Notes under the pieces: generated by a model
Told to the model about the DNA's origin: nothing
Database searches by the model: none
The model's input: only the letters and a program-made list of their open reading frames with translations
Translations under genes and position numbers: made by a program
In this document: positions 1 through 64,000 of the stretch, piece after piece
How positions within the stretch are numbered: the stretch's first letter is position 1
Layout: each line of letters starts with the position of its first letter
NCBI RefSeq assembly: GCF_963921235.1
Contig: NC_086097.1
Coordinates: forward strand, 175,462,001 to 175,526,000
Direction of reading: 5' to 3'
Length of the DNA: 64,000 nt
Source: Mobula hypostoma
Taxonomy: Eukaryota

Positions 1-388
1 GTGGGAAATGGAGGAGATGCGGGTGAGGGCATCATTGATGACAGCAGAAGGGAAACCACGATTCCTAAAGAAAGAGGACATTTGAGATGTCCTGGAACGG
101 AAAGCCTCATCCTGGGAGCAGATGCGGCGGAGACAGAGGAACTGGGAATAGGGAATGGCAATTTTGCATGTGGCTGGACGGGAAGAGGTATAGTTGAGGT
201 AGTTATGAGAGTCAGTGGGCTTGTAGAAGATGTCCGTGGACAGTTTGTCTCCAGAGATGGAGACCGAGAGATTGAGAAAGGGGAGAGAAGTGTCTGAGAT
301 GGACCAAGTGAATTTGAGGGCTGGGTGGAATTTAGAAGTAAAGACGATGAAATTGATGAGCTCAGCAAGAAGTAAAGTCGATGAAATT
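1..388 (-). mobile_element. Penelope-like retroelement RT fragment (runs off window start)
   Basis: Reverse complement resembles the RT C-terminal region of the PLE at ~3320-3690 (AIPYSQFLCLRRICSQDEAFRSRTSQMSSFFRNRGFPS-like). Confidence 0.85.
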
Positions 389-390
389 AG

Positions 391-545
391 GGCCTCTGCC
401 CCTTCCCCCTACAGTCCTGACGAAGGGTTCCGGCCCGAAATGTCGACCGATCTTTCTAACGGATGCTGCCCGACCTGCTGAGTTCCTCCAGCGTGTGGTG
501 AGTGTTGCTTTGACCCCAGCATCTGCAGATTATTTTGTGTTTAAG
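391..545 (+). mobile_element. PLE 3' tail, inverted relative to the adjacent RT fragment, containing a hammerhead motif
   Basis: CAGTCCTGACGAAGGG...CCCGAAATGTCGAC...GATGCTGCCCGACCTGCTGAGTTCCTCCAGC; same tail family as 1260-1350 and 4625-4760. Confidence 0.8.
412..449 (+). ncRNA. Minimal type I hammerhead ribozyme motif
   Basis: CTGACGA (417-423), A, GGG-TTCCGG-CCC stem II, GAAA (437-440), TG, TC, GAC; stem I GTC/GAC. Confidence 0.6.
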
Positions 546-862
546 ACCATTGAGTCTGCCTAGCACTTATTACTTAGTAATAGCAATAGTATTCACTCCT
601 GCTCCCTGACGCTCACAGACCTCTGACACACTGCAAGGGTCTTCCAGAGTGAAGACTGATGCAAAGTACTTATTAAGTTCATCTACTATTCTTTTGTTTC
701 CCCATTACTACCTTAGCAGCATCATTTTTCAGTGGTCCAATATCAACTGTCACCTCCCTTTTACTCTTTATATAACTGAAAAATCTTTTGATATCCTCCT
801 TCATATTATTGGCTATTTTGCCCTCATATATAATCTTTTCCCTTCACTCAGCTTTTTTTTTG

Positions 863-1352
863 TTAACACAAAATACATATGTCCATACATGGCCTCCTCT
901 ACTGCCATGATGAGGCTAAACTCAGGTTGGAGGAGTAACACCTCATATACCGTCTAGGTAGTCTCCAACCCCTTGGTATGAACATAGAATTCTCCAACTT
1001 CCGGTAATTTCCTCCCCCTCCCTTCCCCTATCCCTATGTCACTCTGCCCCCTCCCCCAGCTGCCTATCACCTCCCTCATGGTTCCGCCTCCTTCTACTAC
1101 CCATTGCGTTTTCCCCTATTCCTTCTTTACCTATCCCCTCCCTGCCTCCCCTCCCCACCCCTTTATCTTTCCCCTTACTGGTTTTTCATCTGGAACCTTC
1201 CAGCCTTCTCCTTCCCATCCTCCCCCACCTTCTTTATAGGGCCTCTTCCCCTTCCCTCTTCAGTCCTGATGAAAGGTTCCAGTCCGAAACGTTGACTGAT
1301 CGTTTCCATGGATGCTGCCCGACCTGCTGAGTTCCTCCAGCTTGTTGTGTGT
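863..1352 (+). mobile_element. 5'-truncated PLE (end of GIY-YIG, pyrimidine-rich UTR, hammerhead tail)
   Basis: HGLLYCHDEAKLRLEE..LIYRLGSLQP motif; flanked by identical 13-bp direct repeats AGCTTTTTTTTTG at 850-862 and 1353-1365 (TSD). Confidence 0.85.
1261..1298 (+). ncRNA. Minimal hammerhead ribozyme motif
   Basis: CAGTC-CTGATGA-A-AGGTTCCAGTCC-GAAA-CG-TT-GACTG; perfect 5-bp stem I CAGTC/GACTG; palindromic AACGTT at stem III; stem II imperfect. Confidence 0.6.
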
Positions 1353-1750
1353 AGCTTTTTTTTTGCCTTTTGTTGGATTTTAAAAGCTTCCCAATCACCC
1401 AACATCCCATTTATTTTTGCTACCTTATATGCCCTTTCCTTGGCTTTTATGCAGTCTTTAACTTCCTTTGTCAACCACAGTTGCCTACCCCTGCCATTTG
1501 AGAATTTCTTCTTCTGAGGGACATATCTATCCCGTGCCTTGTGAACTATTCCCAGAAACTTCAGCCATCTCTGCTCTGCTGTCATCTCTGCCTGTATCCT
1601 CCTCCAATCCACCTGGGCAAGCTCCTCTCTCATGCCTCTGTAGTTCCACTTATTCCATTGTGATACTGATACATTTGTGATTTATGCTTCTCTCTCTCAA
1701 ACTGCAGTATGAAACCTAAGGCCTCTGTACCTCTTACCTGATGCTAGTGT

Positions 1751-1840
1751 GAGAGAGGGCATGGTCTGGATGGTGCGGGTGAGAGAGGGCATGGTCTGGG
1801 TGGTGCGGGTGAGAGAGGGCATGGTCTGGATGGTGCGGGT
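1751..1840. repeat. Tandem repeat, 3 x 30 bp, inside a Rex1-like fragment
   Basis: Unit GAGAGAGGGCATGGTCTGG(A/G)TGGTGCGGGT seen three times. Confidence 0.95.
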
Positions 1841-2714
1841 CTTTGATAATGGATGGTGCTTTCTTGTGGCAGCACTCCACAAATTGGAACATGTAGCAAA
1901 TTGGGTATCTGAATGTGCCTGACTGGAACAGATGGACCTAGGAGTACAAGTATCTGTTCCCTGAAAGTGGAGTCTATGAGGTTTGGATTTACATCACCTT
2001 CTCGCTAAAAAATGTCCTCCTCGTCTGCCCAGTAATCCTTTTCTGAATTATTTTATATCTCTGCCTTCTTGTTTTTGATACAACATCATACAGTCAAGCT
2101 CTAGAGTTATAAAACACAGAAATGGGCCATTCGGCCCATCTCCTCCATGCTGACCATGGTGTCTATCTACACTAAACCCATTTGCCTGCCTTACGCCCAT
2201 TTCTCTTCACTTCTTTCTTATCCAAATGCCTTTTACAACATAGAACAGTACAGCACAGGAACAGTTCCTTTGGCCCTCAATATTGTGCCAAATTAATTGA
2301 AGTAATTAAAAGCCTACTTAGTGAGTCCTTTCTACCTTCACAAAGCCATATCCCTCCTTTCTCTGCATATTCATGTGCCAATTTAAGAGCCACTTATTTC
2401 CATTATCACCCCTTGCAGTGCATTTCAGGCACCCATCATTATCTGTGTAAAAACTTGCCCATGCATCTCCTTTGAACTTATTTGCTCTCACTTTAAATAC
2501 ATGTCTTCTAGTATGAGGCATTTCAACTCAGGGAAAAAGTTGCTTTTTATGCCCCTCACTGTCTGATAAACTTTGCTGTTATAAGATTATTGAATGGTTC
2601 TCTAGTATGATAAGATAAACTCTTGACCTCACGATCTACCTCATTATGACTTTATACTCAATTGTCTACCTACTTTGCACTTTCTCTGTAACTGTAACAC
2701 GCTGTTCTGCACTC

Positions 2715-4761
2715 AGGGGATCTCCCATCCACTGCTACCAACCTTATAGTTCCCACACCTCGCACGTCCCGTTTCTACCTCCTACCCAAGATCCACAAAC
2801 CTGCCTGTCCTGGCAGACCTATTGTCTCAGCTTGCTCCTGCCCCACCAAACTCGTTTCTGCATACCTCGACACGGTTTTATCCCCCATTGTTCAATCCCT
2901 TCCTACCTATGTTCGTGACACTTCTCACGCTCTTAAACTTTTCGATGATGTTAAGTTCTCTGGCCCCCACCGCTTTATTTTCACCATGGATGTCCAGTCC
3001 CTATATACTTCCATCCCCCATCAGGAAGATCTCAAAGCTCTCCGCTTCTTTTTGGATTCCAGACCCAATCAGTTCCCCTCTACCACCACTCTGCTCCGTC
3101 TAGTGGAATTAGTCCTTACTCTTAATAATTTCTCCTTTGGCTCCTCCCACTTCCTCCAAACTAAAGGTATAGCTATGGGCACCCGTATGGGTCCTAGCTA
3201 TGACTGCCTTTTTGTTGGCTTTGTGGAACAATCTATGCTCCGTGCCTATTCTGGTATCTGTCCCCCACTTTTCCTTCGTTACATCGATGACTGCATTGGC
3301 GCTGCTTCCTGCACGCATGCTGAGCTCGTTGACTTTATTAACTTTGCCTCAAACTTTCACCCTGCCTTTAAGTTTACCCGGTCCATTTCTGACACCGCCC
3401 TCCCCTTTCTAGATCTTTCTGTCTCTGTCTCTGGAGACAGGTTATCCACTGATGTCTACTATAAGTTTACTGACTCTCACAGCTATCTGGACTATTCCTC
3501 TTCTCACCCTGTCTCTTGCAAAAATGCCATCCCCTTCTCGCAATTCCTCCGTCTCTGCCACATCTGCTCTCAGGATGAGACTTTTCATTCCAGGACAAGG
3601 GAGATGTCCTCCTTTTTTAAAGGAAGGGGCTTCCCTTCCTCCACCATCAACTCTGCTCTCAAACGCATCTCCCCCATTTCACGCACATCTGCTCTCACCC
3701 CATCCTCCCGCCACCCCAATAGGAATAGGATTCCCCTGGTCCTCATCTACCACCCCACCAGCCTCCGGGTCCAACATAATTCTCCGTAACTTCTGCCACC
3801 TCCAACGGGATCCCACCACTAAGCACATCTTTCCCTCCCCCCCCTGCTTTTCACAGGGATTGCTCCCTACACGACTCCCTTGTCCATTCGTCTCCCCCAT
3901 CCCTCCACACTGATCTCCCTCCTGGCACTTATCCTTGTAAGCGGAACAAGTGCTACACCTTCCCTTACACTTCCTCCCTTACCACCATTCAGGGCCCTAG
4001 ACAGTCCTTCCAGGTGAGGCAACACTTCACCTGTGGGTCGGCTGGGGTCATATACTGCATCCGGTGCTCCCGATGTGGCCTTTTATATATTGGTGAGACC
4101 CGACGCAGACTGGGAGACCGCTTTGCTGAACACCTACGCTCTGTCCGCCAGACAAAGCAGGATCTCCCAGTGGCCACACATTTTAATTCCACATCCCATT
4201 CCCATTCTGACATGTCTATCCACGGCCTCCTCTACTGTAAAGATGAAACCACACTCAGGTTGGAGGAACAACACCTTATATTCCGTCTGGGTAGCCTCCA
4301 ACCTGATGACATGAACATCGACTTTTCCAACTTCCGCTAATGCCCCACCTCCCCCTCATACCCCATCCATTATTCATTTATATACACATTCTTTCTCTCA
4401 TTCTCCTTTTTCTCCCTCTGTCCCTCTGACTATACCCCTTGCCCATCCTCTGGTTTCCCCCCCTTGTCTTTCTCCCCGGACCTCCTGTCCCATGAGCCTC
4501 TCATATCCCCTTTGCCAATCATCTGTCCAGCTCTTGGCTCCATCCCTCCCCCTCCTGTCTTCTCCTATCATTTTGGATCTCCCTGTCCCCCTCCCACTCT
4601 CAAATCTCTTACTAACTCTTCCTTCAGTTAGTCCTGATGAAGGGTCTCGGCCTGAAACGTCGACTGTACCTCTTCCTAGAGATGCTGCCTGGCCTGCTGC
4701 GTTCACCAGCAACTTTGATGTGTGTTGCTTGAATTTCCAGCATCTGCAGAATTCCTGTTGT
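2715..4761 (+). mobile_element. 5'-truncated Penelope-like element: reverse transcriptase plus GIY-YIG endonuclease, frameshifted
   Basis: ORF 2986-3789 has RT motifs (MDVQSLYTSIPH, GIAMGTRMGPSY, RYIDD, FLDL). ORF 4014-4340 has a GIY-YIG motif (VIYCIRCSRCGLLYIGETRRRLGDRFAEH). Near-identical flanks TGTTCTGCA(C/T)TC at 2703-2714 and 4759-4770; the element splits an older LINE 3' tail (2575-2714 / 4762-4885). Confidence 0.95.
4629..4666 (+). ncRNA. Minimal type I hammerhead ribozyme motif in PLE 3' region
   Basis: TAGTC-CTGATGA(4634-4640)-A-GGGT-CTCG-GCCT-GAAA(4654-4657)-CG-TC-GACTG; GUC cleavage triplet and palindromic ACGT stem III. Confidence 0.75.
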
Positions 4762-5040
4762 TCTGCATTCTATTATTGTTTTTCCGATGTACAGTGTGAT
4801 GAATTGGTCTGTATGAACAGTATGCAATACATGATTTTCACTGTACCTCGGTACATCTGACAATAATAAACTAATTCACCAATTTACAGGCAAGGAGTAG
4901 AATTGGATGAATAATGATGAGAAGCTTCTAATTTTATTATTTTGAACATTGAAATATTAGGTTACCATTTGACTTGAGAGGAGGAAAGAAGTTTTACTTT
5001 GGATTTCCATAATTACTGTATCCTTTCTGTTCATTTCCAG

Positions 5041-5395
5041 GTGGACAAGAGCCTTGTAACAGCATCGACAGTCTCTGAATACCTTTGGATAATATATGGA
5101 AACTCAAAAAGGAAGTGTATGTCAAAGATATATACACTTCCAGGAATTGAAATCAAATGCTGGCAGTGAGGCCACACTTGAAGAAGCAACAATGTGTGCT
5201 CTCGGCACCGAGCTGCTGTAAGGTCAAGATCCCACTCAGCGACTTAACATACATTTCTACCAGGTTATTAGTAATGCATTCAGTAGAGAAAATTCATCCA
5301 GTTTCGACTTGCTTCAAAAAGCTTTTGAAGTCTTTGAGAGTCTTTGCATCAATCTTCTGATACACCCATGGAGAAAAGAATTTAGAAGGATTAAA
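5041..5395 (+). pseudogene. SPATA2-family (PUB-like domain) gene, first coding exon, with in-frame stop
   Basis: Acceptor TTTCCAG ends at 5040. ATG at 5096 gives METQKGSVCQRYIHFQELK...ELL*GQDPTQRLNIHFYQVISNAF...AFEVFESLCINLLIHPWRKEFRRIK, then phase-0 donor GTGAG at 5396. It resembles SPATA2 (MDTK..[46 protein letters not shown]). TAA at 5219-5221. Confidence 0.85.
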
Positions 5396-5589
5396 GTGAG
5401 CTTTGCCTTTCAGAGTGGGATATTTGTCATTAAGGCAATCAAGGGACATTGGGTTGGTGCAGGAAAGTTGGTTTATTATTGTCATATGTGCCGAGGTACA
5501 GTAAAAAAAACTTGTTTTACATGCTATTCTTACGGAGCATTTCATCAGATCACTAGATCGAGGTAGTACAAGGAATAACAATAACAGAA

Positions 5590-6240
5590 TGCAGAATTGC
5601 ACGCAAGTTGATAGGGTTGTTGAGACGGCATATGGTGCGTTGGCCTTGGTTAGTTGGACAAATGAGTTCAAGTACCGCAAGTTAATGCTGCAGCTCTGTA
5701 AAATCCTAGTTAGACCGCACTTTGAATATTGTGTTCAGTTCTGGTTGCTTCATGAGAGAAAAGATATGGTGGGGGGGGGGGGCGCAGAAGAGATTTACCA
5801 GAATAGTGCATGTTTTTGAGATTAGATTGAGTGAGCTAAGGTTTTCTCTTTACAGCAAAGGAGGATGAGAGCTGACTTGACAGAGGTGTGCAAGATGATA
5901 AGAGGCATAGATCATGTAGGCTTTTTCCCCACTGTGGAAAGGGCTAATCTGTGGGGGCATAACTTTAAAGTGACTGAAGGAAAGGAAGGTGGGGGTGGAT
6001 TGTCTGAGGTAAGTTTTTTTTTACAGAGAATGGTTGGTGCATGGAACACCTGCCAGGGATGGTGGTAGAGGCAGACACATTACAGACATATATGAATCGC
6101 TTTGCTATCCTCATAGATGAAAGAAAAATGGATTGCTATGTAGGAAGGAAGTGTTAGATTGATCTTAGAGTAGGTTGAAAGGTTGGCACAACACTGTGGT
6201 CCAAAGTTCCTGTACTGTGCTGTAACGTTCTATGTTCTAT
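5590..6240 (+). mobile_element. CR1 3' fragment inside the SPATA2-like intron
   Basis: LVRPHFEYCVQFW and MRADLTEVCKMIRG motifs; TTCTATG-type tail near 6230. Confidence 0.8.
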
Positions 6241-6408
6241 AAAGTGTTTGGGGTTGAGTGGGGTCCGGGATCAGCCATGATGGAATGGCAGAGCAGACTC
6301 GATAGGCTGAATGGCCTAATTCTGCTCCTATATCTTATGCTCTAATTGAGATATTGTACAAAGTTCATTGTGAATTACTGGAATGAAGTACCTGTCTCTC
6401 TTTTGCAG

Positions 6409-7150
6409 ACCTTCACACCTGCCTTTGTGCACTATGTTTAGACAGCGATGTGCAGACTAGATGCTCTAAAATTGTTGGCAACCATCGGCTTTTGCCAGGA
6501 ACGGGAAGCAGAGGCATACTGCTACCAGGGCTTTCAGGAATCGCAACATTTGAGGAAGCTTGCATTTGAGTTCTTCCTTGCCCAGCTGGAATGCAGACGT
6601 TTAGCAGACATGTTGGGCAATGAACAAAAGCAAGGTCCTTCTGAAGATGGAATGGGCTGCTTGTGTCTCTTGCGAGATGGAGAAAATGAGCTTCTCATTT
6701 TAAAACAAAATTGCAGAGTTAATCTGGGAAAACTGAATGCAAGAGAGGGACACATTTTAGAGAAGCATTGGCAACACATATCCCTTTTAACATACTCACT
6801 AAACAGAGTAAATGAAGAAGGAAGGACTACAATATCTTCGCTCCCTAATGAACTGGATTCGACTTGCAATGCTGTCTCATGCGACAGTCTGATTTAAATT
6901 GGAAAAGGAGTACAGAGTTAGGAGCAGAATCAGCAGATGATTGGAATGATTGGCTACTGAAAGGAAGAGAGGTAATCTCCCAGTGTATCAGCTTGACAAT
7001 CAACTTCCAGCCCTGTAACTGCCAAACTTGTTGATCACCTCTTGCTTTGTTTAGTTTGTCTATAACGTGGCTTAGCCATTTGCACAGTGTGTTACTTGCA
7101 GAATGCCAGCACTCTCCCTTATGATTGCGAGCATGAGTTTTGCTCCTTCA
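6409..7150 (+). pseudogene. SPATA2-family gene, last coding exon (rest of PUB-like domain and degenerate C-terminal Cys-rich region)
   Basis: Acceptor CTCTTTTGCAG ends at 6408. Translates TFTPAFVHYV*TAMCRLDALKLLATIGF...LRKLAFEFFLAQLECRRL (cf. SPATA2 TYTGPFVYYVKS..ILSCMGY..VSFELFLAKVECEQM). TAG at 6439-6441. Cys cluster CNCQTC (7014-7031) and VCL*RGLAICTVCY...DCEHEF (7054-7140) lie in different frames. Confidence 0.8.
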
Positions 7151-8358
7151 CACTAACATTCAGAACAGGCAGTTGCTAGTTGAAAGTACTAAACACAATC
7201 TGTGCAATCAACATAAACAACAGCTTGTATTTTTCTTTTAACATAGTAAAACACCATGATATTTCATCAGAGCCTCATTGAACAAAAAATGATGCTAACT
7301 CATAAGAGGCAGATTTTAGGACAAACAACCTTGGTCAGAAACATATTTCAGGGAGTGTTTAGAGGTATTTCAGTGGAGGGAATGGGAAAGAACTTCGAAA
7401 GGTAGAGGCCAGGGTGGGAATTACACAGAGAATGACAGGGTTCTGGGGTGTGTTGTTTTACAGAGAGACCTTGGGATACAAGTACATAGTTTTCTGGAAA
7501 TGGGAAGACAGATAAAGGAGGCGAGGAGTGCATTTGGCATGCTTGCCTTCATTGTTTGAAGCAGTGACAATAAGAGTTAGGATATTAATTACAGTTGTAT
7601 AAAACATATAAAACATAGCTTAAGCCACTCTTTACCTCTCAGATCTCTTTACCCTTTGATTTTAGACCAACCATAGGATATCCATTCTAACTTTGCCTCT
7701 TGTGACTTGATATTACCACCAGTTTTTATTCCTGATTGGGCCTCCAGCATTGCTCCCCCTTGATGGATTTTGGTATTTTAATCCAAGGTTCTTTTAGAAG
7801 TCAGGAATGAGGCATAAAACTTGTTGCTTCATGATCATTTTGTTAAAGTTGATAGAACAAGGGAAACGGGAGCAATAGTGACAGGGAAAGCTTAAGATTC
7901 AAGAATATGGCGCTTAGCGCAAAACTGCCAGAGGTAAGAAAAAATCCATTTGCATCGATGGGTAAAATTAACCAGTTAAGAAGTACTTAATCAATACTGC
8001 AGAACCAAATTAACCAGTGAGGAAACACTTCACTTAATACAGAACAAAGCTTCCAGGGTGATATAACCAAGTTAACCACTAGAGGCATATTAAACTGTTA
8101 TGCATACTATAGTCACTGGGAATCATAGTAAGCAGTTACTTGTATGAAAGAAATTATACAAAATACCAGCAGATAGTTATTTGTTGTACTGCAAAGTAAA
8201 TGACGATTAAACAGTTGGATTCAACACCCTCTACTTCAAGTGTTAATCCTTTACTTTGCTGTGACTTGGCTGCAGTGTGTAGACTTGGCTTGGAGAGTGT
8301 CTTTCTACACCTCCAGTCCAAATAACACTTCTGAGAATTGTTTCTGCACCTTCTCTAA

Positions 8359-9078
8359 GGCTACGTCCACACTAGACTGGATAATTTTGAAAACGCTGAT
8401 TTCATGTAAAAACAATAGGCATCCACATCAGGCATTTTTGAAAATACCTCCGCCCACATTAAAACAAGTATTTGGGCAAATTGCCTCATACTGGGCATGC
8501 GCAGGACACATCTACAGAAAACAAGCGAAGAGGAAACGGTATACTTGGTTCGCGTTTGTCCAGTTACAGACTAGAAAAACTTAAAAGGAGATTGCCAAAC
8601 GACGGACAGCTGTTGGCTCTCATGCAGGAGGACTTGAAGCTAAAAAAACAAATACTGGAGCGTATGGAGGTAACCGACAGGGAGTTCACGGACAGTACGA
8701 CCTGGCTGACAACGAACATTGAAAAACTGACACAATACCAGCCTCACAGCCACTACAACAGCTATACATATGGACACACAGACCCCTGGGTGGCCCCACC
8801 AACATCTTCCCACACCCTCAGAGGGGTCACCCTGGAAACATTTCCTACAGCCATAGTCTCTTCACCGATGAAAGGGACGACAGGTTTTTTAAAACCTCCG
8901 GTTACCCTGTACACACTACAATGCCCAACTGGCATTTTCAGATTTAAATGCTCTGGAGAGTGTCCTAGAAAAGCTCTGTTTTCGGGGGAGGAAAACGCCA
9001 TTTCAGTGTGGACGGAGGGTCAAAACGAAGAGAAAAAGCTTCGGTTACGGATTTATCCGGTCTAGTGTGGACGTAGCT
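8359..9078 (+). mobile_element. Internally deleted PIF/Harbinger-like DNA transposon
   Basis: ~25-bp TIRs GGCTACGTCCACACTAGACTGGATAA / TTATCCGGTCTAGTGTGGACGTAGCT; TAA on the left flank. ORF 8472-9065 carries a coiled-coil segment (EKLKRRLPNDGQLLALMQEDLKLKKQILERME) like the C-terminus of the Harbinger Myb-like ORF. Confidence 0.7.
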
Positions 9079-11025
9079 TCCTACAGTGTGGTGACCAGAC
9101 TTACCTCTCTCTCAACTTGCTGTATTTGATTATGCTGCTTTGGAAAAGCAAACAACATAAATACCGCATCCATCCCAGACATCGTTTCTTCTACCTTCCT
9201 CCCCCTCAGAGGGCAGAAGATATAACAGCCTGAAAGCACAAACCACAAGGCCCAAGAACAGCTTCTGTCCTCCTGTTATAAGATTATTAAACTGAGTTAT
9301 TTTATGATGAAATAGACTTGACCTCACAGTCTACCTTGCACGTTATTGTCTGTCTGCACTGCTCTTTCTCTGTAACTGAAAACACTTTTTTTCTGCATTC
9401 TCTTATTGCTTTTGCTTTTTTCCACCCCAATACACTGATGTGATGAAACGATCTGGATGGATGGCATGCAAAACAAAGTTTTTTCACTGAACTTTGGTGC
9501 GTGTGACATTAATAAACCAATTTACCAATTTATCAATTCCACATTACCTCCATGGGATAAGATTTTATCCATCCTATCTATGCTTCACATAATGTTATAA
9601 AATTCATCAGATCACCCTTCACAGCCACCATTCCAGAGAAAACAATCCAGGTTTGTCCAAATAACCTTGTAGACAATGCTCTCTAATCTCGGCAGCATCC
9701 TGTTGATCCTTGTCTCACCCTCTCTGAAGACTCCATATCCTTCTGTAAATGGGCACCCAGAACTACAGATAATTCTCCTAGTGTGACTGAATTAATATTT
9801 TATCCAGTTTCAACATGACTTCACAAATTTTATACAGTTTTCTGACCAATGAAGGCAGCCATGTTTCTGTAATGGCAATGAACTCATCCCGAATTCCGCA
9901 CTGTTTCTGCCATTGATTACCCGCCTTGTTGCAGATGCAGCATGCATTTAGTTATGGTAACTTCAGGCTCTTTAGGTTTAATCTTTAAACACTTCCCCAT
10001 ACTCCAGTTCTATTTGCCACATGCCTTTATTTTCACTACCTAATATATTGATAATTACAGTTCTAACTTCCACCCCCAGCCTTATTTCTCTATTTTGTGA
10101 TTCTTCTCTCTGCCTTGCCAATACTTTGATGGCTCTATAGGACATAAAAATGGTATTGTTGCTAGGGAGGAGGGTTGCATGGAGCCCATACTATCAGTTG
10201 GTGAGATGGGTAGAGCATTGGCAAATGGATTATTATCCTGATAAGAATAAATAACTCCTGCAAGAAACTGTAGAGAGTTGTAAACACAGCTCAGGACATC
10301 ACAGAAAGCAGTTTCCCCTCAATGGACTCTGTCTGTACTTCTCGCTGGCTTGGTAAAGTAGCCAACATAATCAAAGAACCACTCACACTGGATATGCTGT
10401 CTTCTCCTCCCTCCCATCAGGCAGACGATACAAATGCCTGAAAGCATGGACCACTAGACTTAAGAACAGCTCCTACTCCACTGTGCCAAAACTCTTGAAC
10501 TGACCTCACATGGAAGTGACCTGAAGTCCTACACCACCAGGTTCAAGAGCAGTTATTTCCCTTGAACCATTCGGTTCCTAAACCAGCCCGCACAACCCTA
10601 ATCATTACCTCAGTATAGCAACACTATGACTACTTTGATTACCTTACACTGCAATAGAATTTGTTTGATTTATTCTAATCATGTTCTATCTGGCATAATT
10701 TTATATAATTTATGTTTGACTTGGGTTTTTCTTGTGAATGTTGTGTATGTGCCTGCTGCAGGTATGTTCATCACTGCATCTGATAGGCTAGGGATGTTTA
10801 AGAGACTCTTAGGTTCATGGATGCAATAAAAATCGAGCGTTATGGGTTGTGTGGGAGGGAAGGGTTAGATTGATCAAGGAGTAGATTTATATCTGTTAAC
10901 ACAACATAATGGGCCAAAGAGCCTGCACTGTGCTCCACCAATCCACATTCTGACAATAAACTGGCAAACAAAAGAGATTCTGCAGAATCTGGGAAATGGC
11001 ATTCTGGCTTTATCCCCTTCCTTCC

Positions 11026-11063
11026 CAGCCCTGATGAAGGGTCTTAGCCCGAAACGTCGACTA
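11026..11063 (+). ncRNA. Minimal hammerhead motif in a short non-autonomous PLE-tail copy
   Basis: CAGCC-CTGATGA-A-GGGT-CTTA-GCCC-GAAA-CG-TC-GACTA; core intact, stem I has mismatches. Confidence 0.6.
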
Positions 11064-11429
11064 CATAAATGCTGCTTAACTTGCTGAATTCCTCCAACAA
11101 TTTGTGTCTGTACATTTGTGGAAATTCACAAGAGTCTTCGGTAACAGGCCAAATTCTCTCAAACTCCTAATGAAATGTAGATACTGACATGCCTTCCTTG
11201 TAATTTCATCAGTATGTTGGGCCCAGGGTATGTCAACACCCAGGAGTTTGAAAGAACTACATGTATTTGACTATCTGTAGCTGTCACACTACATTCTGAA
11301 CACAGGAGATTCTACAGGTGCAGCACACACAAAAATGCTGGAGGAACTCAGCAAGTTGGGCATCATCTATGGAGGAGAATACAGCATTGACTTTTCAGAC
11401 TGAGAATGTTCATCAGGATTGGAAAGGAT

Positions 11430-12170
11430 CATCAGAAGAACAATCTAAGCCTGAATGTGGAGAAGACAAAGGAAATCATTGTGGACTTCAGGAAGGTGCA
11501 AATGATCCATCCCCTTTGGCGAATCTGTGGCTGCTCCATAGAGATAGTTAAGTGCACCAAGTTGCTGAGAGTTCACGTCACAGACGACCTCACCTGATCC
11601 CTTAAGATCACCTCCCTGAATAAGAAGTCACAGCAGTGCCTCCACTTCCTAAGAAGATTGAGGCAAGCAAGGCCCCCCACCCCATCTTAACTGCATTTTA
11701 CGGGAGCACCTGACAAGTTGCATCTCCATCAGGTAAGGGAGCAGTCGAGCATCGGACCAGAAGTTCCTACAAAGGACTGTGAGAGCAGCTGAGAGGATCA
11801 TAGGGGCCCTCCTACCACCATTGGGGACATTTATCAGGAGCACTGAGTAGACATCATTAAGGATCCCACCAATCCATCCGGCATCCTCTTTGTCTTTCTA
11901 CCATCAGGCAGGAGACTACCATACATAAAAACAAGAACGGTCAGGATGAGCAACAGTTTCTTCCCCCAGGCCATTAGGCTTCTGAACTCCCTGCCGCATC
12001 GCATTTGAAGTGCCACTGGTTAATCCGTTCTGTATCTTACAATATTTCATAATAATGCAATTTACATTGTAATTTATGTATGATTCATCTGTAGATTTTA
12101 TCCTTACCTTCATAAGTTATCGTGTTATGTGTACTACTGTGCTTTACACCTTGGTTCGGAGAAACGTTGT
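11430..12170 (+). mobile_element. Rex1/Babar-type LINE 3' fragment
   Basis: NNLSLNVEKTKEIIVDFRK motif, and LPSGRR...RTVRMSNSFFPQAIRLLN at the end. Confidence 0.75.
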
Positions 12171-12699
12171 CTAAGTTTTATATGCAAACAAGAGAAATTC
12201 TGCAGATGCTGGAAATCCAAGCAATACACACAAAATGCTAGAGGAACTCAGCAGGGCAGGCAGCATCTATAGAAAAGAGTAAACAGTCAATGCTTCAGGC
12301 TGAAACTTCTTCCCATAGGTGCTGCCTGGCCTGCTGAGTTCCTCCACCATTTTGTGTGTATTGCTCATCTCTATATACATTATATGGTTATATACATGGT
12401 TAAATGAAGATATGGTGAAATGAGAATAAACTTGACTGAACTTGACTTGAGTTGAAGGAGGCAGAAGTTAGAAGCCACAACCGAGTGGTTAAGGGGATAT
12501 GCCAGAAACACTACATTCTGAATTCTGAATTCCCTTTGTACTACATTGATGTGTAGAATTTTCTGTCTGGACGACATGCAAAAAGTTATCTCCGTATCTT
12601 GGTACAAACGACAATAATAAAATTCCAATTAAATGACAAGGCATAGAAAACTGCAGACCAGATGGTATGTACGGTCGTATATTGATGATAGCCAGAACC

Positions 12700-13500
12700 G
12701 AATGCCTTGTGGGCTGAATGGCCTATCACATAACGTCGGAGGTGGGGGGAATGCGCACGCGCACGGCCGATGGGCGGGGCTTGGTTGTCAATCGAGGGGT
12801 TGCGGACCCAACGTTGACACCGCCACGAGCAGGCGCGCAGTTTGGGGAGGGACGTTGGTGGGGTTGCAATGACGCTCGACGAAATCGTGACGTCTCCTTT
12901 TCTCCAAATGGCGCAAGGTGCTGCGCCTGCGCATTGGCGCTGCGACCGTTAAGCGTGAGGGAGAAGGGGCGGGGCCTCGACTGCCGGTCATGTGTTACAG
13001 CGGGGTCTGACGGGAAGGACAAGGGAAAGGGGGCTCAACATGGCGCTGCTCGGTTGGGGCCGGTCTTGAGGGAAGCGCAGGGGGGGCGGTGTCGTCGTCA
13101 GGGGCACATCGCCACGACTAGGCAGCGGTGATGGCTCAGTGCGTGCAGAGCGTCCAGGAGTTCATCCAGGACACCTTTGTGCCCATGGTGGCTGTGCTGT
13201 GCAGCGAGGCGGCCGAGAGGTCTACGCGGAAAAACAACCTGACGTTCGCCGAGCTGGTCAGGCCTTTCTGCCGCCTGACGTCCGAAGGTGGGTGTTGGGA
13301 GGTGAGGGAGATGCTGGCTGTAGTGTCACCCCACCCCCTCGCTGTCCCTTGGGCCTCCACCCAATCGCCTATGCCTCGGATTGGCCCTGTTGTTTCCCCC
13401 TCCTCGATCCTTCGGGATTGAGCGGGGGTAACTGTTGCCCCAACACTTACCTTTCCTGTGGGGCTAGAATTGAGTCGTCGCCCTGAATCCCCCTTCACGG
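12700..13500 (+). promoter_or_regulatory. CpG-island promoter and 5' region of TRAPPC8
   Basis: Only strongly CpG-rich unique segment in the window. NRF1-like TGCGCACGCGCA (12752-12763) and TGCGCCTGCGCA (12922-12933); GC boxes (12772-12780, 12966-12975); CRE-like TGACGTCT (12888-12895); YY1-like AAATGGCG (12906-12913). Confidence 0.8.
13131..13287 (+). CDS. TRAPPC8: Trafficking protein particle complex subunit 8, coding exon 1
   Basis: MAQCVQSVQEFIQDTFVPMVAVLCSEAAERSTRKNNLTFAELVRPFCRLTSE matches the TRAPPC8 N-terminus; 157 nt, donor GTGGGT at 13288 (phase 1). Confidence 0.96.
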
Positions 13501-14929
13501 GGGGGGGGGGAGGAGAGCTGGCTGTGTTGTGGCTGCTGCCCTAATGCGCCTCCTTTCCCGATTGGCCTTAATTTTCCCCATGGGTCTGGTGGCGGCTGTT
13601 GGTACCTCCGCCCCGTTCTCTGCTGAGTGGGACTGTCACCGCTTTTCAGTACAACATGCTTGTAAGCAAAAACTGCATACTTTGTGTAGCTTGGCTGCCA
13701 AGTTTGTTACAACGGTGAGAGCACTTCAGGAATAAATATGTTTATGAAGGTGAAGAGAAAGGGGCATTGGGCAAGTCTCACTGTTTTGTGAGAAGGTATA
13801 GTTTTGTAACTAAAGGGGTGTATTTGTGTAACTAATTTCTTTCAGGATTTCTCAAAATACTTGGTAGCTGGTAAATTGTGATCAGTTTTGTATTACCAGT
13901 AGCTCAGATGTGACATGTTTCCACAACAGTAGAGGCACAAAGATTCATCTATTAAATTATGTTGGTTGAATGATTGGTTTTGACCAGGATATTAGTGAGA
14001 ACTCTGCTACTTGAAATGGTGCAGTGGGATCTTTTGCATGCAGTCAAGGGGCCAGGGAAAGCATTCATCTCCTGCTTAAGGCATCCTGTTTGTTTCCACT
14101 GGAGTATCATCTTGGATTTTGTGCTTGATTTTCTCAAGTAAGAGTTGAAACCACCAATTTCTATTTAATGGAGATAATTGCTTCCCGCTGAGTCACAGCT
14201 GATATTAAGTTACAATGATCAGTTTTGAATGACTTGTTGTAGTTCTAAATTTTATTCATGTGATGCACGTGGTTTGAAATCAGTTTTCAAATTCTTCAGA
14301 GTTACTAAATGCTAGTTTAAGATACTGTCAAGTTATGTCTTTTAGGATTGTGGACTTACTACAAAACAGAAGGAACCTATTCAGCTTAAGCTGATGCAGG
14401 CTTCCTATAAAAGTGCCCAGGTTAGAACCTTTTCTAGCTCTTCCGTAACCGCACAATATCAGAATCAGGTTTATTGTAACTGACATTTGTCATGAAATTT
14501 GTTTAGTGGCGGCACACAGAACAAAAAAGCAATTCAAGGTGAAGTTGGAGACTCAATCAGATGCATGTCAGCTGTGGTATGGTTTGCATGCAAATACATT
14601 CTATAAGATGAACTCTAACATTAATGACGGTGAACTTTTATGTACATTTTAAAAGGGGATGAAACTAGACAGACAAATTCATTCAGCAGCTGTTGACCCT
14701 CTGATATCAATTTTGGAGGCCGACGTCAGAAATCCTTCAAGAGGATGAACCCCTGAGGCATCAGATCCCTGATAACTAGCAGGGCACTGAAAATTGTGCC
14801 AACCAGTTGGCAGCAGTGTTCAAGGACATCTTCAATCTCTTACTGCTGCAGTCAGAGGTTCCCACCTGAGTCTAAAGGATGACTCATATCAGTGCCAAGA
14901 AGGGCAGGATGAGCTGCCTCAACGATCAC

Positions 14930-15965
14930 ATGGCATTCTTAGAGGAAGTTACCAGGAAAGTGGATGAAGGCAAGGCAATAGATGTTGACTACATAGGCTT
15001 TAGCAAGGGACTTGACAAGGTCCAGCATGGGGGGGGTGGTGGTGTTGGTCAAGAAGATTCAGTTGCTTGGCATTTATGTAAATTGTGTTAGACATTGTCT
15101 TTGTGGGAGAAGCCAGAGAGTGGTAGTTGATGGTTGCTTCTGACTGGAGGCCTGTCACTAGTGGAGTGCTGCAGAGCTTGTTTGAAATCTGTATCAATGA
15201 ACTGGATGATAATGAAGTTAACTGGATCAGCAAGTTTGTGGATGACACCAGGTTTGAGGTTGTAGTGGACAGCAAGGAAGGCTATTGTAGCTTGTAGGAT
15301 CTATGGCAGATGGAATTTAATGCAGACAAGTGCAAGATATTGCACTTTGGTAGGACCATCTAGGGTAGGTCTTACACAGTGAACAGTAGGGCACTGAGGA
15401 GTGTGGTAGAACAAAGGGATCTGGGAATATGGGTCCATAATTCATTGAAAGTGGCATCAAAGGTAGGTGGGGTTGTAAAGAGAGCTTTTGGCACATAGGC
15501 TTTCATAAATCAATGTATTGAATACAGGAGATGGGCTGTTACGTTGAATTTGTATAAGACATTGGTGAGGGCTAATTTGGAGAACTGTGTCAATTTTGGT
15601 CACCTACCTACAGGAAAGATGTAAATAAGGTTGAGTACAGAGAAAATTTACAACAATGTTGTCAGGTCTGGAGGACCTGAGTTATAAAGAAAGATTGAAT
15701 AGGTTAGGATCTTATTCCTTGGAACGCAGAAGATTGAGAGGAGATGTGATAGAGACATACAAAATTGTGAGGGATGTAGACAGGGTATATGCAAACAGGC
15801 TTTTTTTCACAGGTTGGGTGGGACTGCAACCAGATGTCTTGGGTTAAAAGTGAAAAGTTTAAGGGGAACATGAGGGGAAACTTCACTCAGTGGGTTGCGA
15901 GAGAGTGGAACGAGCTGCTATCACAAGTTGTGAAATCAATTTCAATGTTTGAGAAGTTTGGATAG
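14930..15965 (+). mobile_element. Degenerate CR1 LINE (RT to 3' end)
   Basis: FLEEVTRKVDEGKAIDVDY..FSK..DKV and LSYKERLNRLG.YSLERRRLRGD motifs with many disablements. Confidence 0.85.
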
Positions 15966-17674
15966 GTGTATGGAGGGCCAAAGTCATGGTGCAGGTTGTG
16001 GGTGTAGGCAGCTCGTGGTTTCAGCATGGACTTCTCTATGACACCAACTGCGGTGTGTTTGGAGAGGTTGATCATGGCTGGAATTAACTCCTGCCTGAGC
16101 ACGGCCATGAACTTACTGCAGTTTATGTATGGCCTCAACAGGACAACAACAGTGCAATCTCATGACTCTCCACTTGGTTTTGGACCACTGGACAACAACA
16201 ATATCTACACCAGGCTACTTTTTATAACTCATCATTCAATGCCATCATATTCTCAGTACTAAACAACAATTTTTCCTTGTGAATTATCCAGCTTTTCTTT
16301 TTAAAAGCCACACTTGAATTAGTTTCCAGAATTTTGAAGATGTCCTTGAAGGTGGAGAGGATTGTGCTTTTGATGGAGTTAGCTGTGTCTGCAGCTTCTT
16401 TCAGTCCTGTGCATTGGAGCCCCTATATCACTTAGTGATGAAACCAGTCAGAATGCTCTTCATGGTACAGCCTAAGTGGGGAAGAGGAAGAAAGGATTCT
16501 GTAATATCAGAACTCTAATTGCTCAAAGTTGAGGTACAGTTTAGCAAAACCACCCACTGACGCAAAGGAAGAGCTAGGCTTTATTTCCAGGGAATGAGAT
16601 AAGCTATGGTAATTCTGTAATCAATGTGGCTTAAAGGACATTTGTGGAGTGTGTATATTATGTTTGGTATATTACGCAAAAGATAAAGGTGCTTATGTGG
16701 GTCCAGAAAAAGATTTGCAAGGATGAAGTCAGTAATGCAAGGGCATTTATAGCAGGAAAGGTTGAATAGACTGGATCTCTTTTCTCCTGAGAACTTTGAA
16801 ATGTGCCATAATGGAGTTCTTGACATGTTTCGCATTCTGGCAAAATTTATGGAATACTGCCTTAAGGTTGGTTTGATTGAACTCATCAACTACAATGAAG
16901 GCACTGTCAGGGTGGATAAATGGTTGCTTATTGATAACATGATGCAGTTGTGCTAATGTTAACATAGTGTGGGCCACTGTGACATAAACAACTGAATTCT
17001 CAGCAGATGGAAAGGCCTGCACTTCAGCATGAGATATTCTAAGTTGGGACAGCAGTATGACGGTTTGTGCACTAGGCATTGCTGACATGAATGCATAAGC
17101 CACTGCTGGAATATTGCATTGTGTTAGCCCGGTTGGTTATACGGCTTCTAACTGCATTGGGTACATTATGATCCAGCCAGGTTACAGTGAATATCATAAC
17201 ACAGCAGTTGAGGAAATTCTTTTGCATGAGAAGTCTCAGTCTGATTTCATCCATTTTATTAGCAGTTGATCAGGTGTTTGCAAAGAATACGCTCAGAAGT
17301 GGGGGCTTGAAAGGAGTAGCTGTTAGCTTGTGCAGATCCTGGCTGGCTTACCACGCTTCTGCTTCCCCTCATTGCATGGCTCCTGCTTGGGGCTGGTGTG
17401 TGGTTTTGTCCCAGTGTTATTTCTGATGGTATGTGTTCTGCGAGAGTGACCTGAGAGCTCTTAATACACTTGATGTTGATACTCAGAAGTTCTGTTGGTT
17501 CTATCGTAGACCATTTTCCTGATTCAGTTGGATCTTTGCAAGGATGATGCTTGGAAGCAGGGCTTGAAAGGAGTAAGTTTTGGCCTAGTGCAGATTCTGA
17601 TTTGATTGCCATGGTTCTGCTTCATCTGCAGCGTCTCCCAGCTGGGGCTGGTTATGGTGATCTCTGAAGGTATA

Positions 17675-18293
17675 ATCAGCGAGACCAAGGAGCTGATTAT
17701 AGACTTCAGGAGGAAACTGGAGTCCATGAGCCACTCCTTATTGGAGGATCAGAGATGAAGATGGTTAGAAGCTGTAAATTCGGAGGACTTGCCCTTGGCC
17801 CAACACGCAAGTACAATTACGAAGAAAGTACTTCTCACGTATTTGCGAAGTTTCAACATGCCACCTGAAACTTCGACAAACATATATAGATGTGTAGTGG
17901 ATGTTATATTGCCTGGCTGCATCACCACCTGGTATGGAAACAATGCCCTTGAATGGAAAATCCTACAAAAAGTAGTGGATATGGCCCAGTCCATCATGGG
18001 TTTAGCCCTCCCAACTATTGAGCACATCTACAAGAAATACTGTCGCAGGAAAACAGCATCCATCATCAGGGACCCCATCACCCTGGGCGTGCTCTCTTCT
18101 AGCTGCTGCCATCAGAAGAGGACCAATAGTCTCAGGACCCATACCACCAGAGTCAGGAACAGTTATTAGCCCTCAACCGTCAGGCTCATGAGCCAAAGGG
18201 GGTAACTGCACTCAACGTCACTTGCCCCATCACTGAAATGTTCCCACATCAATGGACTCAACTTTCAACGTCCCTTTATCTCATGGTCTCTAT

Positions 18294-18335
<42 letters not shown>

Positions 18336-18510
18336 TTATTTTTGTATTTTCACATTTTGTTGTTTTCTGCATTCTGGTTGAATGTCCTAGTTGGGCTGTC
18401 TTTCATTGATTTGGTTATTATTCTGTTGATTTGTTGAGTCTGGCCACAAAAACTGAATCTGTTGTATTTGGTGACGTATACACTTTGATAATGAGATTTA
18501 CTCTGAGCTT
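17675..18510 (+). mobile_element. Rex1/Babar LINE 3' fragment containing a (TA)n microsatellite (~18300-18331)
   Basis: TKELIIDFRR, YRCVVDVILPGCITTWYGN motifs. Confidence 0.75.
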
Positions 18511-19257
18511 TCGTGAGAGTGAGCTGAGAGCTCTAAAGACTCTTAGGACACTTTATTGATAGTCAGAACTTCCTTTTGCCTATAATGTAGGATTTGCAGT
18601 AGACCATTTGCTTGATTTGGGGACCTTGAAGTCGCTGCGACTATGCGCGGTGACATCTATCACCACCAACGCCACCTTGATAGTGGGGAAGGCTGAGCAG
18701 TGCCTGTATTATATTTAGAGAAAGCAAATCTGCCCCAAAAGCTGCTGGTAAACTTACCGATGTGTAATTGAGAGCATACTGACCTACTGCATGACAGTAT
18801 TGTACAATTTCTGCAACAAGATCGATCAAAAAGGACTATAGCGAGTGACCAGGACTGCACAGAACATCACTGGGAACTATCTACAACTCTCAATGTCTTT
18901 GGTGGGTTTTCCAACTCATGATGGAGTCATCCCACTGCAATAATCACCTTTTCAACCTCCTACCACCTGGCAGGATGTACAGAACATCTGCACTGCCATC
19001 CAGTCTGAAAAACGACTATTCCCAAGGCTGTCATGCAACTAAGCAATGCCTCCTCACCCTCCTATCATCTGTGGGTTCCATGGACAATCTATCAGCATAG
19101 TTCTTGATGCTAATTTCGTATTTCATCATTGCAACACTTCAATGAGTCAGCTACTGTTTCTTTTCAGAGTTTTAATTCAGTTGCAACTTGGATGTCATTC
19201 TAAATGACTCGGACATTATTTTTAAATGTAGTCATTGTGTTTTTTGTAACTGATAGT

Positions 19258-20172
19258 TCCTGTCAGATTGCCAGCAGATGGTAAGTGGGCTCCCTCACTT
19301 CTGCCCCCTGACCCTTAACAAAGGTGCTCCTCAGGGCTGTGTCCTAAGCCCCCTCCTTTTAGTCTGTATACCCATGACTCTGTTGCCACCCACAGCTCCA
19401 ATCTGCTAATTAAATTTGCTGAAGATACTATATTGATTGGCCTAATCTCAAACAATAACGAGGCAGCCTACAGAGAAGTCATCACCCTGACACAGTGGTG
19501 TCAAGAAAACAACCTCTCCTTCAATGTTGCAAAAACAAAGGAACTGGTTGTGGACTACAGGAGGAATGGAGACAGGCGAACCCCTATTGACATCAATGGA
19601 TCTGGGGTTGAGAGGAGGAACAGTTTTAAGTTCCTCAGCATCCACATCACCGAAGATCTCATATGGTCTGTACATACTGGCTATGTGGTAAAAAAGGCAC
19701 AGCAGTGCCTCTTTCACCTCAGACGGATGAAGGAAGATTGGTGTAGGCCCCTAAATCCTAAGAACTTTCTACAGGGGCACAATTGAGAGCATCCTGACTG
19801 GCTGTATCACTGCCTGGTATGGGAACTGTACTTCCCTCTATTCAGGACATTTACAAAGACAAGTGTGTAAAAAGGCCCTGAAGGATCATTGGGGACTCGT
19901 CATCCCAACCACAAACTATTCCAGCTGCTACAATCTGAGAAACAGTACCGCAACATAAAAGCCAGGACCAACAGGCTCCAGGACAGCTTCCACCAAACCA
20001 TCAGACTGATTTAATTCTTTCTGATACAATTGTATTTCTACGTTATATTGACTGTCCTGTTGTACATACTATTTATTATAAATTACTATAGATTGCACAT
20101 TTCGATGGAGATGTAAAAATCTTAACATTACTCCTCATGTATGTGAAGGATGTAAGTAATAAAGTCAATTCA
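19258..20172 (+). mobile_element. Rex1/Babar LINE (RT to 3' tail)
   Basis: GAPQGCVLSPLL, KFAEDT.LIGLISNNNEAAYRE, NVAKTKELVVDYRR; AATAAA and TTCAG-like tail. Confidence 0.85.
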
Positions 20173-22914
20173 GTTTTATTCAGTATGCTGTTTTTGCCCT
20201 GAATGCTGTACCACTGAAATCTACATTGTACTCAGCAATGACAAAGCTCTAACTAATCTAACTAACCTGTGGGTATGTGGGAGCAGCACTTAAATGTTGT
20301 TACCTATTCTGGCAACAATGACATACCCACTATGCTCGATAGAACAACACTGAACACTAAATAGAACACAAGAAGCAAACTAACAATAGCAAAACAAGCT
20401 TCTTTCCTCCCTCCCACCCATCCACACACATGAACGGGTCTTCAACTCCACGACAGGCCTCTAGATTTCAACCACTGGGCTTCGACTTCGGACTTCAGTT
20501 GACCTTCAAGCTTCAATCTTCAGTATTGACCCGCAGACTAGCTGATGATGGGACCTTGAACTTGGGTGCACCCACTGACTGGCCCTCATGCCTCCTGCTT
20601 GCACGGCTTTTGAGCCAGTAGCGAATGCCTGGACTTCATGTGGCCTTTGTCATGTGTCCATGTCTCTGGCTTTGGTGTGGAGAGAAGAGGAGACCTGGAC
20701 TGTAGATACTCTTTGTCTTAAAAAAAAGAAGCCAACAGTCTTGATGGAGTTTGCAGCTCGGTGCCAACTTGAGGGGAAAAAGATCCCCATTTTCATGGAA
20801 TTTTATTCTGAATCTGGAAAAAAGGGATACAGTTTCAGAATCTGTAATCTTTAATGTTTTTATTTGGTCACTGCATATATCTTTTCCTACTTTCTTCCGA
20901 TTTTTTTTATCACGCACTGTTTCTAATCCTGGTCACTTTTATAAAGCAAGTGCCTTCTATTCACTGTAGATTGTTTCATTAATCTTAAATTATTTCTTAA
21001 GATTCTTAAGTTTTTTTCATCTGTAGGAATCATTTTACATTTATTTCAGGTTATCCTGTTTATATTAAACACTGATATCAAATCTGCTATCAGCTGTCTT
21101 TTTTAAAAATTGTAGTTCCCAAATTCACCCATGAAGCTGTATAGCACATCTCTTGAATCATTATACTCCAGTCAAGGTTTGCCATAACCTGATGGGTATG
21201 TTTACAAATATAGCCCAGAATAGAGGCTTTATCAATGGTTCTAACTGCAGAATCCTTGAAGTACGTGTATGCAAATATTTTCAAATACTTGAATATAGTT
21301 GAGCTGTGATTCAGATCCTACTTAAAATGAGCCCAAATACGCAGAATAGGACTGAGGAGATTTCAGATGATTCAATCAACCAAGACTTTTTGCTGCCTTT
21401 CTGGGAAAATGGGTGCAGAAAAAAAATCCGTGACGATATTTCGTCGTGGAGCAAGAACAAGAAATGTTCTGTTCTGACAATTCACTATAACTCAACTATT
21501 TGTGATATTTCTGGGTCCTTACTGGATGCTGTATTTTTAATAATGAACACTGTTAGAATATTTTGGTCTCTTGAAATTATGAACAATGTTGGCCAAATGC
21601 TTAATTAGTTCTGTACAACATCATGAGCCAGATAGCCTGTTCCTGTCCTTCTGCTTACTTTAAATGCAAGCTTGATTAGTCCTTTCTGAATTTTATTCAA
21701 GAAAGAAAATTTGTGAAACACTTGACAGGTCAGATAGCATCTGTGGAAGGTTTTCCAACACATACCTTTTTCTCTTTTGGCAGATGCATTCTGATTTGCT
21801 ATATGTTTCCAGCACTTTTTCTTTCCATATTTGTAGGTTTTTTGATTTTCCTGTTTAAAATTTATTATTTTGCAATTTGTATTGAATTTTATTAGCTATG
21901 TGAACATGATTCTATTCAAAAAGACACGAGAGCCTCTGTTTTATAACAAATTCAAGACAGGTTATATTTCAAAGTTTGTGTCCAAAGTAAATTTATTATT
22001 AGTCCTTGTATCTTCCCTTGAGATTCATTTTCCGCCTGCATTTATGGGGAGAAAAAGAAATATGTTAGAATTTGAAAAAAGAACGTAAATGAAGACTGAC
22101 AATGTGAAAGAAAAATAATACTGAGAACAGAGTTGTAAAGAGTCATTGAAAGCAAATCTCTAAGTTGTAGAATGAGTTCAGAGTAGTGGTGAAAGAAGTG
22201 TTGTTGATTCTGTGTCGTACATCAGGAAATATGGAACAGAATCAGTAAATATCTGTAAGCCTGGGACCAGGGCATTGGTTTAGCAGAAGGTCTGGAAATT
22301 CAGGGCAATTAGAATGAAAGTATTCAAGTTTTTGATAGGGGAGATGAACTTTATGTTGATAGGATTTTGGTTAGCGGAAGATCCAGTATTAGAATAAAGT
22401 ACCTTGAGAGAGGTGAGACCTTTTCTCAAGACTGAGTTGTGTTTCAAATGTGCTACCTGAAAAGGTACTGATATTAAATTCTGTTTAGTATTCAAAGAAC
22501 AATAGCTACAAATCTTCTCTAGGTTATGAATACCTGATTTGCATGTACCCCAAATATAGAGCATTTTGGAGACCAGTATTATTGATTTGCCAGCTGATGC
22601 AGGGTTGCGGGCATCTCCTACCCTGAACTCGTAGTGGCTACATGTCCAACTTACGAGCTGTTTGGGTTACTTGAACAGAAGTTGCAAGGCACGAGGGTGA
22701 GAGCAGAATTAATTGGATAGAGCTTTCAAGAATTGAGTTGAATGAATGCCGTTCACAGATGTGGCAATCTCTTATAGGACTAGTAATGTATTTCAGTTAA
22801 CTATATAGCTTTATAATTGGTATTGACTGGAAAGAAGTCTTCACTGTAGTGCTGGCAATGAGACATGAGTAAGTCTGGATGATAATTTTTCTTTGCCTAT
22901 TTTTCTTCATCTAG

Positions 22915-23109
22915 TTCATATGCGAGATCCTAACAACCAGAGTCATGTTATTAAAAACCTGAGGATCAATGTCACCAGCATTGTCACTCAACCGCCGCAA
23001 CAGGCTACGATACGGAAGCTGTTAAGTGAGGTGGTTTCTGCTTGTCAGCCTGCAGAAGGATTGGTTGCTAATGTGATTACAGCAGGAGATTATGATCTTA
23101 ACATCAGTG
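22915..23109 (+). CDS. TRAPPC8: TRAPPC8 coding exon 2
   Basis: Acceptor TTCTTCATCTAG; (V)HMRDPNNQSHVIKNLRINVTSIVTQPPQQATIRKLLSEVVSACQPAEGLVANVITAGDYDLNIS; 195 nt, phase 1 to 1; donor GTAAGC at 23110. Confidence 0.96.
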
Positions 23110-25784
23110 GTAAGCTTTCAGTTTCATGTTTATTAATTATTCTGCACATTAGAGTTAGCTTATGAAAACTGGTTCAAGATTTCACTTCAGTCTGGATATT
23201 CAATATTAAATCAATACAGTGGTATTTCTTAATCACTTTTCCTGACGGCTATATTTGCATGTTTCTCCTGCAATTGGAATTAAATGTTAGTCTTAAGACA
23301 TGGAAAACCTGATGTTCCATGGATTGAGAAATATTTTTGTGATCCATCTGTGCAGTAATTAAAAGCTGGTATGTAGTTTTTCCATAGATCTGTTGTATGT
23401 TGCATGGATAGTTTTGACTAAATCATATTTGAGCTGCTACTATTTCCTCTACTTGCCTACTTTTTTGAAATAATGCTGTGGGTGATTCAGTATTAAATCT
23501 GTTTTGCATCCTATCTATGTTTTTAAGGTAACTTTTAAGATATCTTACCAATTTAATTATGTTGCAAATGAAGCCAGAGTGATTTGACAAAATCAGGATG
23601 CTAATGTAGCCTTGAAGTACCATTTGCCAAGCATTGCCTCCCATGCTTTCGTATACTTGGTTTATATGTATCTCTGCTTGGATAGTTTGAGTACTTCTTT
23701 TGGCCAGCTTATTTCAGAGCTTTGCAGTTAATTTGAGGTTCTGTTCTCTTCCCCATTTAAAATGTTTTCTCCATCCTTTTCTGGTTTCTCTTGTGTTTTC
23801 TTGCTCAAACTTGTCACTTTCTCAGCAGTTCACACAATTCTTCTGTGATAACCTCAACACACCTACAACCTTGCAACTTTTTTTTTATGCATTATTGACT
23901 TTTTTTATATAAAAGAAGCCCAAGAGATATGTTTTGAATCCAGAGCATATCGTGAGTTCTATTCAGAGCCAACATGGGGAGGAAGTAGAAACAACCATGT
24001 AACATATTTTTACTGATGACTACTATAACAAGTGCACTTTGGGCACAGAATGATTCCAGATCCAAGCATGTTTTGAGGTTCAAAACTAATTTCTCTTGTC
24101 ATCCCAAACCTAATTCATAGTGCATGTATCCTACTAAACTGATGCTGCACATTTTGTCAAGTTAAGAATTCGTCTTATATTGTGGAGACAAAAGAAAAAG
24201 CATTGCAAAATAAATGGATTCTTATTTTGTGGTCTTGCAACAGTCCATCACTCCTGATCTTTGGTAGGTTAGGCCAGTGAAGGCATACATAGATTCAGAT
24301 TGTTTGCAACCTTCAGATGGTTGTCACTGTGGCTACCACCTCACGCTTGGAGTCTTTGTCATGCATCGGCCACAATAGAGTGAATGTGTGTTACTTTGCA
24401 ATGAGACAGAAGCCTTTCTCTGAAGGATAAGCACAACAAGGACTGAGGGTTCCCACTTCTACTATGATGTTAGAGTCATAGTTGTACTGACTTTTTGTCC
24501 TTTAATCCAATTTCATTTCATTTTCATTTGTGCTTTTGATTTTTTTAAATCCAAGCTGAACCCTGTAGTTCAGCAAAAAAAGCAGTGTGTGCTTTGTGCT
24601 GGTGGAGTGTTTGCTGCTTTCACCTCAGGCCTTGTCCTATATTGTTGCCAAGCCTCCAATGAATGACTGTAGTGCATCTCTTACTGTCAAGTTCAAGTTT
24701 ATTATCATCTGACTGTAAATATGCAACCAAACAAAACAACATTCCTCTGGGTCACTTTGCACCCACAAAACATATCTCACTCAGCACATAAGCCAAAATA
24801 TTACCAAAATAAGTTAATAAAATATAATTTAAAATGCAAGTAGTGAACAGCACAGCACAGATAAGCAGTACAGAAAACAGCTTACTGTCTTCATGCTGAG
24901 ATCCTGGTGTTGGCAGAGTATTTATTAGTCTCACAGTTTGAGGGAAGAAGCTGTTACCCAGTCTTAGTCCTGATGCATCTGTACCATCTCCTTGACGGTG
25001 GTGGGTCAAGGAAATTGTGGGATCCTTAGCAATACTTTGGGCCCTTACCCCACAATGCTCCAGGTAAATGTCACAAATACAAGGGAGGCAGACCCAGATG
25101 AACCTTGCCTGTTTTTACTGTCCTCTGTAGGTCTGGAGGCCCAGTGCCTTGCAGTTTCTGAACCACATAATGATGCAGCCAGACTGGACACTTCCCTGTG
25201 GGTTGAGAGGGATACTAAATCAGTCATAATGAAGTGCCGGAGCAGACTTGATGGGTCAAATTCTGCTCTTATGTCCTATGCTCTTGTATTTGTAGCAAGA
25301 GAAATTCAGCCTCAAACTGCAGACTATCAGATCATTCCTTGGAAGTTGTATGGCATGTAACAAAATGTATCGGACAACACCATAAAGTACTGGAGGAACT
25401 CAGCAGCTCAGGCAAAATCTATGGAGGAAAATGGACAGTTGGCACTTTGTGCTGAGACCAATTCATCAGGACTGGAAAGAAAGTGGACATAGTCAGTAGA
25501 AGAAGGTGGCGAAAGGGATGGAGCAAGAGTTGGCAGGTGATGATGGATCCAGATAATCTAAGATTTATGTGGACTGTCATTTGCTGTACTTAAATGTTAC
25601 ACGGTCCTTGCTATTCTGAGGGAATTAGAACTACTGTAGGAACATCCCAAACCTCCCTTCCCGCCTCCCCCACTCCTCATTTTATTCACACCCAAGATCG
25701 TCACTGTGGACCACCTAATCTGTCTCTGACCACTTGTGATTTGATTGCATCATGAAGAATTGTTTTCCATCAAGCTATTTAGTA

Positions 25785-26685
25785 TCAGAATCAGGTTTAT
25801 TATCACTGGCATGTGACGTGAAATTTGTTAACTTGGCAGCAGCAGTTCAATGTAATACATAATCTGGCAGAGAGAGGAAAAAAATAAATAAAACAATAAA
25901 TAAGTAAATTAGTTACATATATTGAATAGATTTTTAAAAACATGCAAAAACAGAAATACTGTATATTTTTAAAAAAGGGAGGTAGTATTCATAGGTTTAA
26001 TGTCCATTTAGGAATGAGAGATGGCAGAGGGGAAGAAGCTGTTCCTGAATTGCTGAGTGTGTGCTTTCAGGCTTCTGTACCTCCTACCTGATGGTAACAG
26101 TAAGAAAAGGGCATGCCCTGGGTGCTGGAGGTCCTTAATAATAGACTCTGCCTTTCGGAGACACCGCTCTCTAAAGATGTCCTGGGTACTTTGTAGGTTA
26201 GTGCCCAAGATGGAGCTGACTAGATTTTCAACCTTCTGCAGCTTCTTTTGGTCCTGTGCAGTAGCCCCTCCATACCAGGCAGTGATGCAGCTTGTCAGAA
26301 TGCTCTCCACAGTACAACTAAAGAAGTTTTTGTGTATTTGCTGACATGCCAAATTTCTTCAAACTGCTAATGAAGTATAGCTGCTGTCTTGCCTTCTTTA
26401 TTACTACATGAATACCTTGGGACCAGGTTAGATCCTCGGAGATCTTGACACCCAGGAACTTGAACAGCTCTCTCTCTCCACTTCTGATCCCTCTGAGGAT
26501 TAGTATGTGTTCCTTCATCTTGCCCTTCCTGAAGTCCACAATTAGTTCTTTCATCTTACTGATGTTGAGTGCCAGTTTGTTGCTGCAGCACCATTCCACT
26601 AGTTGGCATATCTCACTCCTGTATGCCCTCTCGTCACCACCTGAGATTCTACCAACAATGGTTGTATCGTCAGCAAATTTCACTT
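25785..26685 (-). mobile_element. Rex1/Babar LINE 3' part
   Basis: KFADDTTIVGRISGGDERAYRSE...ESILTSCITAWYG...LPSGRRYRSLKAHTQQFRNSFFPSAI; TGATTC-type tail. Confidence 0.88.
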
Positions 26686-27760
26686 CATTCACTTTGTTCC
26701 TTCTGGCTATCAGATTTTCATCAGTGATTTGTCATTTATTGTCTCAAAAATGAAAATGATTGACTTGACTTTTGTGATCTATTCTTCACTACTTGACTGA
26801 GTTTAAGATTGCTGAATCCTTTAAATCTCTCACTTTGCACAGGACAATACGTTGAAAATTTTTCTTTTTTTTTGTCTTAGCAAAGTGACCTTGGGGAATT
26901 ACAACCTGGTTCGATGCAAGTTTTCTTACTCAGTATCTTGCCATATTGGACCAAGACTATATTTGTTTTAAAAAGATTAAATTAAGAGTCATAAGTTTGT
27001 GGTAGTTTATTTTCCTTTGTCAGTTACATAACATTTTTATTTGGTTTATTTTTGGATTAAGCTTGGGTATTCTTTCTCTGTTTAGAAAGTGGATCACTGG
27101 AAAATATTGAACTGCAAAGCAATTTTTAGCATGACTTTAAACATATGTGAGCTCTTAATGCTTATACAATCACTGATACTTATTGAGTTGAATTATGGAG
27201 TGATTTTAAAAAATGTGCTATTAGAAAGTCTTGTGTACTTGCACAACTTGTAGGGTTTGAAATGTTTTTCATAAATGAGTTACTTGTTTGTACATGCAAA
27301 TGCATATTCCGTTCCATGGTTTCATTGTTAGATGGAAGAACATTCAATTTTTACTAACATATGTCACATCCTTGGCACAGTCTTTTATTTCTCTAATGGT
27401 GCAAGTCTGATTCTTCACCCATGGTCGGTTAAGTATGTGTTCTACCCAAAAGACCTGAGCATGTCAGGGTTGGGAATTTTAAAAAATATCCTGAGACTTG
27501 TATTGGCTATGGTTGAAATGGGTTTGATTTTAGACAGTTTATTTAGAACAGGAATAATTGTATGACCTGCTGTGAGATAATACACGTCTGGAATATTACT
27601 CACTCAAGTAAATGGCATCTTTTGAATATTGCGGTATTTCCTGGTCTAATTACAGAATCGGCTCAGTGAAACAACTTTCACTTTAAAACTGATGGCAGTA
27701 GAAAGAGCAAAAAGTATTCATCTTTTTGTGAACAATTAAGTAAAATGAATAAAAGTAGTA

Positions 27761-28571
27761 CAGGTCCACAATCCCTTATCCAAAATCCTTGGGGCCAGTT
27801 CCATTTTGAAATTCAGAATTTTTCAGGTTTCAGACTACGCCCCCCCCCCATACCAAAAAACACGTATGCTCAAGTCCCTTATTTAACCTGACTCAGTGTG
27901 GTGGTCTTTAGGACCCGGTGGCACACCAAACCTACGCACATTCTCCTGTATACTTTAAATCATCTCTTGGTTACTTATAATACCTAATACAATGTAAATG
28001 CTATGTAAATAGTTATACTGTATTGTTTAGGGAATAATGACAAGAAAAATTATTTCCAACAAAAACATTCAATAAAACATAAAAATGTACAGCTTCAAAC
28101 GAACCGAATCAAACACATTGTAAATGACTTATTGGAATAAATGCAGAACGTCACTGTCACCATAAAACTTCAGTACCTTGTCTTTCTGTTTATTTAAATC
28201 ATATACAGTGGTAGTTCCGACACTATTTTCTTCAGTAAGACGCCGCACTGACACACCACGATCAAGTTTCTGCAGTAACTCCACTTTCTGTGTTATTGAT
28301 AATGAAACAGATGCTTCCTTCTCTTTTTCTCATTGTTACCCATAGGGGTATCTGCAGCTCTTTTTGACATTTTCACAGTGAAATTAAACACAAAATATCA
28401 GTGAGCAGCAAATGCACATGTAACCAATACGAGCGTTGAGCCACAACTGACATCTGGTGGTCTCTGCTAGTGCTGCCACGTCACACGAGTGACGTCAGCA
28501 GTTGGCGAAAAAAACTTCAGTTTTCGGAGCTTTTTGGATTTCAGAATTTCGGATAAAGGAATGTGCACCTG
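27761..28571 (-). mobile_element. Tigger/pogo-like deleted DNA transposon
   Basis: TIRs CAGGTCCACAATCCCTTATCC / GGATAAAGGAATGTGCACCTG with TA on both flanks. Minus strand encodes a CENP-B-type N-terminus (MSKRAADTPMGNNEKKRRKH...QKVELLQKLDRGVSVRRLTEE). Confidence 0.85.
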
Positions 28572-29166
28572 TACTTTCCCTTTCAAAGGCTTTGAAGTTG
28601 ATATTTGGCAAATTTCTAATAGCAAATCTACATTTGTCCACACTTCCTTTTTCCCTATTTTGGTTTGAAATAGTAACAGTATAATTTTCATTCTGAGGAG
28701 CAAAGTTATGCCATCTAGATGGTAAGTGAAGTCTTGAGGTCTTTCACAACAAATTTTGGGTGATGGCCAGAGTTGATATCAGGCTCTGAAAATTGCAAAC
28801 AGTAGATACGATCATGTAGTTTTTCAGTAGCACTTATTAATAGCTTCATGGAATTATCAACAAGTGGAGAATTCTATTTAAGAAAAAAAGTAAGCTGTAT
28901 ATTGAAATGCAAACTTTGAAGTACTGGTGTCTTGGTGATTATAATTACTTGCAATTTTTCAGTGGGAACACAGGTGATTTTTCATTGTTTTATGTTTCCT
29001 CTGCTCATTAGTGGTGAAGTTGAAACTCATCCCAATAATGGGAATCTTGCTTAATGCAATATGGGAGTAAATTGGAAGAATAACTGTAATCTGAAATAAT
29101 CTGTGATCCAAAATAAACTGAAAATGTTTATCAGGTCAAGAAATATCTAGAGAAAGCATCAGTTAA

Positions 29167-29430
29167 CCACGGTAGCATAGCGGTTAGTTTGATGCTATTG
29201 CAGCTCAGGGCATCGGAGTTCAATCCTGGTCTTTTCTATAAGGAGTTTGTACATCCTCCCTGCGTGCGTTTCCTCCAAGTGCTCTGGTTTCCTCCCACAG
29301 TACAAAGACTTGCTGATTAGTAGGTTAATTGGTCATTGTAAATTGTCCTGTGATTAGACTAGGGTTTAATCTGGGTTGCTGCAGCACAGCTAGTAGGGCC
29401 GGAAGGGTCATTTCTGCACTATATTTGTAA
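29167..29430 (+). mobile_element. tRNA-derived V-SINE (HE1-like)
   Basis: A/B-box-like head (TAGCATAGCGG, GGAGTTCAATCC) and V-domain TTTCCTCCAAGTGCTCTGGTTTCCTCCCACAG...TTAATTGGTCATTGTAAATTGTCC. Confidence 0.75.
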
Positions 29431-30488
29431 ATCTTTAAAAACTGGCTTTAGTGGAGGACATTAGTGCTTTTGGAGTTTGTATTGTGCTACCTGTGTGTGG
29501 TCTATGTCCAACCCTCTTATTTGTAATGTTCATTTTGAGTGTTTGGCCTGTCTGTGAATTATTTTTTCCCAACTCTAATGGCAGTTAATATTTTAAACCA
29601 ATGACCTCCATTTTCTCCTTAGATGCTGCTCAACTGGCTGATAGTTTATAGCATTTTGTTTCCCTTTTATAGTAGCATCTTTCTGTGAAATGAGGAATGG
29701 TGATGCTATTGACTTTTCAGCAGAACAGAGTATTTGTTGAAACTTTGCCAGAGGGGATAATTATTCTCAGTTGATTTTGTATCCTGTGTATTTTGAGCTA
29801 GCCCAATAGTGAGCCATTTAAAACATTTAGACTTGTTGTAATTGTTAGCCAAGCTGTGTGGTTGCTTCAGTCAATTCTTTGTAATGCCTTACTGACCATG
29901 TGAAGCTGAAAAATAATTTCACAAGATGGTGGGGTTTTGAAAGTATTCTGCCTCGTGGTAAAAAGTGGAACGCTTATGTCTCAGGTGATTTGCCAAAGCC
30001 AACAAAACTTTTGTGGTTGTATACGGCAAAGTACATTGATGTTTCCATTAGAAAATACTGGTCTGTGTGGAAACAAACTTGGTTAATTTTATGATTCAGT
30101 GACTCTAAATTATGCTTGCAGTTAGTTTCAGCAGAATAGTAATCAAATCTATCTGTTCTATGCAAGGACACCAATTAGAAGATGATGTAAGCAACACAAA
30201 ATGCTAGAGGGACTCAGCAGGCCAGCCAGCATCTATGGAAAAGAGTGAACAGTTGACATTTCAGGCTGAGACCCATCATATATGTTTCTTAGATTTCAGC
30301 ATCAGCCGATTATCTCTTGTTTGAGAAGATGTATATTTGTTTCTGTTCTCATGTGGTCATTTGGACAGAAAAAATAATTTTCCAGACAGAAGAATTACAT
30401 ATGTATTACAAATATAATTCAGATTTGTATTGAATTTGTATCTTAAATAATTTGTATCTAAATTATTTAAATATTTGAATTCTGACTG

Positions 30489-31418
30489 TGTCATAGGGTG
30501 GTGGCTAGGAATGGACCCAAGTGCAAGACACAGGCACTGAAGTACTAGGGACAGGACTAGGATACAGGGTGAGGGCTAGGACATGGACACGAATACCGGG
30601 AACCCGGAACAGGACAGGACAAGAGAGCTAGGAGCCAGGGCTTGGACTCTGAGCCAGAGACTGGACAAGGACCCAGAACCTGGGTCTTGCCTCTGACTCG
30701 GACCCCAGAACTAGGCAAGGACGTGACTTGGCAGGCAGGACGAGGCTGGGGTCTTCAGGCTTGAGACTTGAGGTGAGGCTTGGCTAGAGACTTGAGGCTT
30801 GGGGTCTTGAAGCTTGGCTTGGGGCGCGGCTCGAGGCTTGGGGTCTTGAAGCTCCTCCTGGGCAGGGCGCGGATCTCCACCCGACGGAGGCAAGGGACAG
30901 GAAAGGGCAAAACCAACCGTAGGGTAACGGCAAGATGGCCTGGCTTACCTGACGGAGGCAAGGGACAGGAAAGGGCAAAACCAACCGTAGGGTAACGGCA
31001 AGATGGCCTGGCTTACCTGACGGAGGCAAGGGACAGGAAGGGACAGAACCAACGCAGGGTAATGGCAAGATGGCTTGACTTACCCGGTGGAGGCAAGGGA
31101 CAGGAAGGGAGCTAGGTACAGGGTGGCTCCAAGACAAGACTTCAGGCGAGACGAGGCGCGAGTTACCGGCAAGACGTGGCAAGGCTTCAGGTGCGGAAAT
31201 AGAAGGCAGGGGAAGGGATACAAGGAGTAAGGACAAGATCAATCCAGCAGCCACGCCCTGGTCTCTGGAGGTATTTATGTACCCAGCCCCAATGAGAATC
31301 AGCTGCCTCAATTAGTGCTCAACAGGAACAGAAACAGGGTGGACAGGAAAACCTGGAGCAAGGGTTGATGGACCGGACTGTGAACCGGAATGCGGACTTC
31401 ATGGACCAGACCATGGCA
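30489..31418 (-). mobile_element. Solo LTR (probably Gypsy-type) with internal 68-bp tandem repeats
   Basis: TG...CA termini (TGTCAT...ATGGCA); perfect 5-bp TSD GACTG at 30484-30488 and 31419-31423. About 3.5 copies of a 68-bp unit from 30883. TATA-like CATAAATA on the minus strand near 31272-31279. Confidence 0.8.
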
Positions 31419-32244
31419 GACTGAACTAAAAATAGTTTTGTTACATGTAAAACCCAAAGTGTTGCATCTGTTTATGGCTAGTCATGCCTCAGCTGGCTCT
31501 TTAGTAGTGCTGCTCTATTAATCCCACCACTTTGCAATTTCCTCAAAGATTCTCATAAATGTTTTTCTCTTGCGTGTTTATCCAGTTATAACTTATTGTA
31601 TTTCTGCTGCCTCATTGCTTTCCAGTTCATAGATTTAAGAAAAAATTAATCCTTGTTTCATCTGTTTTGCCAATCCCTTAATAGCACAATGATAGTGGGA
31701 AATGGAATGTTTTTGCTCTGTCTAGTTTTGCACATCCTTTCTCTTCACTGTCTTGTGTAACTTACAATTTATGTGTAGCCTAAATCTATTTTCCCATGAT
31801 GCTGCTTCAAAAAAATTTTCCTTTATACCTGTATTTTGCCATACTTTTGCATATGATGATAGATTTCACTTGTCTATAATGAGGGCAAAGGAGAAGCTTG
31901 GCACTTTGGTTGGAAAGATAAAAAAGCTTAATATTCAAATAGAGAGAGATTAGAGTATTGCTTTATGGATGAATCTGGTCACTCTCTTAAGCACAAATGC
32001 AGCATGTAGAAAAACAGAAAGTAAATAAAGCAATAATTAAGAAGCTACCTGGAGTTATGGATGTAGACTTTCCATCATTAAGTACTGAAAAAAATATTTT
32101 AAAAACTGATGCTGGAAGTGTCAAATAGTTAATGGAAGCACAGAAGGTCAGCAGCATCTGTGAGTGAAACAGTTAACACTTCAGGTCTAAGAACAGAACT
32201 GGAAAGAAAACAATTTCGTGTTTAGTAGCAGAGTGAAGCCTATT

Positions 32245-32600
32245 TAATATTTAAAGGCCTAAGTGGATGTGAAGAGAAAGTTTCCAATAGTGGGAGAGTC
32301 TAGCACCAGAGGGAACGGCTTTAGAATAGAAAGATGCCCCTTTAGAACAAATGAGGAATTTCTTTTGAGAGAGGCTGGTAAATCTGTGGAATTCATTTAC
32401 ACAGGCCGCTATGGTGACCAAGTCATTGGGTATATTTAAAGCGGAAGTTGATATATTCTTGATTAGTAAGGGCATCAGAGGTTCCAGGGACAAGGCAGGA
32501 GAATGGAGATAGGGAAAATAAATCAGCCAGAATCGAATGGCAGAGCAGACTCAATGGACCAATGGCATAATTCTGCTGCTCTGTCTTACAATCTTGCAGT
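32245..32600 (+). mobile_element. CR1 3' end fragment
   Basis: KGLSGCEEKVS..GESSTRG..RIE; typical elasmobranch-type CR1 3' UTR (AATGGCAGAGCAGACTCAATGG). Confidence 0.7.
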
Positions 32601-33695
32601 CTCATGGGAAGGGTGAATTTAAAAAAAGGAATATCTCTAAGTGAAACCAAATGTGTCGATGTGACAGTATGTGTTGCTCTTAGCAAGGCTCTAGGATGTG
32701 CCCAGTGGGCGGAATAATATTAATGGAGAGAAAAACTGAATGAAAATTACAGTAATATGACTGGCAAAAGTGGCCAGTGTAAAGCCGATTGAAAGAGCAA
32801 GTTACCTCCAGATAGAGAATTCGGTATTAAACTTGGAAGGCTGTATTGTGCCCATGTTGTTCCTCATGTTTGTATTTGGCCTTGTTCTATTAGTGTGGGA
32901 GGTTCTTGATTGCAGAGTTGTAGACATTGTTCAACACATCGTGGAAACCATCCACCCCTTTATGGACTCTGTCTTTGTTTCTCACTGCGTCAGTAAACCA
33001 GTCAATATAATCAATTTGGCATTCTCTTTTCTCACTCCTTCCATAAGACAAAAGATATCAAAGCTTGAGAGCACGTACCACCAGGCTCAAGACAGCTTCT
33101 ATCATGCTGTTAAAACTATTAACTGTTTCCTAATATAAGATAGACTTTTGACCTCACAAGCTGTCATCATGGCCTTGCACCTTATTGTTTGCCTGCAATG
33201 CACTTTCTGTAACACCTCAATGCACATGTGATGAAATCTGTATGGATGGCAAATCAAAGTTTTTCACTGTCCTTCAGTACATATGGCAATAATAAACTAA
33301 TTTACCAATTTAGGTTGGAGTGGAATGAATTAAAATAGTATGAAACAAAGGAGCTCAAGGCTGCACTGTGGATTAAGTGATGGTGCTATGCTGTGATGTA
33401 GAGGAGAGCAAAAATTGTGCTTATCAGCTGCATCAGCTTAGATTAACCGAAGTGCAAGTGTGTCACCAGGTTCCTGGATAATGAGAAGGGAGAATGAAAG
33501 GATAGGTGTTGAATCACCTGCATTTTCAAGGTATTGATGGTAGAATATTTTACTTGAAGCCAAACTTCGCAGGCACTTCATAGCCACATTGTTATGCACA
33601 GTTTCATGTTAAAACTCATGAGCAAATTACCAAGATTTCGATCAGTTTTAAGTGTCAGAGGATGAAGGGATGGCAAAATTTAGAATGGGAATACG

Positions 33696-33935
33696 CCACA
33701 GTAGTGCAGTGTTTAGTGCAATGCTATTACAGCTTGTGACATTCCTGAGTTTGGAGTTCAGTTCCGGTGCTGTTCTACAAGGTGACTCTAAGTCCTCCCT
33801 GTGTAGGCCAATTGGTCATTGTAAATTGTTCTGTGATTTGGTTAGGGTTAACCGGGTTTATCAGATTTTGCTGTGGCAGTATGGTTCAAAGGGCCGGATG
33901 GAACTACTCCATGCTGTATTGCTAAATAAAAATAA
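33696..33935 (+). mobile_element. V-SINE, internally deleted
   Basis: Same head and 3' half as 29167-29430; A-rich tail. Confidence 0.65.
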
Positions 33936-35014
33936 ACAAACCTTGGCAGCTGAAAGTATGGTTGTTAGTGGTGGATCAATTAAATTATGCCAATGAGGAC
34001 AGGATTAAAAACATATTTGCAGAAATCCTTTTTCTCTGTAAGGTATTTTGGATTTGAAATTGAAGCTGGAGAGAATTACTATCTTTTACTTTTGGGAGTT
34101 TAAATCAAATAGAAATGGATTGTTCAACAAACTCTGGAGGCACAGGCTTACTGGGAATCTGTTCAAGAGCGGCTCAGCTGGATTCTGCATTGGTGCAGAG
34201 AGTGGGAATTACACATTTAACAGAGCTGAAGGAGATGTGAGTTTCAAATTTATATGTTGGGTGCAGGAAATTCAGAAGTAATTACAATAGAGAATCCATG
34301 GTATTCAGTTATATTCTCAGCTCTTTGGCTTCAGCAGTGCCATTTAGCTTCCAGTAGATGCTGGGTGAAGTCTAAGCTATTTATTCTTTCCTGAATCAAC
34401 GAATAGTGAAGGAGATAATAGACTTTGAGCACATTAATAGAATGGTAGTTACAGAATGCATCAAATTTGCGTCAGCTAATTAGTGCATTTTGTAACAATG
34501 ATGGGGCATTATAGATTTTAAATGTGGTTTAGGAGCAAATACTTGGAAGAATGTGTGTACAATTTTAAAAAAATTATAAGACAGGCATAGGATTTTGTCT
34601 CGGATTATGAGAGGACTGTAGTGTAAAAACAAGCAAGCTTTTGCTAAAGATGAAGTTCGTTATTTAATGAGACCCATCTGAACAATGATAGTCAGTTTTA
34701 GCCATTACACATTAGGAAGGATGTTCTCTACTGATAAAGCCTTACTTGGATGTTTTCAATATTTGTATTTTGAAGAAGCCAAAGCCACAAGCCAAATCTG
34801 TTTGGCAATTCACATTGTCCAGTTTATTTCCTCCTACAGATGCTTTTCATCCTATGAATTCATTCAAGACTTCATGAATTCAGATCAAGGATCTCTGTTC
34901 AAAACTGTTTATTTCCCTCCATAGATGCTGCCTGACCTACTGAGTTCCTATAGCATTGTTTTTGTTTTGATGCTCAAGATTTCCAGCATCTGGAGTCCTT
35001 TGTGCCCCCTAGAG

Positions 35015-37755
35015 CAGTGGTCCCCAACCACCGGACTGTGGACTGATACCGGGCCGCAAGGAAACTATATGATTTAGCGATATGAAACAATATGAGTCAG
35101 CTGCACCTATGCTCATTCCCTGTCACGCCCACTGTTGAACTTAAACGCACGCGAGGTCATCAGTCGGTCATTAACCTACAACTACTCGATGAGTAAAAAA
35201 CAAACGTTGCTTGAGAGTTTCTTTGGAAGAGGTGGTAGGGGACATAAAAGGCCTAACGATGATGATAATGCAGAGACAGCTGAGGCCAAGACTGCAAAAA
35301 AAAAGCAAGCTTCCTTCAACAGAAAATACGACGAGTCGTACATAAAATATGGCTTTATTGCGACCGGTGACTCGCACGCTCCAAGCCCCCTGTGTGTGTG
35401 ATATGTGGAGACAAGCTGTCTAATGAGGCAATGAAGCCCTCAAAACTGCTTTGGCACCTTGAGTCCAAGCACCCTGCACTTTAAGACAAACCTGTTGAGT
35501 TTCTTGAGCGGAAAAAACGTCAGCAAGCGGGTCAGAAGCAAGTGCTGAGAGCCACCACCTCCACAAATTCTACCGCTTGAGAGCGTCGTACTTAGTGGCT
35601 AGCGGTATTGCTAAGGTTAAGCCTTTCACTGTTGGTGAAGAATTGATTCTGCCTGCTGCCAAGGACGTGCTGTGAACTGTTGGGAGAAACTGCAGCTAAC
35701 AAGATGGCACAGGTTTCTCTTTCAGCTACCACAGTTTCATGAAGAATCGGTGACATAGCGGAGGACATCGAAGCACAGCTGTTGGAACGGCTTAACGAGT
35801 CACTATGGTATATTATCCAGGTCGATGAGACTACCGATGTCGACAACAAGGCAATACTGCTGGTTTATGTGCGATAAATATTGCAAGACGATGTGCACGA
35901 GGATATGTTGCGTGCACTGCTGCTGCCGACTAACACAACTGGGGCAGAACTATTCAAGTCTTTGAATGACTACATGTCAGGTAAACTGGACTGGTCATTC
36001 TGTTTTGGAATATGCACAGACAGAGCTGCAGCTATGACTGGACGGCTGTCTGGTTTCACTACCCGAGTCAGAGGTTGCTCCTGAATGCCAGTCTACACAC
36101 TGTGTCATACACAGGGAAATGCTGGCTAGCTGAAAAATGTCATCTGATTTTAACAGCGTATTGAGTGACGTTGTTGAAGTTATCAATCACATCAAAACAG
36201 AAGCCCTTAACTCACATCTGTTTGAGCAGCTTTGCGAAGAAGTGGATGCAGAGCACAAAGGCCTTCCCTTACACACTAAGGTCAGGTGGCTATCAAGGGG
36301 GAGAGCCCTGGCCAGGGTTTTTGAGTTAAGAGAGCAGCTACAGAGATTTCTTTCAGGAAAAAAGTCACCACTGGCAGCACACTTCAGTGATGAGGAGTGG
36401 ATAGCAAACTCGCTTATCTGTGTCACATCTTCAACCTGCTCAGTGAACTCAATTTGTCATTCCAGGGGAGAGTGACAGCTGTCTTCAAGTTGGCAGAGAA
36501 AAGTGTCTGCTTTCAAAGCCAAACTTGGACTGTGGGGATGGTGAGTGGACAGGGGCATATTTGACATGTTCCCAACATTAGCTGGGATTCTGTCTAAGAT
36601 GCTGTCTAAGTTGCATGCTATCTTGGTCAATGTCTCCCATCCACTACATAATGTATTGGTTGGGCACAGGAGTACATTCAGCCAGAGACTCATTCCACCG
36701 AGATGTGGCACAGAGCGTCATAGGAAGTCATTCCTGCCTGTGGCCATCAAACTTTACAACTCCTCCCTTGGAGGGTCAGACACCCTGAGCCAATAGGCTG
36801 GTCCTGGACTTATTTCATAATTTACTGGCATAATTTACATATTACTATTTAACTATTTATTGCTTATGGTGCAACTGTAACAAAAAACAATTTCCCCCGG
36901 GATCAATAAAGTATGAGTATGACTACTTTGGGAGAGACTGAGGCTGCACCGTCCTTCTCACAGCTGGTGCGCGATCACCTATCTTCGCTGTTGACAGAAC
37001 TCGAGCATTACTTCCCAACCGCAAGTGACCCAAGGCATGCAAAGGAATGGGTCCGTGACCCATTTGTGAATGTCCCCAGTGAATCATCCATGTCAGCGCA
37101 GGAAGAAGATCAACTCCTCGAGCTTGCAAATGATGGTGGGCTGGAAAGTATGTTTGACATAACATCTCTGTCGACATTTTGGATCAAAGTCAAGGCTGAA
37201 TATCCTGAGATAGCCACGAAAGCACTGAAAATGTTGCTTCCATTTCCAACATCATATCTCTGCGAAGGGGCTTTTCTGCAATGAATGCAATGAAAACTAA
37301 ATTGCGGAATAGACTGGTCATAAGGAACCCCCTTTGAGTATCGCTGTCTCCCATCACCCCTCGATGGGACCGTCTTGTTGCAGGAAAACAAGCCCAGGGC
37401 TCCCACTGATTCATTGATATTGGTGTGTTGCATTGATTTTATATGTTCATACGAGGAAAATATGCGATGTGTGTTTAATATCCAAACGTTACTTAAAATC
37501 TTATGATGCTATTGACTTATAAGTGACATGATTGACTTATCACTATATTCATGTGAAGAAAATATACACTATGTGTTTAATATTAAATTTGTTAGATAAA
37601 CCATTTTAGAAACAAAATTTGAGTATATTAGCCACTTAAAAGTGACTTATAGTTGACTTATCACCTATATTGCAGTCGTGATTACCCCCGCTGGTCTGCA
37701 AGAATATTGTCAATATTAAACCAGTCCGCGGTGCAAAAAATGTTGGGGACCCCTA
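35015..37755 (+). mobile_element. hAT (Charlie/Buster-type) transposon with decayed transposase
   Basis: TIRs CAGTGGTCCCCAAC / GTTGGGGACCCCTA; perfect 8-bp TSD CCCTAGAG (35007-35014, 37756-37763). Motifs RKYDESYIKYGF..PLC.IC, QVDETTDV, ICTDRAAAMTG, THCVIHRE, VRWLSRG, FWIKVKAEYPEIATKALKMLLPFPTSYLCE; many stops and frameshifts. Confidence 0.95.
36590..36927 (+). mobile_element. Rex1-like LINE 3' fragment nested in the hAT transposase
   Basis: SHPLH..L....STFSQRLIPPRC.TERHRKSFLPVAIKLYN, ending GGATCAATAAAGTATGA; transposase reads ...FPTLAGI / LGETEAA... across it. Confidence 0.8.
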
Positions 37756-39182
37756 CCCTAGAGATTTCTTTTGTCTTAACTATTTCTCCCTTTTACTCAG
37801 CAACTTAAAATGTTTTCTTTCTTTCCCTGTTCTGACAAAAGGGTGTTCTGCCTGAAACATCAGCTCTGTTTCTTTTTCCACAGATAGTGCCTGCATGCTG
37901 AGTGGCTTCTGTCATTGTTATTTTAGATTTGCAGCATTCATGGTTTCTGCCACTTTCTTCTTGTATTTGTCAGCTGTTAGCCCAGGCAGACATTGCCACA
38001 ATTTCCTAATCCCATTCATGTTAGACGTCTCTTGAATCAAGGGAGTCCAATAATTTTCTGTGTATGACACAGGCAGTATCAAACTGCAGGCCCCGTATGG
38101 ACTCAGTTTTTTCAAAGATCTGTTTCACTAACTTGATCAGTAACATTTTTGTGTGTTTTGTTCATGGAGGAAGTTAGGGAGTTGAGCTGTTTGGTTGTGA
38201 TCAAGTAAAATTGCATGAATCTTGCATACCCTTTATATGGGGAAAACGTACTGTCTGATTTTGTAACATGGTCCTTCTGTACTTTTGGGAATTTGAGAAA
38301 AATGGAAATGGGTCGTTCACCAAACTGGATTGAGGGACAGGCTTTCTGGGAATCTGTTCATGAGTGACTCAACTAAGATCTCTGCATCAGAATGTGAAGA
38401 GTAGAAATCATACATTGAACAGAGCTGAAGGGGACATGAGTTTCAAATTTACAGGAAGTTCAGTAAGGGGAAGTAGTTTTGTACAAAGTTAGCATTTTGT
38501 CAGATCAGATTTCCCACAGGAGAACTTTGGCAATTTTAGTTTTGGAGGTAAAGAATGTGGAGTTATTTTCATGAACAGAAGGGTGAGGAAGTGGAAGAAG
38601 CGTGATGAAAGTAAATGCATAATGTAAGCACAATGCAAGCTGATTTTACATCAATACCAGGAAGCTTCCTCATTCTGATGCATGTGCTCATTCCACTTCC
38701 TTTTCATAATTTTCTGAGCTTCAAATCCTCTAGCATTTGAGTGTTGCCACTTTTGTATGAACAGAATCCTAACCTTGGGGTCAGAGAGCAGAAACAGGCT
38801 GTTTCATCCATTTATCCAAGTTAACCAAGATGCTGATCTAAGCTAGTTATAAGCTCGTGTTTGGTCCACATCCCCCTAAATCTTTTCTGTCCATGTACTT
38901 GTTCAAAAGACTTCAAGATGTTTTTGTACCTGCCTCTACCACTTGCAGTTTATAGCATAAACCTTCTATTTCCTTTTAAAGTCACATCTCTCACCTTAAA
39001 TGTATTCCCTTTAGTTTTTGATTCACTGTTGCTGGTGGGGGGGGGGGGGGGGGGGTTGGGAAGAGAGACTGTATACTCTATCTATGCTACACATGATCTC
39101 ATACCGTACCTCTGTAAGGTCATCCCCTCTCCATCTGCCACACAAAAGGGTGAAGTCCTAGCCTGCCCAGTTTCTCCCTGGA

Positions 39183-40025
39183 TATAAGATATAGGAGCAG
39201 AATTATGCCATTCAGCCCATCAAGTCCACTCTGCCATTTCATGGCTGATCTCGGATCGCACTCAATCCCATACACCTACCTTCTTGTCGTAACCTTTGAT
39301 GCCCTGACTAATTAGGAAACTATCAACTTTCCCTTTAAGTATACCCACTGTCTTGGCCTGCACAGCTGTCTGTGGCAGAGCATTCCACAGGTTTGCTACT
39401 CTCTGGCTAAAAAGGCTCCTCACTTCTGTTCTAAAGGGGCGCCCCTCAACTTTGAGGCTGTGCTCTCTAGTTCTGGACACCCTCACCGGAAGAAACATCC
39501 TCTCCACATCCACCCTATCAAGTCCTTTCAACATTTGGTAGGTTTCAATGAGATCCCCCCGCATTCTTCTAAATTCCAGTGAGTACAGGCCCAAAGCTCC
39601 TCATGTTAACCTCTTCATTGCTGGAATCAACTTCATGAACCTCCTCTGGACTCTCTAATCACAAATCCATTCTGAGATATGGGGCCCAAAACTGTTGACG
39701 ATACTCCTTGTGGCCTGACCAGTATCTTATAAAGCCTCAGCATCATCTTTTTTAATATTCTATTCCCCTTGAAATAAATGCCAACATTGTATTTGTCGTC
39801 TTTACCACAGACTCAACCTGTAAATTAACCTTCTGGGACTCTTGCATGAGGACTCCTAAGTCCCTTTGCACCTCTGATGTTTGAATTTTCTCTCCATTTA
39901 ATTAATAGTCTGTTCTTTTGTTCCTTTCACTAAAATGCATTTTCATACATTTTCCAACACTGTATTCCATCGGCCACTTTTTTTGGCTGTTCTTCCAATT
40001 TGTTCAAGTCCTGCTGCAATCGCAT
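39183..40025 (-). mobile_element. CR1 LINE 3' part
   Basis: ORF 39262-39594 GLYSLEFRRMRGDLIETYQMLKGLDRVD. Confidence 0.88.
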
Positions 40026-40319
40026 TGAACAGGTATTGCATGTGCTTCTGTTACTTTGGAAAGGTGCTTCATCCAAGTGAGGTGGATGTTGTTGGAGGTG
40101 TTCTTTGAAAAGCTCCGAGGAGGAGATCCCCATCTTCTGCAGTCTGTCCACTTGACAGGTCTCACTGTGAGATCATTCAGGGGAATCATTTGTTTTTCGT
40201 CTTTACCTTTCCTAATATGCCTCAACTCCATTTGTTTGACTTTTCCCGACTTCATTTGGTAATATAACCAAGCAAAAGTGGACCTAGATAAAATGTAGGC
40301 GGAGTTAAAAAGCAGCAGT

Positions 40320-41800
40320 GAGGTCATGGACCCAATACAGATTACGTAGGAGGAAGTGTTTGCTGTCTTGAGGCAAATTAGGGTGAACAAATCCCTAGGA
40401 CCTGACAAGGTGTTTCCTTGGAGCCTGTGGGAGGCTGGTGCAGAAATTACAAGGGCCTTAGAAGAGATATATAAATCATTCTTCTGCAGGTGAGGTACTG
40501 GAGGATTGGAGGATAGCTAACATTGTTTCGTTGTTTCAGAAAGGCTGTAAAATTAAGTGAGGAATTTATAGGCCAGTGAGCCTGACATCAGTAGTGGGAA
40601 AGTTATTGGAAGGTATTCTAAGGGACCAGATATGAGTATTTGGTCATACAAGGACTGATTAGGGATAGTCAACATGGCTCTGTGTGTGGTAGGTCCTGTC
40701 TAACCAAGCTTGTAGAGTTTTTTTGAGGAAGTTACCAGGATGAAGGCAAGGCAGTGGGTATTGTCTACATGTCAAATGCCTTGCTATTGTCCAAGGCCCT
40801 GTATGGGAAGTTGGTCAAGAACATTCAGTCGCTTGGCATTCAGGATGCAGGAGCAAGTTGGATTGCATATTAGCTTTGTGGGAAAAGCCATAGAGTGGTA
40901 GTAGATGGTTGTCTTGCTGACTGGATGCCTGTGATTAGTGGGGTGCTGCAGGGATCGGAGCTGGGTCCGATATTTGTCATCTACATCAGCCATCTGGATG
41001 ATAATGTGGTTAACTGGATCAGCAAATTTGCAGATGACACAAAGATTGGGGGTGCAATGGACTGTGAGGAAGGCTATCAAAGCTTGCAGTGGGATTTGGA
41101 CCAGCCGGAAAAGTGAGCTGAAAAATGACAGATGGAATTTAATGTAGACAAGTTTGAGGTGTTGCACTTTGGGAGAACCAGCCAGGGTAGGTCTAGCACA
41201 GTGAGAGATAGGGCACTGAGGAGTGCAGTAGAACAAAGGAATTTGAGAAACCGGGTTCATAATTCATTGAAAGTGGTGTCACAGGTGGATGGGGCTGTAA
41301 GGAAAGCTTTTGGCACATTGGCCTTCCGAGATCAAAATGTTGAGTACAGGAGTTGGGATGTTATGTTGAAGTTGTATAAGATGCTTAATTTAGAGTATTG
41401 TGTACCTACCTACAGGAAGGGTGTAAATAAGCTTAAAAAAGTGCAGGATGTTGCCAGCTGGAGGACCTGAGTTATAGGGAAAGGTTGAATAGCTTAGGAC
41501 TTTATTCCCAAGAATGTAGAAAATTGAGGCGAGATTTGATAGAGGTGTAGAAAACTGAGTTGTGCAGGCAGGCTTTTTCCACTGAGGTTAGATGAGACTA
41601 CAACTGGAGGTCATGGGTGAAAGGTAAAATGAGGGGAAACTTCACTCGGGGTGCTGAGAGTGGAATGAACTACCAGTGCAAGAGGGGGGTGTGATTTCGA
41701 TGTTTTAAGAGAAGTTTGGATAGGTACAAGGATGAGAGGTGTATGGAGGGCTTTGGGCCATGTGCAGGTCGATGGGACCAGGCAGCTTAAATGATTTGGC
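40320..41800 (+). mobile_element. Degenerate CR1 LINE
   Basis: KSLGPD, YRPVSLTSVVGKLLE, SGVLQGSELGPIF, ISKFADDTKIGG, EFNVDKFEVLHFG motifs. Confidence 0.88.
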
Positions 41801-42049
41801 AGTTCAGAACCAGGGTTATTATCACCAGCATGTGTTGTGAAATTTGTTAGCTTGTTCTAAATCGCCTTTAGAGAATTCTGTTTTGCAGGACTTTTGTTTA
41901 CATTCAAGGCTCTGGTATAGCTTCCTAAAGTTGGGAGAATCCTTAAGCTGCAATGCAATCCCACCATGTCTCCATCTGATATCTGCAGACTGGGCAACTG
42001 CTGAGCACCTGTGATGGTCATCTTGAGTTCCTTGTGTTGCAAGCTATTT

Positions 42050-42690
42050 CATCTCCCCTCCCAATTTCAAGACTGACCTATTTTCTTTGGCCATCACTGC
42101 CAGGATGAGGCTAAACGTAAATTAGAGGAACAGCATCTCACATTCTACCTGAGTAATCTACAACAGATGGCACAAACATTTAATTCTCCAATTTCAGGTA
42201 ACATATACCTCCTCCGTTCCTTTCTCTCTTCCTGATCCATTATGGCCCTCTTGCACACACCATTTTACTCCAAATCCTACTCGCATCTCTAAGCCCCCGT
42301 TTCCCAGGTTTTTTTTAAATTTTACCCACCTAGTTCCATCTCCTATCACCCCTGCATTCAACTCACTCAAACTCCCATTTCTCCCTTTCCCCCACCCATA
42401 CCCCATCACTGTTCTCCTTGTGCTTAGCATCCTCACACCTTCCCTTCTTACCAAATTCCATAGTCTGTAGCCCTTTAATTTGACTCTGACACTCCCAACT
42501 CCTCCCTCCCCCATCTGCCCATCAACTCCCCCTCACCTGGATCCACCTATAGCTTGACAATTCCTGCCTCTCCCTTCCCTCTCACCTCTATTTATTGACC
42601 ATCTTTCCTTCATACTCTCAATTACAGGGTCTTACCTCAAATGACTCCATGGATGCTACTTAATCTGCCTAGTTTCTCCAATTTGTTTAT
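42050..42690 (+). mobile_element. Old, degenerate PLE 3' end
   Basis: HCQDEAKRKLEEQHLTFYLSNLQ..G.NI..SNFR* followed by a pyrimidine-rich UTR. Confidence 0.65.
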
Positions 42691-43035
42691 TGCAGCAATG
42701 TCTTTGTTTAAGTAAAAGAAATTCATGGAGATACAAGTTGGACAGCATCTATGAGCGAAAAATGGCTAATGATACTCTTATTGAATCTATCTGACTTGTT
42801 TGGTGTGTCCTGCACTTTCTGTTTCAGATGTTCTTTTTCTGCATTCTTCTGCTTTTAGAATTCTATTACCTAACTGGATCCCTCATGTTCTGCATTTTGC
42901 ATCTGTGGCTGATTTGTTTTGCATGTTTCCCATTTTTCATGCCTTGTTACGACATAGAAGGTGATGTTATCTTTCAAGTCTATTTCAGCAGAATAATCCC
43001 ATCAGACCTATTCTCTCGCTTATTTCCCTGTAACT

Positions 43036-43112
43036 CAAGGCTTCCCAAACTGGGGTCCACAAACTCCTCAGTTAATGGTAAGCGTCCATGGCGTAAAGGT
43101 TGGGAACTCCTG
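43036..43112. mobile_element. 77-bp hAT MITE
   Basis: TIRs CAAGGCTTCCCAAAC / GGTTGGGAACTCCTG; perfect 8-bp TSD CTGTAACT at 43028-43035 and 43113-43120. Confidence 0.85.
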
Positions 43113-45993
43113 CTGTAACTGATTCCTTCTCATGCCAATCAACCCACACTTGCACGGTCTCCTGCCACTTATGCTGGCTAGAACTAAATTGGGGTGGCCT
43201 GTTAGCCGACCAGCACACCTTCGCATTGTGTGGAAAAAATCAGCATGTGGGGATGAAAACGTACGATCACGGTGTGCAAACTGCACAGATGAGCAGGATC
43301 CAATGTGGTTTTGCAGGAGCTGTGTGGCAGTAACTTCACCCACAAAGCCTCTGTGCTGTCTCCATGTTGGGAGTGGCTAAAAATGTAAGCAAAATGTCCT
43401 TTTGCAATCTCTAATTTACTTTGACATTTGAAGGCACCATTATTGGATTTGGTGAAGTGTCTTTGGCTTCATTCAAGGTTGATAGGTTGATCTTTTACAT
43501 AATTTAGCTAGTAGAGACTTCAAAGGTGTTTATCTTCTATGGTTTACCCTTAATGTGATGGCTGGTGAAATGTAAGTTTTGTCCCTGATTAATATATTGT
43601 ATAGTGGGAACACTTCATGGCATGAAGTATGCTAATAGACGCGTGGAAAAAGTTATACAAATACCATGTTAACTGGTCTTTATAAAATGTCTTTATAAAA
43701 TGTTATTCAAATACATTTGAATACATTTCAATGTATATTTATTGAACCATGATCCTTACCACCAGAGGAATAAGTTCAATAGAGTCTGCCTGCGCAAATG
43801 TGCACTGAAGCATTCTTAATTAATAAAAGATTTCTTCTTAGCTTTTTCTTTCACATCCATAAATTTAAAAATAGATTTTAAATTTTGCGAACAAGATTCT
43901 GCAGATGCTGGAAATCCAAATCAACACACTCAAATGCTGGAAGAACTTAACAGGTCAGGAGTCATCTTTAGAATTGAATAAATAGTTGACGTTTCAGGTG
44001 GAGACTGTTCATCAGGAGGGTGCTGTAATGATCTTTTAACGCCAGTCACTTGTTGAACACACCAGAATAGGCGTGAATTTGCTGATTAGTTGACGCAGCA
44101 TTTTTGTGTTTAGTAGCATTGGCAATGGTATGAGCTGGATGCCTCCTGAGGATTGTTGGATTATATTCTAAGAGTGGGACACTGTATTTTGTTAATGTAT
44201 TTAGAAGTTGAAATTTTGTTATTTTAGAATCATATTTTTGTTAGAAGCTCTAAGTTGCTAACAAAAGCCTGATTTTGGTCTATTTAAAAACATTAAATAA
44301 GTTCTTAACTCACTGATGGGTCTTTAATACAATGTTCTGTTTTCCATCAGATCGCTCAGTAAAAGCTAGTGTTCCATGGTACAATAATTGGAAAGACACT
44401 TTGACGCAGCTGAGTTCGTCCAAGTTCCATGCAGGTATTTTTTTAAGTTGGTGTGGGCTTTGCAGTTACTAATTTCTCCCCTCTCCATTTCCTTTCATTA
44501 AAACTACTTCATAGTTTAAGGCTTCCTGAAACACTCCCATCTTTGCTATGATTGATATTTTCATTGGTCTTGACAATGCAGGCAAATTGCTGAATAGCTG
44601 TGATGGTCAATGGCTAAAGAGAATCAAAAGGGTCAGTGTCCTCTTGTTTTCTTTGCTGTATTTATATGGTATTGGTTGCAAAGATTAGAATAGTTAAGAG
44701 TGGATGGAAAATATGACCAAATCCATGCAAATGTAACTTGCAGATTCATTAGTTGTACCTGGTTCAGTAGCTTGTAGCAGTTGAAGGCTTAACTCTCTAT
44801 TTCCCCTATTCGGTTCTAGCAGGGTACTGAACTGACTTCTCTCAAACTGTTTCTACCCTTCTGTCTTCAATCCTGCCCTTATGCCCTTTGTGTTCCTCAT
44901 CCATTGTAAATGCACCTTCCATTGTACCCTTTATGTTTAGCCCCCTCTTCTCCTGGATCCACTTTCTCTCTCCAGCTTGGACCTCCTTTCACTTTAACCC
45001 TCCACTCTCCATCACCTCGCTTGTCTCTTCCTACCCTTCAACACTTCCCCATGGCTTGTGTCCTGTATCTTTTTGAAGGCTGTTCTTGAATCTTATATTT
45101 TAACGAGGCTTTTTGGGTTCCAGTTTTTGTATTGGATTTTGTCTTGATGGCAAACAGCTTAACAATGCTTTGGAAAACGTTGAGTTTCTGTTGTAGTTTA
45201 TGTCAAAAGCATTTGTTATTTCTAATGTGTATGATGTAACACAACAATTTGCTCACACCAAACTATCACAACTGGGGATCTGTTAATATCTTAATCTGTT
45301 CTTATGATGTTGACTAAAGGATAAATATTGCCAGGATACCAGACATTATTTCTTTGTCCTTCAAAAAGAACCATGCAGTTGTCTGTATCCATTAACGAGG
45401 ACCAGTGAGATCTTGGCTTAATATCTCACCTAGGAGACAGCTCCTTCAATAATGCAAAACTCAAATCCAACACTGGTGCATCATATTAGATTGTGCTTTG
45501 TGTCAAAATGCTCATAATCCTAATTATTTCATTGGAATTGCAGCTTTCACAGTTGCTCTTACATTGAAAGTATTTCCTGCTTCATGTTTGCAGTGGACCA
45601 AATATCTTTTGACTGCACTGATTATTTTTCAATGTTTAGTGTGTGCGTTTAGATTTAGGGTGGGCTATAATGTCTGTGACTGAGTTTCATTTAATTTTTG
45701 ACACAGCACAGAATCTTAAACTCTTATGTCTTTTGAATGTATATTAAGTTCAATCTTAGTCTTTGATTTACATATGTACTTTCATAATAAGTTTACTTTG
45801 AACTCTTGTTAATTTCTATTCACGGCTCTGGGATGTCTCACATTTGCAGAAAGATTCTTATTTTCATTATCTCTGAAATTGTTGGAGACATTTCAATGTA
45901 TTTTACTCTGTATATAAAGTAGAGCGAGGGAATTGGTGTAAATCCTTGCAGCAGAACACAAGTTCCTCAGTGCTAACCTTAAAATGGACAGAG

Positions 45994-46091
45994 TTAGATT
46001 CTGCAGAGAATAGCTTGAATTGTACTGTTTTTGGAAATTTTATTAGATTCTGCAGAGAATAGCTTGAATTGTACTGTTTTTGGAAATTTTA
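45994..46091. repeat. Perfect 49-bp tandem duplication
   Basis: TTAGATTCTGCAGAGAATAGCTTGAATTGTACTGTTTTTGGAAATTTTA twice (45994-46042, 46043-46091). Confidence 0.95.
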
Positions 46092-46383
46092 ATTTCTGTG
46101 CATTATTGCATTTCAGTGCTTCTTTGCAACGTAACCACATATATTGAAAAGCAATTTGCTATCTTCACTTCGTACTATTTAATTTTACAGGAAAAAGCAT
46201 GAAAATTACAGAGATTAACCATCCTTTGTTATTTTGTTTTTTTTTTAAAGAAGCTACTTCCATTTACTGATGTAGCATGATCATTGGAACCTGCAAGTCC
46301 AAAAAAAATTGGACTAGTAACATTAAGTTTTTCCCCTTTTATTTTTGGTTTGCTGCTAGTTGTAACATGTCATGATTCATGTA

Positions 46384-48716
46384 CAGTGCCTATAAAAAGT
46401 ATTCATTCCCCCCTTGGAAGTTTTCATTTTTTATTGTTTTACAATATCAGTAGATTTAATTTGTTTTTTAAACTGATTAACAGAAAAAGACTTCATGTCA
46501 GTGAAAACAGATCTCTACAAAGTGATCAAAATTAATTTCAAATATAAAACACCAAGCAATTGATTGCATATGTATTCCACCCCCTTCAAGTCAGTATTTA
46601 GTAGATGCGCCTTTGGCAGAAATTAAATCTTTGGGTCTGTGTGGATAAGTCTCTATCAGCTTTGCACATCTGGACTCTGCAATTTTTCCCCATTATTCTT
46701 TACAAATCTGCTCAAGCTTTGTTAGATTGCATGGGGATCATGAGTGAAGAGCCCTTTTCCAGTTCAGCCGCAAATTCTCAGTTGGATTGAGGTCTAGACT
46801 CTGACTTGGCCACTCCAGGACATTAAGTTTGTTTTTTAAGCCATTCCTGTGTAGCTTTGGCTTTATGCTTGGGGGCATTGTCTTGCTGGAAAACATATCT
46901 TCTCCCTAGTCACAATTCTCTTGCAGACTGCATCAGGTTTTCCTCTAGGATTTCCCTGTATTTTGACACATTAAATTTACCTTCTGCCTTCTGAGCCTTT
47001 CAGGGCTTGCTGCAGTGAAGCATCCCCACACCATAATGCAGCCCCCACTGTTCTTCGCAGTATGGATGGTGCGTCTTTGATGTGCAGTTTTGGCTTATGC
47101 CAAACAGCATTTTGTCTGACCAAAAAGCTCAATTTTAGTTTCCTCAGACCATAGGACCTTCCAGCTGACTTCGGAGTCATCCACATGCCTTCTGGCAGAC
47201 TCTAGGTGAGCCTTCATGGGAGTATTTTTTCCAAAACTGCTTTCTCTTTGCTACTCTCCCATAAAGCTACAACTGGTGAAGCACCTGGCAACAGTTGTTG
47301 TAGGGAAATTTTCTTGTATCCGTCTCTTGACAACATTTCAATAACCTTTTCAGAGTTGCTTGGAGTGTTCCTTTGTCTTTATTTTGTATATTTTGCCAGG
47401 ATACTGACTCACCAGCGGTTGGACCTTCCATATACAGGTGTATTTTTACTGCAATCAATCGAAACACCTTAACTGCACACAGGTGTTCTCCATTTAAATA
47501 ATTACACTAGACAACAAAGATTTTGCTTCCTGAATACCTTTAGGTGTATCTTATGAATTTTGGGCTACTGATCATGAAAATCACCATGAAATTTCCTTAT
47601 CATGCACCATTTTTTAAATAAACTTATGTTTATTATTTCAATTCATAATTCAAGTCAATTAAAATGTTGCCTACAATGTAAGCTGGAAAGGTTCCTATCT
47701 GGCTTGGGCATGCTTAGGCGGCGCGGCTGCTGCATGGCAGGACAGATATTAGTAATAATTATTGGGTTCAGGGCTGTAAGGATGAAATTTGCTATCACCA
47801 GGCACAAAAATTTCTATGAAGGATTTTGATATTTGAGACAGATGCTTCCCAGAATAACTGATGCCAAGATTAAGGAAAACATTTTTGTTGGTCCACAAAT
47901 CAAACAGGTCATCAATGACAGGCAATTTGAAGAATTTCTAGTGGGACTGGAGAAAATCACATTGAAAGCATTCAAGGAAGTTGTTGAAATTTTTTTCGGC
48001 ATCTACACCAAACTACATGCAGCTGATTGAAAGCATGCTTCAAGCATATAAAACCATGAAATGCAACATGTCACTAAAGATTCATTTTCTGCATTCCCAT
48101 TTAGACTTCTTCCTTGCAAATCTTGGTGCTGTTAGTGATGAGCATGGTGAAAGGTTTCACCAGGACATTGCAGTCATGGAGATACCAGGGCAACTGGAAT
48201 CCATCAATGCTGGCGAATTATTGTTGGGCCTCATCCAGAGTACAAATGAAAATCATTAACAAAATATTTTTAACTTAGTTGAATTATTGCAAAGCATCAG
48301 CACCATTATGCAATTTAACACATTATATTCAATAAAAGTTAATTTGTTGTTTCTCCAAATTCCTACGTGATACAAGTCTGAAATTATACGTGTTCATCTT
48401 CAAGCAGTCTATCACAAAATAAAACTCTGAGGAAGCAACACTTTTGGAAAAAAAAATTGTTGTCCAGTGTTATCTGACTTCTAAAGTCCAGTGACTGCTC
48501 CAGTGATGATTTGGTCTGTCATATTAAAGTAGGGTGAATACTTAGGCAATCTATTGTTTTGTGTTTTATATTTGTAATTAATTTAGATCACTTTGTAGAG
48601 ATCTGTTTTCACTTTGACACTAGGTGTCAATAAAGCCAAATTAAATCCACTGTGATTCAATATTGTTAAACAATAAAACATGAAAACTTCCAAGGGGGTG
48701 GATACTTTAGGCACTG
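46384..48716 (-). mobile_element. Tc1-like transposon (long TIRs, decayed transposase) with nested Chapaev3 element
   Basis: TA-CAGTGCCTATAAAAAGTATTCA...GATACTTTAGGCACTG-TA; ~200-bp inverted termini; minus-strand HTAKNSGGCIMVWGCFTAA and FQQDNAPKH motifs. Confidence 0.9.
47505..48469 (+). mobile_element. Chapaev3-type (CMC) DNA transposon, internally deleted
   Basis: CAC...GTG termini with TIR CACT(A/G)GACAACAA; TTA on both flanks (47502-47504, 48470-48472). Transposase C-terminal motifs DAKIKENIFVGPQI and MSLKIHFLHSHLDFFLANLGAVSDEHGERFHQDI. Confidence 0.85.
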
Positions 48717-49413
48717 TACATTAAGTGCAATTGCACTGTGAATCCTGTGTGCAAAGAATGACTATTTGATCATTTTACATGTTCAGAAGTTTTTTTTTCA
48801 CTCTTTTGAACCTACCCAGAAAATGGATGCTTGAATTGAAAGCTTTTGAATTGGGTTTCCTTCCTTGTATTTTCTTGCCCTGACCCCGCAAGAGTCTAAC
48901 TAAAAATATTCTCCATCCTGCATTACAAGCTAATATTAAGATCTGGAACTGTTAATTTCAGGTTTAATTGTGCATACAATACCTTGGATTGGAATTACCA
49001 AATTGAGTATTTCTGAATTTCTTCAATACATGTTCACACTGTCTTTTCATTATAATGATAAGATTGTTTTTCACCTTCAACTGGCTATTTGCTCTTTGAT
49101 TTTGACAGCTAGGCTCCAAAATAAACTGTGCTGTCTGTGTTTGCAATCAGTTCAGTAATTGTTATCTTATTTTTTCTCTCTGGCAATGTTCTCATTGTGT
49201 GAGTACAGCTAATGTAAGAGATAGAAAATTGACATTGGATTTTGCTAATTTATGGCCTGTGAATAGTTGATTGGCTTTCCAATAAAGCTTGTTTAAAGAT
49301 TGTTACTAAAGTGTTGGAGAACTTGAGATTTCAAAGTCAAGAAAGAGGTGTGACTGTGCCACTAAACGATATAGTTCAGGAAATAGCATTGATGAACTTA
49401 AGTGACACAGAAG

Positions 49414-51082
49414 CGACGGAGGATGAGAGGTGACCTGATAGAGGTGTACAAGATGATGAGAGGCATTGATCGTGTGGATAGTCAGAAGCTTTTCCCAGGG
49501 CTGAAATGGCTAACACGAGAGGGCACAGTTTTAAGGTGTTTGGAAGTAGGTACAGAGGAGATGTCAGGGGTAAGTCAGCATGGATTTGTGAAAGGAAAAT
49601 CATGTCTGACGAATCTCATAGAAGTTTTTGAGGATGTAACTAGTAGAGTGGATAGGGGAGAACCAGTGGATGTGGTATATTTGGATTTTCAAAAGGCTTT
49701 TGACAAGTTCCCACACAGGAGATTAGTGTGCAAACTTAAAGCACACGGTATTGGGGGTAAGGTATTGATGTGGACAGAGAATTGGTTGGCAGACAGGAAG
49801 CAAAGAGTGGGAATAAATGGGACCTTTTCAGAATGGCAGGCAGTGACTAGTGGGACCGCAAGGCTCAGTGCTGGGACCCCAGTTGTTTACAATATATATT
49901 AATGACTTAGATGAGGGAATTAAATGCAGCATCTGCAAGTTTGCGGATGACATGAAGCTGGGCGGCAGTGTTAGCTGTGAGGAGGATGCAGGGTGACTTG
50001 GATAGGTTAGGTGAGTGGGCAAATTCATGGCAAATGCAATTTAATGTGGATAAATGTGAGGTTATCCACTTTGGTGGCAAAAACAGGATTAAACAGATTA
50101 TTATCTGAATGGTGGCCGATTAGGAAAAGGGGAGGTGCAACGAGACCTGGGTGTCATTATACACCAGTCATTGAAAGTGGGCATGCATGTACAGCAGGCA
50201 GTGAAAAAGGCGAATGGTATGCTGGCATTTATAGCAAGAGGATTCGAGTACAGGAGCAGGGAGGTACTACTGCAGTTGTACAAGGCCTTGGTGAGACCAC
50301 ACCTGGAGTATTGTGTGCAGTTTTGGTCCCCTAATCTGAGGAAAGGCATCCTTGCCATAGAGGGAGTACAAAGAAGGTTCACCAGATTGATTCCTGGGAT
50401 GGCAGGACTTTCATATGATGAAAGACTGGATGAACTAGGCTTATACTCGTTGGAATTTAGAAGATTGAGGGGGGGATCTTATTGAAACGTATAAAATCCT
50501 AAAGGGATTGGATAGGCTAGATGCAGGAAGATTGTTCCCGATGTTGGGGAAGTATAGAACAAGAGGTCACAGTTTGAGGATAAAGGGGAAGCCTTTTAGG
50601 ACCGAGATGAGGAAAAACTTCTTCACACAGAGAGTGGTGAACCTGTGGAATTCTCTGCCACAGGAAACAGTTGAGGCCAGTTCATTGGCTCTATTTTAGA
50701 GGGAGTTAGATATGGCCCTTGTGGCTAAAGGGATCAGGGGGTATGGAGGGAAGGCTGGTACAGGGTTCTGAGTTGAATGATCAGCCATGATCATACTGAA
50801 TGGCGGTGCAGGCTCGAAGGGCCGAATGGCCTACTCCTGCACCTATTTTCTATATTTCTATGTTTTACGCAGAGGGTGATGAGAGTGGGGAATGGGCTGC
50901 TGGCGATGGTGGTGGAGGCGGAAACAATAGGGTCTTTTAAGAGACTTCTGGATAAGTGTATGGAGCTTAGAAAAATAGAGGGCTATGGGTAACCCTAGGT
51001 AATTTCTGAGGTAAGTACATGTTCGGCGCAGCTTTGTGGGCCGAAGGGCCTGTATTGTGTTGTAGGTTTTCTATGTTTCTAG
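49414..51082 (+). mobile_element. Younger CR1 (~49575-50862) nested in an older CR1 3' fragment
   Basis: SQHGFVKGKSCLTNL..VYLDFQKAFDK, LVRPHLEYCVQFWSP; two separate TTTCTATG-type tails (~50850, ~51070). The older copy's ...GGGGTAAGT / TTTTACGCAGAG is split by the insert. Confidence 0.88.
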
Positions 51083-51087
51083 AAGTG

Positions 51088-51348
51088 CTGTGGCAGCATA
51101 GCAGGTAGTACAGTGCTATTATAGCTCGGGGTGGTGGAGTTCAACTCTGGCACAGTTTGTGTCCTTTCATGAGCATGTGGGATTCCTTCGGGTGCTCCAG
51201 TTTCTTCCCATAGTCCAAAAATGTACCAGTTGGTAGGTTAATTGGCCATTGTAAATTGTCTTGTGATTAGGCGTAAAATAGGTGTGTTGCTGGGTAATGC
51301 GACTCACTGGGCCTGAAGGATCTGTTCTGCACGGTATCTCTGAATAAA
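51088..51348 (+). mobile_element. V-SINE (HE1-like)
   Basis: GGAGTTCAA B-box-like and GGGTGCTCCAGTTTCTTCCCATAGTCCAAA V-domain; AATAAA end. Confidence 0.7.
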
Positions 51349-52571
51349 TGTGGGGACAGAGGGGAGATATTTGAAATCAATGGGGGAGGAGGAGGCTTGC
51401 ATGGATGATAAATGTTGATATTGACCATCTGTGCTGGTCTTTTTCTGTATTGTCAATCCTACTTGAACTTTTAAACTTTTCATAATTTTCTTTTATACAG
51501 CCATGCTTTTCCTGATGACCACAGTAGCTTAAAAAGGAGCATGCACTCAGATGGATGTAGTACATGTGTAGTTACTGCATATTGGAGGGATGGATGGGAA
51601 AGTAGGTCGTGTAGAAATTGCCCACAGCATTCAGGTAATGCTGTGAAAGGCAATGTGCAGTTTTGATGTCCGCTTGCTGGATTGTCTGGAAATTGCTTGA
51701 GAATAGGTAGTTGGTATTTGGGACTGAATAGAAGAAATACTACTTTTGGGAGATTTGGGAGTTTGTAAATTATTGAAATTTGTTGGCAAAGAGGCCTATA
51801 GGTGCTCAAGTCATAGTTTATTTAAACCTAAGGTCAAGTTTTTGAACACTGATTTATGGTGATCAAGCAGGAAGTTGGGGTTAAGTCAAGATGCTGCTGA
51901 ATGGTAGAGGAGAACGAGGGCTGTATGGGCTATTATTTATTAATAATGTTAGCTTCCAGGCATACTGGAATTTCCTAATGTGCTTCAGATTGTTCTAAGA
52001 GACAAGTGTGATAAATCCTGTGATCTAGTCCTTTGTTTCCTCAAATAGAAAATAATTCTATCAAGCAGTCAATTTGTCATATTTTAGTTTCTACAGTGCC
52101 TGAGGATATTTCAGTGACTCATTTAAAGTGCCTATAAAGCATGTCGAGACACTTCTACGTCAACGTCACAGTAAATGTAGATGTAGTTGAATGCGGAAGA
52201 TGATGTCCACAATGCTGGTGTTGCACATGGAGGAAATCTTTTTCATAACCATTGTTTTTAATGGTTTCAGTTTACTTTTGAGTAGAATCTTAAAGTTTGA
52301 TCATTTATTTGAATATTGTGTTTTGGTCTAAATGATGTTATTTATGAATGTCCATTCAACCACCAAAGTATCTTAGAAGATGATATCAAACAAAAAGTTG
52401 ACATTGTGATGTACAGGGTGATACTTGGAGATGTTCAAAACTTTGATCAAAGAATTGTTTTGAGAAGTGCCTTAACAGATGGGGGAGATGCTTAAAAAAA
52501 ACTAAGGTTTAGACACACATAAAATTTGCTGGTGAACGCAGCAGGCCAGGCGGCATCTTTAGGAAGAGGTG

Positions 52572-52609
52572 CAGTCGATGTTTCAGGCTGAGACCCTTCG
52601 TCAGGACTA
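52572..52609 (-). ncRNA. Minimal hammerhead motif (left PLE arm)
   Basis: Reverse complement TAGTC-CTGACGA-A-GGGTCTCAGCCT-GAAA-CA-TC-GACTG. Confidence 0.6.
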
Positions 52610-53330
52610 ACTGAAGGAAGAGTGAGTAAGGGATTTGAAAGTTGGAGGGGGAGGGGGAGATCCAAAATGATAGGAGAAGACAGGAGGGGGAGGGATGGAG
52701 CCAAGAGCTGGACAGGTGATAGGCAAAAGGGATACGAGAGGATCATGGGACAGGAGGTCCGGGAAGAAAGACAAGGTGGGGGGGGGGACCCAGAGGATGG
52801 GCAAGGGGTATATTCAGAGGGACAGAGGGAGAAAAAGGAGAGTGAGGGAAAGAATGTGTGTATAAAAATAAGTAACAGATGGGGTACGAGGGGGAGGTGG
52901 GGCATTAGCGGAAGTTAGAGAAGTCGATGTTCATGCCATCAGGTTGGAGGCTACCCAGACGGAATAGAAGGTGTTGTTCCTCCAACCTGAGTGGGGCTTC
53001 ATCTTTACAGTAGAGGAGGCTGTGGATAGACATGTCAGAATGAGAATGGGATGTGGAATTAAAATGTGTGGCCACTAGGAGATCCTGCTTTCTCTGGCGG
53101 ACAGAGCGTAGGTGTTCAGCAAAGCGGTCTCCCAGTCTGCGTCGGGTCTCGCCAATATATAAAAGACCACATCGGGAGCAGCGGACGCAGTATATCACCC
53201 CAGCCGACTCACAGGTGAAGTGTCGCCTCACCTGGAAGGACTGTTTGGGGCCCTGAATGGTGGTAAGGGAGGAAGTGTAAGGGCATGTGTAGCACTTGTT
53301 CCGCTTACACGGATAAGTGCCAGGAGGGAG

Positions 53331-53656
53331 ATCAGTGGGGAGGGATGGGGGGGGACAAATGGACAAGGGAGTATCAGTGGGGAGGGATGGGGGGGATGAA
53401 AGGACAAGGGAGTATCAGTGGGGAGGGATGGGGGGGATGAATGGACAAGGGAGTATCAGTGGGGAGGGATGGGGGGGACGAATGGACAAGGGAGTATCAG
53501 TGGGGAGGGATGGAGGGGACGAATGGACAAGGGAGTATCAGTGGGGAGGGATGGGGGGGACGAATGGACAAGGGAGTATCAGTGGGGAGGGATGGGGGGG
53601 ACGAATAGACAAGGGAGTATCAGTGGGGAGGGATGGGGGGGTGAATGGACAAGGGA
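53331..53656. repeat. G-rich tandem array, 8 x ~41 bp, derived from PLE internal sequence
   Basis: Unit ATCAGTGGGGAGGGATGGGGGGGACGAATGGACAAGGGAGT starts at 53331, 53373, 53414, 53455, 53496, 53537, 53578, 53619. It is the reverse complement of the PLE segment at ~3874-3914 and 53660-53700. Confidence 0.95.
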
Positions 53657-54421
53657 CAAACTCCCTTGTCCATTCGTTCCTCCCATCCCTCCCCACTGAT
53701 CTCCCTCCTGGCACTTATCTGTGTAAGCAGAACAAGTGCTACACATGCCCTTACACTTCCTCCCTTACCACCATTCAGGGCCCCAAACAGTCCTTCCAGG
53801 TGAGGCGACACTTTACCTGTGAGTCGGCTGGGGTGATATACTGCGTCCGGTGCTCCCGATGTGGCCTTTTATATATTGGCGAGACCCGACACAGACTGGG
53901 AGACCGCTTTGCTGAACACCTACGCTCTGTCCGCCAGAGAACGCAGGATCTCCCAGTGGCCACACATTTTAATTCCATGTCTCATTCCCATTCTGACATG
54001 TCTATCCACGGCCTCCTCTACTGTAAAGATGAAGCCCCACTCAGGTTGGAGGAACAACACCTTCTGTTCCGTCTGGGTAGCCTCCAACCTGATGGCATGA
54101 ACATCGACTTCTCTAACTTCCGCTAATGCCCCACCTCCCCCTCGTACCCCATCTGTTACTTATTTTTATACACACATTCTTTCCCTCACTCTCCTTTTTC
54201 TCCCTCTGTCCCTCTGAATATACCCCTTGCCCATCCTCAGGGTCCCCCCCCCCACCTTGTCTTTCTTCCCGGACCTCCTGTCCCATGATCCTCTCGTATC
54301 CCTTTTGCCTATCACCTGTCCAGCTCTTGGCTCCATCCCTCCCCCTCCTGTCTTCTCCTATCATTTTGGATCTCCCCCTCCCCCTCCAAGTTTCAAATCC
54401 CTTACTCACTCTTCCTTCAGT

Positions 54422-54459
54422 TAGTCCTGACGAAGGGTCTCGGCCTGAAATGTCGACTG
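54422..54459 (+). ncRNA. Minimal hammerhead motif (right PLE arm)
   Basis: TAGTC-CTGACGA-A-GGGT-CTCG-GCCT-GAAA-TG-TC-GACTG. Confidence 0.62.
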
Positions 54460-55279
54460 CACCTCTTCCTAGAGATGCTGCCTGGCCTGCTGTGTTCACC
54501 AGCAACTTTTATGTGTGTTGCTTGAATTTCCAGCATCTGCAGAATTCCTGTTGTTAAGGTTTAGACAAGGACTTTGAGTTTATTTTCAGCTTCCAAGGCT
54601 GATCTGATCATCTGAGAAGTGATTAAATCTGGAGATGGTCAAGATACTTTAATTTGAGGACCGGAGTTGTGTTATAGGACTGGACAAGATGAGAGCTATT
54701 ACAGGTGTCGTGGTTTCTCGTTTCTCACAAACGACAAGGAGATGCAGAAAACTCGTCAAGACGTTTTAAACTTTACTTTGCAAATCAAAGCTGAGACAAT
54801 CAGAAAGCTAGTAGCTGACTGCCCATCGAGGCTTGTATACAGCATTTTTTATAGCAATTTCCTATCTTAGCTACATTATCATATCCAGTCGGCCTGTGAT
54901 TACATATCATCAATATATCCGCTCTCGACTTTCCACTATTATTTTACTCCCCAACTTAATTATGTCCTAGTTTACATTTTAGACCATATGTCCTCTCATC
55001 CCTAACCACAGTTATTTCTTAATTAGTCTTGCGTTGACATACTGCCACATATTTCGTCACCTTACTCGCCACCGTTATCTTTCTACTTGGTTTCATTCTA
55101 GTTCTCTTCAGGAATTAATAGTGAACAGGTAAAAGTCATGGCTACATAGTGAATACCTTCTATTCAGCTAGCGGTGGTTACATAGTAAATATAGAAAATA
55201 CAATGTGTGCATTTGAGTAAATACTGTTAAGTAAATACTGCTGTAATACATAGAATATACAATGCATGCGTTTGCGTTT

Positions 55280-55490
55280 TCCAATACGGGTCAGTTAGTT
55301 TGGCCCACAAAAAAAAATCCAGCGAGTAGCTGTTCTGTGAGGGAAAACATCTCGTTAAATCCACTTGCTGGATTTTTTTTTGTTTTTGGCACCATTCTTT
55401 GTAAACTCTAGAGTCTGTTGTGTGTAAAATTCCCAGGAGATCAGCAGTTTTTGAGAAACTCAAATCACCCTGGGTGGCACCTAGTTAAAT
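55280..55490. mobile_element. Tc1-like fragment
   Basis: CACCATTCTTTGTAAACTCTAGAG..TGTTGTGTGTAAAATTCCCAGGAGATCAGCAGTTTTTGAGA; the minus strand gives SFSKTADLLGILHTTDSRVYKEW, like a Tc1 HTH. Confidence 0.6.
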
Positions 55491-56899
55491 CGCTTGTTTA
55501 TTTTGGCTTTTTTCTTAAAGGAGTGCCGGACGTGCTCCGACTAGCACTGCACCCCTGGTTATTCTGCAAGAAGCAGTTGTAGCCAGGTGAAAATTCCAAC
55601 CCACGTGGGAATTTATTGTGTTGTACTTTGATCTATTCGTGAAATTGGCAATCTAAAATAAGACTGAGATTAAAACTGCACTTATAAAATTGAAGCTCTG
55701 TAGTAGGAAAGCAAGATCCATCATCAGAGATCCCCACCGATTAGGTCTTGCTCTTTTTTTTGCTGCTGCCATCAGGTAGAAGGTAGGAGAACCTCAGGAC
55801 TTGCACCACTAGATGAAGAACAGTTACTATCACTCGACTATCAGGTTCTTGGATAAAAGGGGATAATTATACTCCCTTGCCCCATCATTGAAATGTTCCT
55901 TCAACCAATGATTTCATTTAAGGACTCTTTATCTCATTATCTGATCCCATAATTTATTGCTATTTATTCATATTTCCACGTGTAGTTTGTTGTCTTCTAC
56001 ACTGGTTGATCTTCCATTGATCCTGTTATAGTTACTGTTCTACAGAGTTGCTGAGCCTGTCCGCAGGAAAATTGAATCTCAGGGTTGTATATAAATGACA
56101 TATATATACTTTGATAATAAAATTTACTTTGAGCTTTGAAATTGAAGTTTCCTAATGCCAGGGTAGATAATGGCCACAGATGAAGTGCTGTGCTACCCAA
56201 CGAAGATCTTTAAGCAACTTAGTGTTTTGCACCAATAAGTAGCTGTTACGGCATAGGGTGTCCAAGAGAAACTGCATGAAGCAAAGTCCTCATTTGTCAT
56301 GGGGAAATGTTTGAAGTTAGTACAAAGATGGAACAACATTTCACTTTTGGGAGAGAAAAAAAATCAACAGTGAGGCAAAGTCAATATGGTTTTGTGAAAG
56401 GAAATGCTTGATAAATTTATTCTTTTATTTAAAGTGATTGTTGTAGAAGAGAAATTGGAATTCAAGATGTTCATCTGGTGACAGATCAAAGGTTAATGCA
56501 GAAAATGTAAGCTCATGTCATAATAGGTAACGGTATTTGTTGGCCATTAAGTATCAGAATGCATAATGACCTTTTTATCTAGTTGGCAAAATGTACTGAG
56601 TGCTCTTGGGCTGGGGCCTCAACTTTTTATAATTTATATAAATGATTAGGATGAAGGAACTGAAGGCATTGTTGCTAAATATGCTGATGACTCAAATGGT
56701 GTCATGAAATTATAATGTGACGAGAGCTAGAAGAGACCAAAAACATTGGTTAAGTGATGAAGCAAAGATCTGACAAATGGAGTACAGTTTTGGGAAATGT
56801 GAAATTGTTTCAACAGGAATAATAAAAACGTACAAGGTAGTTAGCTGAGCTCTGAGATTCTCTGTATGCTTACATAATTCATTAAAGGAATGCATACAA

Positions 56900-57751
56900 A
56901 TACTGCTTTGACATTGACTGGAATGTCTTCCATGATGAGGATGTCTGAGTTCACGAATGGGGTCAGAAGTTTCATCCAGAAGAGTATCTAGGATGTTGTC
57001 CCCCAGAGATTGGTCAGGGTCTATTCAAACCAGAAACCCCAAAGCAACAATTCCGTGCAAGAAGCAGTTATTGTGCGACACAGAGATTATGTTGCCGGTA
57101 ATTAGCAGGAGCTCAAGAAATGCAGCAACGATCTACGCAAAGTCATCAAGGTGGTGAAACAATAATACAGGGACAAGATCCATACACAACTCTCTACCAA
57201 CAACACATGCAGTTTATGGCAAGGTCTGCACACCATCGCCGACTTCAAAGCTAAACACAGTGGAGTTTCCAACATCACTACCTCTCTCCCAGACGAGCTA
57301 AATCTTTTTTGCGCTCGAATCAATGTCGCCAATACTGAGCCCCAAAGGAGACCTGCAGATGATGCGACCGGCAGCTTGGTCATTTATGAGGCCGAAGTAT
57401 GAATGTTTTTCCACTGATGGACAGTCACAAGGCTGTGGGACCAGACATCATCCCAGGCTGGGTACTCGGGATGTGCGTGGCGCAACTGGCAGGTGTATTT
57501 ACAGACACTTTTAATCTCTCCTTCTCCCAGTGTAGAGTGCTCTCCTGCTTCAAAACATCCACCATTGTTCCGGTACCTAAAAAGACTAAGGTAACATGTC
57601 TGAACGACTGGTGTCCTGTCACACTCACCTCAATAATAAGCAAATGCTTTGAGAGATTGGTTAAGGACCTCATCTGCAGCATGCTGCCACCCACACTGGA
57701 CCCCCTACAATTTGCCTACTGACAAAATCAATTAACAGATGATGCAATAGC
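56900..57751 (+). mobile_element. Rex1/Babar LINE internal fragment
   Basis: KAVGPDIIPGWVL..CVAQLAGVFTDTFNLS..KKTKVTCLNDWCPVTLTSIISKCFERLV..LDPLQFAY. Confidence 0.85.
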
Positions 57752-59090
57752 CAGAACTGTCCCAGAGCCTGTTGGTCCTGGCTTTTGTGCTGCGGTACCG
57801 TTTCCTGGATGATAGCTGGAACAGTTTGTGGTTGGGGTGACTCTGGTCCCAAATGATCCTTCGGGCCCTTTTTTTTTTACACACCTGTCTTTGTAAATGT
57901 TCTGAATAGTGGGAAGTTCACATCTACAGTTGCACAGGGCTGTCCGCACCACTCTCTGCAGAGTCCTGCGATTGAGGGAATTACAGTTCCCATACCAGGC
58001 AGTGATGCAGCCAGTCAGGATGCTCTCAATTGTGCCCCTGTAGAAAGTTCTTAGAATTTGGGGGCCCATACCAAACTTCAACTGTCTGGGGTGAAAGAGG
58101 CGCTGTGGTGCCTTTTTCACCACACGGCCAGTACGTACAGACCACGTGAGATCCTCGGTGATGTTTATGCCGAGGAACTTAAAGCTGTTCACCCTCTCAA
58201 CCCCAGATTCATTGATGTCAACGGGTTAGCCTGTCTCCATTCCTCCTGTAGTCCACAACCAGCTGCTTTGTTTTTGCTTTGTTTTTGTGACATTGAGGAA
58301 GAGGTTGTTTTCTTGACACCACTATGTCAGGGTGATGACATCATCTCTGTGAGCTGCCTCATTATTATTTGAGATTAGGCCAATCAATGTAGTGTTGTCA
58401 GCAAATTTAATTAGCAGATTGGAGCTGTGGGTGACGACACAGATATGGGTATACAGAGGGTAAAGGAGGGGGCTTAGGGCACAGTCTTGAGCTACACCTG
58501 TGAGGGTCAGAGGGGCAGAGGTGAGAGAGCCCACTCTTGCCACCTGCTGGCGATCTGACAGGTATCCGGGATCCAGCTACACAAGGCAGGGTGAAGGCCG
58601 AGGTCTCTGAGGTTCTTGTCGAGGCTGGAGGGAATTATGGTGTTGAATGCTGAACTGTAGTCCAAGAACAGCATTCTTACATAAGCATCCTTCTCCAGAT
58701 GTGTAAGGATGGTGTGTATAGTTGTGGCTACTGCGTCATCTGTCGATCAGTTGTGTCGGTGGGTGAATTGTAGGGGGTCCAGTGTGGGTGGCAGCATGCT
58801 GCAGATGTAGTCCTTAACCAACCTCTCAAAGCATTTGCTTATTATTGAGGTGAGTGTGACAGGACACCAGTCATTCAGACATGTTACCTTGGTCTTTTTG
58901 GGTACAGGAACAATGGTGATGTTTTGAAGCAGGAAGGCACTCTACACTGGGAGAGGCAGAGATTAAAAATGTCTGTAAACACACCTGCCAGTTGTGCTGC
59001 ACACACTCCAAGTACCCGCCCTGGGATGCCATCTAGTCCCGCAGCTTTGCGACTGTCCACTCGTTGTAAACACCTGCGTACTTTGGACAA
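57752..59090 (-). mobile_element. Rex1/Babar LINE, opposite orientation, same family as 56900-57751 and 19258-20172
   Basis: KAAGLDGIPGRVL, KFADNTTLIGLISNNNEAA, SFKFLGINITEDLTWS, FYRGTIESILTGCITAWYGN. Confidence 0.88.
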
Positions 59091-59791
59091 ATTAAATACC
59101 AGCCCAGATGGACTGCTAAGGTAGATTGTTAGGTCTGGAAGCTAGGGCCGGGGTGATTTTGCTCACTCTCTGCGTGACATTCACTTGCCCTCCTCGATGC
59201 TGAGGCTGTGAGACTGCTCTGGTTGTTCATGTCTGTGAGCTTTGCGGCGATTTGCCCTGCTAATATGATGAATTAAAGCTGAGGCTTCGGGCCTACACTG
59301 GCTGTTCCAATATTTTGGATTGGTGGACTCAATTTAGTTTGGAATGCTTGCTTTTATTGTTTGGATAATTTGTATTTTTTTCCCCTGTAAGCACACGAGG
59401 TTGTATAATTTATACATTGAATGTAATTTGAATCCCTTGGACTTTAAAAGCTATGAGGAAAAGGAAGAACAGGATTGAGGAGATAATAAATCAGCCACGA
59501 TAGAATGTTGGAGCAGATTCAATGGGCTGAATGGTCCGATGTCTCATGGTCCTATGGAAGTTTACTGGGAATAGGCAAGAATGTGAAGTTCAGGCACGTG
59601 TCATCCTTTTTAAATGTCAGAACAAGATCAAGGGCTGAGCAGTCTAATCCTTACTAATATGTTCTTGCATTACAAATTCTTGTGCTATGCAAGGGCAGGT
59701 TAACTAATGGTTTTCATTAAATGCATCAGCATCATTTGAGGGGCAAGAATGCTTATTTTGCTGTACTAAATTTTAAACCTGATGTGAGTTG

Positions 59792-61591
59792 CAGTGACTA
59801 TAAAAAGTATTCCCTCCCCTCCCCCTGGAAATTTTCATGTTTTATTGTTTTACAATGTTGAATAGCAATAGACAATAATAGACGATAGACAATAGGTGCA
59901 GGAGTAGGCCATTCGCTCATCGAGCCAGCACCGCCATTCACTGTGATCATGGCTGATCATCCACAATCAGTATCCAGTTCCTGCCTTATCCCCATAACCT
60001 TTGATTCCGCTATTTTTAAGAGCTCTATCCATCTCTTTCTTGAAAGCATCCAGAGACTTGGCCTCCACAGCCTTCTGGGGCAGAGCATTCCATACATCCA
60101 CCACTCTCTGGGTGAAAAAGTTTTTCCTCAGCTCTGTTCTAAATGGCCTACCCCTTATTCTTAAACTGTGGCCTCTGGTTCTGGACTCACCCATCAGCAG
60201 GAACATGCTTCCTGCCTCCAGCATGTCCAATCCCTTAATAATCTTATACGTTTCAAAAAGCCTTCTAAATTCCAGAGTATACAAGCCCAGTCGCTCCAAT
60301 GTTTCAACATATGACAGTCCTGCCATCCTGGGAATTAACCTTGTGAACCTACGCTGCACTCCCTCAATAGCAAGAATGTCCTTCCTCAAATTTGGAGACC
60401 AAAACTGCACACAGTACTCCAGGTGTGGTCTCACCAGGGCCTTGTACAGCTGCAAAAGGACCTCTTTGCTCTTATGCTCAATTCCCCTTGTTATGAAGGC
60501 CAGCATGCCATTAGCTTTCTTCACTGCCTGCTGTACTTGCATGCTTGCTTTCAGTGACTGATGTACAAGAACACCTAGATCTTGTTGTACTTCCCCTTTT
60601 CCTAACTTGACTCCATTTAGATAATAATCTGCCTTCCCGTTCTTACCACCAAAGTGGATAACCTCACATTTATCCACATTAAACTGCATCTGTCATGCAT
60701 CTGCCCACTCACCCAGCCTGTCCAAGTCACCCTGCATTCTCATAACATCCTCCTCACATTTCACACTGCCACCTATCTTTGTGTCATTGTCAAATTTGCT
60801 AATGTTACTATTAATTCCCTCATATAAATCATTAATATATATTGTAAAAAGCTGCGGTCCCAGCACTGAACCCTGCGGTACCCCACTGGCTGCCTGCCAT
60901 TCCGAAAGGGACCCGTTAATCGCTACTGTTTGTTTTCTGTCAGCCAGCCAATTTTCAATCCATGTCAGTACTCTGCCCCCAATACCATGTGCCCTAATTT
61001 TGCCCACTAATCTCCCATGTGGGACTTTATCAAAGGCTTTCTGAAAGTCCAGTTACACTACATCCACTGGCTCTCCCTTGTCCATTTTCATAGTTACATC
61101 CTCAAAAAATTCCAGAAGATTAGTCCATGCTGACTCGGACCAATCCTGTTACTGCTATCCAGATGTGTTGTAATTTCGTCTGTTATAATTGACTCCAGCA
61201 TATTTCCCACCACCGACGTCAGGCTCACCGGTCTATAGTTCCTTGTTTTCTCTCTTCCTCCCTTCTTGAAGAGAGGAATTTATTTAATGGGGAGAAATTG
61301 CAGTGTCCAGATTTGCAAAGCTGATAGAGAGTGATCCACACGGACTCAAGCCTGTAATTGCTGCTAAAGGTGCATTTACTAAGTACTGACTTGAAGGGGG
61401 TAATTATGCAATCAGTTATTTTGTGTTTAATTGTTATAAATTTAGACCAATTTATAGAAATTTGTTTTAACTTTGACATAAGAGTCTTCTGTTCATCAGT
61501 GTCAAAAAAGCCAAATTAAATCCTCTGATTCACTGTTGTAAAACATGAAAACTCTCTTGGGGTAGTGGTGTGAATACTTTTTATAGGCATC
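59792..61591 (+). mobile_element. Deleted Tc1-like element (same family as 46384-48716) interrupted by a CR1
   Basis: Left end CAGTGACTATAAAAAGTATTC; right end GAATACTTTTTATAGGCA; transposase C-terminus (AVIAAKGAFTKY*-like) near 61350-61390. Confidence 0.75.
59862..61272 (-). mobile_element. Relatively young CR1 LINE (RT C-terminus and 3' tail)
   Basis: ORFs 60693-61007 ([14 protein letters not shown]) and 59967-60689 (MQFNVDKCEVIHFG...LVRPHLEYCVQFWSP); TCTATTG-type tail. Confidence 0.92.
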
Positions 61592-63658
61592 ATGGTGAAT
61601 TGCAGGGGAACAGTTAAATGTAACAAGAAAATAAATTGAGGCATTTCAAACCATAGATTGAGGTGAATACTATTAGATTATGAAGACACATAGTCATCTT
61701 TTATTGTCATTTAGTAATGCATGCATTAAGAAATGATACATTATTTCCTCCGGTGTGATATCACAAAACACAGGACAGACCAAGACTGAATAAAAATTAC
61801 AAAACCACATAATTATAACATATAGTTACCAACAGTGCAACAATACCATAACTTGAAGTCCATGAGCATAGTAAAGTTTCAAAGTTTCTCAAATGTCCCA
61901 CATCTCATGCAGACGGGAGAAGGAAGAAAAACTCACCCTGCCATGCCGACCACAATCCGACTCTTGAGTCATCTGAAAACTTCGAGCTCTAATCAGCTGT
62001 CCAACACCGAGTACTGAGCGCCATCTCTGTCTGAACGATTTGACCTCCTTCTCGGTCGCCAAAAGCAGGCAAGGCTGGGGATTTTGAGGCCTACCCTCCG
62101 AAAGATTCACGACCACACAGTAATGACAGAAGCGAACGGACGTTTCAGAAATTTCTCCAGATGTTGCTCTGTGCTTTCATGTCTGTCTCCATCAAATCAG
62201 AATTGTCCACGGCCCCTATTTAACAGATACGGTATCATTTATCACCAGAGGGCTGCGCACACGCAGGCGTGCCGCCGTCTTCTCCTCCCGCCTACTATTG
62301 ATGCATTTAGAGAGAGTTGGAATAGTATGTATTGCAACAAGTATATAGACATGGAGTGAATTGCCTAAGTGGCTCCTGTGCTAGATTTTATGCAATTCTG
62401 AGACTACTTTCTCTTAATATGCATCTAAGAGCAGAATAGGTGTGAAATGCTTCCTGTAGTTACAGGGGGGAAAAGTCCAGCCTACCAATCTCTCCCTAAT
62501 TAGGTTCTCTAATCAGGACACCATCCTGGTGATTCTCTCCTCTCCAATGCAATCATGTCCTTCCTGCGGTGCGCCAATCAGAACTGCACACGTTCCTTCA
62601 TGTGCAGTCTAACCAGTTTTATTTTGGGGTGACGCATTCTGTAGGCTGGGTTAGTTTCCCCAGAGCAAAGGAATGACTGGCCAGACCAGTATAAAATTGA
62701 GGCATGTATACAATAGATACGAAGAAACTTCCCTCATTGTAGAGGGTCATCTAAAATGAGAGGCATTGATTTATAGTGAGGGAAGATGTTCAGAATGGAA
62801 AGATTCTGACTGCTGCCATGGTAGGTAGAAGAGGTAGATAAAATCACAACATTTAAAAGGCATCTATGCAGACATTTGAATAACTATGGCATGGAAGGCT
62901 GTAGTGGGCAAATGGGTGAGTATAGACAGGTATAGTTGGCATGCTGCACACGTGTGATTTTATGCTAAGCAGTTAACTGTTCAGGTCAGTGATCTTTCAT
63001 CAGGACTGAAGGTCATTTTCCAACTTGGATCTTCACACACTGACTGATTTTCCAGGTTATGATAAAAGATCATCAACCTTGAAACATGAGCTACTTTTTT
63101 CCCCTCTGTACAGATGCTTGATCTGAGGATTTGCTACATTTGCTGTTCAATAGAATATTTGATTTTATATGGAAGTTATTCAGTATTATTGCTCAAGTGT
63201 TCCATTTTCTATACATTTTTGTGCTGAGTAATTGGTGAAGGTGAAAAAAGTCATGTAAGTGGTATGAAGGATTGCCCTACTCGTCTAAAGAGCAGAATAT
63301 CGTAAGTTTAAAGTTTAAAATTCCAGGCAGCATGTAACTGAAGTACTGAAAACTATCGACTAAATGCTTAAATAGTGGTGATAATGTTGTTTTAAGCCTG
63401 TCTGTATGAAGTTATGCATATGCTGAACTCCTAGACCAGTTAATCACTTCCTGTCAATAAAATTAAATTTGTGGCTGTAGCCACACTGCAGAGGTACTCA
63501 ATGGCCAATGGTTGCAGTATCAGTGTGACTAATTCGACAGGCCAGTGTGAATATGTAATGTAAACCATAAATAACACCTTCAGGAGGTATCCAGCTGGCA
63601 TTATTTTTCTAATAGTTCATCAATATTTAATGGTGTTTCTAAATTCTATTCTTTTTAG

Positions 63659-63748
63659 CAACCACTCCCTGGTTTGAAGCCTACAGAGAATGCTTCTTCC
63701 AATCCATGCCTTCATCAGACCATGAGTTTCTACACCACTATTTGGCTT
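63659..63748 (+). CDS. TRAPPC8: TRAPPC8 coding exon 3 (not in the supplied ORF track)
   Basis: Acceptor TTCTTTTTAG; (A)TTPWFEAYRECFFQSMPSSDHEFLHHYLA(C) continues exon 2 in frame and matches TRAPPC8 ATTPWFESYRETFLQSMPASDHEFLNHYLAC; 90 nt. Confidence 0.95.
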
Positions 63749-63758
63749 GTATCCTTTT
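63749..63758 (+). promoter_or_regulatory. U12-type (minor spliceosome) 5' splice site of TRAPPC8 intron 3
   Basis: GTATCCTTTT immediately after exon 3 matches the U12 donor consensus RTATCCTTT. Confidence 0.88.
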
Positions 63759-64000
63759 TCTGAATTGTATGAATGTGGTCTGGACTGAATATGCTTATTC
63801 TGACAAGGTAAAATCAAAGTTCAAAGTACACTTATTATCAAAGTATGTATGAAATATATAGAACCCTGAGATCTGTCTCCTTACAGGCAGCCACATAACA
63901 AGAAACCTGAAAGAATCCATTTTTAAAAAGGAAAGGTATGTCGCATCCAGAGTTTCTCCAGTTAGTGGACGATATCCCTCCACGCCTCTCTGACGTAGTG

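Follow-up and report, generated by a model that had tools for sequence, protein, structure and literature searches.

Does a hammerhead-like motif in the genome of a ray belong to a ribozyme that processes the RNA of its mobile element, or is it carried along by the repeat in which it lies? The question was raised by an initial annotation of a 64,000-nt stretch of Mobula hypostoma DNA (the window; positions count from its first letter), which placed a complete minimal hammerhead at 4629–4666 (+) in the 3' tail of a fish Penelope-like element (PLE), with cleavage after C4661. By sequence and covariance model, all parts of the motif were found where they had been placed. The 5' strand of stem I (UAGUC, 4629–4633, +) pairs with its 3' strand (GACUG, 4662–4666, +) through four Watson–Crick pairs and one U.G, a length of 5 bp that lies within the 3–6 bp open helix I of type I topology. 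Core positions C3–A9 (CUGAUGA, 4634–4640; standard hammerhead numbering) are followed by an extra A4641 between 9 and 10.1 (core with extra base, 4634–4641, +), which is also present in 12 of 12 relatives. Stem II (4642–4653, +) is formed by GGGU (4642–4645) and GCCU (4650–4653) in the four pairs G.U, G-C, G-C and U.G, closed by the 4-nt loop CUCG, and is followed by G12–A15.1 (GAAA, 4654–4657) and CGUC (4658–4661; both segments together 4654–4661, +). The core of the class is thereby present as CUGANGA at 4634–4640, GAAA at 4654–4657 and a U-H cleavage site at U4660-C4661; C17 is 4661, and the cut is predicted 3' of it, as annotated. Pair 10.1-11.1 is G.U, where most PLE minimal hammerheads have G-C. 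A shifted stem II register with A4641 paired to U4653 was rejected as less stable (−5.6 vs −7.0 kcal/mol; probability ≤ 0.001). In place of helix III stands, in the 15.1-16.1 segment, the palindrome ACGU (4657–4660, +), which had been described as a tiny palindromic stem III; the palindrome was confirmed and the stem within one molecule was not, because ACGU has no loop, and helix III is possible only between two motifs, in a dimer. CpG decay has broken the palindrome in two sister copies (52572 and 54422).

The host is, as annotated, a PLE of a fish, here a ray. The motif lies in a 5'-truncated insertion of a single unit at about 2715–4762 (+), the ends of which overlap by a few bases with a 12-bp target-site duplication (left copy 2703–2714, right copy 4759–4770, both +; 11 of 12 positions identical). 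The flanks rejoin into an older repeat, of which an uninterrupted homologue is found at 33135–33312. Upstream of the motif, a reverse transcriptase (RT) frame (open from 2698, RT part 2716–3789, +; PF00078, E 2.9e-7) ends at a frameshift near 3780, the only one that separates it from a frame with a Zn-finger linker and a GIY-YIG endonuclease (EN; 3780–4340, +; PF01541, E 8.5e-5; stop codon 4338–4340). Relative to homologues of ~900 aa, which have the full RT-EN layout, the RT is without its N-terminal part including the ADKGG region; 184 proteins matched at E ≤ 0.001, the closest RT match being a Chiloscyllium protein (70%). A pyrimidine-rich 3' UTR (4341–4628, +) shared with the copies at 52.5–54.6 kb follows, so that the motif begins ~290 nt 3' of the GIY-YIG stop codon, and an optional tail of ~37 nt (4726–4762, +) ends the element, copies of which terminate near 4725 or 4762. 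Because of the frameshift, the missing RT N-terminus and the target duplication round one insertion, the focal element is regarded as a single dead unit, truncated at its 5' side and so lacking the upstream terminal repeat; the motif is at the 3' end, where a terminal repeat would have it, and the upstream pLTR is absent from this truncated copy.

The linker reads CX4CX2C in the homologues and in both sister copies (in the focal copy the third Cys is Phe), and CCHH-type residues are present. A CX2-5CxxC linker together with such CCHH residues defines the Neptune and Nematis clades (Craig et al. 2021, PMC8557442), so that the element fits this pair of clades; within it, linker and host range suggest a Neptune-like element, a provisional placement made on these two features. 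With the Neptune clade as described there it also shares an RT with C-terminal GIY-YIG, 5' truncation, inverted partner copies and a 30–40 bp tail at one end.

For detection, a covariance model was built from 12 invertebrate motifs only, none of them from the window. Its top match was 4628–4667 (39.8 bits, E 2.7e-9, on a rough calibration), and six of its 25 matches in the window had E < 1e-4, the remaining 19 having E ≥ 0.043. The bare core pattern is weak alone, with 14 matches in the window where 5.85 are expected by chance. Of 39 Rfam matches in the window and three in 4560–4780 (E ≤ 10), none was to a hammerhead family. The canonical Rfam models include helix III, which the 4629–4666 motif does not match, and we infer that the absent match is to be expected because the motif is without that helix. 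Together with a folding z-score of −0.8 for the isolated 38-mer, the silence of Rfam and the commonness of the bare pattern would suit a chance hammerhead-like string amplified by its repeat. This reading is hardly credible in view of distant relatives in which motif, position and covarying stems recur, and of the independent model's E-value, and it was rejected on these grounds. A snoRNA reading was rejected as well.

The relatives were the best 80 of 492 related stretches in metagenome contigs, which appear to be mostly invertebrate host DNA; among 18 candidate stretches in viral contigs none was a relative. A strict descriptor found 14 sense and four antisense motifs in the 80 loci and none in any of 20 shuffles. 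Where the end of the endonuclease and the following DNA were both available (29 loci), a core with at most one substitution lay 81–133 nt after the stop codon in 15, compared with 1/29 for control windows inside the ORF. The other 14 are without a near-perfect core: some are visibly decayed, some have nothing, and two have a motif only upstream of the ORF, a position occupied in three relatives. Two full-length PLEs (L013:310-3726 and L016:260-3406) have a frame open through an upstream hammerhead and none after the stop; in both, the 3' end runs into repeated sequence that recurs at the start of the contig. Three further motifs (L024:2031-2070, L037:5690-5729 and L044:5360-5399) have in common a U4-to-C core change (CCGACG), possibly an amplified variant lineage.

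Covariation, proposed as a check across genomic copies, was seen among such related elements. In ten families (nine external and the focal copy, near-duplicates merged) selected on the core only, stem I was paired at 0.825 vs 0.557 when permuted (1/5000) and stem II at 0.975 vs 0.851 (20/5000); kinship inflates such pairing tests, and stem I is nonetheless seen in several unrelated sequences. In an alignment of 12 motifs, the choice of which depended in part on pairing, 93.8% of 96 cells were paired and covariation was 0.866 vs 0.216 after shuffling (0/500 shuffles); in the same alignment, two-sided changes occurred in six of eight pairs and slid controls were 24–48% paired. Pair 10.1-11.1 is G-C in all 12 invertebrate motifs. 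Because all catalytic letters are kept and the stems covary across distant hosts, the comparison suggests that hammerhead chemistry is under selection in active lineages.

In the sequence features tested, the motif at 4629–4666 is a member of the PLE minimal hammerhead class, which has been known since 2014; what is added here is mainly its extension to a batoid Neptune-like family. Minimal type I hammerheads were reported in Xena, Poseidon and Neptune PLEs of fishes (Cervera and de la Pena 2014, PMC4209133), and the ray motif agrees with those described there in its core, the extra base between 9 and 10.1, the palindromic CG without helix III, the short helix I, the terminal-repeat position, seen here at the 3' end, and the prevalence of solitary copies from truncated elements. 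It differs in its ray host (the Fig. S3 alignment of that paper has no cartilaginous fish), in a short stem II of 4 bp with two wobbles and G.U at 10.1-11.1, and in its density, which extrapolates to the order of 10^5 vs the ~4,000 motifs given there for coelacanth and ~9,000 for Xenopus. A literature search yielded no paper devoted to ray PLE hammerheads; supplements of PMC4209133 and of a 2026 preprint on retrozymes (bioRxiv 10.64898/2026.07.22.740005) may list cases. That preprint describes non-LTR retrozymes, the type I hammerhead of which likewise comes from terminal repeats of PLEs, and reports hammerhead retrozymes in its single chondrichthyan species. A retrozyme is a non-coding tandem array, whereas the focal motif is single, has no tandem copy and sits on a truncated coding element, and identity with a retrozyme was therefore rejected.

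Four related motifs had been listed in the window, and all were correct: 412–449 (+; E 2.3e-6), of another subfamily; 1261–1298 (+; E 2.9e-5); and 52572–52609 (−; E 1.1e-6) and 54422–54459 (+; E 8.5e-7), of the focal subfamily and forming the left and right arms of an inverted pair. Overlooked were 11026–11063 (+; E 2.4e-8) and decayed hammerhead copies near 11400, 25480, 44000 and 62990. Altogether ~16 related PLE terminal pieces in ~12 insertions were found in the 64-kb window. In focal coordinates their 3' ends fall into two classes, near 4725 and near 4762, ~37 nt apart; the classes were taken from BLAST, because a separate permissive local alignment blurred copy ends. Inverted pairs were seen at 10964/11107, 12187/12365, 30190/30323 and 52513/54555, and in four of four such pairs with both ends in the window the long end was on one arm only. 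The 5' ends of short window copies range, by eye, from about −80 to +35 with respect to C3, and about one short copy (near 34903) has its 5' end near the cut site, a number too small for a test. A tandem master element or tandem motif copy was absent from the 64-kb window.

The first three of these pairs are short fold-back insertions of PLE terminal pieces alone. The fourth is a palindromic head-to-head insertion of two 5'-truncated copies 3% apart, inside a TRAPPC8 intron, with its own target duplication of ~9–12 bp, a tail on one arm and ~eight 41-bp tandem repeats at its centre; miRNA-like Rfam matches at 53.6 kb correspond to this centre of the inverted repeat and were discarded. At 1–540 an inverted PLE unit of a different subfamily combines a minus-strand RT fragment, running from 367 to the beginning of the window, with a hammerhead-bearing terminal piece on the plus strand.

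According to the initial annotation, the core is kept across copies while stems and loops vary. The covariation is real in the outside relatives, but variation in the window is mostly decay: 54422 and 52572 have a disrupted palindrome, 1261 has A.C at 10.1-11.1 and U17, and 412 has a stem I mismatch. Excess conservation of the core over its flanks, which had been suggested as a further check, was not seen among three close window copies, in which differing columns numbered 4/38 in the motif, 36/467 in the EN, 25/288 in the UTR and 6/59 downstream; near copies thus appear to decay neutrally after insertion. Among window subfamilies, conservation immediately downstream of the motif equals that of the core.

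Folding predictions separated the motif from its surroundings. The isolated 38-mer was predicted to fold with both stems (−9.2 kcal/mol). In context the hammerhead pairs had a probability of at most 0.02, and a pyrimidine-rich stretch at 4615–4627 (+) was predicted to pair with 4634–4645 and so to sequester the core and stem II. Stem II probability in context was 0.00 in six of six window copies vs ≥ 0.5 in 11 of 14 invertebrate motifs, and that of stem I was ≤ 0.25 in all 20. Cofolding of two 38-mers gave a palindrome-centred duplex, which does not model the active dimer. Such predictions speak against efficient self-cleavage as a routine step in processing the RNA of the family, including transcripts through dispersed copies, as do the absent helix III and the two wobbles of stem II, even though the core and the GUC triplet are intact, stem I has 5 bp, and several same-strand motifs with compatible stem I halves lie within 11 kb. 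Copies also span the uncut site: initiation of reverse transcription downstream of the motif, with synthesis across the cut site, would mean that every such copy derives from uncut or re-joined RNA. A sense copy (54422) is tolerated within a TRAPPC8 intron; over the TRAPPC8 introns, copies with a full or partial core number five antisense and one sense, too few for a strand bias to be used. Published PLE minimal hammerheads were inactive as monomers and weak as dimers and trimers (PMC4209133), and one of nine Xenopus retrozyme dimers cleaved, the other eight remaining uncleaved (bioRxiv 10.64898/2026.07.22.740005). Routine efficient cleavage is, taken together, improbable.

Abundance and variants were assessed in four sequencing runs aligned to 4440–4800 at 80% likeness, which count contigs and do not give a copy number. 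Of the matching contigs, 134,918 and 123,751 came from two DNA-type runs, which represent two organisms, while 11,407 and 6,198 came from two runs guessed to be RNA; being contigs, they are uninformative on strand, level and RNA ends and bear neither way on expression or cleavage. From the four strict motifs or six model matches per 64 kb, the number of motifs extrapolates, from this one window, to the order of 10^5 per multi-gigabase genome. Variant figures were depth-weighted, reference-biased, incompletely counted and restricted to the best-supported 40 of 80 variants. On this footing, T at 4653 (the G.U at 10.1-11.1) made up ~69% of depth in X1, 60% in X5 and 74% in X15 and X16, and C 31, 40, 26 and 26%, respectively; N7 was C in 72% of X1 depth. 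CpG sites are hypermutable, and five CpG transitions (4649, 4658, 4659, 4661 and 4662) stood at 9–11% in X1. Because T at 4653 lies far above this level of CpG decay, the G.U is probably carried by active masters and looks lineage-fixed. CpG-decay variants were at 3–8% in the runs guessed to be RNA vs 9–14% in the DNA-type runs, which would fit transcription of younger copies. Loose ends piled up before 4630–4632 and after 4756–4762, and none fell at 4662, among the 24 rows listed (1331 more exist); some of the ends at 4630 and 4667 stem from other subfamilies, which at 4630 have different upstream sequence.

The same figures may be taken to mean that the motif is a catalytically relaxed relic in the ray lineage, kept as a protein-binding, promoter or RT-landmark region and not as a cutter. 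G.U masters would then have been amplified widely, as the excess of T at 4653 over neighbouring CpG decay suggests, and a stem II predicted to be unfolded in context, a downstream region conserved like the core, and loose ends that gather at 4630–4632 and not at 4662 would follow; Naiad PLEs, moreover, proliferate without hammerheads (PMC8557442). However, G.U at this pair has precedents among PLE motifs from cichlids, coelacanth and Xenopus (PMC4209133 Fig. S3), no non-CpG core position appears among the 40 best-supported variants of 80, every core letter is the same as in the distant invertebrate relatives, and the loose ends at 4630 have in part the subfamily origin already given. A relic of this kind is unlikely. 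For the kinetic cost of G.U at 10.1-11.1, the available portions of PMC2837043 and PMC544870 give no number.

The reading we favour, with reasonable though not high confidence, is that of a conditional ribozyme, dimer- or protein-dependent, which would act in tandem masters and cleave weakly after C17, the lone truncated copy being an inert passenger. The element's protein would bind the RNA 3' of the motif, and reverse transcription would start at one of two sites ~37 nt apart, producing short and long ends. It would then pass an uncut or re-joined cleavage site and stop early, often near the motif, which could yield the very many short copies. Cleavage, where it occurs, may trim a tandem transcript to unit length or feed circularisation. 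In single motifs it would be kept off by the missing helix III and by the predicted pairing of the core with the pyrimidine-rich stretch upstream, until two motifs pair via the ACGU palindrome, probably aided by the element's protein; inserted copies would decay neutrally. Against this conditional ribozyme stand the lack of excess conservation, the G.U at 10.1-11.1, a stem II predicted to be unfolded in context, the 14/29 relatives without a near-perfect core, the absence of a tandem master from the window and the normal insertion of Anolis mutants. Of the initial interpretation, the PLE minimal type I hammerhead was upheld; self-processing of the family's RNA may at most be inferred, and site-spanning copies, unexceptional conservation and the sequestered fold weigh against it.

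An experimental parallel is PAc, a Poseidon element of Anolis carolinensis, in which the hammerhead requires the element's protein for cleavage (Frangieh et al. 2024, PMC11167929). In that study, insertion in vitro was unaffected by core mutations, RNA reads terminating at the cut were not seen, and the PLE tail was tied to two RT start sites. In both elements the hammerhead precedes two RT start sites (putative in the ray), which set the limits of an optional tail, and copies would come from uncut RNA. PAc belongs to the Penelope/Poseidon clade, whereas the ray element has a Neptune/Nematis Zn-finger linker, and protein-assisted cleavage, demonstrated for PAc, is presumed for the ray element.

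Because the role of PLE hammerheads in transposition is called unknown (PMC8557442) and cleavage was dispensable in vitro (PMC11167929), the value of the ray family is as test material: with its very high copy number, its sub-lineages of G-C and G.U type and its two classes of tail, the start and end points of copies could be compared with the cut site across a whole genome. A bolder and rather doubtful proposal is that ray genomes hold ~100,000 intact minimal hammerheads, mostly from masters in which the fixed G.U and the upstream anti-core helix constitute a protein-gated switch. Such a switch would be off in host transcripts and on only in the element's own ribonucleoprotein, and the number would be at least ten times the highest vertebrate counts of the 2014 survey.

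The surrounding sequence contains the first four coding exons of TRAPPC8 (13131–63765, +), at 13131, 22914, 44347 and 63649 (100, 97, 97 and 82% to the Mobula birostris protein), the exon at 44347–44436 matching an insert found in isoforms of rays designated X1. The TRAPPC8 start codon and a SPATA2-like frame follow the focal PLE copy at distances of 8.5 kb and ~430 nt, respectively. The SPATA2-like frame consists of two exon-like pieces of a SPATA2 PUB-like domain at 5096–5400 and 6442–6897 (+; PF21388, E 1.9e-15 and 2.7e-8), the first broken by an in-frame stop at 5219–5221 that would indicate a pseudogene, an allele or a sequence error. Other non-LTR fragments (RT and ALKBH8_N-like Pfam matches) were found at 19319–19786, 26321–26731, 49402–49902, 57728–58225 and 59967–61052.

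Follow-up and report, generated by a model that had tools for sequence, protein, structure and literature searches.

A tandem array of template-end repeats at the centre of a head-to-head Penelope-like insertion and its possible origin by reiterative reverse transcription

A G-rich segment of 41 nt is repeated in eight tandem units at the centre of a Penelope-like insertion in the window (the whole stretch of 64,000 nt of Mobula hypostoma DNA analysed here). The array is a novel variation on the known two-armed form of such insertions, and its mechanism lies among three readings. Whatever the enzyme, it was very probably born at or shortly after integration. To judge from the letters of the locus, the array may have been written during integration by the reverse transcriptase (RT) of the element, working on RNA and repeatedly slipping back to copy the last 41 bases of its template. 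This reading is held tentatively; it leads narrowly over a single slip followed by early expansion of a palindrome and over synthesis by a host end-joining polymerase, two rivals that predict nearly the same sequence. The array has no likely function and is probably a scar.

Structure of the Insertion

The whole structure is one insertion, bounded by a 13-bp target-site duplication (Table 1). The + strand of the left arm has the polarity of first-strand cDNA, and the right arm holds an intact remnant of the GIY-YIG frame at 53659-54126. Both arms align to a longer, single-armed copy of the family, which served as the reference, from exactly nt 3874, and neither has lost bases at the centre of the insertion. 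The left arm is 96.9% identical to the right arm and 92.6% identical to the reference copy at 3874-4725. Outside the unit, the arms differ at 23 of 818 sites (15 of 766 non-CpG and 8 of 52 CpG), and 45 of 853 columns carry differences from the reference copy that are common to both. At three positions, among the 28 listed, both arms carry a letter where 93-99% of the summed family depth differs; summed contig depth is a rough guide only, and no copy number was taken from it. With these three rare letters in common, both arms derive from one source. Contig ends of the family pile up at 52513, 54549, and 54555, and the 3' starts of the arms are two family 3' end points. One source, 3' starts that differ, and a shared 5' stop suggest that both target strands primed synthesis on one RNA or on identical RNAs. 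Fold-back synthesis of one arm from the other is disfavoured, because the right arm has 37 nt that are absent from the left, the end of each arm is a family end point, and no sequence able to prime a fold-back matches the linker; it would stay feasible if the longer arm had been the template.

Table 1. Positions of the features discussed, numbered from the first letter of the window
Feature	Position	Strand	Basis or remark
Left copy of 13-bp target-site duplication, TAAGGTTTAGACA	52503..52515	+	last 3 nt also match the element end
Right copy of target-site duplication, TAAGGTTTAGACA	54555..54567	+	sequence match
Left arm, 3' 860 nt of the Penelope-like element	52513..53372	-	endonuclease region and 3' UTR, no tail
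AGGGAG realignment match, 41 nt back from the end	53325..53330	+	identical to unit nt 35-40
Array, eight units	53331..53656	+	TRF and anchor split
CAA linker	53657..53659	+	sequence
Right arm, 896 nt	53660..54555	+	5' start same as left arm; 3' UTR
37-nt tail, right arm only	54519..54555	+	arm comparison
Minimal hammerhead-like motif, left arm	52581..52607	-	pattern match
Minimal hammerhead-like motif, right arm	54424..54450	+	pattern match
Second head-to-head Penelope-like junction	334..388	+	368-388 re-copies 334-354, 20/21
Reference, longer single-armed family copy (RT, linker, GIY-YIG)	2716..4762	+	Pfam

The assembly was compared with contigs from 4 of 23 runs, including X1 and X2 of organism A and X5 of organism B. 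Both outer junctions of the insertion are present among the contigs listed from these runs, and none of them runs across the array. The contigs of X1 and X2 have 0 differences over 52000-52541 (left junction), and X2 also has 0 differences over 54535-54732 (right junction). The contig of X5 has five other letters and three gaps over 52000-52541 and extends 26 nt beyond the duplication into the arm; because it crosses the left junction in this way, the insertion predates the split of organisms A and B. The listed contig of X6 ends at 52501. The best-matching run may derive from the source sample. Sequences of the wider family outnumber those of the array, with 249,349 records aligned for X1; among the joints listed, one of 53333 to 53554, found in one contig each of X1 and X2 with the intervening letters not known, is likely a family variant and was set aside.

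Repeat Units and Their Junctions

TRF reported a period of 41 nt with 8.1 copies, 95% matches, and a score of 592 at 53325-53656, the top score of the 10 TRF rows for the window. Splitting on a fixed anchor gave units of 42 nt, 41 nt (six times), and 38 nt, starting at 53331, 53373, 53414, 53455, 53496, 53537, 53578, and 53619. Unit 1 is the left arm's own terminal 42 nt, units 2-8 are additional copies, and unit 8 is without the final GT. The initial annotation had described eight tandem copies at the inversion point and a 3-nt linker before the right arm, and both were borne out; of its seven extra 41-nt copies, six are full, the seventh is only nearly full (38 nt), and the first unit is 42 nt long. 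The unit is single-copy in the reference copy at 3874-3914, as had been stated, and agrees there with the modal unit at 39/41 positions. The right arm had been said to begin with the exact complement of the unit, and its start is in fact complementary to the modal unit at 39/41. The target duplication, the AGGGAG match beside the unit, and the rare letters common to the arms are additions to that annotation. Units 4 and 6, the only identical pair, represent the modal unit, and six of the eight units have distinguishing changes.

The G-richness that had been noted, with four G-runs and G-quadruplex potential, was confirmed by four runs of at least three G and a G4Hunter mean of 1.6. The score of the left arm's last 41 nt is reached in just 14 of 820 left-arm windows of 41 nt. 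This potential is genuine, yet it discriminates between no models. An open frame of 269 codons (53317-54126, + strand) traverses the array, gains ATG codons there, and extends without a frame change into the right arm's GIY-YIG remnant; its passage through the array is probably due to chance.

All full junctions between units read GGGAG-T-ATCAG, and the seven junctions are identical, odd T included. The last base of the unit is the complement (T) of element nt 3874 and, to within one base, the start of the right arm. The 6-nt AGGGAG match 41 nt back from the end explains the register of the unit. Of 1897 possible stop points, 192 have a match of at least 6 nt within 15-100 nt, and the AGGGAG match at the exact offset is suggestive, short of overwhelming. 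Retention of the T would be unexpected from proofread replication slippage on AGGGAG, which predicts a unit of 40 nt. Unit 8 ends two bases early, and seven bases further back in the unit GGA is followed by CAA, suggesting that the linker could be one further short slip, 7 nt back on GGA in unit 8.

RNA folding around the truncation point gave a z-score of -1.6, with no special structure to set the stop. An RNA hairpin at 53709-53741 (z-score of -2.1) lies directly 3' of the realignment match, inside coding sequence, and the 49 nt at the template end have no fold and are unpaired 5' of it. This hairpin could limit the distance over which the cDNA pairs back, or be due to chance.

Age of the Array

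Compared with the modal unit, and leaving CpG changes aside, unit 1 has gained a G, units 2, 5, and 7 each differ by a single substitution, and unit 8 differs by either one substitution or one deletion; no non-CpG variant is common to more than one of the eight units. Three to four non-CpG substitutions are observed, against 3.0 expected at the arm rate for eight units that all date from the insertion. In the right arm's own unit, 39 sites include 2 non-CpG changes. These two, and the two private changes of unit 1, are all absent from units 2-7, and therefore the copying predates them.

Growth of the array was simulated with single-unit duplications only, without losses or conversion. The fit to three to four private and no shared changes was 0.40 for all-at-once birth and 0.33 when growth was confined to the first fifth of the time since insertion, compared with 0.08 under steady growth, 0.05 under copy-number-dependent growth, and 0.009 under late growth; with four events, steady or late growth left all variants private in 6-24% of simulations. 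Birth at or soon after insertion is thus favoured about 5-fold over steady and about 40-fold over late growth, which disfavours to the same degree the later slippage expansion that the initial annotation had named as its alternative, and the simulation cannot separate birth at insertion from birth soon after it. The dating models become indistinguishable if the local mutation rate in the array is threefold higher. CpG changes are found in 4 of 8 units versus 8 of 52 sites in the arms (Fisher p 0.04), and one of them is shared by the adjacent units 2 and 3, which may reflect common descent.

Other Joints in the Window

At the second head-to-head junction, an antisense arm from the RT region stops at 367 and a sense arm begins at 388, with no more than 1 nt of homology and an insert of 21 nt in the same direction, equivalent to one partial round. 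The left arm of this insertion extends off the window edge. A scan of the 64 kb for direct repeats (offset of 15-100, at least 18 nt, at most one mismatch, low-complexity matches filtered) gave six clusters, two of which lie at head-to-head joints. About six head-to-head joints were identified by eye, near 367, 870, 10990, 12306, 30280, and 53660, so that a re-copy is present at 2/6 joints; the chance of the second is about 0.01. Slip-back at a head-to-head joint therefore recurs. By its sequence, the joint at 334-388 matches the pattern of polymerase theta as well as it does an RT slip. No re-copy of at least 18 nt was found at the joints of the small two-armed Penelope-like insertions seen by eye at about 863-1360, 10968-11107, 12182-12365, and 30194-30323.

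Tandem duplications away from Penelope joints are located at 1749-1840 (30 nt, 3.1 copies), 30777-30853 (39 nt, two copies), 30879-31106 (68 nt, 3.4 copies), and 45994-46091 (49 nt, two copies, 100% matches). An inverted repeat pair of 368 nt, 86% alike and 961 nt apart, is located at 57392-57758 and 58720-59086.

Classification of the Element

The reference copy gave a Pfam match to RVT_1 of 30.8 bits (cut-off 29.6), and the reference copy and the right arm gave matches to GIY-YIG of 23.2 and 24.0 bits (cut-off 22.6), all barely above the cut-offs. The order of RT followed by a C-terminal GIY-YIG is that of endonuclease-bearing Penelope-like elements. The translation carries a CCHH motif whose two cysteines lie between GIY and YIG (GVIYCVRCSRCGLLYIG ... 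EH ... TH), and a CX2-5CxxC linker (here CX4CxxC) upstream of GIY-YIG, which reads CKRNKCYTC in the left arm and CKQNKCYTC in the right arm. According to PMC8557442, in the text available, this linker defines Neptune/Nematis and the CCHH motif defines endonuclease-bearing Penelope-like elements, and the linker definition places the element, by its predicted protein, as Neptune/Nematis-type. The insertion shows an inverted truncated copy, a target duplication, and a one-sided tail of 37 nt, within the 30-40 nt of such elements. Near-identical 12-mers at 2704-2715 and 4759-4770 flank the reference copy and are likely a target duplication within another repeat.

The hammerhead-like motifs of both arms match the pattern that we take to be the hammerhead core. 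No hammerhead is among the 60 Rfam rows, all of which are below the gathering score and hit microRNA models through generic hairpins. Viral and metagenome contigs were also scanned by pattern, with 0 matches, and a PDB sequence search with the RT gave 0 hits. The RT query found 0 viral loci and seven metagenome loci, whose proteins are 22-53% identical and whose DNA does not match the window; six of these seven contain no inverted repeat. One metagenome contig encoding a distant RT relative (L007) carries at its end, over 1-462, inverted arrays of an 11-nt unit, which were rejected as a comparable array, being an unrelated simple array.

Origin of the Array

If the element's RT wrote the array, both target nicks would have primed first-strand cDNA on RNA with its 5' end at element nt 3874. 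The top-strand cDNA would have run off the RNA's 5' end and been released, perhaps aided by G-quadruplex folding or by displacement by the second cDNA; it would then have re-paired via AGGGAG 41 nt back, with the final T unpaired, and been extended anew. As each round restores the starting state, reiteration could repeat. Seven rounds and one short slip (CAA) would have been followed by joining of the cDNA ends with little or no homology, after which the array would have been largely frozen. If both arms are first-strand cDNA, RNA was the only sense template before joining; with no sense DNA near the joint at that stage, a repeat in the same direction is most simply copied from RNA, by an enzyme not proofreading the unpaired T. 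RNA and sense-strand DNA templates predict the same product sequence.

Synthesis by the RT is consistent with the coincidence of the unit end with the 5' end of both arms, the 6-nt match at the exact offset, the retained T, a unit divergence equal to the arm divergence, and the slip-back re-copy at the second junction of the window. Moreover, PMC11167929, in the portion available, reports cleavage and extension of both strands by a purified Penelope protein, whose two start sites bound a tail of 30-40 nt; the 37-nt tail here fits this. However, the array is a single locus, early expansion within the first fifth of the insertion's life fits about as well, and the dating loses all power at a threefold array mutation rate; the right arm's own unit carries two non-CpG changes. 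Every round would have to melt a hybrid of at least 41 bp, and the CpG excess of the units and the CpG change common to units 2 and 3 also count against repeated copying by the RT. The features of the 334-388 junction are those described for polymerase theta (PMC5068794, in part), and the available account of the in vitro reaction in PMC11167929 describes one dominant product and a faint long band, with no mention of a ladder. RT realignment, as proposed in the initial annotation, keeps the tie to the truncation point, the insertion-like age, and the AGGGAG match, whereas G-richness does not separate it from its rivals. Seven identical junctions with an odd T would be simplest if made once and then copied, and they are better accounted for by the closest rival, somewhat unlikely in itself, in which one slip-back at integration gave two units that then expanded early, out of register, at an unstable palindrome centre. 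The young 860-bp perfect palindrome would have broken repeatedly at its centre, its tip staying a tight hairpin (unit 8, a loop of 3-5 nt, and the right arm), and the burst would have ended as the arms diverged. Early growth of this kind fits the variants as well as all-at-once birth and explains the shared CpG change, and a 14-bp perfect hairpin with a 5-nt loop, formed by unit 8 and the right arm, persists at 53643-53675. The review PMC8701086, in its available text, reports that a perfect mouse palindrome was rearranged at its centre in about 35% of offspring and cites a paper whose title concerns repeat expansion at palindromes; the same text gives 93% of 118 centre rearrangements as deletions, with spacer inclusion uncommon, whereas here no base is lost from either arm at the centre. 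Besides, repeats normally grow faster when longer, which predicts the late growth that fitted poorly (0.05).

A host end-joining polymerase of the polymerase theta type, making the repeats on DNA by repeated priming, extension, and release while joining the cDNA ends, is a less likely author. The accessible part of PMC5068794 describes reiterated priming by POLQ from one flank, priming on a single base, and inserts below about 25 nt, a pattern consistent with the 21-nt insert of 368-388 and with the CAA mini-slip. Such POLQ products are short, differ in where they begin and end, and contain about one error per 30 nt, whereas the array has seven 41-nt units in exact register with about 1% non-CpG change; an AGGGAG match on the bottom strand would also lose the terminal base that is kept at every junction. 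It is improbable that the array is an ordinary transposon-derived minisatellite, which arose by duplication between short direct repeats after insertion and then grew gradually. The G-rich unit and the CpG change of units 2 and 3 agree with such growth, and PMC3389668, as far as available, lists 300 of 7,276 human transposon-derived tandem repeats as flanked by direct repeats of 5-20 bp; it leaves unexplained, however, the unit end at the shared truncation base and the extra T, and steady or late growth seldom kept all variants private in the simulations. An assembly or read artefact is very improbable: palindromes are difficult to sequence and no listed contig spans the array, but six of the eight units can be told apart and organism A contigs contain both outer junctions. 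Rolling-circle copying of a 41-nt circle would explain the identical junctions; it was set aside as unsupported.

Significance

Penelope RTs and telomerase (TERT) are sister groups (PMC8557442, in part). It is conceivable, though doubtful, that Penelope RTs retain a latent repeat-addition activity, in which the enzyme at an RNA 5' end would realign on a short match and repeatedly re-add a G-rich segment. If so, copy-rich genomes would preserve, in fossil form, the traces of telomerase-like synthesis, and some minisatellites would arise full-length in a single retrotransposition event. If the RT made the scar, the locus provides a template sequence and a predicted 41-nt ladder for the existing in vitro system; if the palindrome or host-repair reading is true, it is a neat yet minor junction variant. 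Irrespective of which enzyme acted, the locus narrows the possible origins of Penelope head-to-head insertions and is a dated case of a minisatellite arising about when retrotransposition happened.

Comparison with Known Systems

Inverted, 5'-truncated, head-to-head Penelope-like insertions with a target duplication and a one-sided tail of 30-40 nt are described in the available texts of PMC3846280 and PMC8557442. The present insertion shares with them the two arms, the tails outward, the short target duplication, and the one-ended tail. In those accounts the joint is an overlap or a short palindrome, whereas here the two arms share one stop base and have between them a 287-nt spacer of repeated template end. 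None of the listings and passages searched in the literature covered, which took in few subscription papers, describes a multi-copy template-end array at a Penelope joint. PAc (Poseidon, Anolis), as partly described in PMC11167929, cuts and extends both strands from two internal start sites, which explains the differing 3' ends of the arms; by its linker motif it belongs to a different clade, and repeat addition is unmentioned in the available text.

For R2, run-off additions, template jumping, and snap-back at 5' junctions are described in the accessible parts of PMC2718515 and PMC11371274. As here, a free cDNA 3' end carries out additional synthesis before the 5' joint is closed; R2, as there described, adds whole templates, inverted copies, and untemplated bases, in contrast to a same-direction, multi-copy 41-nt terminal repeat. 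Templated insertions of polymerase theta (PMC5068794, in part) likewise involve repeated priming, extension, and release beside a break. They are shorter, irregular, and error-rich (below about 25 nt, with 1-nt priming), features seen in the joint at 368-388 and not in the array. In the minisatellites of Haber and Louis (PMC3389668, in part), for which the Alu-derived cases have a mean copy number of 2.3-2.4, the unit also comes from inside a transposon. A direct repeat of 5-10 bp bounds the unit there, and the 6-nt AGGGAG does so here. Gradual growth with shared variants is not seen here (no shared non-CpG change and one shared CpG change, weak evidence from few events), and the array differs in its link to the truncation base and in its age, which is about that of the insertion.

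Telomerase copies to a template boundary, realigns on a short internal match, and adds a G-rich repeat, with a unit of about 5-8 nt in most telomerases; some LINEs reiteratively copy short 3' repeats. The array consists of tandem copies of one template segment ending at a fixed boundary, and its unit is 41 nt long. A 6-nt match at the correct offset might act as an alignment region, although the last base would be left unpaired. A dedicated structured RNA with a boundary element is missing, the boundary being a chance RNA end; the insertion is internal rather than at a chromosome end, and the array is a one-off scar rather than a maintained function. It is thus not telomerase-type by membership, and, if the RT reading holds, its boundary, realignment, and G-rich repeat resemble telomerase in outline.
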